From Candidatus Thalassarchaeum betae (GTDB lineage: Archaea; Thermoplasmatota; Poseidoniia; Poseidoniales; Thalassarchaeaceae), in assembly GCA_003193925.1 (NCBI GenBank), contig PSPG01000008.1:1-64000 (forward strand): a DNA stretch of 64,000 bases. Reading direction: 5' to 3'. Position numbers and translations under genes: made by a program. The number at the start of each line of letters is the position of its first letter. Position 1 is the stretch's first letter. The notes below the pieces were generated by a model. The model saw nothing but the letters and a program-made list of their open reading frames with translations. It was not told the origin of the DNA and did not search any database. Of the stretch, positions 1 through 64,000 are shown piece by piece.

Positions 1-1
1 T

Positions 2-688
2 GCCTGACGAGCCGACCGCTGCCAGTTGGACCCAAGAGGCGAACTTCTCGATGACGAGGTTCCTGATGGTCACGTCATTGGCGGAATCGACAAAGGCGAA
101 GTAGGTCACACTGGTCTCGATTGAGTGGCCCTGCGGGTCGTCGGCGAACCAGATGGTGTCGTTGTCGTAATCGAAGAACCAACTGCCGGATGCGACTTCT
201 TCGATGCTTCCCACGTGCAGCAGCGGCTCGTCGTTGAAGTAGAGGTCCTCAGGGCGGTCGCAGCGCGGATACTCGTCGGGGCAGACCCAGCCTTTCTCAG
301 GGTCCACCTGGTCGCCATGGCGCAGTCCTTCCTGTGTTTGGTTCGCCGAATACCAGAGGTCGTTGGAGCGAGAGAACTCCGGGAGCACCCGCGCTCCGCT
401 GAGTATTGTTCCGTTCTCGCCCTCGAAGGTGTCGCCGGCGCGCGGCCAAAGCTCCTGCATGCGATGGATGCCTGATTTGAGCAGGAATGTCGAGGCAGCG
501 GGGCTGTTATCGACGATGTACTGGATGTCCTGACCGGGGAATATCTCAATCGGCTCCACTTCTTGCGTGTCAGCAAGCGCGTCGTCCCCGGTGCCTGCAG
601 GCGCGTCGTCCCCCGTGTCGTTACCGGCACACCCGGACAAGGAGGCAGCCGTCAGGACGACAACCACGCAGAGGGCTTCGGCTCGCAC
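2..688 (-). CDS. Secreted lipoprotein, probable right-handed parallel beta-helix protein (runs off the window start)
   Basis: Not in the ORF track. Manual translation from GTG at 688 gives MRAEALCVVVVLTAASLSGC (lipobox-like LSGC), then ...PGQDIQYIVDNSPAASTFLLKSGIHRMQ...GDTFEGENGTILSGA...DVTIRNLVIEKF, typical of the start of pectin-lyase-like beta-helix proteins; frame stays open to the window edge. Confidence 0.7.
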   Translation of the reverse strand, partial: MRAEALCVVVVLTAASLSGCAGNDTGDDAPAGTGDDALADTQEVEPIEIFPGQDIQYIVDNSPAASTFLLKSGIHRMQELWPRAGDTFEGENGTILSGARVLPEFSRSNDLWYSANQTQEGLRHGDQVDPEKGWVCPDEYPRCDRPEDLYFNDEPLLHVGSIEEVASGSWFFDYDNDTIWFADDPQGHSIETSVTYFAFVDSANDVTIRNLVIEKFASWVQLAAVGSSG

Positions 689-744
689 GGGAGGGAGGGG
701 ACGTGGGATGTGATAATCACTCCGGGTTGGTGGACCCATGAACC

Positions 745-1137
745 TCAGAAGGTGACGTTGAACGCCGACTCGCAGGCCGGGCACTTGAGCTCGCGGGTCC
801 CGGGCCTCGGCCTGATTCTCAGAGTCCTCTCGCAGCCCGGGCAATCGATCTCGACCTTGACGATCTTGGCGGTGAGGGTGAAACTTCCCATGCAGGCGCC
901 GCAGGTCATCTCGACCGGCCTCTCGTCGGTGCCGGCGACGATCACGGTGTTGCAGTGGGGGCAAGGCAGGGCCTCGTCGGTCAGTGAGTCGATGGTCGGC
1001 TGGTGGCTGACGCGACATACCGCACCGCAAACCTTGCACTCCTTCTCGCCGAGACCCTGGGGCAGCATGTGGTCGCAATGGGCGCATTCTGCCAGTGGTG
1101 GGGCGTACTTCGACTCGATCTCGACCGAATCCGCCAT
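745..1137 (-). CDS. Multi zinc-ribbon protein (six CxxC pairs)
   Basis: CAHC, CKVC, CPHC, CGAC, CPGC, CPAC within 130 aa; start taken at ATG 1137. Confidence 0.75.
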   Translation of the reverse strand: MADSVEIESKYAPPLAECAHCDHMLPQGLGEKECKVCGAVCRVSHQPTIDSLTDEALPCPHCNTVIVAGTDERPVEMTCGACMGSFTLTAKIVKVEIDCPGCERTLRIRPRPGTRELKCPACESAFNVTF

Positions 1138-1163
1138 GGGCCCCCGATTCCGGGACGGGTTAA

Positions 1164-3908
1164 TCAAGCGGTCGCAGAGGAGTCGTCGCCTGAGCTACCT
1201 ATCGCAACCCTCAGCGCCTCAGCCAAGTCGCTTCCTAGGTCGCGCCCGAGGTCAATCAGCGTCGTCACTCTCTGGGGTCCGGTCCCGGAGACCCACATGC
1301 CGTTGAGTATGACAATCAGCGCGCTGGCCTCGTGCAGGGCGACTCCTGCGAAAATACTGGATAGCTCACCCAGCAGGACTGTCGTCACTAGGAACAGCGT
1401 GACTCCTACTGAAATCACTATGTTGGCGTATACCGCGCCGCGTGTCCTCTTGGCGAGGGTGATGAGTTGCGACAGCGCCCTCGGGTCCTCTCCTGGTATC
1501 AGCACGTCAGCAGCGTCGAGGTTGACCTGCTCACCGCTGCCCACCGCCACACCCACATCGGCTGCTGCCAGCGCGCCGGCGTCGTTGAAGCCATCACCCG
1601 CCATCAGAGTGTGGCGCGCCTTCGAGCGCTCGGAGACCCACTGGGCCTTGCCCTCGGGATCGACGCCGCCTCGGCATGAGCCAGATGCGATCCCAAGGCG
1701 TTTTCCGAACGCTTCGACGCTCGCCTGCTCGTCGCCGCTCAGGATCTCGACAGTGATGCCGTTCTCCCTCAAAGCAGCGATGAGTTCCTCCACGCCCTCG
1801 CGAGCGTCGTCGTGGGCGAAGCCGAACGCGGCGACGGCCTTGCCGTCGATCGCGAGCACGCTGGCACCATGGCCGGCCTTCTTGGATTCAGCGAGCGCCG
1901 AGTCTATGTCGAGGGGGATGCTGACGCCATTCTCGAGCAGCCAGTCAGTGCGTCCGAGCAAGACCTCCTGCCCGCGCAGTTTGCCTCGCACGCCAGCATC
2001 TCCATCGGCGATTTCCGTGACGTTGCTCGCCTTGAGCTGGCGCTGCTCGGCTAGGTCGAGGATGCTCTTGGCGTAGGGGTGGTTCGAGCGCTGCTCGAGA
2101 CCTGCAGCGATTTGCAGCACCCGGTACTCGTTCTCATGCTCGGAGACTGTGATGCCCGTCATCCTAGGACGGCCGCTGGTCAGGGTGCCGGTCTTGTCGA
2201 GCAACGCCAGCTCCACGCCCGCAGCCGCCTCGAGGACATCGCCGCCGCGTGCGACCAAACCAAAGGCGGAAGCGGCGGAGAGGGCGGCTGCGTGTGGTAC
2301 GGGAGCAGCGAGGAGCAGTGAGCAGGGGCACGATACGACCCACAGCAGGAGTGTGATGAGGACGGCCTCCGATGTGGCGCCCGCCACGAGGTATCCCATC
2401 ACCGGAGCGCCCAGCATGACCAGAGGGACCCATACGGCGGTGAACTTCTCAATCGCGCTCTGCGTCCTCGTCGGCTGGTCTCGGTAGCGCCTGACGAGGT
2501 CGATCAGGCTCGAGAGCCGCGTGTCATCGCCGCTGGCCTCGGCGCGGATGAGCAATGGGCCTCGCACTAGAACCAGCCCGGCCTCAACCGAGTCGCCGAA
2601 CTTGACGGGGATTGGGATGGGCTCGCCGGTGAGCGGAGCGCGGTCGATGGACCCGACGCCCTCGACGACGGTGCCGTCTACAGGAACGACCTCGCCCGAG
2701 CGAACCTCGACGATATCACCGGGCTCGAGGGCTTCCACCGGAGTGAGTTCATCGTCCTGGTCGTGGCCTCCCGTCATCGGTCCGGCCGAGGGTTGGAAGA
2801 CCATCAGCGAGCGGGAGCCTGCCTCTTGCTCGCTCGGTTTCGGCTCGTGCAGCCGTGCCCTGCGCGGCAGCCTGTCCAAGCCTCCCTGCATAGACTCCCG
2901 GGCTTTGATCAGCGCGCTGTTCTCGAGGTACGTGGCGAATCCGACGAGGCCGACCACCATCAGCGCCTCTACCCATTGTTGTAGGTACATGGCACCGATG
3001 ACGGCGAGCGAGGTCAGGACCTGGAAGCCGAGGATCCTGTTCTGGATGCTGGCGAAGGCCTCCTGGAACATCTGATAGCCGGCGAAGATGACACCGAAGA
3101 AAGCCACCCCCATCGCCAACGAGTCTGGAATCGCGTGAATCTGCTGTATGGCGATGACGCCGCCGATGAGCGGGACGGTCATCGCCGCCCCCAGAATCTG
3201 AATCTGGTCGGATCTAAGTTTAACGCTCTTGGAGCGCGCCAGCCTGAATTCCGGCCCCAGTATCTTGCGCATCCTCATCTCGGAGACCTCCCTGAGACTT
3301 AGGTCGTCGAGCCAAAGGCGCTGAATCTCTATCTTGCCGTCGTCCAGACGCACGTTGAGCACACCGGGGACGTCCATGAGGGTGGACCTCAAAGCCCGGC
3401 GTTCGATGCCTATCCTAGCTGCTACCTCCCTCGGGGTCTGCCCCACTACGGCCAGCCACTCCACAACCGGGCTGTGGCCGAGGTTCTCCAGCACGGAGGA
3501 GGCTCTTGAGATTCGGCCCTTGCTGACGTCCATATGGAGCCTGACCGTGCCGTCGGTGGCCGAGACCCGGCACTCCTCTATCCCCGGCAGGCGCTGAACG
3601 GCCCTTGTCGCCTTCATCGCGCAGTCGGGGCAGTCCATGCCCCGGATGTCCCATTCGAATTCGTGCACGCCATCTGCTGCGAGGTCGGCGTCGAGCACGT
3701 CACCGGCTGATTCGGCCACCGCCTCGATGGCGGGCTCGGGCTTCGGCTCGGGCTTCTTCTTGGGCTTCGGACGCAAGAAGCCCGGGAGTTTGAGCGAGGG
3801 CATCTTGAGCATCGAAGGAAGAACCGGAGACTCTTCCGGTTTCTGGGAAACCGGGGTTTCCTCGTCCTCATCGTCCAGAACTAGGAACTCCTCATGCTCC
3901 TCGTCCAT
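1164..3908 (-). CDS. Heavy-metal translocating P1B-type ATPase with N-terminal HMA domain
   Basis: GMDCPDC HMA motif, LTGEP actuator, SCPC membrane motif, DKTGTLT phosphorylation site, SNHP, GDGFND; start probably ATG 3908 (the longer ORF overlaps the divergent gene). Confidence 0.93.
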   Translation of the reverse strand: MDEEHEEFLVLDDEDEETPVSQKPEESPVLPSMLKMPSLKLPGFLRPKPKKKPEPKPEPAIEAVAESAGDVLDADLAADGVHEFEWDIRGMDCPDCAMKATRAVQRLPGIEECRVSATDGTVRLHMDVSKGRISRASSVLENLGHSPVVEWLAVVGQTPREVAARIGIERRALRSTLMDVPGVLNVRLDDGKIEIQRLWLDDLSLREVSEMRMRKILGPEFRLARSKSVKLRSDQIQILGAAMTVPLIGGVIAIQQIHAIPDSLAMGVAFFGVIFAGYQMFQEAFASIQNRILGFQVLTSLAVIGAMYLQQWVEALMVVGLVGFATYLENSALIKARESMQGGLDRLPRRARLHEPKPSEQEAGSRSLMVFQPSAGPMTGGHDQDDELTPVEALEPGDIVEVRSGEVVPVDGTVVEGVGSIDRAPLTGEPIPIPVKFGDSVEAGLVLVRGPLLIRAEASGDDTRLSSLIDLVRRYRDQPTRTQSAIEKFTAVWVPLVMLGAPVMGYLVAGATSEAVLITLLLWVVSCPCSLLLAAPVPHAAALSAASAFGLVARGGDVLEAAAGVELALLDKTGTLTSGRPRMTGITVSEHENEYRVLQIAAGLEQRSNHPYAKSILDLAEQRQLKASNVTEIADGDAGVRGKLRGQEVLLGRTDWLLENGVSIPLDIDSALAESKKAGHGASVLAIDGKAVAAFGFAHDDAREGVEELIAALRENGITVEILSGDEQASVEAFGKRLGIASGSCRGGVDPEGKAQWVSERSKARHTLMAGDGFNDAGALAAADVGVAVGSGEQVNLDAADVLIPGEDPRALSQLITLAKRTRGAVYANIVISVGVTLFLVTTVLLGELSSIFAGVALHEASALIVILNGMWVSGTGPQRVTTLIDLGRDLGSDLAEALRVAIGSSGDDSSATA

Positions 3909-3993
3909 AGACAGGGCATCTATGGGTCCCGCTTGAACGTGATGACAGGGCAGGAGCGGTGGGGTCATCAGCCCAATGCCGCCCCGGTCAATC

Positions 3994-4713
3994 ATGGTGG
4001 AGCTCCCAGAGGGCCGTACCTGGGACATGATTGTGTTCGATGTGGACGGTACTCTGATGGATGCCGAGGGGTATCATCCCGACCTGATTCCGCTGATTCG
4101 CGAGGTCGAGGCGCGCGGCCTGCCGATCTCACTCGCATCCGGTCGCACGCTTCCCAACGTCACTCCGATCAAGCAGTCACTCGGAGTAACCGGATTCATC
4201 GTAGCCGAGAACGGTGGCATGGTCTGGGACAGCAATGAGGGGCACGAGATCATGGCGCTAGCCGACGGCTCTCGCGCCAAGGCAGCCGCGCAGTGGCTGG
4301 CCACCCAGATTGACGGCTTCGACCCAGCCGGCATAGAGTCGAACCGCTGGCGCGAGACCGAGTGGTGCCTGTTCGAGAAGGAGGACGAGGACCTGATGCG
4401 CGAGCTTCTCGCGGACACTGAGTGGTCCGACCTCATCGTCGTCCCGACGGGCTTCGCGATTCACATCTGCGCACCGGGAATCGACAAGGCCGGGGGTCTG
4501 CGCCTGGCGCTTGAGCAGCGCGGCGTCAAGCCCGAGAGGGTAATCGTGTGCGGCGATGCGCCGAACGATGTCTCGATGTTCGATCTCTGCGGCTTCTCCG
4601 TGGCAGTCAACGACGCGAGATCGAGCGTGGTGGAGAGAGCAGACTGCCTGACCGAGGCACGCGGCACCGAGGGTTCCCTCGAGTTACTCAGGGCCGTGAT
4701 TGCCATCCTGTGA
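3994..4713 (+). CDS. HAD-superfamily IIB hydrolase (archaeal phosphoglycolate phosphatase-like)
   Basis: FDVDGT motif I, ASGR, AENGG, K motif (GIDKA), GDAPND motif. Confidence 0.85.
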   Translation: MVELPEGRTWDMIVFDVDGTLMDAEGYHPDLIPLIREVEARGLPISLASGRTLPNVTPIKQSLGVTGFIVAENGGMVWDSNEGHEIMALADGSRAKAAAQWLATQIDGFDPAGIESNRWRETEWCLFEKEDEDLMRELLADTEWSDLIVVPTGFAIHICAPGIDKAGGLRLALEQRGVKPERVIVCGDAPNDVSMFDLCGFSVAVNDARSSVVERADCLTEARGTEGSLELLRAVIAIL

Positions 4714-4720
4714 ACGCCAT

Positions 4721-4805
4721 TGGTGCAGGCGGCAGGATTTGAACCTGCGAAGCACTACGCATCGGATCTTGAGCCCGACCCCTTTGACCACTCGGGTACG
4801 CCTGC
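4721..4805 (-). tRNA. tRNA-Leu (CAA)
   Basis: GCAGGCG acceptor stem, anticodon loop CTCAAGA, long variable arm, GGTTCAAATCC T-arm, encoded CCA. Confidence 0.95.
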
Positions 4806-4916
4806 ACGGTAGCGAGGGAAGTCGCACACTTGATACTCGCGCCTCACGGGCTGCGGCGGGACGCTCCGAGGAATTGTTCAATAATCTCCTCGCACCCACC
4901 GGTGGCGGGTTGCTCA

Positions 4917-5795
4917 ATGGACGGAGAAGGCGGTGCGCCTAGACTCAACAGGTACCAACTGCAATCCATCGAGAAGTCGCTGTTCGAACTCACTCGCAAG
5001 CAGAAGTCGCAAGCGGTTCCCGTCGATCTCCCCGTCCCAGCATTCTGGTCCTCAGTGGGCCAGTTGCTGCACCATCTGGAGATGGAGCTGGCCGAGACCA
5101 TTAGAGACGAGGGGATGTCCGCAAAGGCGCAGCTCAAGTCGCGCAGGCTGGGCATCATCCGGACCTGCGTCAGCGACCTGACTCGATTGCGGCTGAACGC
5201 GTTCACGCAGCACGCAGTGCTCTCGAATCTGCTGAAGTCCCCACAGGGTGATGCGATGAGCGTCTCTGCGAGTTTTCAGAGCATGGACTGGGAGAGGCAC
5301 GACCCCTCCGAGAGAGCCTACCACTCCGGGGTCGGACACCTCGTTGAGAAGTACAAGCACGAGGTCTCTTGGAACGCTCTGCTACGCGGCTCCACCATCG
5401 AGATCCCCGGCGCCCCGGAAATCAGCGGACACGCCCCACTGACCGAATTCACCGAGCAGGACGAGAAGGTGTCGACCCCAACACCCGCTGCAGTTCGAAC
5501 ACCGCAGAGCGGTAACTGGGAGGACCCCGAGTTCGACGAGGAGGATCGGATTCGTCAGATGGACGGATTCCCGGACCGCGCCACCGGCGCAGCCCCGGCC
5601 GCTCCTGTCGGGGAGGCCCCCGCTGAGGAGGAGAGCGGACTGTGCCGCATTCTCATCCTGCAGGACCTCTCCGAACCCATAATCACCGAAGACGGCTCGG
5701 AAATCACCCTGACCGCGGGCGACGTCGAATCGTGTCCGACCCCGATTGCGGACAACCTAATCGCCGCCGGCTTGGCCGAGCCGGCGCCGCTGTGA
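4917..5795 (+). CDS. GINS complex subunit (Gins51-like, helical A domain plus C-terminal B domain)
   Basis: C-terminal RILILQDLSEPIITEDGSEITLTAGDVESCPTPIADNLIAAGLAE matches the archaeal GINS B-domain pattern; preceded by an acidic linker and a helical N-terminus. Confidence 0.7.
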   Translation: MDGEGGAPRLNRYQLQSIEKSLFELTRKQKSQAVPVDLPVPAFWSSVGQLLHHLEMELAETIRDEGMSAKAQLKSRRLGIIRTCVSDLTRLRLNAFTQHAVLSNLLKSPQGDAMSVSASFQSMDWERHDPSERAYHSGVGHLVEKYKHEVSWNALLRGSTIEIPGAPEISGHAPLTEFTEQDEKVSTPTPAAVRTPQSGNWEDPEFDEEDRIRQMDGFPDRATGAAPAAPVGEAPAEEESGLCRILILQDLSEPIITEDGSEITLTAGDVESCPTPIADNLIAAGLAEPAPL

Positions 5796-5851
5796 TCCTC
5801 GCAATGACTTAGGGGCGTCATTTCGCGAAGTGGCTCACCAGAGGTGAGCCA

Positions 5852-7177
5852 ATGGGCAAGACAGTTACTAGAAAGCAGGTTGTAGAGTTGAGGAAGGAAT
5901 TCGCAGCGGACCCGTCTAACAGGGTCGCTCAGAACGCCGTGACGAACGTCCAGCTGCCGGACCTGACGCTGAACAGGGACCTCGTCCAGGACATCGACGA
6001 CTCGTTCAGCACCAAGCTGGACGAATGGAAGGTCACTGCTCAGATGAAGAGCGGCAGATGCTGGCTGTTTGCGACGCTGAACCTGTTCAGGGTCGGGGCG
6101 ATGAAGAAGATGAACCTCAAGAACTTCGAGTTCAGCCAGGCCCACACCCACTTCTGGGACAAGTTCGAGCGCTCGAACCACTTGCTGGAGGCCATCATCG
6201 ATACAGCGGGCCGCTCTGTGAACGACCGTACCATCCACTTCCTGCTGTCCGATCCCATCGGCGACGGCGGCCAGTGGAACATGGCGATGAACCTGATTCG
6301 CAAGCACGGCCTCGTCCCCATGTCAGCCTACCCCGAGTCTAACTCCAGCAGCGCGACTCGCTGGATGAACGCCGAACTGAGGAACATGCTGCGGAGCTCG
6401 GCGTGCGAAATCAGAGCGATAATTGACGGAGGGGGCAGCGTAGAGGAGGCTCGGGCGCACAAGGAGAAGCGCATGGCGGATATCTGGAATATGCTGTGCA
6501 TCCATCTCGGAACTCCTCCGAAGACCTTCAACTGGCAGTGGCGCGACAAGGACGGCGAGTTCCACCGCAAGGGCAGGATGACCCCGCAGCAGTTCGCCGC
6601 TGAGTACGTCGACATCGACTGGGAGGACTACGTCTGCATCGTCAACGACCCGCGCAACGAGTACTACCGGACCTACACCGTCGACTTCCTGCAGAACGTC
6701 GCCGGCGGCCCTCCAGTGGTCTACCTCAACGTGCCGAGCAAGGAGATGAAGGCGATCACCCAGAAGCTGCTCGAGGACGGCATGCCGGTCTGGATGGGGT
6801 GCGACGTCGGCAAGGAGATGGATCGCAAGAGGGGGCTCTGGGACGCCGAGCTGTTCGACGTCAAGGGGCTCTACGGGGTCGAGTACGGCATGGACAAGGC
6901 CGACAGGCTGCGCCACAACCAGACGATGATGACGCACGCGATGCTGTTCACCGGAGTCGATGTGGTCAACGGCAGGCCCCGACGCTGGCGCGTCGAGAAC
7001 TCTTGGGGCGACAAGACCGGCCAGAAGGGCTACTACACGATGAACGACAGTTGGTACGACGAGTACATGTTCGAGATCGCCGCTCCGACCTCGTACCTGT
7101 CTGAGAAGATGCTCGCCGGGCTTGAGACCGAGCCCGTGGTGCTTCCAGCCTGGGACCCGATGGGCAGCCTAGCCTAG
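5852..7177 (+). CDS. pepC: Aminopeptidase C / bleomycin hydrolase (peptidase C1B)
   Basis: QMKSGRCWLFA catalytic Cys, THAM His, VENSWG Asn, C-terminal PAWDPMGSLA. Confidence 0.95.
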   Translation: MGKTVTRKQVVELRKEFAADPSNRVAQNAVTNVQLPDLTLNRDLVQDIDDSFSTKLDEWKVTAQMKSGRCWLFATLNLFRVGAMKKMNLKNFEFSQAHTHFWDKFERSNHLLEAIIDTAGRSVNDRTIHFLLSDPIGDGGQWNMAMNLIRKHGLVPMSAYPESNSSSATRWMNAELRNMLRSSACEIRAIIDGGGSVEEARAHKEKRMADIWNMLCIHLGTPPKTFNWQWRDKDGEFHRKGRMTPQQFAAEYVDIDWEDYVCIVNDPRNEYYRTYTVDFLQNVAGGPPVVYLNVPSKEMKAITQKLLEDGMPVWMGCDVGKEMDRKRGLWDAELFDVKGLYGVEYGMDKADRLRHNQTMMTHAMLFTGVDVVNGRPRRWRVENSWGDKTGQKGYYTMNDSWYDEYMFEIAAPTSYLSEKMLAGLETEPVVLPAWDPMGSLA

Positions 7178-7498
7178 GTTCCGCAGCGAGAGTTCGATCG
7201 TCACAGAGTCGGGAATCGGAATCCTGAGGACCTTCCTCAGCGCCTTCTCGTCCTTGGCGGTGTTAGTCACCAACTCGAGCAATCGCTTGTGGACTCGCAT
7301 CTCCCAGTGGTCCCAAGTCTCCGAGCCCTCTCCGTCGGGGCTCTTGCGACACGGCACGACGAGTCGGCGCGTAGGCAAGGGAATCGGGCCACGCAGGTTG
7401 ACGCCGGTCTCCTCTGAGATCATCTTGATCTGCTCGCAGACCGTGTCCACGTCAGTGTGATTCTCGCCGGTCAACTTGATGGTGGTGACGACAGCCAT
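7169..7498 (-). CDS. rps10: 30S ribosomal protein S10 (uS10)
   Basis: GPIPLPTRRLVVPCRKSPDGEGSETWDHWEMRVHKRL signature; directly downstream of EF-1alpha. Confidence 0.97.
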   Translation of the reverse strand: MAVVTTIKLTGENHTDVDTVCEQIKMISEETGVNLRGPIPLPTRRLVVPCRKSPDGEGSETWDHWEMRVHKRLLELVTNTAKDEKALRKVLRIPIPDSVTIELSLRNLG

Positions 7499-7526
7499 CC
7501 CACTCACCAGGTCCCAGTTCTGCGAA

Positions 7527-8810
7527 TCACTTCTTCTCGACCTTCATGCAGACGCCGGCGGCGACTGTCTTGCCCATGTCGCGAATCGCGAAGCGGGCGA
7601 GTTCGGGGAACATATCCATCTGCTCGATCGCCATTGGCTTGGTCGGCTGGAAGCGGACGAGGGCGGCGTCACCGGTCTTGAGGAAAGGAGGATTGGCCTC
7701 CTTGGTCTTCGAGTTCTCGAGGAGATCGACGAAGCGAACTGCTACCTGCGACGTGTGGGCGTGGAACACCGGGGTGTAACCAGCCCCGACGGCCTTCGGG
7801 ATCTCCATGAGCTGGATCTGTCCGACGAAGGTCTCGTCGTGGCGCACGAACATCGGGGGGTTGTCAGTGTATCCTGCTACGTCGCCTCGGCGGATGTCAG
7901 TGGCTGCAAGCCCGCGCACGTTGAAGCCAACGTTGTCGCCGGGCTCGGCCCTGTCGACGTTGGTGTGGTGCATCTCGATGCTTTTGACTTCGGCCGACTT
8001 CTGGCTCGGGTTGAACACTACGGTTTTGCCGGCGGTCAGAACGCCAGTCTCGATTTTGCCGACTGGGACAGTGCCGATTCCGCTGATCTTGTAGACATCT
8101 TGGATGGGCAAGCGCAGGGGCCTGTTGGTTGGCTTCGGGGGCATCTCGATCGCGTCGATGGCCTCGAACAGCGTGGGTCCCTTGTACCAAGGCATGTTGT
8201 CGCTCTTGTTGTACACGTTGTCACCCTTTATGGCCGAGCAGGGGATGAACGGCACGTCAGCGGGATTGAATCCAGCGACCTTCAGCAGTTCAGAGACCTC
8301 CTCGACGACCGCGTTGAACCTGTCTTCGGAGTGGTTGACGGTATTCATGTCCATCTTGTTGATGTTGACGATCAGTTGCTTGACGCCGAGAACTCGGGCC
8401 AGGAAGGTGTGCTCCTTGGTCTGAAGGTTAACGCCGTCGTCGGCGGCGACGCACAGAACTGCAGCTTCGGCCTGGCTGGTACCGGTGATCATGTTCTTCA
8501 CGAAGTCACGGTGACCGGGTGCGTCGATGACGGTGAAGTAGTAGCGGGGAGTGAAGAACTCCTTGTGAGCGACGTCGATCGTGATGCCACGCTCGCGCTC
8601 CTCCTTCAGTCCATCCATGACGTAGGCGAAGCCGAATCCGGGCTTGCCACGCTCTTGTGCTTCCTGCTCGAACTTCTCGACCACGTGCGCCTCGATGTGA
8701 CCTGTGTCAAGCAGTAGTCTGCCGACTGTCGTAGACTTTCCGTGGTCGACGTGACCCACGAATACGATATTCAAATGCGGCTTGCTCTTGTCTTCCCACT
8801 GCGAACTCAT
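7527..8810 (-). CDS. tuf: Translation elongation factor EF-1alpha
   Basis: [36 protein letters not shown], archaeal-type [22 protein letters not shown]. Confidence 0.98.
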
Positions 8811-8918
8811 GATGCACACCTTTGGAGTGGCCCGCCGACCGATGGGGTGTATTTGAATCGTTCCCCCCTAGCGTAGGGGGGATGCTTCCGAGCAGCCAGT
8901 GTAAAGGATACCGGATGC

Positions 8919-10100
8919 CTAGCGGTACTGTAACTCGACGATCATCTGCTTGATCTCGGTGTTGTGGGTCTTCTCGTTGACTAGGTCGACTGTCCAGCCT
9001 CCGGGCAGGAATCCTCGGACCGTCGAGCCGCCCACCACCATCCAGATACAGCGGTCGCTGTCTTGGCAGTCGCCAGCATTCCTGCTGTCGTCGTCGATGG
9101 CTGAGGTGTTGGCGACCTCCTCGTCAGTGCTGTTGTACAGATAGAGGTCGAGCTTGTTCTCTGTGTCTATTCCTCCAAAGGGCTGGTCATCGTCCTCTGC
9201 CGGGTAGGTCAGCTTGACCCTGAGGTAGCGAATCCTGTCCTTGGTGTCCTCGTCGTAGGTGACCGGGAACTCCCAAGTCATGATCACAGGGTCTTGGTAG
9301 CGACGGTCGATGACGAAGTCCTTCCAGACCCCACGGTAGTTGACGTAGACCGTCGAGTCGGTGTGGTCGACGAAGCCACTGTCGTCGGTGACCGAGAGGC
9401 GTATGTCCCACGCCCCGGCAGGCAGGTCTTCCCACTCGTAGGTCTCGCCGGTGGCGTCGACGTCGTTCTCCGGGTTCCCGTCGTCGTCTGTGTCGGTGTG
9501 GGTGTCGAGGTCCCAGTTCCACTCGACTAGGTACTCCTCGGCATAGCACTCGGCTTGGTCGGGATCGCATCCCGCCCAGGAGTCGGAGCCGTCTAGGAAG
9601 ACCGAGGTCGAGACGCTTACCTCCCTGTCTCCGATGTCCTTGTCATCCTCGCAGACCCAGACCATGACGAAGTCGCCGTTGGGCGGCTCCTCGCCCTCGC
9701 AGTCGTCGTCCCTGTCAGCGGTGATCTCGGCATGAGGCTCGCGGGCCGAGGCGTCGACCACTGTGATCGTCATGCTGGCCGTCGCCTCGTGAGAGCCGTC
9801 GCCGACTGCCAGACGAGCGATGTATTCGCCGGGCTGGGCGTAGGAGTGGCTGATCGTCAGCCCGGTGCCGGTGTTACCGTCGCCGAAGGTCCAGGTGAAA
9901 GTCATCGAGTCGCCGTCGGGGTCAGAGGAGCCGACGGCGCTGAAGGTCAGCGAGTCGCCGGCCTTGACGGTGCCCTGCGGGTCTACCGACATCGCCGCGG
10001 TAGGCGGGTCGTTGCCGGTGAGCGCATCCAGGCACCCGGCTAGAGCCGAGCAGAGCAGGATTGCGGTCAGCATCGGAGCTAGAGCCCTCACGCGTGCCAT
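8919..10100 (-). CDS. PKD-domain lipoprotein
   Basis: LAGC lipobox after a hydrophobic stretch; PKD motif SSDPDGD...WTFGDG...SHSY; second PKD-like repeat with a DxDxDG insert. Confidence 0.8.
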   Translation of the reverse strand: MARVRALAPMLTAILLCSALAGCLDALTGNDPPTAAMSVDPQGTVKAGDSLTFSAVGSSDPDGDSMTFTWTFGDGNTGTGLTISHSYAQPGEYIARLAVGDGSHEATASMTITVVDASAREPHAEITADRDDDCEGEEPPNGDFVMVWVCEDDKDIGDREVSVSTSVFLDGSDSWAGCDPDQAECYAEEYLVEWNWDLDTHTDTDDDGNPENDVDATGETYEWEDLPAGAWDIRLSVTDDSGFVDHTDSTVYVNYRGVWKDFVIDRRYQDPVIMTWEFPVTYDEDTKDRIRYLRVKLTYPAEDDDQPFGGIDTENKLDLYLYNSTDEEVANTSAIDDDSRNAGDCQDSDRCIWMVVGGSTVRGFLPGGWTVDLVNEKTHNTEIKQMIVELQYR

Positions 10101-10187
10101 CAGTCCGGTCTGAAGGACCGGCTGAAATCAACCCTGCGCTGTCCGGTCTACCGGAACGGGTCCTTGAACAGGCTTCCAGTTGGGCGG

Positions 10188-12818
10188 TTAGAAGTCGAAG
10201 AGGGTCTGCTGGCGAGAGCCTGACATAAGTTCGGTCTCACCCCATCCGAAGGCCTCTGTTATCCTACCCAGAGCGGTCGCGAGGCGCCTCGCGTAATACT
10301 GGGGGTCGTACACTGGCGGGTCCTCGCCGATCTCGTCCACCAGCCAAGGCTCCACATTCATGGGGCTGGACCTAGCGCTGGTGACGATGTAGCCCACCTT
10401 CATCCCGGGGGTGAAAGGGAGATCTCGCTCGATTCTCTTCTTCGCCGCGCGCACGTAGGGCAGCCCATCCGGGTTATCGTAGACCTTGGAGAAGTCGACT
10501 GTGCCGTCGCGCCTCAGTGTACCCTTGCAGGAACGGCTGATGACCAAATCGGCCGCGTCGACACGCCTAGCCTTCACATCGTCGATGACTGACTTGGTCA
10601 TCTCGACTGAGGCCCATTCCTCACCGTCCAGAATCATTTCAAACATCTTCGTCATCGTGCGAGTCAGAAGTGCGAAGGAGTCGGTCCTGCGAACCTCGTA
10701 TCCTCGAATCAGCATCTCTTCGCGCGGCCATACGACGCGGCCGACGTAGCGCTTCTTGGCGCCGTGGCTGAAGAACGATGAAAGAGTAGTCTCAAACTCC
10801 AATTCTGCGCCTTCCTTACTGTATTGTTCAGCTAAATCTTGCCCGAAGCGGAATGCCGTTTCCCTAGCTTCGTTCCAGTCACCGAAAATTGTATCTTCTC
10901 GATGGGGGCGTCTGGTAGGTGCCCCCTTGTCGACTGGAGCTTGGACAAAGATTGAATCAGTGTCGGAGTACACAACAGAGTAGCCATTTTCCTCAAGGTT
11001 GGAAATGATTGTACGAATGTTGTGCCGGGCCCACTCGGTGATGCTGGCACCGAGATGGGGGTGTGTGAAACGGTAGAAGCTCGAGGCGAATACCCCGTAG
11101 AACGAGTTCATCAGTATCTTGACCGCGTACTGCAACTGATCCTGCAGGAAGGCCTCGGCATCGTCGCCCGCCTCCCTAGCCGCAACCAAGGCGGCCTTGT
11201 GGACCTCCCTGCTCTGCATCAGCCGCTCGAGCAAGTGCGGGACCAGCCCGACCCGTTCGTCCTTGGACAGGTAGCGAGTCTCGGTAGAGGGTGAGACACT
11301 GTACGATTCGTCGGTGGAATCGTCCCTGACCAGCGTGGTAGAGCAGATGTTGTTGGCTATCATGATTGATGGGTACATCGACTTGAAGTCGAGAACGACC
11401 ACCCAGGGCTTCATCCCCGCCTCGACCTCGTGGACGTAGCCACCGGCTATCTGGTCCCTTCTGCGTGGACCCGAGTTGGTCATCGGCACCGCGACGTTGC
11501 TGCGGTCGGCCAGCCGGATGACCAATGAGTCAAGCCACTGGCTGGTGGTGCCTGCCGAGGCAGTCTCGACAGCAGTCAGTGAGACTGAGGCCAGCGCCTC
11601 CTTGCGCGCCACCGACTGCAGGCGCTCAAGGATATCAAGCGGCAGAATGGTGTCGCGCACGCAGTACTCGAGGACCTCATCGGGGCGCTCGGCCCACTCC
11701 CGGTCCATCTGGCTGGCGTCGATGTCAAGCTTGTGCTTGTCCTCGTCTTCCGGCCAAAGCAGCTTGGAGACGTAGCTTAGAGACTCGCGCTGAGGCCTCA
11801 GGGTCTGGCGGGCCTGCCACCAGGCGTCCAGCGGTATCCTGCCAGCGATGTTCCAAACGCGGTTCTGCTGGCGACTTGGGAACAGCCTTCTTGGTTTGGC
11901 CTCGCTCTGCAGCATCGGAACCCTACCCCAGCCGTACAGCGCGGCGGCCTCCATCCTTGAGCGGCCTGCCAGGACGTTCGCCCTCTCCTCCATCCGAGGC
12001 AGGTCGAAGTTGTCGATGTTGTAGCCGGTGATGATGTCGGGATCCTCCGAATGCACCAACTTGGTCAGCCGCTCCATGATATCGCCCTCCTCGCCCTGGA
12101 AGGTGTGCTCAGTGCGTTCCCCTCCCCTGTCGATGACGGCCGCGGCACACAGGATCCTGTTCGACTGGATGCTCGTCTCCAAGTCAAATGAGAAGGTGAC
12201 GAATGGGGTTCGGAATGGCTCGGTGATTGACAGGTCATCCACAGTGCAAGACAGAACCATGTCGACCGGATAGAGGCCTGCTCCACCGACCTCGGCGATA
12301 CGCCCAGCAGCGGTAGCGCGATCCATGGTAGACTCGTCACGGGCCTCGACAGGCGCGCGCTCGCCGGCCCAGAGTACCTCGCCGCAGGCAGAGATGTGGG
12401 GTCCGAGGTCGTAGTCCAGCAGCAATCTGCGCTCGAACAATATGTCGGCGCTGCTGACCTCCCAACTCTCCTGCAATATCTTCCTAATATTCGGGCCTCT
12501 GGTAATCATCCAGGGTTGTGGCACCTCGACCTTCCAGTGCGGCTTGTCACCGTCTGGGGTCCACTTGTCACCGATTGGGGTGACGTCGACCGCCCAGTCC
12601 ATGCTCCGTAGAAAACCCAGTGCCGAATCGGCCTCGGAAGCTGGTCGTGGTTTGCCGGGCAGTGCGATTACGACATACGGTCGAAGCCCGTTCACCAACA
12701 GGGTCACAGAGTGTCCTGCACGAGAGCGGCACCAGAGTTCAACGGTGGTTCGGTGGGGCTTCCCCTCACCCGATTGATAGGAGCCTGATATGATGCACAT
12801 CTCCTCCTCCCATTGCAT
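10188..12818 (-). CDS. polB: Family B DNA polymerase
   Basis: Exo I FDLET, Exo II GYNIDNFD, Exo III YCVRD, DFKSMYPS, KILMNSFYG, YSDTDS, KKRY; C-terminal PIP box QQTLFDF. Confidence 0.97.
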   Translation of the reverse strand: MQWEEEMCIISGSYQSGEGKPHRTTVELWCRSRAGHSVTLLVNGLRPYVVIALPGKPRPASEADSALGFLRSMDWAVDVTPIGDKWTPDGDKPHWKVEVPQPWMITRGPNIRKILQESWEVSSADILFERRLLLDYDLGPHISACGEVLWAGERAPVEARDESTMDRATAAGRIAEVGGAGLYPVDMVLSCTVDDLSITEPFRTPFVTFSFDLETSIQSNRILCAAAVIDRGGERTEHTFQGEEGDIMERLTKLVHSEDPDIITGYNIDNFDLPRMEERANVLAGRSRMEAAALYGWGRVPMLQSEAKPRRLFPSRQQNRVWNIAGRIPLDAWWQARQTLRPQRESLSYVSKLLWPEDEDKHKLDIDASQMDREWAERPDEVLEYCVRDTILPLDILERLQSVARKEALASVSLTAVETASAGTTSQWLDSLVIRLADRSNVAVPMTNSGPRRRDQIAGGYVHEVEAGMKPWVVVLDFKSMYPSIMIANNICSTTLVRDDSTDESYSVSPSTETRYLSKDERVGLVPHLLERLMQSREVHKAALVAAREAGDDAEAFLQDQLQYAVKILMNSFYGVFASSFYRFTHPHLGASITEWARHNIRTIISNLEENGYSVVYSDTDSIFVQAPVDKGAPTRRPHREDTIFGDWNEARETAFRFGQDLAEQYSKEGAELEFETTLSSFFSHGAKKRYVGRVVWPREEMLIRGYEVRRTDSFALLTRTMTKMFEMILDGEEWASVEMTKSVIDDVKARRVDAADLVISRSCKGTLRRDGTVDFSKVYDNPDGLPYVRAAKKRIERDLPFTPGMKVGYIVTSARSSPMNVEPWLVDEIGEDPPVYDPQYYARRLATALGRITEAFGWGETELMSGSRQQTLFDF

Positions 12819-12912
12819 GGTTGTCCCTCAGGCTCAGGCTGGACTCAGACGCCTTCAATCTATGTAATCGCGAGAGTCCAAAACGACACTGGATGGGTCC
12901 TAAGCGGAACCG

Positions 12913-13983
12913 TTGAAAGCCAACCCCCTCACCAGCGAAACAATCCGGGGTGCATTGGTGTTGGAAAGTGATCCAGCGATCGACTGGGACTCGATGATAT
13001 TCAGCTTCACGAAAACCGACAGGATGTACATCGCCCACTGCAAGGAGGGCGGGGAATGGCAATCTGGCGTGATGCAGGACTTCCAGAACCTCAGCATGTC
13101 ACCTGCGGCTGGGGTTCTCAACTACGGCCAAGGCCTGTTCGAGGGGATGAAGGCCCAGCGCGCGGCCGACGGCAGCATCGTGCTGTTCCGGCCGGAGTGC
13201 AACGCGAGGCGCATGCAGGATGGTGCGAGGCGCCTCGGAGTGCCCGTAGTCCCCGAGGAGATGTTCCTCGACGCGATCCACCAGACGGTCTCGGAGAACA
13301 GCCGCTGGGTGCCGCCGATGGGCAAGGGCGCGCTGTACGTGCGACCGCTGCTGATGGGAAGCGGCGAAGTCCTCGGTGTCGCCCCCGCTCCCGAATACAC
13401 CTTCGTAGTGTACGGCGCGCCCGTCGGGCCCTACTTCAAGGGCGGTCTCAAGCCGATTTCGCTCAAGATCAGCGATGAGTTCCACCGGGCCGCGCCCGGC
13501 GGCTCGGGCGGGGTCAAGGCGATTGGCAACTACGCACCCGGCATGGTGCCCTCGAGAGAGGCCAAGAGACTCGGCTTCGCCGAGATAATCTACCTCGACG
13601 CGGTGCACCACAGGTACGTCGAGGAGGTCGGTGCTGCCAACTTCTTCTGCGTCAAGGACGGAGTGGTCTCGACGCCCGAGCTGACAGGCACGATACTGCC
13701 GGGAGTCACCCGGGCGTCGGTCATCGAGATAGCCAGAGACATGGGTCACGAGGTGCGAGAGGAGAAAGTCGACGTCAGCTACGCGCTCAGCGCCGACGAG
13801 TGCTTCTGCGCGGGGACCGCCGCCGTCATCGCCTCAATCGGCTCGATCCAGCACGGCGACAGGGCCGTGGAGTATTGCGACGGGCAGGTCGGCCCGGTCA
13901 CCAGACGGATTCACGACACGCTGACCGCCATCCAGCAACGGCGGATCCCGGACGAGCGCGGGTGGACCGTGGCTGTCGAGTGA
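12913..13983 (+). CDS. ilvE: Branched-chain amino acid aminotransferase (start may be slightly downstream)
   Basis: LNYGQGLFEGMKA, LYVRP, KAIGNY (PLP Lys), EEVGAAN, ILPGVTR, GTAAVI. Confidence 0.95.
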   Translation: MKANPLTSETIRGALVLESDPAIDWDSMIFSFTKTDRMYIAHCKEGGEWQSGVMQDFQNLSMSPAAGVLNYGQGLFEGMKAQRAADGSIVLFRPECNARRMQDGARRLGVPVVPEEMFLDAIHQTVSENSRWVPPMGKGALYVRPLLMGSGEVLGVAPAPEYTFVVYGAPVGPYFKGGLKPISLKISDEFHRAAPGGSGGVKAIGNYAPGMVPSREAKRLGFAEIIYLDAVHHRYVEEVGAANFFCVKDGVVSTPELTGTILPGVTRASVIEIARDMGHEVREEKVDVSYALSADECFCAGTAAVIASIGSIQHGDRAVEYCDGQVGPVTRRIHDTLTAIQQRRIPDERGWTVAVE

Positions 13984-13984
13984 A

Positions 13985-14134
13985 TCACTCGCGGACCACG
14001 CCTTGGAAGTACCCGGCGAAGCCGAACGGGAGGTTCATCGGCCCGCCCGTCGGGACCCAGCCGTCTTCCAAGGCTGCGTTGACTTCCCCCTCCAGACTCT
14101 CAAGGGTCTTCGACTTGATGATGCGGTACTCCAT
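13985..14134 (-). CDS. Small DUF1737-like protein (49 aa)
   Basis: Below ORF-track cutoff; manual translation MEYRIIKSKTLESLEGEVNAALEDGWVPTGGPMNLPFGFAGYFQGVVRE fits the Y...V..AL..GW...G.P...YQ.VV pattern. Confidence 0.7.
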   Translation of the reverse strand: MEYRIIKSKTLESLEGEVNAALEDGWVPTGGPMNLPFGFAGYFQGVVRE

Positions 14135-14172
14135 GGGGCGCCAAGAGGGGGGGGCGGACAAGGTGATTGCGG

Positions 14173-14610
14173 TCAGCGACCGAACCTCTTGCGTCGCTGT
14201 CCGCTCTTCTGCTTGAACGACTTGCGCTGGGCGCGCCGCCTGCGGTCGCCCTTGGAGGGGCCTCTGGCCCGCACCTGACTGTCGTGCTCCTTGGCCTCCT
14301 TCATCTGGCTGCGCAGACAGATGCCGATCGACTGCATGACGCCTTCCTTGCTATCTGCGTTGGTAGCGCTGAGCGCGTCCTGGGCGGAGAGCACGAGTCG
14401 TCCCTCCTGCTGATGCGGACGCGAGGGGTGACTGGCCTCCGACTCGCGCTTCATCTTGGTGATCCCCACTGCCCGGGCTGCCCATGCCACGGTCTCGAGG
14501 GTGGGATTCGACACGCTGGCCTCCTTGGGGACGCGCCGGCCGCCGGCTCGGCTCAGCCTGGAGTCGAAGTAGCCGGTCCAGAGGTTCATTTTGCTGGCGT
14601 CGTGGGGCAT
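14173..14610 (-). CDS. srp19: Signal recognition particle 19 kDa protein
   Basis: LWTGYFDSRLSRAGGRRVPK...NPT...HP...GR signature; basic C-terminal extension. Confidence 0.9.
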   Translation of the reverse strand: MPHDASKMNLWTGYFDSRLSRAGGRRVPKEASVSNPTLETVAWAARAVGITKMKRESEASHPSRPHQQEGRLVLSAQDALSATNADSKEGVMQSIGICLRSQMKEAKEHDSQVRARGPSKGDRRRRAQRKSFKQKSGQRRKRFGR

Positions 14611-14659
14611 GCTATCGCTACCTCCGCGTAAACGGACTGACTTGAGGGCTTCGCGAGCC

Positions 14660-15055
14660 TCAGTCCTCGAGAAGGACGCCGCAGACAACGCCGTCCATGC
14701 CAGGCCTGCTGGTCACGCGCACGAGTCCCACGTCGGTATCGAGGATGGCGCCCTTGGTGATGATGTTGCGTCGGACGTAGTTGGGGTCGGCGTCGTTCTC
14801 CACCACGCCGCTGATGGTCGCCCTGGTCGTCTTGCCCTCCTTGGGGTCGCTGACGTTGATCTGGTTGGCTAACATCACCCTCACCGTCTGGGAGCCCGCT
14901 CGCTTGCGGTACCCCTTGCGCTTGTCCTCCGCGCCCACGTAGGCGAACTGGTTCTCGCTGGATATCTCCCTCCTGCGCTTGCCGCGATAGCGGCTCGGTC
15001 GCTTCAAGCGGCCACCGCTCGGCTTTCGGCGGGATATGCCATGCCACTTTGCCAT
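14660..15055 (-). CDS. rps8e: 30S ribosomal protein S8e
   Basis: WHGISRRKPSGGR, YVRRNIITKGAI, RVTSRPGMDGVV. Confidence 0.97.
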   Translation of the reverse strand: MAKWHGISRRKPSGGRLKRPSRYRGKRRREISSENQFAYVGAEDKRKGYRKRAGSQTVRVMLANQINVSDPKEGKTTRATISGVVENDADPNYVRRNIITKGAILDTDVGLVRVTSRPGMDGVVCGVLLED

Positions 15056-15122
15056 GCGTCCCGCCGACCGACCGCCCTTATTTCAATGGATTGGACGATG
15101 CGCCGAGGCGGCGGCTGCGTGC

Positions 15123-15740
15123 CTATTCGCCGATAGCCGAGGCGGCTTGCTCGATGGCAGCGCGCAACTCGGTGTAGTCCGTCGCGACTGGGTGCTGGGG
15201 GAACTCGTCGGTGACGTTCTGCGGGGGGTTGAGCAGGATGCCCGTGTTGGCCGCAGCCAGCATCGAGGTGTCGTTGTACGAGTCGCCGATGGCGATGACG
15301 TTGAAGTTCATCGCCCGGAGCGCCTCGACCGCGCGGCACTTCTGGTCCTCAAGGCGGATGGTCCAGTCGGCGATGCGTCGCGACTCCTCGTCGATGACGA
15401 GGCTGTGACAGAACAGGGTCGGTCGGTCGAGCTTTTCCATCATCGGGCCGGCGAACTGGGAGAAGGTGTCCGAGAGGACGATGACCTGCCAGTTGGACCT
15501 GAGCCAGTCGAGGAACTCGACCGCACCGTCCAGAGGCTGCATCCCCTCGATCACATCAGTGATGTCGTCGATGGTCAGCCCGTTCGCATCGAGGATGTCG
15601 AGCCGGTATCGCATCAGCTTGCCGTAGTCCGGCTCGTCGCGGGTCGTTATGCGCAGTTCGGGGATGCCTGTGCGCTCGGCCACCTCGATCCATACCTCGG
15701 GCATCAGGACGCCCTCCAAGTCGAGGCATACGACTAGCAT
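15123..15740 (-). CDS. thrH: Phosphoserine phosphatase / homoserine phosphotransferase
   Basis: CLDLEGVLMPEVW, TTRDEPDY, LSDTF, PTLFCH, GDSYND. Confidence 0.92.
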   Translation of the reverse strand: MLVVCLDLEGVLMPEVWIEVAERTGIPELRITTRDEPDYGKLMRYRLDILDANGLTIDDITDVIEGMQPLDGAVEFLDWLRSNWQVIVLSDTFSQFAGPMMEKLDRPTLFCHSLVIDEESRRIADWTIRLEDQKCRAVEALRAMNFNVIAIGDSYNDTSMLAAANTGILLNPPQNVTDEFPQHPVATDYTELRAAIEQAASAIGE

Positions 15741-15830
15741 CGGGCCGACGCCAGCGAGCGCCCGTCTTCAACGTGTCCGTCGTGCCGCTGATGCAGTATG
15801 TTCTTCTCAGGAACCCAGTCACAGCGGTGC

Positions 15831-16334
15831 GTGAGCGAGAAGAGGCTGCGTCGGCGCACGCCTGTGAGACACAAGCACGTGCGCGAGGTGATCAGCCGGC
15901 TCGGCGAGTCCGTGGGCCTCGATCTGGACCTCGCCGAGAGCTTCCTCGAGAAGGCTCACTTCGAGGGGCGTGACCTGATTCTGGTCGACAGGATGCCCCT
16001 CGGAATGCACGTCGAGACCGGTGACGGCAGGTCTTGGTTCCCGACGCTGCGAGGCGTCATCGCATGGCAGCCTGAGCGCTGCTGGGCCGCCGTCGACCAT
16101 GGCGCCATCCCCTTCCTGATGAACGGCGCCGACTGCATGGGGGCAGGCATCCACCTCGCCGACCCCTCGCTGGAAGCAGGCGATTTGGTCTGGATTCGCG
16201 ACGAGGAGCACGGCAAGCCCCTGGCCATAGGGGTCGCACTGGTCAGCGGGGACGAGATGACGGAGATGACCAACGGCAAGGCGGTGAACACGCTCCACTG
16301 GGTCGGCGACGACCTGTGGGAGCTCGAGACCTAG
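15831..16334 (+). CDS. PUA-domain RNA-binding protein (archaeal MCTS1/Tma20-like)
   Basis: VDHGAIPFLMNGADCMGAGI, HGKPLAIG, GKAVNTLHWVGDDLW. Confidence 0.88.
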   Translation: MSEKRLRRRTPVRHKHVREVISRLGESVGLDLDLAESFLEKAHFEGRDLILVDRMPLGMHVETGDGRSWFPTLRGVIAWQPERCWAAVDHGAIPFLMNGADCMGAGIHLADPSLEAGDLVWIRDEEHGKPLAIGVALVSGDEMTEMTNGKAVNTLHWVGDDLWELET

Positions 16335-16382
16335 CGGACACCTCACCTCAGCATTCATCAGTGTGGGGCGTGACGGTGCGGC

Positions 16383-16937
16383 ATGCGCAGTTCAGCCATA
16401 CTGGCAGTCGTCCTGCTGCTGCCGCTGGCAGCCGCGGCAGGCGGGGTGAACGAGGCGGCCGAGATAGAGGGCACCGCCATCGTATCGGTCGAGACGGCCG
16501 ACGTCGCCCCTGCCAGCGAGCAGTTCGACATCACCGTCACCATCGATGACGAGGCTGCCTCGAACGGCACGAGCGTGGGTTGGACCACCCAGATCTGCGT
16601 CAACTCGGGTGTGTGCTACCCACCGGAGCCCGGCAGTCTCACAGCCAGCTCCGACGGCAGCACGTGGACGGGTTCCCTGATTCCCGACCACAACTCCACC
16701 TACGTCAACTGGCGAATCGAGCTGAACTGGGCTGATGGCGGCAACGAGACGGTCCCAGAGACCGGGTTCGGCTGGAAGGTCTGGTCCAACTGCTGGTTCG
16801 ACGGCGAGGCGTGGGGTGGCTCCGACCGATCCTGCCAAGGCCAGGATGATGATGACGAGGAGGAGCTGCCGGGCTTCGGCGCCGTCCTCGCTGTGGCCGC
16901 CGTAGCCATGGCAGGCTTGATGGCGCGACGCGACTGA
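16383..16937 (+). CDS. Secreted protein with PGF-CTERM archaeosortase anchor
   Basis: N-terminal signal peptide; C-terminal acidic linker followed by LPGF, a hydrophobic helix and RR. Confidence 0.82.
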   Translation: MRSSAILAVVLLLPLAAAAGGVNEAAEIEGTAIVSVETADVAPASEQFDITVTIDDEAASNGTSVGWTTQICVNSGVCYPPEPGSLTASSDGSTWTGSLIPDHNSTYVNWRIELNWADGGNETVPETGFGWKVWSNCWFDGEAWGGSDRSCQGQDDDDEEELPGFGAVLAVAAVAMAGLMARRD

Positions 16938-16945
16938 GCGCGGGC

Positions 16946-17626
16946 ATGGGCGAAGGCGACGACGAGCCGGGCTTCATCGAGCTCGCCTTCGAAGAGCTAT
17001 CCTCCGAAGACATGCTGGAGCGCGCGCGTGAGTTCCACACCCAGATGTCGCAGCGCCGCACCACGCGCCACTTCTCGGCCCGCGAGGTGCCTCGCGAGCT
17101 CATCGAGCTGGCAGTGAGGACTGCGGGCACGGCGCCCTCGGGCGCGCACCTGCAGCCGTGGACCTTCGTGGCCGTCTCCAACCCCGAGCTGAAGGTCCGG
17201 ATCAGAGAGGCGGCCGAGGCCGAGGAGAAGAAGTTCTACGAGGGGCGGATGCCGGAGGCCTGGGAGGAGGTCCTGACCCCCCTGGGCACGGACTACGTCA
17301 AGGAGCACATCACCGACGCGCCTTGGATTGTGGTGCTGTTCAGGCACTCCCAGAGGGAGCGCGCGGGCGGCGAGATGTCCCCCACGTACTACGCCCAGGA
17401 GTCATGCGGCATCGCGGCGGGCCTGTTCATCGCCGCGGTCCACAACATGGGGCTGACAACGCTCACCCACACCCCCTCGCCGATGGGCTTCCTGCGAGAC
17501 ATCCTAGGCCGGCCGGACCACGAGCACGCCATGCTGCTGATGCCAGTGGGCTACCCGGCCGAGGACGCGAGGGTGCCCGACCTCAAACGCAAGGGCTTAG
17601 ACGAGGTCTCAGAGTTCTTCGAGTGA
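16946..17626 (+). CDS. Iodotyrosine deiodinase-like flavoprotein (nitroreductase family)
   Basis: RRTTRHFS, TAPSGAHLQPWTFV, EEKKFY, LGTDYVKEHITDAP, YYAQES, LTHTPSPM, VGYP...VPDLKRK. Confidence 0.88.
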   Translation: MGEGDDEPGFIELAFEELSSEDMLERAREFHTQMSQRRTTRHFSAREVPRELIELAVRTAGTAPSGAHLQPWTFVAVSNPELKVRIREAAEAEEKKFYEGRMPEAWEEVLTPLGTDYVKEHITDAPWIVVLFRHSQRERAGGEMSPTYYAQESCGIAAGLFIAAVHNMGLTTLTHTPSPMGFLRDILGRPDHEHAMLLMPVGYPAEDARVPDLKRKGLDEVSEFFE

Positions 17627-17657
17627 ATCAGTGGGTACCCTCTGGCTCGGGGGTAAG

Positions 17658-18620
17658 TCAATGCTGACTCGTCTTCTCGTCCCCAGCGGGCACCATGAAC
17701 ACCAGTGCGACGCCCGAGCCCACGATCAGCAGGCCGCCTATCCAGTCGGCGGTGCTCAGCGTCTCGCCGAACACAGTGAACCCGTAGAACGTCGCCACGA
17801 TGACGGTGAGGTACGAGAACGCGCTGACCCATGCGGCGTTGGCCTTCTGGTAGGCCATGGTGATTCCGACCTGCCCGCCTCCGGCTCCGATTCCGATGCC
17901 GACCAGGGCGGCCAGGGTCTGCCTGTCCACGGAGAGTAGGTCGGGGGCGGCCTGCACCACGCTGGCTGCGACTGAAGCCGCGGCGAACCAGAACACCACC
18001 GAGGTGGGAGAGTCGGTGGTGCGCAGCTCGCGCACGTAAATGTAAGCGAACGCCGCGAAGAATCCCGAGCCCAGAGCCAGCAGCGCGTCGGGCTCGACCT
18101 TGCCCAGCTCGGGCGAGACGATTAGGACGATTCCTGCGAAGGCGGTGATGACGAGGAGGGCTACGCCTGCTGAGACCCTCTCTGCCAGCATCTTGCCCGA
18201 GAGCAGGGCGACGAACAGGGGGGCGGTGTACTGCAGGGTGACCGCCTGGCCTATCGGGATCCTGCCGAGGGCGGTGAAGTAGAGGATCATCGCTGTCAGG
18301 CCCACAGCGCAGCGCAGGAACATCGTCTTGCGGTTGTTCACCCTCAGGCTGATGCCGCGGCTGGCTGCGAAGGCGGCTACTGCGAAGGCTATCACCGCCG
18401 AGCGCACCATGATGATCATCCAGACGTCAGCGTGCACGGTCGTCCACTTCACCAGGGCGTTCATCGAGCCGAAGCAGAGGCTGCCGAAGATCATCCACAG
18501 GACCGCTGCTCGAGCGGAGTCCGACGTGTTCTCCTGGCTCACGAACGACGACAGGTCGGGGCCGTCTGAGGCTGACGAGGCGATTTCCCCCAGGCCTCGG
18601 CCGAGTCCGCGCTTCGGCAT
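17658..18620 (-). CDS. EamA/DMT-family membrane protein with N-terminal ParB-like peptide
   Basis: About 10 hydrophobic helices, LQYTAPLFVALLS...ERV and FGETL...GG motifs of EamA; N-terminus MPKRGLGRGLGEI; ATG lies 1 nt after the parA stop. Confidence 0.88.
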   Translation of the reverse strand: MPKRGLGRGLGEIASSASDGPDLSSFVSQENTSDSARAAVLWMIFGSLCFGSMNALVKWTTVHADVWMIIMVRSAVIAFAVAAFAASRGISLRVNNRKTMFLRCAVGLTAMILYFTALGRIPIGQAVTLQYTAPLFVALLSGKMLAERVSAGVALLVITAFAGIVLIVSPELGKVEPDALLALGSGFFAAFAYIYVRELRTTDSPTSVVFWFAAASVAASVVQAAPDLLSVDRQTLAALVGIGIGAGGGQVGITMAYQKANAAWVSAFSYLTVIVATFYGFTVFGETLSTADWIGGLLIVGSGVALVFMVPAGDEKTSQH

Positions 18621-18621
18621 C

Positions 18622-19611
18622 CTACGCAAGACCCCAGCGACGCTCTAGAACCGTTGCCATCGCCTGGTAGTCCTGACCGCCCGCGCTAGTCGGGTCGTGC
18701 AGGTGTATCGGGATACCGTGGCTGGGTGCCTCTGCGAGCCGGATGTTCCTGCGGATGGCCGGCTCCACAATGAGATCTGGGAAGGTCTCCCTGACCTCTC
18801 CGGCGACCTGCTGGTTGAGCAGGGTGGGGGCGTGCATCGTCAGCAGCACCCCGTCGACCCCGAGCCGTGGGTTGAGCAGTCCCCTGACCTCCCTGATGGT
18901 GCCTGCCAGCAGGGCCAGGCCCTCGAGCGCGAAGTACTCGGTCTGGACTGGAATCAGGATGCCGTCGCTGGCGACCAGTGCGTTGATCGAGACCAAGCCC
19001 AGCGAGGGCGGGGTGTCGATGATGACAACGTCATAATGCGGCAGCAGCGGCTCCAGCGCCTCGGCGAGGCGGCGCTCCCGGCCCAACTGCCTGAGCATTT
19101 CCTGCTCGAGCCCGACGAGGCTCCTGTCGCCGACGATCATGTGGAGCCCCTCGACGGCAGTCGCGTGCCTCGCGCTGACCGCGCTCTCCGGATTGAGGAT
19201 GAGGTCGCGCGTGGTCGCGCTGACCTTGCTCTTGTCGACGCCGAGCCCGGTCGCGCAGTTGCCCTGGGAGTCAGCGTCGACGACCAGGACGCTGTGGCCG
19301 CGCAGCGCCAACTGGGCTGCGATGTTGATGACGGTGGTCGTCTTGCCGACGCCGCCCTTCTGATTGATGACGGTGACAACGCGCGCCCTGCCCTCGGGCG
19401 TCGGCTGGGCCCGCGGCAGGTCGAGCGGGCGGCGTGCCCGCGCTGTGCTGATCTCCTCGACGGCATCCAGCGACGGGGCCGTCGACTCCTCCTCGACCTC
19501 GGTGAACTCGACGTCGATAACAAGCGGTGCGCTCTCCACCTCCGGCAGCGTGCTGCCTTCTTCGTCGCTGGGCATACGAGCGCCTGCGGCGCTCGGAGTG
19601 CTGTTGAACAT
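18622..19611 (-). CDS. parA: ParA/Soj family ATPase with acidic N-terminal extension (start 19611 or 19575)
   Basis: NQKGGVGKTTT deviant Walker A, DADSQGN, IDTPPSLG, EYFALEGL, RNIRLAEAPSHG. Confidence 0.93.
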   Translation of the reverse strand: MFNSTPSAAGARMPSDEEGSTLPEVESAPLVIDVEFTEVEEESTAPSLDAVEEISTARARRPLDLPRAQPTPEGRARVVTVINQKGGVGKTTTVINIAAQLALRGHSVLVVDADSQGNCATGLGVDKSKVSATTRDLILNPESAVSARHATAVEGLHMIVGDRSLVGLEQEMLRQLGRERRLAEALEPLLPHYDVVIIDTPPSLGLVSINALVASDGILIPVQTEYFALEGLALLAGTIREVRGLLNPRLGVDGVLLTMHAPTLLNQQVAGEVRETFPDLIVEPAIRRNIRLAEAPSHGIPIHLHDPTSAGGQDYQAMATVLERRWGLA

Positions 19612-19647
19612 GCCGCCGTATGCGATCCGCGCCGAGGTGGTTAGGCG

Positions 19648-21822
19648 CTAGTCCGCGGGTAGCGAGGTGTGGTACCAGGCGACCATCCGGCTGGTCTCGG
19701 CGTTCATCACGAAGCTCAGCGCGTTGTCCCTGCCCGAATCCTCCCACGTGCGGCTCCCCGCTATGGTGACCTGCCCCTCTCCCAAACCCCCCGGGAGCAT
19801 ACCGAGCAGCTCGCTCTCCTCGGAAACCGACAGGCGGTAGGCGTAGGTGACGTCGACGTCCCAGTTGTCGCCGCTGTCGATGAACGGGTTCAGCTCTGGG
19901 TACCTGGTCTCAGACAGGATCCGGGTCTCGAGCAGCTCCAGCGTGAGGGTCTCCGGGACCGCTCCGCGGTTCCACTTGAACTCGCCATCTTCGAAATCGC
20001 CCTCAGCTATCAGCGAGCAAGAGGAGCCCTGCGAGCGCAGGATGATCCAGCCCGAGCTGTCGTCGTCGCTGACCCACGACATGTTCCACTCCGGCGAGCG
20101 GGTGGGCTGCGACCAGGCCGCCTGCCAGATGTAGCCGCCCGAGTCGAGAGCGAGCGCTGCGTCCCTCGTCGAGTGGTTCGCCATCAGGCACTGCACCGCC
20201 TCCTCCAAATCGAACATCCTGAGTTCCGACTCGTCCGGCATGGCCAGTCCCCACTGGCGCTTGTCGGTGGGTACGTCCTCGCCCACACCGGGGCTGCCTG
20301 CGTAAGCAGTGCCCCAGTGCACCGGGGTAGAGCCAGCGTTGCTGGAGGTCTCTGTCATTTCCATGATCACCCTCAGGCTTCCCTCGGGGAGAGCGGCTTG
20401 CGTGCCGGCGCTCACGAAGAAGTTGCAGTCGCTCGTCTGCTCGTCCTTGTCGATGAGGATGTCGACCTCCTGCTTGACCGGCCAGGGATTACCCCGCTTG
20501 ACCTGGATGTCGATGACGGCGTGGCCGAGGCAGCGACCGATCTCGAAGTGGAAAATCGTGATCGGGTAGACCAGCCCGTGTGCTGCGGTGTTGATCTCCC
20601 CACCGACCTGCCATCTCCAGTCGGACTGCCAGTTGATGTCGTCGTTCGACTTGTCGCCCTCCTCGAGGCTCTCGTCGCCGAAGAAGTCGTGCAGCTCGAT
20701 CGGCGTCAGGGGGAAGGTCAGAATCGGCGCCAAGTCGCCTAGGACGCCGAAGTCCTCGGTGCCGTAGATCACCGCCCTGACATCACTGAGCTGGCCATCG
20801 GAGTCGGTGAAGCTGACCTGCGAATCGGTGCGGATGGTCGTCTTGCCGGTGATCTCCCTCCAGCTCTTGGAAGTCGAGGTCAGGCCGTTGTCCTCCCTTA
20901 TCCAGCCGGTGTTCGAGCAGACTCCGTCGTTCCGGACCTTGCCCTCGAGGTCGATCGACAGGTCATGAGTGAGTATCTGCTCAGCGGTCAGGTGCTCGCG
21001 GCCGTAGGCGTCGCGGGCGCTGACCGCTCCCTCCAAGTCGGAGTCCAAGCCGTGGGTGATGTCGCCTGGCCCGCCCTTGCGGATGGAGATAGAGCCCGTG
21101 CCCGTCACGCCCGCGTGCAATTCGCCGCATACCTCGTCTAGGGTCGGCGAGACCGCGTCGCGGAGGTAGCCGATCATCTCGTCACCGGTGATGGAGACCG
21201 TCGTCTTGGTGATGGTGAAGTCCATGTGGTCGCCGTAGCGCAGCGGTCGCGCCGTGAACGAATGGTCCTGCTGGACGAAGTAGAATGCGATGGCCCCTAC
21301 CAAGAGGATCACCACCGCGACAGTCGAGATGGGCTTCCAGTTGGCCTTGAGACCCGAGAACGAAGGCACCGTGATCACCAGCGACGGCTCCTCGGCGTCT
21401 TCATCGTCGAGGAACATCTGCGGCGGCTCCTCGCTGGGAATCACTCCCGAGAACCACGGGTCCTCTTCCTCGGGCTCTAGCACGACGGTCTCAGGGATTT
21501 CCGGCTCGGGCTCCTCCTCGACGACTATCTCGGCCTCGAGGACCTCCTCCTCCGCCTCTTCTTCCTCGGGCTCCTCCTCGGCCGGGGCCTCGCTGCTGAC
21601 TCGGGCGATCAGCCGGTCGATCGCATCGTCGATGTCCTCGGGGCCGCGGGAGGTGCTGGCTGCAGGTGCGCTCTCAGGAGCGTCAGGGGAGCCCAGCAGT
21701 CTGCTGATCAACTCGTCCTTCTTACCAGATACCAGAAGGCTGCGCTCGCTGCACATCTGGCGCAGCTCGCTGACCTTCATCGAAGACAGGGTGTCTCGGT
21801 CAGGTGTCTCGTCTGAGGCCAT
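19648..21822 (-). CDS. SAP-domain bitopic membrane protein with large extracytoplasmic domain
   Basis: True start probably ATG 21822; LSSMKVSELRQMCSERSLLVSGKKDELISRLL is a SAP motif; acidic linker; one TM helix (ISTVAVVILLVGAIAFYFV); ~540 aa beta-rich domain with several Cys. Confidence 0.8.
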   Translation of the reverse strand: MASDETPDRDTLSSMKVSELRQMCSERSLLVSGKKDELISRLLGSPDAPESAPAASTSRGPEDIDDAIDRLIARVSSEAPAEEEPEEEEAEEEVLEAEIVVEEEPEPEIPETVVLEPEEEDPWFSGVIPSEEPPQMFLDDEDAEEPSLVITVPSFSGLKANWKPISTVAVVILLVGAIAFYFVQQDHSFTARPLRYGDHMDFTITKTTVSITGDEMIGYLRDAVSPTLDEVCGELHAGVTGTGSISIRKGGPGDITHGLDSDLEGAVSARDAYGREHLTAEQILTHDLSIDLEGKVRNDGVCSNTGWIREDNGLTSTSKSWREITGKTTIRTDSQVSFTDSDGQLSDVRAVIYGTEDFGVLGDLAPILTFPLTPIELHDFFGDESLEEGDKSNDDINWQSDWRWQVGGEINTAAHGLVYPITIFHFEIGRCLGHAVIDIQVKRGNPWPVKQEVDILIDKDEQTSDCNFFVSAGTQAALPEGSLRVIMEMTETSSNAGSTPVHWGTAYAGSPGVGEDVPTDKRQWGLAMPDESELRMFDLEEAVQCLMANHSTRDAALALDSGGYIWQAAWSQPTRSPEWNMSWVSDDDSSGWIILRSQGSSCSLIAEGDFEDGEFKWNRGAVPETLTLELLETRILSETRYPELNPFIDSGDNWDVDVTYAYRLSVSEESELLGMLPGGLGEGQVTIAGSRTWEDSGRDNALSFVMNAETSRMVAWYHTSLPAD

Positions 21823-21954
21823 TCGACTCACTCCCAGCCTAATGAGGAGGCTTTCAACCCCTTCGGCGTCCTGCTGTGCAGGACGCGCACTCGTGGGTGT
21901 GCGAGCGTCTCCGGATGCAAAGCCCTCAAGAAGTGCGGTTGGTCGGCGCAAGGC

Positions 21955-22911
21955 ATGGACCCGCGCTTGATCATACTGTCCCGAGGTCCCGAGTTGTACA
22001 GCACCAAGCGCCTCGCTGAGGAGGCTGAGGCGGCCGGTTGGGCGGTCCGAATAATCGACCCGCTCTCCTTGACCATCGTCGTCGATGACACCGGCGGTCG
22101 GATCTTCAGCAGGGGCTGGCCGGTGGAGTGTGAGGCTGTCATCCCGAGGATCGGCTACTCGATCACTCACAGAGGCGTCATCGTCCTGCGTCAGTTCGAG
22201 AGCATGGGAGTCATCGTGATCAACCGGAGCGACGGCATCGAGCGCAGCCGTGACAAGATGATGGCCTGCCAGATGATGTCCAATGCCGGAGTCCCTGTGC
22301 CCATCACCGCACACGTAGGGGCCTGGGAGGACACCATCCGCGCCGTCAGCCGCGTAGGCGGCCCTCCGTGCGTGGTGAAGTCCAACGAAGGGACTCACGG
22401 CTCCGGCGTCTTCCTCGCTCACTCGGACCAGCAGGCGCGTCAGTTGGTCTACCAGATGCTGGAGCGCGACATGCGACCTCTCGTCCAAGAGTACATCCAG
22501 GAGTCCCACGGCCAGGACATCCGCGCCCTCGTCGTGGATGGTGAAGTCGTGGCAGCCATGCGCCGCAAGGCGCACGGCTCCGAATTCCGCTCCAACTTCC
22601 ACCTCGGCGGCAGCGTGGAGTCAGTCGAAATCTCACAGAGGCAGTCCGAGATCGCCTGTCTGGCGGCAAAGACCCTTGGCCTCGACTTCGCTGGAGTCGA
22701 TATGCTGGAGTCACGCAGCGGACCACTGGTCCTCGAGGTCAACTCGAGCCCTGGACTCGAAGGCATCGAGTCAGCCTGCGGCAAGATAGTCGCCGGCAAG
22801 GTGGCTGAGCTTCTGGACAGGAGGCTGCGCGAAGCGCAGTCGGTAGACGAGCCACCCCGCGCTATCGAAGACAGCACCGAAAGCGGCGAACACTCGCCGG
22901 CCTACGACTGA
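21955..22911 (+). CDS. rimK: RimK-family ATP-grasp alpha-L-glutamate ligase
   Basis: LYSTKRL, VIPRIG, SRDK, EGTHGSGV, QEYI, DIR, EFRSNFHLGG, GVD, EVNSSPGLEGIE. Confidence 0.92.
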   Translation: MDPRLIILSRGPELYSTKRLAEEAEAAGWAVRIIDPLSLTIVVDDTGGRIFSRGWPVECEAVIPRIGYSITHRGVIVLRQFESMGVIVINRSDGIERSRDKMMACQMMSNAGVPVPITAHVGAWEDTIRAVSRVGGPPCVVKSNEGTHGSGVFLAHSDQQARQLVYQMLERDMRPLVQEYIQESHGQDIRALVVDGEVVAAMRRKAHGSEFRSNFHLGGSVESVEISQRQSEIACLAAKTLGLDFAGVDMLESRSGPLVLEVNSSPGLEGIESACGKIVAGKVAELLDRRLREAQSVDEPPRAIEDSTESGEHSPAYD

Positions 22912-22918
22912 ACATCTG

Positions 22919-23058
22919 TTCCCGGCGCTCTCGAGCCGTCTTCCAAACGAGGGTTCTCACCCCTTCGGGGAGAGAAGCATTCAAGTCTGAATAGGCGGAC
23001 TTGGGCCCGTCCGTAAGGGCAGGGATGCACGGCCGTTCGCGGCTAAGAGGCGAGGGAA
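22919..23058 (+). ncRNA. Candidate structured RNA (unassigned family) filling the rimK-xerA spacer
   Basis: Nested complementary segments across the whole spacer, with UUCG and GUAA tetraloops and G-U pairs on the + strand (details in findings). Confidence 0.5.
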
Positions 23059-24195
23059 TTGACTGAACAGAGGGCTGGTGTTGCGAGGTCCTGGGCCGAT
23101 AGCGGTCTGGGGGGGCGGCTCGGAAACAGACTCGCAGACATCGGAGTCGAGGGCACTTCGGTCCTACCCTCCCGACTACACAGCGTCTCGGGCTTGCCTT
23201 GGTTCGACTGCTGGGTCCGGCGACTGAGGACCGAGAAGAAGAGCGCCCACACGATTCGTGCCTACACAGTCGCCGCTCGCACCTTCAGCACAACAGCGCT
23301 GCCGGGGGAGCCCGAGTTGGGATGGGAGAGCGTCAAGGCGCTGAGCGTCTTGGAATTCCACTCGAGGGTCGACCCCAACCGGGGCAGGCTCGATGCCTGG
23401 CTGAATTCTATCAGCGAGCTGAAGCCGGCGACCGTCAACGCGAGGATCGCCGCTGCCTCGCACTTCCTGCAGTGGATCGGACACGCTGTGCCTGACTGGG
23501 TTCAGAGACCCAATCGAAGCCGCTCGCTGCCGCGAACCCTAGGGCGCAATGAGCTCAGAAGGGTTCGCTCCGCTGCGAGCCAATCGGAGGATCCGCTGGC
23601 ACAGCCCGTCGTGACCATACTCCTAGACACCGGCCTGCGGGTCTCCGAACTGTGCGGATTGGACACCGACGACGTCGACATGGAGGACATGTCTGCCTTG
23701 GTGATAGGTGGGAAGGGAGAGAGGGACCGCACGGTCCTGTTCACCCAAGCGACCGTCAAGGCCATCGACGGCTGGACTCCGATTCGCAACAACAGAATGG
23801 AAATCTGCGACAGGGAGGAAGATAGGCGCTCCCTCATGCTCTCCAGCAGGGGTCGCAGGATTAACCCGCGCTCGGTCCAGAAGCTGATGGACAGGCTGGC
23901 CGACGCCGCTGACATACCGCGCTCCCGCCTCAGCCCTCACACGCTTCGACACACCTTCGCAACCGGGCTCCTGGAGCGCGGTGCCGACCTCGTCACGATT
24001 CAGAGGCTGCTGGGACACGCCAGCATCGCCACGACCAGGGTGTATCTGGAGATAGGTGATCAGACTCTGAGGGAGATCTACCACCGTGCCCAGAGGGAGG
24101 TCCCTGCCATCGGTGGTCCCGACGAGGTCGAGGTCATCGAAGCCGAGGAGACGGTGCCGAGTGTGAGCGAAGTACCGTACCAGAGGATTCTCTGA
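23059..24195 (+). CDS. xerA: Tyrosine recombinase XerA (start uncertain)
   Basis: DTGLRVSEL, GKG, SPHTLRHTFAT, IQRLLGHASIATTRVY give the full R-K-H-R-H-Y catalytic set; N-terminal SAHTIRAY and PATVNARIAA of the Xer core-binding domain. Confidence 0.9.
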   Translation: MTEQRAGVARSWADSGLGGRLGNRLADIGVEGTSVLPSRLHSVSGLPWFDCWVRRLRTEKKSAHTIRAYTVAARTFSTTALPGEPELGWESVKALSVLEFHSRVDPNRGRLDAWLNSISELKPATVNARIAAASHFLQWIGHAVPDWVQRPNRSRSLPRTLGRNELRRVRSAASQSEDPLAQPVVTILLDTGLRVSELCGLDTDDVDMEDMSALVIGGKGERDRTVLFTQATVKAIDGWTPIRNNRMEICDREEDRRSLMLSSRGRRINPRSVQKLMDRLADAADIPRSRLSPHTLRHTFATGLLERGADLVTIQRLLGHASIATTRVYLEIGDQTLREIYHRAQREVPAIGGPDEVEVIEAEETVPSVSEVPYQRIL

Positions 24196-24199
24196 GAGG

Positions 24200-24394
24200 C
24201 TACTTCCTAGCCGGGTTCTTCTTGTTGCCGCGCTTGTCCACCGTGCCGGGGCCCTGCCACTCGCGGTCTGCGGGAGTCGAGTAACCGGGGTGCGATGGGA
24301 TGGGGCAGTGCTTGCCGGCCCTGCACCTGCTGCAATTGTCGGAAGGGGGGCTCTCGACCACCTTCTGGAGCCTTCCGTACTTCCTGCGCGGCAT
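24200..24394 (-). CDS. Small basic protein with putative CCCH zinc site
   Basis: 64 aa, K/R-rich termini, CSRC-x5-C-x4-H; fills the gap between two + strand genes. Confidence 0.6.
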   Translation of the reverse strand: MPRRKYGRLQKVVESPPSDNCSRCRAGKHCPIPSHPGYSTPADREWQGPGTVDKRGNKKNPARK

Positions 24395-24473
24395 GGGTGA
24401 TGCTCGATTCGGAGGGTCTTAGCGGTTCCCGCCAGCGCGCAACGTTCAATCCGTCGCGCGCTCGCATGGATTC

Positions 24474-25313
24474 GTGAGCGACGACTCAGAACGACCCGTG
24501 GGCTCGGACCCCAGCGTCACAGTGCTCTACGCGCAAGTGCGCGACGTGAAGCCTAGGATGTCGATAGACGAGGAAGGCTACCTGCGCGCCGAGGGCTGGC
24601 CGGGTGCTGCGGGGAAGGTGTTCCTCGGTGACGTCGCCCAAGCAGCGCTGCGGGCGCTCGGTCCCCACGATCCACCCAGATTCACAGAGCAGCCGGGCTA
24701 CGACGAGCAGCGATGGGAGTTGAAGTCGAATGCCAACGATCTGACCCTGACCATCACCAGCCGGGAGTACTGGGGCTTCGGGCTGTTCGCCATCTGTTTC
24801 CTCAATAAGATCGAGATCTCCGGACCCCTCGCTCTGCGCGCGAGATGCGTCCACGACCTCGTGGCCTCGCTCGGCAGGAATCCCTGGGAGGCCTCGTGGC
24901 TGCGACGCTTCGAGAAGGCCTCTGGGTGCGACTCCTCGCAGCACAAGGATGCCTGGGGGAGTCTCGTCGCCCGAGCGAGGGAGGACATGGGAGAGGAAGT
25001 GAACCAGCTCGAGGACGCTCTCAGGGCGCTCAGGGGTGCCGACCAGTCGGCCGAGGGGGTGCTCGATGCCGCAGAGTTGGCGCTGGAGGAGGCTAAAGCC
25101 GCTCTAGCGGACCGCAACGCCCCGGCTGTCGAGCGCGCGCTCGGGCGCGCGGCCAGCGCCATCATCGAGGCGGACCCCAGCACAGGGGTGCGCTCGACCG
25201 AGCGGATGGCCCAGCGAAGCACGGCCGTGCCGAGCGCGCGGAAGCCGGAGGCCGTCGATGCGAAGCACCTGCTCGACGAGGTTCCCTTCGTCGACCTCTC
25301 CGAAGAGGAGTAA
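24474..25313 (+). CDS. Hypothetical protein with C-terminal helical/coiled-coil region
   Basis: 279 aa ORF with native codon style; no family recognised. Confidence 0.6.
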   Translation: MSDDSERPVGSDPSVTVLYAQVRDVKPRMSIDEEGYLRAEGWPGAAGKVFLGDVAQAALRALGPHDPPRFTEQPGYDEQRWELKSNANDLTLTITSREYWGFGLFAICFLNKIEISGPLALRARCVHDLVASLGRNPWEASWLRRFEKASGCDSSQHKDAWGSLVARAREDMGEEVNQLEDALRALRGADQSAEGVLDAAELALEEAKAALADRNAPAVERALGRAASAIIEADPSTGVRSTERMAQRSTAVPSARKPEAVDAKHLLDEVPFVDLSEEE

Positions 25314-25505
25314 TCAGAGGCCCAGTGTGGCCCACATCCATGACCACACTCCGTGGTTGGCCAGATAGATGCCCACCGAGAAGATGATGCAGATCGCGTA
25401 AATCGAGCCCTTGGAGATCTGTATGGCGTCCTCGGACTCCTCGTCGAAGTAGCGAATAAGGCCAGCTGCCTGCTGGATTCCACTGCCCTTCTTCTCCTTA
25501 GCCAT
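25314..25505 (-). CDS. secG: Preprotein translocase subunit Sec61beta
   Basis: AAGLIRYFDEE signature followed by one TM helix. Confidence 0.9.
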   Translation of the reverse strand: MAKEKKGSGIQQAAGLIRYFDEESEDAIQISKGSIYAICIIFSVGIYLANHGVWSWMWATLGL

Positions 25506-25574
25506 CGGCCGTGGCACCTGCCTGCACTATTTCAAGCCCGCGAGATGGGACAACGCGACCCCTGCGGGGTCGAA

Positions 25575-25937
25575 TCATGGCTCCAGCGTCTCGATCAGAA
25601 CGCACCCGCCGTCGAGCTCGACTATCTTCGATGCCGCGCTCATCGCGGTGTCGATGCACGCGGTCATCAGGATCTCCCGACGTTTCCCGTTGTTGGACTC
25701 GAATATCAGCCTGTGACTGAGGCTGTCGAGGACTTCGCGGTCCACGACCTGCCAGATCCACTTGTCGCGTTCGATGGTCACGAGCGCTTCCACGGGCACG
25801 AGGGGGCCCTGCTCCCTCCCTACGGCCCTGGCGCGCTCGACCAATTCGACCAGTTTCCTAGTCGCTCCTTTCAAGTCAGTCTTCGTCGGTTCCCCTGAGT
25901 TCCTGGCAATTCTCCTACGTAATCCGGCCATGTGCAT
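25575..25937 (-). CDS. Hypothetical protein
   Basis: 120 aa ORF occupying the gap upstream of sec61beta. Confidence 0.55.
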   Translation of the reverse strand: MHMAGLRRRIARNSGEPTKTDLKGATRKLVELVERARAVGREQGPLVPVEALVTIERDKWIWQVVDREVLDSLSHRLIFESNNGKRREILMTACIDTAMSAASKIVELDGGCVLIETLEP

Positions 25938-26089
25938 CCCACGCGGCTCGCGCCGCGAGCGCCGAGCGCTTCGCTGAGGGTTTAACCGTTTACGGTGCTG
26001 TTCTGCCTAGGCGCCCAATAGGGAGGCCCTCTCGATTCGCGGATTGGCCCTATCGAGTATTTGATGCGTGGGGCTCGCGCCCGTGGGCC

Positions 26090-27742
26090 ATGAGTCAGAG
26101 CAACGTCCCCTGGGATCAGTTGGCGCGGGAGAGCGTGCTGCTGCGAGCGGTATCGGCGTGGAGGGATGATTCCGAGAATTGGCTAGCAGGCTCGTTCGAC
26201 AGGCTGCCCGAGACCGTTCGCGTCAACCCGCTGAGGTCTGATCGCGACTGGACAGAGGGCTGGTTGGAGGGAATCGGCTCCGAGAGGATAAGATGGTTCA
26301 GCGGAGCCGGCAGCGCTTGGACGCTGCCGTTCGAGCGAGGTGCTGCAGAGGGCAATACGAAGGCAACGCTAGCAGCCCTCCACGAGACCGGCAGGCTGAC
26401 TCGCCAGGAGGCGGTCTCGATGCTGCCTGTGATCGCTCTGGACGCGCAGCCCGGGGAAGTGATCCTCGACATGTGCGCCTCGCCCGGCTCCAAGACGACT
26501 CAGATATCAGAGCACCTCGGTGATGCGGGGGCGGTGTTCGCCAACGAAGTGGTGAACTCGAGGGTCAACATGCTGGTATCCAACGTCCAGAGGCACGCAT
26601 CCAGAACTCCGATTGTCGTCCATCACGACGGCAGACACATTCCACGTGTCCCCGAGTCCGGCTTCGACAGGATCCTAGTCGACGTCCCCTGCACCGGCTC
26701 GGGGACCACTAGGAAGAATCCCGAGGTCTGGGGCAAGTGGCTCCCCTCGGGGGCCCGCTCCCTCCACGACCTACAGGTCGCACTGCTCTCCCGGGCGGTG
26801 ACGCTGGTGAAGCCCGGAGGCAGGGTCGTCTACGCGACCTGCTCTCTCGACCCGGTCGAGGACGAGGCAGTCGTGGCCGAGGTGCTGCGTAACTCCGAGG
26901 GCGTCGGCATGAGGTCGGTCTCGGAACTGCTGCCCGGCCTGCCCGGCGAGGCCGGTCGCGCCGACTGGCCCATCCTGAGCGATGACGGCACTCTCGCTGT
27001 GCTCGAACTGCCTGAATCCATGCTGCCACCGAGCGAGCCGGGCCTCGCCTCCCAGTTACCCCTCTCCATGCGCGTGTGGAACGACGAGGTCGGCGGCGGG
27101 GGCTTCTTCTTAGCTGTGCTGGAGAAGTCCGAGGATGCGCCCGCACGTCCGGCCCCTGAGGTCGAGACGGTGATGACAGCGGATCAGGTCAAACCTGACT
27201 CGGACGATTCACCCAGACCGATATCGGACGAGGCCTCCTCGGCAGTGGAGTCAGTTTGGGGGGCGCTACCGGAGAACCTCTGGCAGCGCGGCAAGCGCCT
27301 GATGCTGTCGACTCCCGAGGTGCGTAGCGTCTGGGAGTCGGAGAGGAGCCGCCGGGGCGGCCGGACGAGGATTCCCGGTGGGCGCTGGCGTCCGCTGAAG
27401 GTCATCCACTTGGGACTCAATGCCGCGCGCCTGCGGGGAGGCGCCGTCGAGAGGATAGTCGCTGGAGCTGCCCAAGAGTTGGCACCGACGCTACCTGGCG
27501 CCTCGACTGAGGTAGACGGCGCGCTCATCGACGAGCTGCTTGCAGGTGAAGAGCCGCTTCCCGCCGAGGCCAGCGACGGATTGGCAGATGTCAGAGGCGG
27601 CCACGTCCTCATCGACCAAGCCACAGGGGACTGCATACCGGTATGGATCGGCGGACGGGTGAGCCTGATGCTGGGACAGGCTGAGCGCCGAGTCCTCTCA
27701 CTCAAGCGCGGCTCGTCAATAACTGAGAAAGAAGGCGGATAG
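26090..27742 (+). CDS. RsmB/NOP2/NSUN-family RNA m5C methyltransferase
   Basis: LDMCASPGSKT, DRILVDVPCTGSG (PC Cys), YATCSL (TC Cys), GFF. Confidence 0.93.
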   Translation: MSQSNVPWDQLARESVLLRAVSAWRDDSENWLAGSFDRLPETVRVNPLRSDRDWTEGWLEGIGSERIRWFSGAGSAWTLPFERGAAEGNTKATLAALHETGRLTRQEAVSMLPVIALDAQPGEVILDMCASPGSKTTQISEHLGDAGAVFANEVVNSRVNMLVSNVQRHASRTPIVVHHDGRHIPRVPESGFDRILVDVPCTGSGTTRKNPEVWGKWLPSGARSLHDLQVALLSRAVTLVKPGGRVVYATCSLDPVEDEAVVAEVLRNSEGVGMRSVSELLPGLPGEAGRADWPILSDDGTLAVLELPESMLPPSEPGLASQLPLSMRVWNDEVGGGGFFLAVLEKSEDAPARPAPEVETVMTADQVKPDSDDSPRPISDEASSAVESVWGALPENLWQRGKRLMLSTPEVRSVWESERSRRGGRTRIPGGRWRPLKVIHLGLNAARLRGGAVERIVAGAAQELAPTLPGASTEVDGALIDELLAGEEPLPAEASDGLADVRGGHVLIDQATGDCIPVWIGGRVSLMLGQAERRVLSLKRGSSITEKEGG

Positions 27743-27836
27743 CAGCCCTAGCGATGAACATTCGACCAAGCAACCCATCAAGTCGCTGGCATATGTTCAA
27801 TAGCCGTATCGTGAACTCCGTAACTCAGGTGATTAC

Positions 27837-28283
27837 ATGCTAGACGAAACCGCCCGCCGCATCCTCTCTGTCCTGCAGCGAGACGCCAGGACCTCGATGC
27901 GCAAGATCTCCGAGGAGGTGGGCGTTTCCCTAGGTACTGTGAGCAATCGAGTGCGCAGGCTCGAGGAGATCGGGGTGATTCGAGGATACACGGTTTTGCT
28001 GGACCCGGAGAAGGTTGGATGGGACCTGAATGTCGTCGTCGGACTGCGCATACAGAAGGGTCGTCTGATAGAAATCCAGGAGAAGATCGCCGAGGACCCA
28101 CGCGTCTACGGGGTGTACGACGTGACCGGTGACTTCGACTCCATGGTCGTCGCTCGAGCGCGTGACAGGAGCGACTTGGACGAGCTGTCAAAGAACGTCA
28201 TGTCCATCGACGGTATCGAGCGTTCGGTCACCCACCTCGTGCTCAACACTGTCAAGGAGTCCCCGACGACCCTGCCGGACTAG
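27837..28283 (+). CDS. Lrp/AsnC family transcriptional regulator
   Basis: N-terminal HTH (ISEEVGVSLGTVSNRVRRLEEIGVIRGY) and RAM domain VYDVTGDFD. Confidence 0.93.
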   Translation: MLDETARRILSVLQRDARTSMRKISEEVGVSLGTVSNRVRRLEEIGVIRGYTVLLDPEKVGWDLNVVVGLRIQKGRLIEIQEKIAEDPRVYGVYDVTGDFDSMVVARARDRSDLDELSKNVMSIDGIERSVTHLVLNTVKESPTTLPD

Positions 28284-28286
28284 TAG

Positions 28287-28808
28287 TCAGCCCCGCGCCT
28301 CGAGCTGCTCCTCGATCATCGGCGCTAGTGACTTGGCGTGCGGGGCCAGCGACTCAACCGTCCTGCCCTCGGGCTTCATCACCCTGAGCAGGACTCGTCG
28401 CAGATCCTCGTCCACAGGGACGTCGAGGGCCATCAGCCTGTCCCTGAGGTTCGTCTGGATCCTGCCGCCGGTCCTGTCCCAATCCATCAGCAGAATCAGT
28501 GACGGCCCGCGGTCGATGATGTTGCGCGTGCCGTAGGTCCCATAGAGGTAAGCGACCAGTCGTGAGCGATCCCAGCCGCGGTTCACCTTCTCTATCGTCC
28601 CGGAGAATCCCAACACCCGGAGAGCCCTCTCGTCCTTGATGCCCTCGACCACCACCGGACAGTCTGGGGAACCTTTCGAGGGGCGGTTCCTGAGGATGGA
28701 TTCGGCGATGGCCTTGGCCGCCGCTCGGAAGCGAATCTCACGGTCCGGTGGGCCGGCCCTCCGAGCCCGCTCGTCGACCCAGTCAGGCAACCCATCTCTA
28801 GTAGACAT
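28287..28808 (-). CDS. Small TOPRIM-domain protein
   Basis: VVVEGIKDERAL and LMDWDRTG (conserved E and DxD). Confidence 0.85.
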   Translation of the reverse strand: MSTRDGLPDWVDERARRAGPPDREIRFRAAAKAIAESILRNRPSKGSPDCPVVVEGIKDERALRVLGFSGTIEKVNRGWDRSRLVAYLYGTYGTRNIIDRGPSLILLMDWDRTGGRIQTNLRDRLMALDVPVDEDLRRVLLRVMKPEGRTVESLAPHAKSLAPMIEEQLEARG

Positions 28809-29110
28809 CAGCGACCCTCCAGCAGCCCTTCGATAGCCTCTGGACGCACTCCACTCACCCGTACGCTCTTGCGACGGCTGGAATGGCCGCTCTCGATGCT
28901 CAACTCAGACCTCTTCAATCCAATCCACTCGGCCAAAGCCTCCAGCAGCGCCAGATTGGCCGCACCGCCATGCGGTTGCGCGGTTACTGCAACCTTCAGA
29001 CGTCCTCTCCAAGGCTCTATTCCGAGCACCTCCGTGCGGCGTGCTCCGGGGATGGCATCGATGTCGATGATGGTATCGCCACCGGACTCCCGCAGCCATT
29101 CTTGAGGCAT
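28808..29110 (-). CDS. DUF167 (YggU/UPF0235) protein
   Basis: PGARRT, LKVAVTAQPHGGAAN, GHSSRRK. Confidence 0.88.
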   Translation of the reverse strand: MPQEWLRESGGDTIIDIDAIPGARRTEVLGIEPWRGRLKVAVTAQPHGGAANLALLEALAEWIGLKRSELSIESGHSSRRKSVRVSGVRPEAIEGLLEGR

Positions 29111-29234
29111 CTTCAGAAAACTTGAGTAGGCAATCCCTTGAAGTCATTTCTCGGTAACTCTTCGCGACCTCTCAAGATGTCGATTCCGCGATACTTATGA
29201 GTGTGTTTCGTACGCGTCCGGATGAGAGATAGCG

Positions 29235-29948
29235 ATGGCTGAAGTGACTGCGCTATACGATGCCATCTGGGACGAGTACATCCTATGGTCGGTATTGGTC
29301 GGGGTAGTCACATTCGGGTGGCTCTACCACCATTCGTTCTACTACCGCTCGAGCGAAGGCGAGCAACCGAATGTCGACGAGTTGGAAGTGGGTGTCTTCC
29401 CCAGGGAAAACGACAACCTGAGGCTCGAAATCACATGGACTGTCTTGCCTACCCTGCTCATAGTCTACCTGACGTACATCTCATGGGCGCCTCTGGACGC
29501 GGTGTGGAGCCAGGTAGGTGAGGATGGGTGGCATGGAGACGTATGTGCGGACGGTCAGTCTTCGAGCAACTACATCGACGATGAGGGATACGTGCACTCC
29601 GAGTGCTACCACGAGATTGGTATCACCGGTCAGCAGTGGTTCTGGGAGTTCGATTGCATGGGACTGTCCGAGGACCTGTGCTCCACCGGCTTCACGACCT
29701 TCGAGGGCGAGAGCAAGCCTCAACTGAACCTGAAGACGGGAGAGACCTACTTCGCGAACATGACTTCCCGGGATGTGATCCATGCTCCGAAATTCACCAA
29801 CTTCGGCATCATGGAGGATGTGGTGCCGGGACAGAACACTTACCTGTGGCTGCCGGCTACCGAGGAGGTTGCCTTCCTGATGATGTGCGCCGAGTACTGC
29901 GGCGACAATCACGCGTACATGACAGCTAAGATCAATGTAGAGGACTAG
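29235..29948 (+). CDS. coxB: Heme-copper oxidase subunit II (CuA)
   Basis: LEITWTVLP, GQQWFWEF, SRDVIH, CAEYCGDNHAYM CuA motif. Confidence 0.93.
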   Translation: MAEVTALYDAIWDEYILWSVLVGVVTFGWLYHHSFYYRSSEGEQPNVDELEVGVFPRENDNLRLEITWTVLPTLLIVYLTYISWAPLDAVWSQVGEDGWHGDVCADGQSSSNYIDDEGYVHSECYHEIGITGQQWFWEFDCMGLSEDLCSTGFTTFEGESKPQLNLKTGETYFANMTSRDVIHAPKFTNFGIMEDVVPGQNTYLWLPATEEVAFLMMCAEYCGDNHAYMTAKINVED

Positions 29949-29949
29949 G

Positions 29950-32280
29950 GTGGAGAGCATGGCACGCAACGTCGTCGCATCACGCTGCCTCGTCGTTTTC
30001 TCGATACTGGCCCTGGCCATGGTGATCGCTCCAGCCGTGACCTCCCTCCCAACCGGCATCTCAGGAATCAAGGACTCGGGATGCAACTGCCACGGGACTG
30101 ATCCCAGTGATTCTGTTGTACCTTCCATCGGCGGGCTTCCGGAGTCCTACAATGCCTCGGAGACGTACACCGTCACGGTATCGTTCACCGGTGGGCCCGG
30201 CACCGAGGGGAATGCGAATCTCGGGGGGTTCAACCTCTGGGCCAGCGCGGGCACCTTCACAGTCTCAGACTCCGACGTCCGGATTTGGTCACCCAACGAG
30301 GTGAGCCATAGCTATGAGGGCAACGACCAGAGATCCTGGACGTTCGAGTGGGTCGCACCAGACAGCGGTGCGGCTGTGGATTTCATCCTCCACACGAACT
30401 CAGTGAACGGCAATGAGGGCAACGATGGCTCCAGCGGTGACATGTGGAACAGGGCCGACGCAACCGTGCTCGGCTTCGGCCCGGCTCCCCTTCCGGACGT
30501 CGACCCGTTCAAGGTGCTGGCCACTTTGATGCTGGTCTCTGCGATTCTGTTTGGGATTGTGGTGCTCTATGTCTTTTACCGGAACAACCCAAGTGGCTTC
30601 GAGTGGAACAAATTCGCTCCGTGGATAACGGAATGGCTCACCAGCACCGATCACAAGAAGATCGGCACGCTGTATTTCGTGCAGGGCCTGTTCTTCCTAG
30701 GGGTTGGCGGAATCATGGCTATGATGATTCGACTTCAGCTCGCCAGTCCGGGTAACGACTTCATCACCCAGGAGTATTACAACCAGTTCTTCACTTTGCA
30801 CGGAACGACGATGATCTTCCTGGCTGCGATGCCCCTGATAGCGGGTTTCGCCAATTGGATCGTCCCTCTGCAGATAGGCGCTCCCGACCTCGCCTTCCCG
30901 CGCTTGAACGCCTTCTCCTTCTGGCTGCAGCCGGTAGCCGCGCTGCTGATCTTCACCGGGGTGTTCTCGGGCGGTGGCGCCGATACCGGATGGACTGGCT
31001 ACGCGCCCTATGTCGTGTCCGAGACGGCACACGCAGGGGTGAGCATGTGGGCTGCAGGACAAATCATGCTAGTCGCATCATCCACGCTCACCGGAATCAA
31101 CTTCCTGACCACGATAGCGGTGATGCGAGCCCCCGGAATGGGCTGGTTCCAGATGCCGCTGTTCACCTGGTCGATACTCGTCGCCAACGTGATGCTGTTC
31201 ATCTCAATCCCGGCGTTCGGGGTGGGGCTGATCCAAGTCTTCCTCGACAGGACGATCGGAACCGCGTTCTACGACGTTGCAGCCGGGGGGGACCCGTTGC
31301 TCTGGAGTCACCTGTTCTGGTACTTCGGGCATCCCGAGGTCTACGTGGTCGTCGTTCCGGCCTTCGGGGTGATCTCTGAGGTCGTCGCAACGAGCGCTCG
31401 CCGTTCGATATTCGGCTACAAATCGATGGTCTATGCGTTGGCTGGCATTGGCATCGTCGCCTTCGTCGTCTACGGCCACCACATGTTCACCTCGGGAATG
31501 TCACCGGCCCTCCGGTTCATCACCATGCTGACGACCATGCTGGTCGCGGTCCCGACAGGGATCAAGATATTCAACTGGCTCAAAACGATGCATGGTGGCT
31601 CCCTCGTCTACCGCACGCACACGCTCTGGACTCTGGGCTTCCTGGTGACTTTCACACTCGGCGGAATCTCTGGCATGTTCTTCCCGTCGATGGGGATGGA
31701 CGTGCACCTGCACGAGACCTACTTCGTCGTCGCGCACTTCCACTACGTGCTGGTGGGTGGCACGGTCTTCGGCATGTTCGCTGCCATCTACTACTGGTTC
31801 CCTAAGATGACTGGCCGGATGTTGGACGAGAGGCTCGGTGTACTGCACTTCCTGACTGGCTTCATTGCCTACAACGCCGTGTTCTGGCCGATGCACCGAC
31901 TCGGTGTGGTTGGGATGATCAGGAGGACCCATACCTACTACATCACCACCGCTGACATCCAGGCTCTGCCGGAGTGGGCAGCGGACTGGAACATGCAGAT
32001 CTCGATTGCCGCCTACGTGTTCTTCGCCAGCAACCTGATTCTGGTCTTTAACATGATCAAGTCGCTCATCCGCGGTGAGAAAGCCCCGGCCGACCCATGG
32101 GGGGGCTGGTCGTTCGAGTGGATGGTCTCCTCGCCGCCGCCGACCCCGAGTTTCGACCCGCACAACATACCGACGCTCCTGAACGCCAACGAGCATGTGG
32201 CAAACGAGCCCGGCAGACTGGGTCAGTGGTTCCAGAGGTTCATGGTGGCTGACGACGCAGCAGAGGGGGGATCGCATTGA
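29950..32280 (+). CDS. coxA: Heme-copper oxidase subunit I (A1 type) fused to an N-terminal secreted CxCH/Reeler-like domain
   Basis: TDHKKIG, HGTTM, FGHPEVY, GHHM, HFHY; ~230 aa N-terminal extension with signal peptide, GCNCHG and an extra TM helix. Confidence 0.93.
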   Translation: MESMARNVVASRCLVVFSILALAMVIAPAVTSLPTGISGIKDSGCNCHGTDPSDSVVPSIGGLPESYNASETYTVTVSFTGGPGTEGNANLGGFNLWASAGTFTVSDSDVRIWSPNEVSHSYEGNDQRSWTFEWVAPDSGAAVDFILHTNSVNGNEGNDGSSGDMWNRADATVLGFGPAPLPDVDPFKVLATLMLVSAILFGIVVLYVFYRNNPSGFEWNKFAPWITEWLTSTDHKKIGTLYFVQGLFFLGVGGIMAMMIRLQLASPGNDFITQEYYNQFFTLHGTTMIFLAAMPLIAGFANWIVPLQIGAPDLAFPRLNAFSFWLQPVAALLIFTGVFSGGGADTGWTGYAPYVVSETAHAGVSMWAAGQIMLVASSTLTGINFLTTIAVMRAPGMGWFQMPLFTWSILVANVMLFISIPAFGVGLIQVFLDRTIGTAFYDVAAGGDPLLWSHLFWYFGHPEVYVVVVPAFGVISEVVATSARRSIFGYKSMVYALAGIGIVAFVVYGHHMFTSGMSPALRFITMLTTMLVAVPTGIKIFNWLKTMHGGSLVYRTHTLWTLGFLVTFTLGGISGMFFPSMGMDVHLHETYFVVAHFHYVLVGGTVFGMFAAIYYWFPKMTGRMLDERLGVLHFLTGFIAYNAVFWPMHRLGVVGMIRRTHTYYITTADIQALPEWAADWNMQISIAAYVFFASNLILVFNMIKSLIRGEKAPADPWGGWSFEWMVSSPPPTPSFDPHNIPTLLNANEHVANEPGRLGQWFQRFMVADDAAEGGSH

Positions 32281-33326
32281 GCGACGACTACTACGGTCAT
32301 GACGAGGATCACCCGAGCCCGTGGGGCCCGCACGATTGGGATCACGGCGCTCCTCACAACTCATGGTTCCCCGTCATCATGGCAATTGGCATCGGAATCT
32401 TCCTGCTGATGTTCGCCCGAGTATTCAGTTTCGGCGAGTACGACTTCAGCTACCTGCCGATGGTCTTCGTCGGACTCGCCGTGGTTGCGGCCGCGATGAT
32501 CGTATGGTGGCGCCAGGACATGTCGTTCGACGGCACCTACGAGCCACGCTCCAGCGGTGCCCCGTTCAAGAGCATCCAGATTCGAAAGGTCGGGACGTGG
32601 GTCTTCTTGATGTCCGAGATGATGATCTTCACCGCTCTGTTCAGCACCTACATGCGCTACCGATTCGGCATACCTCGCTGCGACACGGTATTCGAGTCTG
32701 GAGATTGGGTGGAAGGTACCGCTGTAACCTGCTTCGAGCCTGCGAGCCACCTCATAGCCTCGAGCTGGTGGCACATCGCCCCGGGGGCGACCAACACCTT
32801 CGCCCTGATCATCTCATCGTTCACCATCGTGCAGGCGCTGCGCTGGGCCCACAAGCCAGAAGGCAGCGTCGACGAGGAAGTTCGCAGGAAGAGGATCTAC
32901 CGCTACCTGGGAGCGACCTGGTGCTTGGCCGCGCTCTTCCTGACGCTGAAGATAATCGAGTGGTTCATCGGGTTCCACGTGCCGGAAATCGGCTTCCTCG
33001 GATTGCAGGAGCATGAGATACCCTCGCTGTACAGCGAGGGCTACCTGATCAACAACGACCACTACCAGCACCACGACTACATCGATGAGACAGGTGCCCA
33101 CATGATGGCCAACATCCGGGTCAGCGCCACCATGTTCTACGTCACCACCGGGACGCATGGTTTCCACGTGCTCGGCGGTCTGATCGGGCTGACCTACCTG
33201 ACGTACAAGGCCTGGACCGGCGCCTACACACCGCAGAGCGCGGTCTCGATCGAGTACTTCGGGCTCTACTGGCACTTCGTCGACCTGATATGGGTCCTCG
33301 TGTTCCCGTTCTTCTATCTGTACTGA
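32277..33326 (+). CDS. coxC: Heme-copper oxidase subunit III
   Basis: WVFLMSE, TGTHGFHV, GLYWHFVDLIW. Confidence 0.92.
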   Translation: MSDDYYGHDEDHPSPWGPHDWDHGAPHNSWFPVIMAIGIGIFLLMFARVFSFGEYDFSYLPMVFVGLAVVAAAMIVWWRQDMSFDGTYEPRSSGAPFKSIQIRKVGTWVFLMSEMMIFTALFSTYMRYRFGIPRCDTVFESGDWVEGTAVTCFEPASHLIASSWWHIAPGATNTFALIISSFTIVQALRWAHKPEGSVDEEVRRKRIYRYLGATWCLAALFLTLKIIEWFIGFHVPEIGFLGLQEHEIPSLYSEGYLINNDHYQHHDYIDETGAHMMANIRVSATMFYVTTGTHGFHVLGGLIGLTYLTYKAWTGAYTPQSAVSIEYFGLYWHFVDLIWVLVFPFFYLY

Positions 33327-33336
33327 GGTGAGTCAA

Positions 33337-33666
33337 ATGTCAAACACGATCTTCGGAAAAGACGCATATTGGATGAACTTCTTCGGTCTGATGGTCCTCA
33401 CTGCTATCGAGGTCGGAGCGGTCGGGAGCGACCTGTCACGCGATACCACTCTGATGGTACTCTCCGTCGTAGCGGTTCCCAAGCTGCTGATGATCGCTGC
33501 CATCTTCATGCATCTGTGGGGCAGCGAAGACTCGCGCATTCTGACCCTGACTGCCCTCTTCCCGGCCTTCTTCATCATCGTCATGGTCCTGTTCATCGGA
33601 CTCACCCACCCAGACGGCGCCACTGGCCTGCCCGCGTGGTGCAGACCCGGCACATACGGCCTGTGA
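33337..33666 (+). CDS. coxD: Heme-copper oxidase subunit IV
   Basis: LTAIEV...K...IFMHL pattern; operon position; GAGGTGA ribosome-binding site upstream of ATG 33337. Confidence 0.85.
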   Translation: MSNTIFGKDAYWMNFFGLMVLTAIEVGAVGSDLSRDTTLMVLSVVAVPKLLMIAAIFMHLWGSEDSRILTLTALFPAFFIIVMVLFIGLTHPDGATGLPAWCRPGTYGL

Positions 33667-33709
33667 GTCTGAAAGGATTCATGGATAGTGGCGGCTTCGC
33701 AATCCTGCT

Positions 33710-33795
33710 GCAGACGTCGCATAGCCTGGTATTGCGCCGGATTTGAAATCCGGTGTCCTCGTGACTCGGGAGTTCAAATCTCTCCGTCTGCGCCA
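33710..33795 (+). tRNA. tRNA-Ser (TGA)
   Basis: GCAGACG/CGTCTGC acceptor stem, CCGGA-TTTGAAA-TCCGG anticodon arm, long variable arm, G discriminator, encoded CCA. Confidence 0.95.
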
Positions 33796-33798
33796 CTA

Positions 33799-34845
33799 TC
33801 ACTCGTTGGGTATCGAGGCTGCGCCTCGTACTGTAATCTGGTCGTCGTAGTATTGCAGACTGACAGGAGTCGTGATCACGGCCTCGCCATCTACGTTCAC
33901 ATAGAGCACAGGATCGTGTCTTTCCTCGGTGGGATTCCCATCGGAGTCAATGGCTCTGAGTTCCATACTCTTAGCGGGCCTCATCGAAATCTTGCCCCAC
34001 TTCCCAATATGCTTCCCCTTCTCGAGTGGGCCCATCACTGCTAGCATCTGCAGTTTGGACAGGCCGAAGGCGAGCACAAGAGAGCCGTGGCCTTGTGTCG
34101 GAGCTGCTCCGGGTGCGACTTTGAAGCCCCCTCCAAAGGTCTGACACTGACTCATGCAGAAAAGACCCGAGAGGTCGACTTCATGTCCTGGCTCGTCGTC
34201 GATTCTGATCCAACCACTCTGCTTCTTCCAGCCAATAATCGCCTTTATTCCGAGAGCGGTGTATTTTAGTTGGCCTCCTATCCAACTGAAGACTCCCTCT
34301 GTCTTCATTCGATTGACTGCGGAGGTGACTCCGCTGTCACTCTCCAAGAAGCTCCAGCGAACGAGGTTGCCAGATGAAATTGGCTCTCCGTTGCACGAGT
34401 GCGGAACAGGGGCTGGAATCAAGGGGTGATCAGGAGAAGGTGGACCTTCGACCCGAACTGCGCCAACCCTACGGTTGACTCCATTGGTCAGGATGTCTAC
34501 CGCTCCCTGCATATCTGGAAACTTTTTCCCCCGAGGAATCGGGATTCCGTGGGCCCGGGCGTAGTCATTACCACTTCCAATCGGCAGGATGCCCAGTACC
34601 TTATCCGACCCACGCAGACCCGAGGCTACCTCGTGTACGGTCCCATCCCCACCTACTGCGACGATCATCTCATAGTCGCTATCTCGTAGATTCGAAGCTA
34701 TCTCCATCCCGTGACCTATGGCCTGGGTGTGATGCAAATCGATTTCGTAACCAGCCTCCTTCAATGAGGCTTCAAACAACACCCACTGTTTGACCGACAA
34801 TCCATCGCGGGCTTTCGGATTCAGGATGCAGGCGATGCGGGGCAC
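33799..34845 (-). CDS. Diacylglycerol kinase-family lipid kinase (YegS/DagK-like)
   Basis: ILNPKA, VGGDGTVHEV, LPIGSGNDYAR, FGGG, NVDGE. Confidence 0.9.
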   Translation of the reverse strand: MPRIACILNPKARDGLSVKQWVLFEASLKEAGYEIDLHHTQAIGHGMEIASNLRDSDYEMIVAVGGDGTVHEVASGLRGSDKVLGILPIGSGNDYARAHGIPIPRGKKFPDMQGAVDILTNGVNRRVGAVRVEGPPSPDHPLIPAPVPHSCNGEPISSGNLVRWSFLESDSGVTSAVNRMKTEGVFSWIGGQLKYTALGIKAIIGWKKQSGWIRIDDEPGHEVDLSGLFCMSQCQTFGGGFKVAPGAAPTQGHGSLVLAFGLSKLQMLAVMGPLEKGKHIGKWGKISMRPAKSMELRAIDSDGNPTEERHDPVLYVNVDGEAVITTPVSLQYYDDQITVRGAASIPNE

Positions 34846-34929
34846 GGCGTCGACAGGGCGGGTTTACGATTTGAATACTCTCAATACAAGAAATGATGAG
34901 TGAGAGGCAGTTCCCGAGTCTGGGATTAC

Positions 34930-36012
34930 ATGGACGGAGAAGCCGGTTTCATGCGACGCGCGCTCGAGCTGGCCGAGCGTGGAAGAGGGCGCGTCATGCC
35001 CAATCCGCTGGTCGGATGCGTGCTCGTGCGAGACGACGAAATCGTCGCCGAGGGCTGGCACGACCACATCGGAGGACTGCACGCCGAGCAGATGGCCATA
35101 GCCGACGCCGAGGTTCGTGGGGTGCCTACCAAGGGGACTACAGCCTACATCACCCTCGAGCCCTGCAATCACTTCGGCAGGACGCCGCCTTGCACCGAAG
35201 CGCTGCTCTGGGCCGGTGTGAGTCACGTCGTCATCGGTGTCCCCGACCCCAACCCGACGGTTCGCGGCGGCGGGATCGGGGCCCTGCGCTCCGAGGGATT
35301 GGAGGTCGACGAGGGGATGCTCGCAGAGCAGTGCGAGGAGCAGATGCACGAGTTCATGCACTGGTGCCGAACCAGGCGTCCCCATGTTCTGCTCAAGGCC
35401 GCAATCGACGCCCATGGTCGGATTGACGGTGACCCCGACCTGCCTGCGGAGCGCTTCTCCTCGGAGGCCTCGCTCGAGCTGGTTCACAGACTGCGAGCCG
35501 CCTCGATGGCGATACTCGTCGGAATCAACACAGTGATCCGCGACGACCCCTCTCTCACGGTGCGCGGGCCGGACATCGGCCCGCAGGACTCACCTCTCAG
35601 AGTCGTCATCGACCCTAACTGCAGAGTCCCAGAGGATAGCGAGTTGCTGGTCGACGGTGCAGCACCCACTCTGCTGGTTCACTGCACCGACCCGAGCGAA
35701 AACATCGGTGATGCCCCGCATGTGGAACGAGTGGTGCTGACCGAAGACGATGGCGAACTGCCGGTATCGAGAATCCTCGACATGCTGGGCGACCGCGGTA
35801 TCCAGTCTCTCATGGTGGAAGGGGGAGCAGACACCTGGAGGCGCTTCCTCGCAGAGGAAGCGGTCGACCGTGCGCACCTGTGCCGCTCGCCGTTCGCCCT
35901 GTCAGGAGATGGTGGGCTCACGTTCAGCGAAGACGAGTTGACCAAAGCCGGGCTGAGGTGCGTTTCGATGATTGATGTGGACGGTGACGAAGTTAGCCAC
36001 TGGAAGCGGTAG
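34930..36012 (+). CDS. ribD: Bifunctional riboflavin biosynthesis deaminase/reductase
   Basis: PNPLVGCV, HAE, TLEPCNHFGRTPPC, DDPSLTVR, LMVEGGA. Confidence 0.95.
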   Translation: MDGEAGFMRRALELAERGRGRVMPNPLVGCVLVRDDEIVAEGWHDHIGGLHAEQMAIADAEVRGVPTKGTTAYITLEPCNHFGRTPPCTEALLWAGVSHVVIGVPDPNPTVRGGGIGALRSEGLEVDEGMLAEQCEEQMHEFMHWCRTRRPHVLLKAAIDAHGRIDGDPDLPAERFSSEASLELVHRLRAASMAILVGINTVIRDDPSLTVRGPDIGPQDSPLRVVIDPNCRVPEDSELLVDGAAPTLLVHCTDPSENIGDAPHVERVVLTEDDGELPVSRILDMLGDRGIQSLMVEGGADTWRRFLAEEAVDRAHLCRSPFALSGDGGLTFSEDELTKAGLRCVSMIDVDGDEVSHWKR

Positions 36013-36089
36013 TGGCGGGCCGTGCAGGATTCGAACCCACGTCTCCGGCTCCGAAAGCCGGAAGGATATCCAGACTACCCTAACAGCCC
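36013..36089 (-). tRNA. tRNA-Arg (TCG)
   Basis: GGGCTGT acceptor stem, CCGGC-TTTCGGA-GCCGG anticodon arm, GGTTCGAATCC, encoded CCA. Confidence 0.95.
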
Positions 36090-36120
36090 TCTCCAACTCG
36101 CGAGCCGTGGCGACCCGTCT

Positions 36121-47700: not shown

Positions 47701-50274
47701 CGCAGCGCCGTTGTTAGTGCCGGCGTAGAGCCTGTCGGTGCCGATCCTGGCCACCGAGGATACGAAGCGGGAGGGCATCCCGTCCTGATTGCTGACGCAC
47801 TGCTGGAGATCGTAGCTCCAGTTCCATATGCATGCCCCGCGGTTGGATCCGGCGTAAATGCCGTCCGCATCGCTGGTGATGTCGTAGAACACGAACGGGT
47901 CATTGCCCCAGCCGGGTATTGAGGTCGGCAGCATCTGCCAGTTGCTGCCATCCCAGCGAGACAGTCCACCATTGTTCTGGGATCCTGAATTCGCGACGCT
48001 TGAGCCGACCAGCAGACCGCCGTAGAAATCCATGTGCAGCGACAGAACGTCGTCGTCAGGCAGGCTGCCGTCCTGCGTCCAGTGGTCGGAGATGTCGCCG
48101 GTGAGGCGGTCGATCACCAGGATGCCGAATCCGGTCAGCCCGAGGTACAGCGTGTCACCGTCGACGGCCACGGGGGTAGCTTGGAGATTGTCCGCGCCCA
48201 GTGACTGCCACGAGCCGAGGATGGAGACGTCGAACAGGTCGACCCTCATCACGCCGGCGTCGGGGGTCGCGATGTACGCGATGCCGTAGCGCGTAGCGAC
48301 TTCGCTCACGAAGTCGGAGTCGAGGCCGTCCTCGGTGGTCATGACATCGATCAGTGTGTTCGTCGAGGTGTTGATGAGGGAGATTCCAGACTCGAAGTGC
48401 CCGACGACCAGCGTGTTCGAGTTCGCATCGTGAGCGAGGCTCGAGATGAGATCCGAACTGATTCCCTGGGCCGTTCCCTGGAAGTTGCCATTACCGGCTC
48501 CGAATCTCAGCAGTCCCGCACTGAGGGTGCCCACCCAGACCATTCCCTGGGGATCCTGCACGATAGAGGTGACAGCCGTTGGGGCCCAGACAAAGTCAGA
48601 GAGGTCGATCGGGGCCAGCCACGTCTGGGCGGCCTTGTCGAACCTGTCGATGACGTAGCCGCCTGCGACCCATATCTCGCCGTGCTCGCCGTCGTCGATG
48701 TGCGTGACGACCTCCATCGTCGACGAGAACGGGCTGCTGACCAGCACCATGGTGCCGTCCAGAGACTCCCCGACCTGGCGAGCCAGAGTCCCCGAGCCAT
48801 CGCTGACGAGGACGGTGCCTGAATCGGGGCCGCGGTGGCCTTCCGACGGCCAAGCCACGATTGACTCAGCGGAGCTCAGCAGACCCATGTCGGAAACCTG
48901 CCTCTGCGAGCGGAACAGCATGGCGGTGGTGTCGTAGGAGTGTATGGTGTTGGCAGCGAGGATGTGCAGCCAGTCAGCTGTCAAGGCCAGACCGCGAATC
49001 ACGTTCGACGCGAGCCAGTTGTTGGTGGACCATGTGGCGAGCCACGACGAGGCTGCGACGTTATATCGGTTCACGCCGCCGCCTATCGTGGCGATCAGCA
49101 GATGATCGCCCAGCAACTCGAACTGCGTAATCTGATTGCTAGTCAGGTAGTTCGCGGTGCTCCATTGCGTGTTGCTATCGATTGAGATTTGGAGCGGTAG
49201 CGATTCCATCGTTGAGTACTCGATGACTCGGACGCCGCTCCCTGCGGTTCCGATGTAGATGGTGTCGGCGATGATGATCATGTCCGTCGGAACCTCCATC
49301 GAGTCGCTCGAGCAGAAACTGACCTCGGTCCAAGAGGTCTCACCGGGGGTGAGGTGGTGCAAATTGCAGTCAGTCGCCGCCCACACCGTCCCGTATGCAT
49401 CGACGGAGACGGACCGTATTGGCACTGCGTCCTCGATCGCTATCAGATTCTCGAGCTCGGCAGAGTCAGACAGGCGCCGTGACAGGATCTCGCCATCCTC
49501 AGTCCCGATGAGAAGTCTGTTCTCATCCACGTCGAGAGCGATGCTTCGACCCTGGATATCGTAATCGATGTCGATGATCCTCTTGTGCATTTGGTCGTCG
49601 AGGTGTAGCATATCGTCATCGAGAAGCACGTACAGCCGGCCGTCGTGCGGATTGACCGCGCTGTCGTGAATCACCACGTTCAGCGATGAGAACGAGACCC
49701 TGGGGTCAGCCGGGCGAAGGGCCTCGATGACGAGGTCCTCGATGGTCACGCCACTCGGCAGCAGCCACGAGGCGTCGCTGACCGAGTTGGGCTGCAGCCA
49801 GGTGTCGAGGAGACCGCCTTCGACCTCGGGCGGATTATTGGAGAACGAGTTCTGACGGCCGAGATCGCCGTAGTCCCGCCAGTCGAGGATCGGTGTCTGG
49901 GTGTCAAGCAGAGTGATCTGCGGCTCACTCGCCCAGTAGCCCTCACTCCCATCGACTGCGATCTCGAAGGTGAAGTTGTCCAGCAGGGCCCCCGGAGCGA
50001 AGTCGAGGAAGAGGTCGGCATAGGCCAGAGTGCCGCTCGCGGGATCGGCTCCCGTTGCCTCAAGGGAGATCCAACCGGTGTCATTACTGCCTCCCGCACC
50101 CCAAACCTTCGGAGTGGCACGGCTGTCATCAGTCCCGCCGTCGAGATCGCTAGAAGTCATCGCCGACCAGGGCAGCGTAACCATGAGCATTACCAACAGC
50201 AGGGCTAGCCTCTGCTGAGCGCGGTAATTGGACGAATGCGCCGACAGCACGCAACTCCGCCTCTTTGTGGACAT
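41713..50274 (-). CDS. Giant (~2850 aa) cell-surface protein: beta-propeller repeats, Fn3-like repeats, C-terminal TM helix and acidic tail
   Basis: N-terminal hydrophobic signal; recurrent GL(P/x)SxxV plus W(V/A)(G/A)T blade motifs; D-x-P-x-D-x-G...W repeats; TM IAMVSAVMVLIGALMVI; start uncertain. Confidence 0.85.
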   Translation of the reverse strand: MSTKRRSCVLSAHSSNYRAQQRLALLLVMLMVTLPWSAMTSSDLDGGTDDSRATPKVWGAGGSNDTGWISLEATGADPASGTLAYADLFLDFAPGALLDNFTFEIAVDGSEGYWASEPQITLLDTQTPILDWRDYGDLGRQNSFSNNPPEVEGGLLDTWLQPNSVSDASWLLPSGVTIEDLVIEALRPADPRVSFSSLNVVIHDSAVNPHDGRLYVLLDDDMLHLDDQMHKRIIDIDYDIQGRSIALDVDENRLLIGTEDGEILSRRLSDSAELENLIAIEDAVPIRSVSVDAYGTVWAATDCNLHHLTPGETSWTEVSFCSSDSMEVPTDMIIIADTIYIGTAGSGVRVIEYSTMESLPLQISIDSNTQWSTANYLTSNQITQFELLGDHLLIATIGGGVNRYNVAASSWLATWSTNNWLASNVIRGLALTADWLHILAANTIHSYDTTAMLFRSQRQVSDMGLLSSAESIVAWPSEGHRGPDSGTVLVSDGSGTLARQVGESLDGTMVLVSSPFSSTMEVVTHIDDGEHGEIWVAGGYVIDRFDKAAQTWLAPIDLSDFVWAPTAVTSIVQDPQGMVWVGTLSAGLLRFGAGNGNFQGTAQGISSDLISSLAHDANSNTLVVGHFESGISLINTSTNTLIDVMTTEDGLDSDFVSEVATRYGIAYIATPDAGVMRVDLFDVSILGSWQSLGADNLQATPVAVDGDTLYLGLTGFGILVIDRLTGDISDHWTQDGSLPDDDVLSLHMDFYGGLLVGSSVANSGSQNNGGLSRWDGSNWQMLPTSIPGWGNDPFVFYDITSDADGIYAGSNRGACIWNWSYDLQQCVSNQDGMPSRFVSSVARIGTDRLYAGTNNGAAIINTINGSVIEVWSAGDDTQRARTVKIGDILYLGFENTGIARYDLVNQEWLQAWDGTQGYIDDDDVTTLVHGRSAGTMWAGGDFGLTLIDVVNDTVLKSWNRGPNTDGPTLSDTPPADIEIIGNVLHYSLQRSNSWWATNGEIFRINLDNNTSLSTLYVALQIGSSTVVHGIGTVGEELWIGARPQSNNNGVGTIVRWNASNESWAENLDTIGNIQRVNARFLGDCFPVATNSCELWVAYGNNIMRRFQASNMTLLNEWYDIEGPIRGMEEWNGTYVFASMNGILRWDPLNESWLSSWVEDDGLPSGSEEQFYSMSLIDNDLWVGSYQGGWNSNSEIMRLDDATDNWTTWELGTGDIPNGYPADIQLCNDIIHVAIGRLSWWGNQGGIARFDLADWDHDGITHEWIAPMTDSSQGLSDDDPRAIACDEHNDVMYIGFDTEGIGFDRYNYNTNLFMRRLTSSDGISEDRIFPGGMLHHNNVLLAAHQYINTGGISRIVTSGTSTANGQILDSGMDGCSIERAPSATGPVYAIGRSGQTTGLNRVDRLDSTGLIASGFDELTGLTSGRVVEFESNETHVWVALTSSSNGYYASSVLQGELLANGSVRWEFGYNANQDVINSMQLDGEQVWLSTAGRGLWSIDISNRVLAPTPAALHMQMDGMVIDPDDEDTMYVGLMGAQGSAAGFQNFYTDSRTWGHGSLIAGLPSDIVSDFLEYGDHILVATMGGIGMWNTTRDDWDDPITTIDGLPTPIIEHLFAIDTPIQGNGAVLVGGPAGLTVLHEDNLSVLTTLNFADGLVGNRVSGIAYAEAYSRLVNNPDGSTTVLHHDAALFISHNGQGSTRPGAVAWDIATDSANGTYHIDMIPNNDVRAITTDDWGVHIATTSEPLVHWNGTSVEMESGLGARPLLSWPPFQMVSDGDYIAVLSPRGIDVVKSGGDHSGVASELLPGLSAAYVDNTGLYVVGQDGLHIFNPVESLRELDRGHQRRANPLLALFAGSSWDITHTAHPGMPTVLINDENPIQIPQGAEQWLPGKLPLFTGALTLSAPQSGAWVWAESKSLNYSGSWDLASMNPTIVTSFQTAISNLAPGSTSAQLHVQMQTPQNGTIQVRITYDWERVEIPTEMTSLIDRPNDGGGVLLASWLPAEDAAWQAYGLYVWDSTDNPDWEPTQEELSEFSTHMHIYFWSQTTATVTTADRDGTATSLSDDREYRAAIAIQYPDGSIGLPMSWPDSATPTDEVPFPPGWLTAEPVSGGSAGTVFVEWFACMEFDPDRTRIWAVQQPITSAIALSGGIDVAFGTGNSTVLQLEPGKTFWFAAVCVDEAGQFDAANATIVGPVVTAGGLDDGIPPAPITDTTAVDAPDDEGGRILVTWTPSDEEDCTFHTIYALPASGFQPPTTVDGWPVAEYVLDCTTSEIVIDSMGDSPLENGIVYWVGVVASDDWGNENLDDVLVVDATPLSNVAGVGQPPHRVLGLNAWDHPDDDGTAIDIMWNRSLAPDFSHYVIWVSEYPLNDLTEIWANCGDDPASCGLIEIDQRQIGGAFQLQITVTSALYGNTVSDLRLQTIRPSIPLYVTVTTHDILGNVYLTDMEEHMVLVSPLDNRGDISPPDRLSAPLLRDRSPDDGDGMLVSFFESEASDVGEYWIYASAGAPFDSVGGMEPALVVGREAQMPILLETLSDGRSLAPSVPVWVVVAAVDTSGNYWDSNLQGAMISLVDENSLDPGLHLPEITGIRANWNPSGRHVEIRWDAVNDPQVESYMVFIGKEPFERTSDSILVGTLDDSTTMMILTDIEGEKLDNAATHWLAVVAYDGEVHRLAVDPLEVRPWSESSFGSSEGSEGGAGDSWYDQLMDGDMNTLIAMVSAVMVLIGALMVIRPREPTAPEPWELGALEVELEEEMTREAAGLSDAEESLESNDEHAPSFATESDAQLDVDEDAEAPAASEEVVDELLGDESGDVDLEDLDDMADDLDFDDLGDMAEDLNEVDEDVDASFLDDML

Positions 50275-50465
50275 TATGAAAGAAGTGGGTCGATGTTTCT
50301 GACATGCTCGGTCCGCCGAAGGCGGAATAACCGAAAATAAAAACGATTTGAAACCTTTCGATATCGCTTCCTCACAGGCCGATAATGCGTGTTTTCTCAT
50401 TAGGATAGCATCATAGCAGAGGGGTGTGCCCGAAGGGCCCCGGGGGTGGGATCCTGAACGATGAC

Positions 50466-52736
50466 ATGCTCCGAAAGGACGCATTGGACTACCACTCGTC
50501 GAAACCCGCCGGAAAAATCACCGTAGTGCCGAGCAAGCCACATGGAACCCAGCGCGAGCTCTCACTGGCGTACTCTCCGGGAGTCGCCTATCCCTGCAAG
50601 GAGATCGAGAAGAACCCCGACGATGCCTACCGCTACACCTCGAAGGGCAATCTGGTGGCTGTCGTCAGTAACGGGACCGCCGTCCTCGGACTCGGTGACA
50701 TCGGCGCGCTCGCCGGCAAGCCGGTGATGGAGGGCAAAGGGCTCCTGTTCAAGGCGTTCGCGGACATCGACGTCTTCGACATCGAAGTCGACAGGACGGA
50801 TGTCGACGAGTTCGTCGAGGCCGTCAAGGCGATAGCCCCGACCTTCGGTGGCATCAACCTCGAGGACATCAAGGCCCCCGAGTGCTTCGAAATCGAGCGC
50901 AGGCTGGTCGAGGAGCTCGACATCCCGGTCATGCACGACGATCAGCACGGCACCGCGATCATCTCCGGGGCGGCGCTGCTGAACGGCCTCGAGGTTGTCG
51001 AGAAGGACATCTCTGAGATCAAGGTCGTAGTCTCGGGCGCAGGCGCCTCGGCGATCTCCTCCGCTCACCACTACATCAGACTCGGAGTCAAGCCGGAGAA
51101 CATGATTCTGGTCGACTCGAAGGGGATCCTGACGAACTCGCGCCTAGAAGCCGGTGAGCTGAACGAGTACAAGGCAGAGTTCGCCCGCGACTTGGCTGAC
51201 GGTGACCTCGCATCAGTGATGGATGGCGCCGATCTGTTCCTCGGGCTGTCGCGCGGCGGCCTAGTGAGCGGTGAGATGGTGGCGAAGATGGCGAAGCGCC
51301 CGCTAATCTTCGCCCTCGCCAACCCGGATCCAGAGATCACCCCCGAGGAGGTGTACGCGGTCCGCGAGGACGCGATTGTCGCGACCGGACGCTCCGACCA
51401 CCCGAACCAGATCAACAACGTCCTCGGGTTCCCCTACATCTTCCGTGGGGCGCTCGATGTCAGGGCGAAGGAAATCACTGAGGGCATGAAAATGGCAGCG
51501 ACCCACGCCATCGCCGAGCTCGCCAAGCAGCCTGTGCCGGATGATGTCGCAGCGGCTTACGGCGGCGAGCAGCTGCAATTCGGTCCCGAGTACCTCATCC
51601 CAAAGCCGTTCGACGCGCGCATGCTCATCTGGGAGGCCAGCGCGGTGGCCGAGGCTGCGGTCAGCGAGGGCGTCGCGCGAGTGTCCGCAGAGGAGTTTGA
51701 TGTCGTGGGCTACCGCGAGGAGCTCGAGGCCCGCCTCGGTTTGACTCGGTCCATCATGCGCAGGGTGATTAACATCGCCAAGAAGGAGTCGAAGAGGATC
51801 GTCTTCTCGGAGGGCGAGGACCCCACCATCATCAAGGCGGCCTCGCAGTGCATCGCAGAGGGAATCTGCGAGCCGGTCCTGCTCGGACAGCTCGAGCGGA
51901 TAGACGCCGTCAAGGAGGAGCTGGGGCTCGACTTCGAATGCGAGACCATCGATGTCAGGTACGACCCGCGCAGGCGAACGACCTACGCGGATGAGTTGCA
52001 CAGGCTGCGGGGTCGGAAGGGAGTGGCCATGGAGGACGCTGTGCGCCTGCTGAAGTCGACGACCTACTTCGCGCCGATGATGGTCCGCATGGGAGACGCT
52101 GATGGCTATCTCGGAGGTGTCTCGCACCACTACCCGGACATAGTCAGGCCGTGCCTGCATACTATCGGGCCGGACCCAGACTCACACAGAATCGTCGGGA
52201 TGTACATGATGACCGTCAACGGCCAACTCATGTTCATCGGCGATGCGACCATCAACATCTACCCGGATGCCAGGACCCTGGCCGAGATAGCAGTGCAGAC
52301 AGCCAAAGTCGCACGCCGCTTCGGTGTTCAGCCCAAGGTGGCGATGTTGTCATTCTCCAACTTCGGGACCTCGGGAGAACTGCGCACCGACAGAATCGAG
52401 GAGGCGATAGCCATCGCGCGCGAGCTGGACCCGGACCTCGTCATCGACGGGCCCATGCAGGCTGACACCGCGCTGGTCCCCGAAATCCAGAAGGACTACC
52501 CGTTCATGGCCTTCGACGGCCCCGCCAACGTCCTGATCTGCCCTAACCTCTCCTCGGCTAACATCGCCTACAAGCTCCTACAGAGGATTGCGGGAGCAGA
52601 GATGACGGGGCCGATTCTAGAGGGTCTCTCCAAGCCCGCGCACGTGCTGCAGCGCGGTGACAGCGTGCGCGATGTGGTCCACATGGCCGCAATCTGCGCT
52701 GTCGATGCCCAGAGGCAAACGAGACAGCGTCTCTGA
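50466..52736 (+). CDS. maeB: NADP-dependent malic enzyme with phosphotransacetylase-like C-terminal domain
   Basis: [45 protein letters not shown]; PTA-like domain IVFSEGE...AMLSFSNFG...DGPMQAD. Confidence 0.96.
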
Positions 52737-52782
52737 GTGAATCAGTCCCTACCCTATGTTCGGGGTTTCAGTGGGTTCGACT

Positions 52783-54732
52783 TCAGGACCAAGTGAGTGC
52801 GGATGCATCCATTGTAGCCAACCTGCAGGTCATGCCCTCACACAACCAACCCCCCCATTCCGCTTCCCCGCGGTCCTTGCCACTCATGGGCTCACAGCTG
52901 GAGGCGACCAACTGATTCCAAGCAGCGGTGCGCCTTAGATTCTCGACCTCGGCAGGTTCACTCCCCGAGTGATGGATGAACCAGACTTGGCCTGGTTCTG
53001 CAAATCCTTGGGCAGCGCAGATTAGAGCCCAGTGGCCACCAGCTCTGGCGACTAGGTCGTCCCCTGCACTGATTATCGCCTTCTCGGCCGATCCCCTCCA
53101 CTCATCGGCTTGGGAGTGGTCAGGCCATAGCAGCAACAGGGTTCGCAGCAGTTCAACCACCACCGCCGTAGCACCCGGTACCGCAGAATCGGAGACGGAC
53201 CTCTGTCTGACGGGAAGTTCAGTGTGGTCGGCGCTGGTCATCCAGAAGCCACCATCAGGGTCGGCGAATATTTTGAGCAGCTGGCTGGTAATCTCGAGGC
53301 TCCGGTGTAAGCATTCCTTGTCATCCCAGCGTATTCCCCAGCGTAGTAGACCGAGTGCAGCCCATGCATAATCATCTAGGAAACCCGGCCCCCCCAGAGT
53401 GTCGCCCCTTCTTGTACGAAGGACGTCCTTACGAGACAGGAACTCCTTGCAGATATGCTGGCCAATGCTCTTCGCATCATCTTCGGGTAAATCTGCACAG
53501 GCGACCAACAGCATGCCGTTCCACGCGGTAAGCACCTTGTCATCTGTACCGGGCCGAGCCCGCTCGGACCGCTTCTTGAGAAGGTGAATGCGTAAGTCTT
53601 CATCATCATCGAGCCCGTTGACCTCATGTAGTGATAGTACGCTTCGACCACTGTTCTCGAAGTTACCCTGCTCGGTGATTCCGAAGCGTTCGCAGGCCAC
53701 TGTATCCTCAGCCTGTTCGGGAGTCCACAAGTAGAATTCTCCTTCCTCAGATTTCCCATCTTCTCCGACCGAGTCAGCGTCGAGAGTCGACCACACACCT
53801 CCGGAGGGGTCTAGCATCTCATTGCGAATCCATTCTAATGTCAGTCCGATCACCCTGTCATTCTGGCTCCCTATTCCGAGGCGACGCGCCTTCTCGTGAA
53901 CCGCTAGCATCAGGGCGTTGTCGTAGAGCATCTTCTCGAAGTGAGGAACTTCCCATCCAGCATCCACGCAATACCTATGCCAGCCACCTGCGAGATGGTC
54001 GAATAGACCACGGGTTGCCATAACGTCCAACGAATGAGAAACGGTGTCTCTCTCTCCTGCACGTAGCAAGCCTTCCATATCCATAGGGTGCGGAAACTTC
54101 GGAGCACCCACTATTCCTCCATTGACGGGGTCGTAGACCCTCTTGGAGTGGCTCAGCGCAGCCAATATGGATTCCTTGATCAGAGATTCAACATCTTGTG
54201 ATGATCCCCCTCCTATCGATGATTTCTGGATTTGCTCCGTAATCAGTTCCGAGGAGTTGATGACCTGCTCGCGTTGCTCATGCCATGCCTGCACGACGCT
54301 CTCGATCAGTCGTCCCCATGATGGTTTGTTGTAGCGTTGTACGGGAGGGAAGTAGGTGCCTGCGAAGAACGGTTTGAGCGTGTCCGGGTCGACAAACACA
54401 TTCAGCGGCCAGCCTCCACCGCCCGTGTAAATCTGGCACGCCGCCATATACAGCGCATCGACATCCGGACTCTCCTCACGGTCGACCTTAATGCAGACAA
54501 GTGATTCATTCATCTGTTTAGCCGTCAGCTCATCATTGAATGATTCGTGCTCCATCACGTGACACCAATGACAGGCGGCGTACCCGATGGATACGAGCAG
54601 GGGTCGGTCTAGTTTCTTGGCCAGTTCGATGGCTTCCTCATCCCATGGTTGCCAAGAGACTGGATTAGAGGCGTGCTGGAGCAGATATGGCGAGGTACAT
54701 CCGCCGAGTCGGTTGGTGACCTCATCTGCCAT
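52783..54732 (-). CDS. YyaL/SSP411 (DUF255) thioredoxin-domain plus alpha/alpha-barrel protein
   Basis: [58 protein letters not shown]. Confidence 0.92.
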
Positions 54733-54871
54733 GGTGCGCCATCGAGTTCAGGCACATGAACCCGAGTATCATTGAGACCGTGCATCACCCCTTGGCCTCT
54801 ACAGTACGAAGCGGGGGGTGAAACACAGGCGAAACAGAGAGTTCGCCTCGGGCCTGGTCCCGCCCGGGGGC

Positions 54872-55267
54872 CTAGCCGAGTTCGTGGCCGGTGGTACTGT
54901 CGACATGTTCGGGAAGGTCTCCCTCGTGGTGGTCCCCGGTCGACGAGGTCCCGGACAGCTCAAACATCAGGATCGACGCGCCCGGTGACGTGGGCCTGTG
55001 GAAAACGCCCCTAGGAACGACGTAGGTATCCCCTTTGAGGAGTGTCACCGTGTGCTCTGTGCCGTCGTCGCTGCGCATGGCGATATCAAACCGCCCGTCG
55101 AGCACGAGGAAGAACTCGTCGGTGTACTCGTGGACGTGCCACACGTGCTCACCCTCGACATGCGCGATGCGGACGTCGTAGTCGTTCATCCTAGCGACGA
55201 TGCGCGGACTCCAGATAGCGTCGAACGAGGCGAGGGCTTCCGACAGGTTCACTGGTCCTTGCCCCAT
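54872..55267 (-). CDS. Cupin-domain protein
   Basis: WHVHEYTDEFFLV and VVPRGVFHRP cupin motifs. Confidence 0.88.
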   Translation of the reverse strand: MGQGPVNLSEALASFDAIWSPRIVARMNDYDVRIAHVEGEHVWHVHEYTDEFFLVLDGRFDIAMRSDDGTEHTVTLLKGDTYVVPRGVFHRPTSPGASILMFELSGTSSTGDHHEGDLPEHVDSTTGHELG

Positions 55268-55365
55268 GCATATCCGATTGCTCCCACTTGCATAACTGTT
55301 GTTGATTGCTTACACTCGACTTCGTTCAGGTGCATAATTCAAAGTCGCAGTGGGTACCCACTGAG

Positions 55366-56970
55366 TCAGCCTATAACTCGAGGCGCGGATGAGAGGACTT
55401 CCTCGCTGCAATCCTCGGCGTATTGCTCGAAATTGTCGATGAGTAAGTCCGCCACATTGTCGTACTTCCTCTTGTCATGCCATGTTTCGCGAGGCTGGAG
55501 GATTTTGTCAGGGACCCCCTGGCAAGTGGTCGGGACTTGAAATCCGAAGCGCTCGTCCTCCACGAACAGGACATCGTCCAAGTCTCCGTCTAGAGCCGCG
55601 TTCAGAAGTGCTCGGGTCCACTTGATCTTGATTCGGCTGCTCTCTAGATGACCGCCTGCGACCCAGCCGGTGTTGATCAGCCAGCACTTGGCATCGTTCT
55701 CGCGGATCTTCTTCGACAGCAGGTCGGCGTAGACGCGTGGGTGACGAGGCATGAAGGGTGCACCGAAGCAGGTCGAGAAGGTGGCTTGGGGCTCGGTGAT
55801 TCCGACTTCGGTCCCAGCGACCTTCGCAGTGTATCCCGACATGAAGTGGTAAGCGGCCTGTTCGGGGCTCAGCTTGGACAGAGGGGGTAGCACGCCGAAG
55901 GCGTCGCATGTCAGGAAGACCACGTTCTTCGGATTTCCCGCCATGGAATCCGGAGTGCGGTTCTCTATGGCCTCGATCGGGTAGGAGCAACGGGTGTTCT
56001 GGGTCAGGGAGTCGTTGTCGAAGTCGGGCGTCCCATCAGCGTTCAGCACGACGTTCTCCAGGATCGAGCCGGGTCTGTGGGTTGTTGCGTAGATCGCCGG
56101 CTCGTCCTCCTCGGACAATCTGATCAGCTTGGCGTAGCAACCACCCTCGAAGTTGAACACGCCGTTGTCGGACCAGCCGTGCTCATCATCGCCGACCAAG
56201 GCTCTTCCCGGATCAGCGGAGAGGGTGGTCTTGCCGGTCCCGGAGAGCCCGAAGAAGAGGGCTGAGTTCTCGCCGTCGGTGTTGGCCGAGCAGTGCATAG
56301 GCAGGAGGCCTTCAGTAGGCAGAATGTGATTCATGATGGTGAAGATGGCCTTCTTGATCTCGCCCGCGTAGTGGGTGCCGCCGATTATCGCCAGCCCACG
56401 GTCGAGGGCGAGGATGATGAAGACGTCTGAATTGACGCCATCGGTCTTTGGTTCTGATCTCAGGTCGGGGGCGTGGAGAATGGTGTACTGCGGGACGTGT
56501 GAGACCAGATCTTTCTTTGAGGCGCGCAGGAACATGTTGTGCATGAAAGCGGCGTGCCACGCCTTCTCAGTGACCAGCCTGACTGGCATTCGGTACTCCG
56601 GGTCCGCCCCGCAGAAGGCGTCCTTGACGAACAGAAAATCAGAGTTGTCCAAGTGCTGTCTGGTCTTCTCCAGAAGGCCCTCGAACACCTCCGGGTCGAT
56701 CGGCATGTTCACCTCGCCCCACCGGACGTGCTCAGCGAGTCCGGGCTCGTTGACGATGAAGCGGTCGTTCGGCGAGCGGCCTGTGCGCTCGCCGGTGGTG
56801 GCTAGCAGAACCCCGTGGGCTGTGAGTTTGCCCTCACCCCGCTCAATGGAGATCCTGTGTAGCTCCTCCCAGCCCAAGTTCCAGTGCACTGCGCCTTGGG
56901 GGTCGAGCCCGTGGGAGGCAAGAGGGGTTGCGAAGTTGCGGGAGTCACCTGGCATTGAGGATGGCTCCAT
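55366..56970 (-). CDS. pckA: Phosphoenolpyruvate carboxykinase (ATP)
   Basis: TGRSP, YAGEIKK, MHCSAN, GLSGTGKTTLS, GDDEHGW, FNFEGGCYAK, NTRCSYP; start 56970 or 56955. Confidence 0.96.
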   Translation of the reverse strand: MEPSSMPGDSRNFATPLASHGLDPQGAVHWNLGWEELHRISIERGEGKLTAHGVLLATTGERTGRSPNDRFIVNEPGLAEHVRWGEVNMPIDPEVFEGLLEKTRQHLDNSDFLFVKDAFCGADPEYRMPVRLVTEKAWHAAFMHNMFLRASKKDLVSHVPQYTILHAPDLRSEPKTDGVNSDVFIILALDRGLAIIGGTHYAGEIKKAIFTIMNHILPTEGLLPMHCSANTDGENSALFFGLSGTGKTTLSADPGRALVGDDEHGWSDNGVFNFEGGCYAKLIRLSEEDEPAIYATTHRPGSILENVVLNADGTPDFDNDSLTQNTRCSYPIEAIENRTPDSMAGNPKNVVFLTCDAFGVLPPLSKLSPEQAAYHFMSGYTAKVAGTEVGITEPQATFSTCFGAPFMPRHPRVYADLLSKKIRENDAKCWLINTGWVAGGHLESSRIKIKWTRALLNAALDGDLDDVLFVEDERFGFQVPTTCQGVPDKILQPRETWHDKRKYDNVADLLIDNFEQYAEDCSEEVLSSAPRVIG

Positions 56971-57101
56971 GACGGCCGACGCCGAGATTCCCCCTTCAAG
57001 CGTTGCGGCTAGGCTACCGACCTCGTGAATGGCGAAAGCCACTGTTCCGAGTGCTCTGGCTGGGGATGCGATTATGCGGGAGTGGCTTCGGTCGGGATTT
57101 G

Positions 57102-60100
57102 ATGAGTGACGAAGCCCCGGATGACAGAATCATCCGAGAGCGGGAGTTTCGCAGGAAGGTGAACATCGATTTGAGCGATGTAGTCGTTCCTGAGAGAAGC
57201 GGGGACGAGGAGGAGCGACGAGAGCAGCTCGCCTCCGCGGTCGACGAGGCTCTGGGCAGCGTGTTCGACCCGTTCGAGCAGCCGAGTGGCGACGAGGCGG
57301 GCGCGGTACAGGAGGACGGGAGTGTTCCTCTCGCGCCCGAGCGAGACATAGTGACCGAGGTCGCCGTCGAGGGCGAGCGTCGCGTCAACTGGATGCTCAT
57401 GGTGTCGATGATAATCGTCTACAGCGCAATTGGGATTCAGGCCGGCCTCGCGCTGTCACCCCTCCTAGCGACGGCCGTGCTGCTCATCCTCGCTGGAATC
57501 GGTTTCGCTCTCGGCGAGCGCTGGGTTCCCGAGCCGAATATGACCCTGCTGGGCGTCACCTGGGTCATCATCTCGATGAAGGTCCTGTATGGGCTCGCAA
57601 TCGAACTCAATCGATGGGGCTTCATCGAAATCGAGGCTCTGGGGGCATTGCTGCTATTCTTGGTGGCGATGAATGTCGTCGTCGCTTACAGGCATGACCA
57701 CGATGCCATCGCCGCACAGTCCACGCTGGTCCTGCTCGCCATCGGCTCGACTGCCGGCTCGGTCCTAGGCGAGATTGGCGTCGCGGCGATGATCCTCATT
57801 GCCACCCTGCTAGTGCACGGTCTGGCTCTCCACCGCCAGTCCGGAAACTTGGCTGCTCTCGGTGTCGCCGCGTCCAACCTCTGGATAGGCATGCACGCCA
57901 TCACCGGCGGCTTTGAGATAGGTACCCTGAGGATTCTGCCTCTGGACAGTCCGCTGCTGCTCTTCCTCCTGCTGATGACGATCACCGCAATCAACGCCAC
58001 TATGGCCGCGCGCTTTGCGCGCGAGGACAACTGGTTCTCCAAGGGCTGCAAAGCACTGGGACTGGGCGAGCCGGGGCTCTGGGGTGTCTCAATCGCCCTC
58101 GGCATGGTGGGCGCCCTGCTGGCCGTTGCCGCCAGTCGCGAGGAGGTGGGTTACGCGCTTGGGATGGTGACCTTCCTCGGAGCGGCCTTCGGTGGCTCGT
58201 ATCTCTCTGTCAGGGGAGTCGCGTCGAAGCGCGTCGCTACCCCTCTGCTCGGCGTGACGCCGATTCTGGTCCTCATCCTGATTGCCGGGAGCAGGGTGGA
58301 TGCCGCTCTGCCTCTGGACTCGTACGAGCTGTTCACGGTACTGGGGTTCATAGTCACAGGCTTCGTGATGCTGAGGGACCAGGAGAGGGTCACAGACAGG
58401 GCGCTGTGGCTTGGCTCGATGGTCATCCTGATGCTGCTGGTACTGCTGGTGCCCACTGAGGCATCGGACTCCGGAGGCGACGGGGGGGTCGTGCTGCTGG
58501 TCCTGCTCGGCGCCCTCCACATCGGCACCGCCGTGCTCGCGATCAAGAGAGGGTCTCCCTCGCTCGCTGGCGTCACCGTGTTACTGCCTTGGAGCTGGGT
58601 GCTCATCGAGGAGATCGTTCAGGAGACGGTCAGGACGCTCCTCGTCGCCAACGACGTCACCGACCCGGGTAGCCTCATCGACCTCGATCCCGAGCCTCTG
58701 GGGGTCTATCTGGCGCTGAGTTCGATACTCCTAGTGGTAGTGAACGTCAGGCTAGGCGGGACCGGAGTCAACCTCGCTGCGCGCTTTCTAGGGGTCACGG
58801 AAATCTCAGCATCCATCCGTGACTCTGGGGCCCTGCAGCTCTGGTCGATGGGATGGTGGCTGCCTCTGTTCACGATGATATTCATGGCTCATTTCGGCGG
58901 TTTCACCGTCGCCACGCTGCTCTTGGTACTCGTCTTGCTCACGGCTCTGCACTTCGGAGCCGAAATCGCCGACAAGAGAATTGGCGGCGCTGGCAACATG
59001 GTCACGATACTTGCTGTGGCAGTAGTGGTCATGCAGTGGCGTCACGGGCTCTTCGTGCCGCTGTCCGCCCTGCTCTGCGTCTCGATTGTCGCCCTATTGC
59101 TCACTCGCGCGCCCAGCAATGAGAAACTGTACACCAGCGGGATGTCGATGATGAGCCTGCCACTATTGCTGGCGCTTTCCGGCAGAGAGGCTTCGATGCT
59201 GCTGGAGTCAACCGTCTCACTGCCGGATATCGATACGAGTCTGGTAGCCGTGCTATGCACCGCGGCTGTGCTGGGTGTTTACCTGCCTCGCGCGGGTAGC
59301 ATAGAGAAACTGCTCAATCCCGCCCTCGCAGCGCTGTGGCTTCTGGTGATCACCATCGCGCTGTCATTCGACCAGGGGGATCAAACCACCAAGGTCGCCT
59401 CCATAGCGATGTTTGTGGTCAGCTCGCTGTGGCTCGTTGCACGCGGCGAGCTGAGGGCCGAACTCAGGTCGGTGGCCATGCGGGACTCCAGAATCGAGAT
59501 GGCCGCTAAGGCCGCTGGTGAGGAGGCGATGCTCGAGGGAAGTGGGGCAGTCTCGATGTACGACGCCCGGAGGGCCGCTCTGGAAGCCGAGCGTCGCAAG
59601 AGGCGGGACAAGTCGGACACCGACGACCTCGAGGAGCTCTACACCACCGATGTCAGCCACAAGCCCGTCGTCGTGACGGCGGTGCTCTCGCTGATACTTG
59701 GTGCAGGAATCATACTGGGTTTGCTCAACGGGTCGAACCCGCTGATGCTGGTCGCAATCGGCGTCTTCGCCACCGCTCTCATCGCATTGGCCCGACACCG
59801 CTCGAAGAGCCTGGATCTTGAACTGCCTCACATCATGGGCATGGAGATGCCCATAGCCATGGCAATCAGTGGGCTGGTGGCCGCCCATGTGGCATCACAC
59901 CTCGGTCCGGGAAGCAGCAACCAGCAGCTTCTGGACATGGCTGTGGTCACGATGCTGCTGCTCGAGTTGGTGGCGATATCCCTGATGGGGCAGGACAAAC
60001 TGCTGGACAGGATACCCATAGCGCTCGACTGGATTGTGCTCCCTCTGCTCGCCGGCAGGATGCTGGGTGCGATTGCAGTCGAGGCTCTGCCCTACCCACT

Positions 60101-60833
60101 CACGATCGATCCGTTCGAGGGCGAGATGCTCGAATGGAAGATGCCGTGGATCCTGCTTGAGTCGGTCCTGGTCCTGTGCGTGCTCACCGACGCATGGATA
60201 GACCGCAAGAGACGGGCTGCCGGGCGAGGGGACTGGAAGAACTCCTCCGGCCGGGGTGCTCGCAGCTTGGTCATCGTGTTGCTCTCGTTCGGTCCCGCAG
60301 GCATCCTAGCGGTAGCCAGCGTCATCGAGCAGGGCTGGAGGTACAGGCAGCCGAGCGCGGTCGGTATCGCCATCCCCGCTGGCCTGATGGCGCTATTCGC
60401 CGTCGGTAACTGGTGCGAACCGGTCATGGACGTGGTCCCGGAGATCACCATGGCCACGGGTCTGCTGCTTCTGGTGCTGTGTGCCTTGACCGTCCCTCTC
60501 AAGGGCGGCGATTGGACGATGATGCTGGCGTTCAACTCGCATCTGCTCATCATAGTCATCGCCGTCGCGCATCACGCCACCTCGGTTCTGCTTCCGGTGC
60601 TGCTCGTCGCACTCTCCTCGACGGTCTGGATAGTGGGCATACTGCAGTTGCGACGTACCCTGCGGATCTGGGGCTTGGCCGACCTGCTGGTCGCCATCAT
60701 AGGTGCGCTGATATTCGTCGATGGCATATTCGAGCCGACCACGATGCTGATTGCCCTGATGGTGGTCGCTGCGGAGCTCGGCGTTGTCTCCTGGCTCGGT
60801 CTGCGCAACGAAGAGCAGTTGGTTAAGGACTGA
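57102..60833 (+). CDS. Very large polytopic membrane protein of unknown function
   Basis: ~1240 aa, acidic N-terminus followed by an estimated ~30 hydrophobic helices and one central charged loop. Confidence 0.8.
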   Translation: MSDEAPDDRIIREREFRRKVNIDLSDVVVPERSGDEEERREQLASAVDEALGSVFDPFEQPSGDEAGAVQEDGSVPLAPERDIVTEVAVEGERRVNWMLMVSMIIVYSAIGIQAGLALSPLLATAVLLILAGIGFALGERWVPEPNMTLLGVTWVIISMKVLYGLAIELNRWGFIEIEALGALLLFLVAMNVVVAYRHDHDAIAAQSTLVLLAIGSTAGSVLGEIGVAAMILIATLLVHGLALHRQSGNLAALGVAASNLWIGMHAITGGFEIGTLRILPLDSPLLLFLLLMTITAINATMAARFAREDNWFSKGCKALGLGEPGLWGVSIALGMVGALLAVAASREEVGYALGMVTFLGAAFGGSYLSVRGVASKRVATPLLGVTPILVLILIAGSRVDAALPLDSYELFTVLGFIVTGFVMLRDQERVTDRALWLGSMVILMLLVLLVPTEASDSGGDGGVVLLVLLGALHIGTAVLAIKRGSPSLAGVTVLLPWSWVLIEEIVQETVRTLLVANDVTDPGSLIDLDPEPLGVYLALSSILLVVVNVRLGGTGVNLAARFLGVTEISASIRDSGALQLWSMGWWLPLFTMIFMAHFGGFTVATLLLVLVLLTALHFGAEIADKRIGGAGNMVTILAVAVVVMQWRHGLFVPLSALLCVSIVALLLTRAPSNEKLYTSGMSMMSLPLLLALSGREASMLLESTVSLPDIDTSLVAVLCTAAVLGVYLPRAGSIEKLLNPALAALWLLVITIALSFDQGDQTTKVASIAMFVVSSLWLVARGELRAELRSVAMRDSRIEMAAKAAGEEAMLEGSGAVSMYDARRAALEAERRKRRDKSDTDDLEELYTTDVSHKPVVVTAVLSLILGAGIILGLLNGSNPLMLVAIGVFATALIALARHRSKSLDLELPHIMGMEMPIAMAISGLVAAHVASHLGPGSSNQQLLDMAVVTMLLLELVAISLMGQDKLLDRIPIALDWIVLPLLAGRMLGAIAVEALPYPLTIDPFEGEMLEWKMPWILLESVLVLCVLTDAWIDRKRRAAGRGDWKNSSGRGARSLVIVLLSFGPAGILAVASVIEQGWRYRQPSAVGIAIPAGLMALFAVGNWCEPVMDVVPEITMATGLLLLVLCALTVPLKGGDWTMMLAFNSHLLIIVIAVAHHATSVLLPVLLVALSSTVWIVGILQLRRTLRIWGLADLLVAIIGALIFVDGIFEPTTMLIALMVVAAELGVVSWLGLRNEEQLVKD

Positions 60834-60940
60834 GTATTGTCATAGAAGGTCACTACGAGCCTGTCGCGGACCCGGATAATCGAGCGAGCACAATCCCCGA
60901 ACGGGCCAACGTTGATGACAGACGGTACCGACAAGCAATC

Positions 60941-61891
60941 GTGACAAGGTCGTGGATATCGGACACGCCCGACGAGGTCGAGCACCCGCCCGTGCCGCTG
61001 GGGCTCAACGAGATGACTGTGCCCCGGGCTGCCATACTGCTGTCGCTGGGCACCGCCCTAGTGCTGTTGCTCTCCACAATCTGGCTTGGCTGGGCCGCTT
61101 GGCACTTCAACGCCAATCTGGAGGCGTCCTTCGGCCCAGCCACTGAAGCCCCATCCATAGACGGCCGCTGGACTTGGGAGGTCGACCTGCTGTTCGACAC
61201 CTGCTCGCCCCGCGAGGACGACTGGACTTGGCCGGACAACCTCGCCGAGCAGGACGGTGTCTTCCTGTATCCGGGCGAGCTCCGCTGCGACTGGGAGCAC
61301 CAGGGTGACGGCGACCGTGCAAGCGTGGTGATCTACAATCGTGGCAACGAGTCGCTCAATCTGGTGCTGGAGATCCAAGGCGGGGATGTGATCTTCTCAG
61401 CGACCGACGAGACCGGTGACGTACTGAATCTGGAGGGCAGCGAGAGCAGGATCGTGGAGATCGAGCTTCTGGACGACGTGTCCGAGAGCGACATCACAAT
61501 CTCAGTCAGCCATCTCACGGTGGTGGACGCGGAGGTTCTCCTAGACGTGCAGATATTCAAGGGTACAGAGGAGCGAGATATCCACATCAATGACAACGAC
61601 AGGATCGAGGTCCATTACATCGTCTGGAACGCCGACACCGAAGAGAAGCTGGACGAGGGGGACTTACTCGTCACAGCAGGCGACGACCCTGCCTACATCT
61701 ACGGGTTCGGATGGTCGGCGATAGGCTTGGACATCAACAACGACAGGGGCCTCATTCCAGGCATTGACACCGGTACTGCCCATACCACCCTACTGCCTCC
61801 TCCCATCGCCTACGGTAACAGTGACGGCCACGAATTACAGGATGCTTGGCTGCGTTTCGAGCTGAAGGTCGTCAGGGCCCCGATTTCCTAG
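60941..61891 (+). CDS. Membrane-anchored protein with C-terminal FKBP-like domain
   Basis: N-terminal TM helix; C-terminal DRIEVHY...IYGF...IGL...LPPPIAYG...LRFELKV resembles an FKBP fold. Confidence 0.62.
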   Translation: MTRSWISDTPDEVEHPPVPLGLNEMTVPRAAILLSLGTALVLLLSTIWLGWAAWHFNANLEASFGPATEAPSIDGRWTWEVDLLFDTCSPREDDWTWPDNLAEQDGVFLYPGELRCDWEHQGDGDRASVVIYNRGNESLNLVLEIQGGDVIFSATDETGDVLNLEGSESRIVEIELLDDVSESDITISVSHLTVVDAEVLLDVQIFKGTEERDIHINDNDRIEVHYIVWNADTEEKLDEGDLLVTAGDDPAYIYGFGWSAIGLDINNDRGLIPGIDTGTAHTTLLPPPIAYGNSDGHELQDAWLRFELKVVRAPIS

Positions 61892-61917
61892 GGAACTCGC
61901 GAAAGTGACTTGACCAT

Positions 61918-63237
61918 GTGCTCGGAGGCAGTGACGTGGGAGAAGGGAGTCGGCACACTGCTCTGAACCCCTCCGCGCAGATCGCGAAGGAGGCCCGGAA
62001 GCGCGTCAGGGCCGAGCCGGCGCGCAAGGGAGAGCCATCATTCCACATGACTGAGGAAATGCGCAGGCTCTCCACTCCGTGGTACGTGGCGCTCGCCCGC
62101 GCCCGGCGGATCGATTCCTCGGTTCTGCCGGCCGGCGTAATCCTAGACGCTGCGGCCGGATCCGGCCTGCAGTTGGTCGCTTACTCGCGCGAGCTCAAAC
62201 GGCCTGCTCTCGGGGTCGAGATGGACGGTAACATAGCGGTCCTGTGCGCGGCTAACATGCACATCAACTCGGACGAGGGCGACCTCCAGCGCTCGATGGA
62301 TCGTGTCATCATAGGTGACGGGTCGGATGCTGAGGGTGCCATCACGGAGTACTGGAACAGCCTCCGCGAGGCTGGAACCCGGGCGCATCCACCGATTGCG
62401 ATGCTCCACCTCGACCCCGCGCGCCCGCCCGATGCCCAAGCCCATGATGTGGACGAGATGCAGCCTGCCATCGGACCCGTGCTGAGCTCATGGGGCAAAC
62501 ACTTGCAGAGCGGCCCGAGAGGACCGGCGGTGCTGCTCGATCTGTCACCGCGCCTCGGGGAGGAGCAGCAGGGCATAATCGATGCCATCGTCGAGGTCAC
62601 TTTCCCCGGAGTTAGTCGTACTTGGGAATGGCTCAGCCAAGGAGGAGGGAGAGTCGACCGGCTCTCGCTGTGGGTCGGGTCCCTGTCCTCAAAGAAGAGT
62701 CGTCGCTGCGTCAGGATGGGTACGAAGAACGTGCTCGCCACGATAGAGGGTGCTCCCGCGGGGTCCGAGGTAGTACAGATGAACACTCCCCCGCCCTTCG
62801 GCGCTTGGATGACTATCGTCGATCCGGCCCTCGTTCACAGTGGTCTGCAGGAGGCCTGGCTGAAGCGCGCCCTGCGAGAGGGCGGCGGCCACTCATGGCT
62901 ACGACTCGAGGGGCGACGCCCACTACTGATTCACACCGACCCCCTCAACGGCTCGGATGACGTCGGTGGATTCGTCGTTGCGAGCGGTGAGATAGTGCAG
63001 CACAGGCTCAGGCCGCCCGAGCTCCACACCATCGATCAGACCGCTGCCTCTGCGGCGAGAAACGGCATCGGCAAGGTCACTCTGCGCTGCAGCTTGGATC
63101 CTGACATCCATCCGACGCTGCAACGCAGGCTGGACAGGGAGCTGAAGGAAGTCGACGGCGCGAGGGGGTTCATGGTCGACATCGATCTCGAGCGCGGCTC
63201 CGGAAGCCACAAGCTGTACGTAGTCTGTAAGGGATAA
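61918..63237 (+). CDS. Class I SAM-dependent methyltransferase with THUMP-like C-terminal region
   Basis: STPWYVA..RA, LDAAAGSG, LHLDPAR, LSP, DPALV.SGL pattern. Confidence 0.75.
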   Translation: MLGGSDVGEGSRHTALNPSAQIAKEARKRVRAEPARKGEPSFHMTEEMRRLSTPWYVALARARRIDSSVLPAGVILDAAAGSGLQLVAYSRELKRPALGVEMDGNIAVLCAANMHINSDEGDLQRSMDRVIIGDGSDAEGAITEYWNSLREAGTRAHPPIAMLHLDPARPPDAQAHDVDEMQPAIGPVLSSWGKHLQSGPRGPAVLLDLSPRLGEEQQGIIDAIVEVTFPGVSRTWEWLSQGGGRVDRLSLWVGSLSSKKSRRCVRMGTKNVLATIEGAPAGSEVVQMNTPPPFGAWMTIVDPALVHSGLQEAWLKRALREGGGHSWLRLEGRRPLLIHTDPLNGSDDVGGFVVASGEIVQHRLRPPELHTIDQTAASAARNGIGKVTLRCSLDPDIHPTLQRRLDRELKEVDGARGFMVDIDLERGSGSHKLYVVCKG

Positions 63238-63277
63238 TCCCGGCGCTTCCGGGCGCCCCGTAGGGGCGTCCAATCGG

Positions 63278-63304
63278 TTCAAATAGGGAAGGCAGGTCGC
63301 CGAG
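63278..63304 (+). promoter_or_regulatory. TATA box TTCAAATA plus downstream GGTCG element of the rps13 operon
   Basis: Same box and spacing as seen upstream of tuf and rps8e. Confidence 0.6.
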
Positions 63305-63352
63305 ATGCCCAATGGGCCACCGGGTAACCGGTGAACACGGGGGAACCGTACA

Positions 63353-63814
63353 ATGCCGAAAGAAGCGGAACTTGGAGATGACTTCTCCTACATTCTCCGT
63401 ATGGCTAACAGTGACATCGACGGGCTGAGGCCAATCACCATCGGCCTAACATCCATCAAGGGCGTGGGAATGCGCACTTCCCAGCAGATCTGTCGCTTGG
63501 CTGGAATCGATGGGAAGACGCTGGGCGGTCATCTCTCCGACGATGAGCAGGACAACCTGCGAAGTGCGATCGACGACTACGCCACCACCGTGCCGTGGTG
63601 GCTCGTCAATCGGCAGCGTGACCTTGGAACCAACGAGGATGCTCACATCGTCGCGATGGAGGTCAAGATGACCCGCGACGACGACATATCCCGAATGGCC
63701 GGGATCAAGGCCTACAGGGGAATGAGGCACAGGAGCGGCCACAAGGTCCGCGGACAGCGCCTCAGATCGAATGGTCGCAAGGGATCATCACTCGGTGTCG
63801 AGAGGAAGAAGTGA
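63353..63814 (+). CDS. rps13: 30S ribosomal protein S13 (uS13)
   Basis: LTSIKGVG, PWWLVNRQRD, YRGMRH..GHKVRGQR.RSNGR. Confidence 0.97.
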   Translation: MPKEAELGDDFSYILRMANSDIDGLRPITIGLTSIKGVGMRTSQQICRLAGIDGKTLGGHLSDDEQDNLRSAIDDYATTVPWWLVNRQRDLGTNEDAHIVAMEVKMTRDDDISRMAGIKAYRGMRHRSGHKVRGQRLRSNGRKGSSLGVERKK

Positions 63815-63825
63815 GGTGCTGAAGC

Positions 63826-64000
63826 ATGGGACACCCTAAGTTCGCCAGACCAAAGACCCGCGCTCCGACTCATCCTTGGAAACAGGCTCGCATCGACGAG
63901 GAGCACGCCCTGAAGGACAAGTACGGGCTGAAGAAGGTCGGTGGCATGAAGGAGATCTGGCGAGAGAAGTCAGCTCTCCGCCGACACAGGAACCAAGCGA
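63826..64000 (+). CDS. rps4: 30S ribosomal protein S4 (uS4), partial
   Basis: Manual translation MGHPKFARPKTRAPTHPWKQARIDEEHALKDKYGLKK...EIWR; GAGGTG RBS; follows rps13. Confidence 0.93.
   Translation, partial: MGHPKFARPKTRAPTHPWKQARIDEEHALKDKYGLKKVGGMKEIWREKSALRRHRNQA

Follow-up and report, generated by a model that had tools for sequence, protein, structure and literature searches.

A ParB-like N-terminal peptide on an EamA/DMT transporter encoded directly after parA in Thalassarchaeaceae

In the window analysed here (a stretch of 64,000 nucleotides from contig PSPG01000008.1 of Candidatus Thalassarchaeum betae), a Soj-type parA is directly followed by an EamA/DMT transporter gene, and the product of the latter begins with a peptide resembling the ParA-binding N-terminus of bacterial ParB. 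From the comparisons below, we consider it likely, at a rough probability of 0.6, that this tail serves as a cytoplasmic, membrane-tethered ParA-interaction peptide. That the transporter may be a functional membrane-bound ParA activator is supported indirectly, by selection on the peptide, by its predicted topology and by the loss of half of the motif where parA is missing in MGIIa.

Anatomy of the parA-EamA pair

The EamA/DMT gene occupies positions 17658..18620 on the minus strand (stop codon included), has a predicted start ATG at 18620 and encodes 320 aa with about 10 predicted TM helices. EamA (PF00892) was the only Pfam family matched by this ORF, in two stretches (1.1e-23), and the hydropathy profile contains about 10 hydrophobic segments; the protein thus has the two EamA repeats, of about five TM helices each, that are known from EamA/DMT transporters such as YddG and RhtA. 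All NCBIfam equivalog scores are far below their cut-offs, and public annotations give only “DMT family transporter” or “hypothetical”. The protein opens with MPKRGLGRGLGEI, and its ORF reads MPKRGLGRGLGEIASSASDGPDLSSFVSQENTSDSARAAVLWM before running in frame into TM1.

The preceding gene, parA (18622..19611, minus strand), encodes a Soj-type ATPase of 329 aa with an acidic N-terminal extension of about 76 aa. Its product matches AAA_31/ParA in Pfam (1.1e-51), carries the deviant Walker A of the ParA/Soj family (KGGxGKT; here KGGVGKT) on an AAA_31/CbiA fold, and is 44–49% identical to bacterial Soj/ParA. Upstream lies a gene for a SAP-domain membrane protein (19648..21822, minus strand), probably of 724 aa counted from the Met at 21822, with an N-terminal SAP domain (Pfam, 3.5e-10), an acidic linker, one TM helix and a large C-terminal domain. 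This gene heads a conserved trio, and its C-terminal end is also found upstream of parA in related MGIIb and MGIIa loci. On the other side, a nitroreductase-like gene (16946..17626, plus strand) provides a downstream synteny anchor.

The parA stop codon TAG (18622–18624) is separated by a single base (18621) from the ATG of the EamA gene (18618–18620), and both coordinates and translation agree with the initial annotation, which had read a TAG-G-ATG junction leading in frame into TM1. Two other in-frame starts exist, a TTG at 18629 that would add MRR and a GTG at Val27 that would skip the motif. Mis-assembly, or a true start downstream of the motif, is hardly credible as the origin of this architecture. 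The GTG at codon 27 would permit such a start, but codons 1–27 are conserved as amino acids while synonymous sites change, indicating that they are translated. The chimera that the initial annotation had considered is also contradicted, since the junction is bridged by contigs from two other studies, one of 385 nt (study X11, record 4; 18474–18858, 1 difference) and one of 1062 nt (study X13, record 14; 17803–18864, 11 differences), and dozens of assemblies from many studies, MAGs and single-cell genomes alike, show the same architecture.

The entire tail before TM1 comprises residues 1–37 (18510..18620, minus strand). Hydropathy and the positive-inside rule favour a cytoplasmic N-terminus, as foreseen in the initial annotation: in the N-in topology, Lys and Arg residues number 10 in the inside loops and 4 in the tail, versus 4 in the outside loops. 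The predicted ParA-binding motif GLGRGL covers codons 5–10 (18591..18608, minus strand) and is preceded by the basic pair K3 R4 (18609–18614). A second conserved island, GPDLSSFV, covers codons 20–27 (18540..18563, minus strand). The commonest residue accounts on average for a fraction of 0.97 and 0.86 in the two islands versus 0.47 and 0.31 in the flanking stretches of the tail; the C-terminal tail of the EamA proteins has a conservation score of 0.32.

Short motifs of this kind also occur by chance. In six-frame ORFs of at least 80 aa, the genome (65% G+C) contains 22 LGRGL-like pentamers, nearly all in non-coding frames, among which only the EamA copy opens a credible protein. This rarity argument is weak; the peptide is regarded as real because it is conserved in 46 of 88 orthologues, and judging from these orthologues KRGLGRGL at the EamA start is neither chance nor a one-off. 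With the 40-aa tail as query, phmmer found no match among PDB sequences at E up to 10. A complex prediction with ParA residues 70–329 (two copies, ATP, Mg) and EamA residues 1–40 gave a score of 0.01 and a mark of 0.32, which speaks neither for nor against binding.

Origin of the tail

The general ParB consensus, basic residues followed by Leu-Gly-Arg/Lys-Gly-Leu/Ile, is matched by KRGLGRGL at residues 3–10. The ParBs adjoining those bacterial Soj homologues that are closest to the ParA of the window start with MAALKRSALGRGLDALI and VAKGLGRGINVFF. The resemblance to bacterial Soj/ParB extends to the gene order, a Soj-type ParA and then a translationally coupled gene for a protein with basic residues and GLGRGL at its start. 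However, the carrier here belongs to an archaeon and lacks the ParB_N/CTPase domain (PF02195), the HTH and the dimerisation domain of ParB. A search of the whole genome, which is 92% complete, gave no match to PF02195, although the control retrieved this domain from 10 of 14 known genomes. As the carrier is a transporter with about 10 TM helices, no binding to a centromere (parS) is expected.

A homologue of the tail is found within MGII. In sister genera, the slot between parA and the nitroreductase-like gene is filled by a protein of 130–160 aa that starts with KKKGLGRGLGELLEQHDTDLPFLDAYGP (g2, g3, g5, f2). The nitroreductase-like gene flanks this small partner in locus L033 (g3) and flanks the EamA gene in the window and in locus L032 (g4), which places the EamA gene in the slot of the small partner. 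The two distributions are the reverse of each other: the small partner is present in g2, g3, g5, g11, g16 and g17 and in none of the 71 genomes of g1, g4, g12, g13, g14, g15 and g18. In the ParA tree, the EamA clade forms one branch (SH-aLRT 99).

Besides the slot and the coupling to parA, the likeness consists of about 28 N-terminal residues, the only part of the EamA protein that aligns with the small partner. They include the GLGRGL island and a DL..F island, in which DLPFL.AYG is the counterpart of the second island as compared by eye. The difference lies in the remainder, where the small partner has a C-terminal alpha/beta domain of its own and the EamA body stands in its place here. The signature of that domain (LPLVPSDL and WG..RRL.ERL.EH) is not found in the EamA protein, and a profile of the small partner had no match in the genome of the window at E up to 1. 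Judged from alignment and synteny, the tail is the surviving N-terminus of the older small partner, whose C-terminal domain was replaced by the EamA body, and the peptide heads a transporter because the transporter replaced the remainder of that protein. The initial annotation had offered, as one option, the scar of a parB deletion fused to a neighbouring gene. A fusion origin holds, but the donor is an MGII-specific small partner and not a canonical ParB; four small partners matched no Pfam family at E up to 10.

The C-terminal domain of the small partner is modelled with an AF2 pLDDT of 83, and its best fold match is the C-terminal DNA-binding domain of phage T4 MotA, though only at E 4.7e-3 and TM 0.53. 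The profile of the small partner retrieved only four chance-level matches among PDB sequences (best E 0.11), and tblastn with the first 40 residues of the protein against plasmids gave four irrelevant weak matches (E 4 or worse), the motif being probably masked as low complexity. No description of the MGII small partner was found in the literature searched. The archaeal systems HpaAB (PMC13722703) and SegAB (PMC8682754) are likewise reported to have a ParA-type ATPase followed by a small partner, the N-terminus of which is needed for the interplay. However, SegB and HpaB bind centromeres through a ribbon-helix-helix fold, and this fold, shared with ParG, appears in neither the EamA fusion nor the MGII small partner, which models as alpha/beta.

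Conservation and loss of the peptide

The peptide stands at the start of 46 of 88 orthologous EamA genes, in five of the seven genera of Thalassarchaeaceae (g4 13/13, g18 11/11, g15 14/14, g14 7/14, g1 1/14, g12 0/12, g13 0/10), and 65 clusters among the best 120 from metagenomes carry it as well. L6, G7, R8 and L10 are invariant in the 39 aligned peptide-bearing orthologues and in all 46 at the codon level, where the invariant positions use six codons for Leu, five for Arg and four for Gly. At the level of these alignments, the pattern demonstrates strong purifying selection on the peptide as protein. The initial annotation had named the conservation of LGRGL among orthologues as a check; Leu-Gly-Arg-x-Leu is invariant where the peptide exists, and 42 of the 88 orthologues lack it. 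The statement that EamA proteins normally have no such motif held, as four of the best 150 EamA homologue representatives bear it, all from this orthogroup; the EamA/DMT transporters outside the orthogroup, among the same 150, differ in having no such tail.

The absences imply at least three losses, in g12 plus g13, in part of g14 and in g1. All 13 other Thalassarchaeum genomes examined are without the peptide, and an AU test of these 13 rows as one clade apart from the genome of the window gave p 0.054. RNA contigs over parA and eamA (one run, X18) mostly have 90–95% identity, i.e. they come from relatives; they leave 18523–18593 without cover, and one of them represents the short form of the relatives, joining 18521 to 18618 with 21 other letters.

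Such losses raise the possibility that the peptide is a decaying relic, carried along when the start of the small partner was captured, functionless in the genome of the window and bound for the deletion already seen in the other members of the genus. The absence from 13 of 14 Thalassarchaeum orthologues fits this, as do short-form alleles that accompany this form in metagenomic data (X13 and X18, with loose ends at 18511) and a ParA that is conserved alike with and without the peptide: the ParA core has a mean conservation of 0.871 over 44 peptide-bearing and 0.869 over 42 peptide-less rows, the invariant columns numbering 143 and 142, and no relaxed constraint on ParA was seen in the peptide-less lineages. 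However, five genera keep the key residues invariant despite complete synonymous turnover and diverged neighbouring tail residues, which is not neutral-like, and the copy in the window equals the consensus at every invariant position. We therefore regard a relic as unlikely.

The peptide-less lineages also bear on ParA itself. In 87 of 88 loci, parA immediately precedes the EamA gene; the remaining locus begins at a contig end. In five peptide-less genomes, a search for a relocated GLGRGL, restricted to the canonical motif, gave 13 pattern matches versus 14 in the reversed control, none at a credible N-terminus. With ParA adjacent and equally conserved, and no relocated motif seen in these genomes, ParA has a role for which the peptide is not needed.

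Alternatively, the tail could be functional with a target other than ParA, either a partner of the DLPFL/GPDLSSF island or the transporter itself, through its regulation or targeting. The second island persists both in the EamA fusions and in small partners from ParA-less lineages, so that a portion of the tail has a purpose unrelated to ParA, and ParA seems indifferent to the loss of the peptide. However, the presence of the basic/Leu-Gly half of the motif goes with an adjacent parA. Among 52 small-partner loci, Leu-x-Arg-Gly-Leu after basic residues was found in 31 of the 35 with adjacent parA (one of the four misses is a parsing miss, with ERGLGRGL there) and in none of the 17 without, where the protein has an acidic start and only RGLDHLMEQN. 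In MGIIa, the small partners without adjacent parA are also without this half, and no ParA orthologue was found in a genome-wide search of 14 MGIIa genomes. The ParA-type version occurs in every one of the 46 peptide-bearing EamA genes, of which 45 lie directly after parA and one at a contig end, and the motif matches bacterial ParB N-termini. A target other than ParA is, on this evidence, quite improbable for the tail as a whole, and ParA is preferred as its partner.

Proposed mechanism and its meaning

ParA/MinD ATPases act as organisers of chromosomes and other large cargos in the cell, and the cargo is set by the carrier of an N-terminal activating peptide; TlpT and ParP act through their N-termini. 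In the ancestor of a streamlined clade of Thalassarchaeaceae (MGIIb), the C-terminal alpha/beta domain of the small partner was swapped in frame for the EamA/DMT body; what remained were the start codon, the translational link with parA, the basic-GLGRGL stretch and the second motif GPDLSSF. Like the corresponding peptides in bacterial ParB and other ParA/MinD adaptors, the N-terminal tail would dock on a ParA dimer that has bound ATP and DNA and would promote ATP turnover and ParA release. Being membrane-fixed, this activator would engage nucleoid-bound ParA at the envelope, beside the SAP-domain membrane protein of the operon. We infer ParA binding and ATPase stimulation, as well as a cellular outcome such as nucleoid-envelope tethering or positioning.

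Known systems offer parts of this scheme. In ParB, the N-terminal motif is reported to contact the interface of the ParA dimer and to activate its ATPase, the peptides acting in pairs (PMC12462528). For the cargo adaptors of ParA/MinD, a review describes a partner of which the N-terminal region contacts the ATP dimer and the remainder specifies the cargo (PMC11407121). McdB, PomX and ParP/TlpT-type partners follow the same general N-terminal pattern as proposed for the EamA tail, but in the cases described they are soluble or peripheral, whereas here a polytopic transporter bears the peptide itself. No earlier description of a peptide-on-transporter module was found in the openly accessible literature searched.

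A wider and decidedly speculative proposal is that the peptide is a portable module that moved twice, first out of a bacterial-type ParB into the MGII small partner with its MotA-like domain and then onto EamA, and that the SAP protein, ParA and the transporter form a centromere-free, membrane-anchored chromosome-handling machine in the tiny, streamlined MGIIb cells. If so, the SAP domain would hold DNA at the envelope while the membrane-fixed activator cycles nucleoid-bound ParA, and the availability of the activator might track the state or abundance of the transporter.

MGII are among the most abundant archaeal groups of the ocean. Here the peptide has moved onto a polytopic membrane transporter, has been selected in several genera and has been deleted in others. 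MGII thus offer a natural comparison of four states, namely a partner with its own domain, the peptide on a transporter, no peptide and no ParA, through which the effect of the peptide itself on ParA, and the working of ParA without a centromere-binding protein, could be studied. This history also shows that such peptides can pass from one carrier to another through in-frame domain replacement.

Anatomy of the parA-EamA locus

In the window, parA (18622-19611, minus strand; 329 aa) encodes a Soj-type ATPase, with a Pfam AAA_31 match at 1.1e-51 and the Walker A motif KGGVGKT in its translation. A single base separates its TAG stop (18622-18624) from the ATG (18618-18620) of a 320-aa ORF (17658-18620, minus strand), whose product starts MPKRGLGRGLGEIASSASDGPDLSSFVSQENTSDSARAAVLWM and continues as an intact EamA/DMT transporter (Pfam EamA in two stretches, 1.1e-23). 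The initial annotation of this coupling and of the ParB-type N-terminal motif, basic residues plus GLGRGL, holds at the positions it gave. The N-terminus is predicted to be cytoplasmic, since in the N-in model inside loops carry 10 Lys+Arg (plus 4 in the tail) versus 4 in outside loops; both ends are cytoplasmic in solved DMT transporters.

A 3650-nt contig from a run belonging to the likely source's study spans this entire stretch. The parA-eamA junction, for which an assembly chimera had been considered, is bridged, peptide codons included, by contigs of two other studies (set X11, 385 nt with 1 difference; set X13, 1062 nt with 11 differences). The short form found in relatives is present in the same samples as the peptide-bearing form. 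In a short-form allele from a third contig set, X18, 96 nt are replaced by 21 nt relative to 18521-18618, and loose ends at 18511 in X13 and X18 mark short and long forms together in the same marine samples.

A probable 724-aa protein is encoded upstream of parA (19648-21822, minus strand; SAP 3.5e-10), in which an N-terminal SAP domain is followed by an acidic linker, a single TM helix and a large (~540-aa) C-terminal domain. Its position directly 5' of parA is conserved across the order; the protein is anchored in the membrane, has a DNA-binding motif and may be ParA's real working partner. A nitroreductase-like gene (16946-17626, plus strand) lies on the opposite strand, downstream of EamA. 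No ParB_N domain (PF02195) was found in this genome (1.48 Mb, 92% complete), while the identical search was positive in 10 of 14 control genomes.

ParA residues 1-76 (19384-19611, minus strand) form an acidic N-terminal extension of about 76 residues with a conserved stretch around PLVIDVEFTEVEE, in which D33 and F36 are invariant among 37 sequences. A second ParA/MinD-like gene (G000:C12:6119-6622, minus strand, of this genome), with about 40% identity over ParA residues 140-306, also occurs in nearly all relatives. Three neighbours were named by eye: a Xer-type tyrosine recombinase (23059-24195, plus strand; from its translation), which the SAP-parA-eamA operon follows after about 1.2 kb, a RimK-like ATP-grasp gene (21955-22911) located in that interval, and a secreted protein (16383-16937, plus strand) that has a PGF-CTERM-like sorting signal at its end (ELPGFGAVLAVAAVAMAGLMARRD). 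The recombinase and the operon possibly make up a chromosome-maintenance neighbourhood.

Distribution of the peptide and selection on it

With the EamA protein as query (E up to 1e-20), matches were found in 85 of 151 genomes of the family Thalassarchaeaceae (MGIIb). Among its genera (labelled g1 to g18, with g1 being Thalassarchaeum), they are present in g1 (8/14), g4 (13/15), g12 (12/14), g13 (11/12), g14 (15/15), g15 (14/14) and g18 (11/13), and absent from g2 (0/2), g3 (0/5), g5 (0/15), g11 (0/2), g16 (0/15) and g17 (0/14). We compared the 5' ends of 88 EamA orthologues; G227 and G200, which matched only in part, were left out. EamA comes directly after parA in 87 of these loci, and the remaining one opens at a contig end.

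Conservation of the motif among orthologues, on which the initial annotation had made its reading depend, stands in part: the basic-GLGRGL...GPDLSSF tail is kept in 46 of the 88 but absent from 42. It occurs in all copies of g4 (13/13), g15 (14/14) and g18 (11/11, with variants GLGRNL, VLGRNL, ALGRGL and RLGRGL), in 7/14 of g14, and in none of g12 (0/12) or g13 (0/10). In g1 it is found in 1/14, this genome alone among the Thalassarchaeum examined; the 13 others have EamA proteins with short starts, e.g. MSDELSSDSPRAAVLWM. Of the best 120 clusters in a large protein collection, 65 open with GLGRGL; the public names are only "DMT family transporter", "DMT-like permease" or "hypothetical protein". 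When the best 150 representatives of more distant EamA homologues were examined, the motif turned up in just 4, each a member of this orthogroup, in agreement with the earlier statement that EamA proteins normally lack it.

Aligning the full-length sequences of 39 peptide-bearing proteins shows M1, L6, G7, R8, L10 and P21 to be invariant. The mean fraction of the commonest residue is 0.97 for residues 5-10 (GLGRGL), 0.47 for 11-19, 0.86 for the second island (20-27, GPDLSSFV), 0.31 for 28-33, 0.89 for TM1 and 0.32 for the C-terminal tail. At invariant positions the 46 copies use all six Leu codons, five Arg and four Gly; because synonymous codons vary there, the region is translated and the constraint acts on the peptide, not the RNA.

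A small partner of ParA as the source of the tail

In g2, g3 and g5 of the same family, and in family f2, the gene right after parA encodes a 130-160-aa protein, for which Pfam has no family. This small partner has the same neighbours as EamA, the SAP protein on its upstream side and the nitroreductase-like gene on the other, and its sequence starts KKKGLGRGLGELLEQHDTDLPFLDAYGP; the EamA tail aligns with its start island for island, GLGRGL and then D-L-x-F. Examples are L033:1019-1486 (minus), L034:981-1463 (minus) and L035:2406-2846 (plus), in alignment A2. A profile search across 201 genomes of the order detected it in 125 (f3, which is MGIIa, 96/99; f2 1/2; f1 28/99), with no match in g1 (0/8), g4 (0/12), g12 (0/13), g13 (0/4), g14 (0/16), g15 (0/14), g18 (0/4) or this genome. 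The small-partner and EamA distributions are exactly complementary.

In a ParA tree (93 rows, quick search), EamA loci form one branch (SH-aLRT 99) nested among small-partner loci. The simplest reading of these sequences is one in-frame swap of the small partner's C-terminal domain for an EamA body, which was probably acquired from outside, since the sister genera searched (g2, g3, g5, g11, g16, g17) yielded no such EamA.

AlphaFold2 modelling of the small partner from a 38-sequence alignment (mean pLDDT 83) predicts residues 1-45 to be disordered save for a short helix at 11-16, and 48-146 to form a confident alpha/beta domain. Foldseek gave no PDB match at E below 0.001; the top match, at E 4.7e-3 and TM 0.53, is to phage T4 MotA, in its DNA-binding C-terminal domain, and folds of the YbjN and type-III-chaperone kind come next. 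As these fold matches are weak, a DNA-binding role is only a lead.

Among small partners, the motif is linked to parA. We examined 52 small-partner loci, 35 with parA adjacent and 17 without. By script, Leu-x-Arg-Gly-Leu stands behind a basic cluster in 31 of the 35; the other four carry ERGLGRGL (a parsing miss), RLKRGL, GGRGL and TGRGL. It occurs in 0 of the 17, which have an acidic start and the second half only, e.g. ARGLDHLMEQNETDLPFL, and which all come from MGIIa genera (L151:2980-3441, minus, and L152-L163, L168, L170-L172). The small protein is retained, with parA not adjacent, in most of the MGIIa genera examined, and in 14 MGIIa genomes searched we found no ParA orthologue, only a ~40%-identical paralogue. 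Because MGIIa lineages are related, this co-loss represents few evolutionary events rather than 17 independent ones. MGIIa copies persist without ParA, with an acidic start and without the first half-motif, so the protein has a ParA-independent role as well. The second island is also kept in small partners without ParA, so part of the tail has another partner. A PGF-CTERM-like secreted protein adjoins the small partner in MGIIa loci as well.

Losses of the peptide and a possible role

The trees require at least three losses of the peptide (g12+g13, part of g14, and g1). The g1 loss counts as one to three events because the tree backbone is unresolved; grouping the 13 peptide-less g1 rows as a single clade is neither supported nor rejected (p-AU 0.054). 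ParA stays adjacent in either case, and its conservation is the same in peptide-bearing loci (0.871, 44 rows; 143 invariant core columns) as in peptide-less ones (0.869, 42 rows; 142 columns), and no relocated motif was found in five peptide-less genomes. ParA therefore has a peptide-independent function, perhaps involving the SAP protein, and the peptide adds something dispensable in some lineages.

Each component is known by itself, the Soj-type ParA as well as the ParB-type N-terminal motif and the EamA transporter. Bacterial Soj proteins share 44-49% identity with this ParA, and the ParBs encoded beside two of them start MAALKRSALGRGLDALI and VAKGLGRGINVFF. In a 10-residue peptide of H. 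pylori ParB, Arg9 is described in the ParA contact (PMC11229316). Engagement of a ParA/MinD ATPase by an adaptor N-terminus is a principle set out in a review (PMC11407121) and reported for HpaAB of Haloferax (PMC13722703). In the literature searched we found no description of this arrangement of ParA and a peptide-bearing EamA.

The anatomy and ancestry of the tail and the selection on it are shown here; beyond these, we propose a mechanism in which ParA-ATP dimers would coat the nucleoid and the cytoplasmic EamA tail would present the ParB-type peptide at the membrane, engaging ParA where nucleoid and envelope meet and triggering its turnover. Together with the SAP protein, peptide-bearing EamA would tie the chromosome to the envelope, or spread it along that surface, with no centromere-binding protein involved. 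The small partner is possibly an archaeal ParA adaptor not described before. What is new is a ParA-binding-type peptide carried by a polytopic transporter, and the route documented here, by which a lineage-specific small partner had one of its domains replaced.
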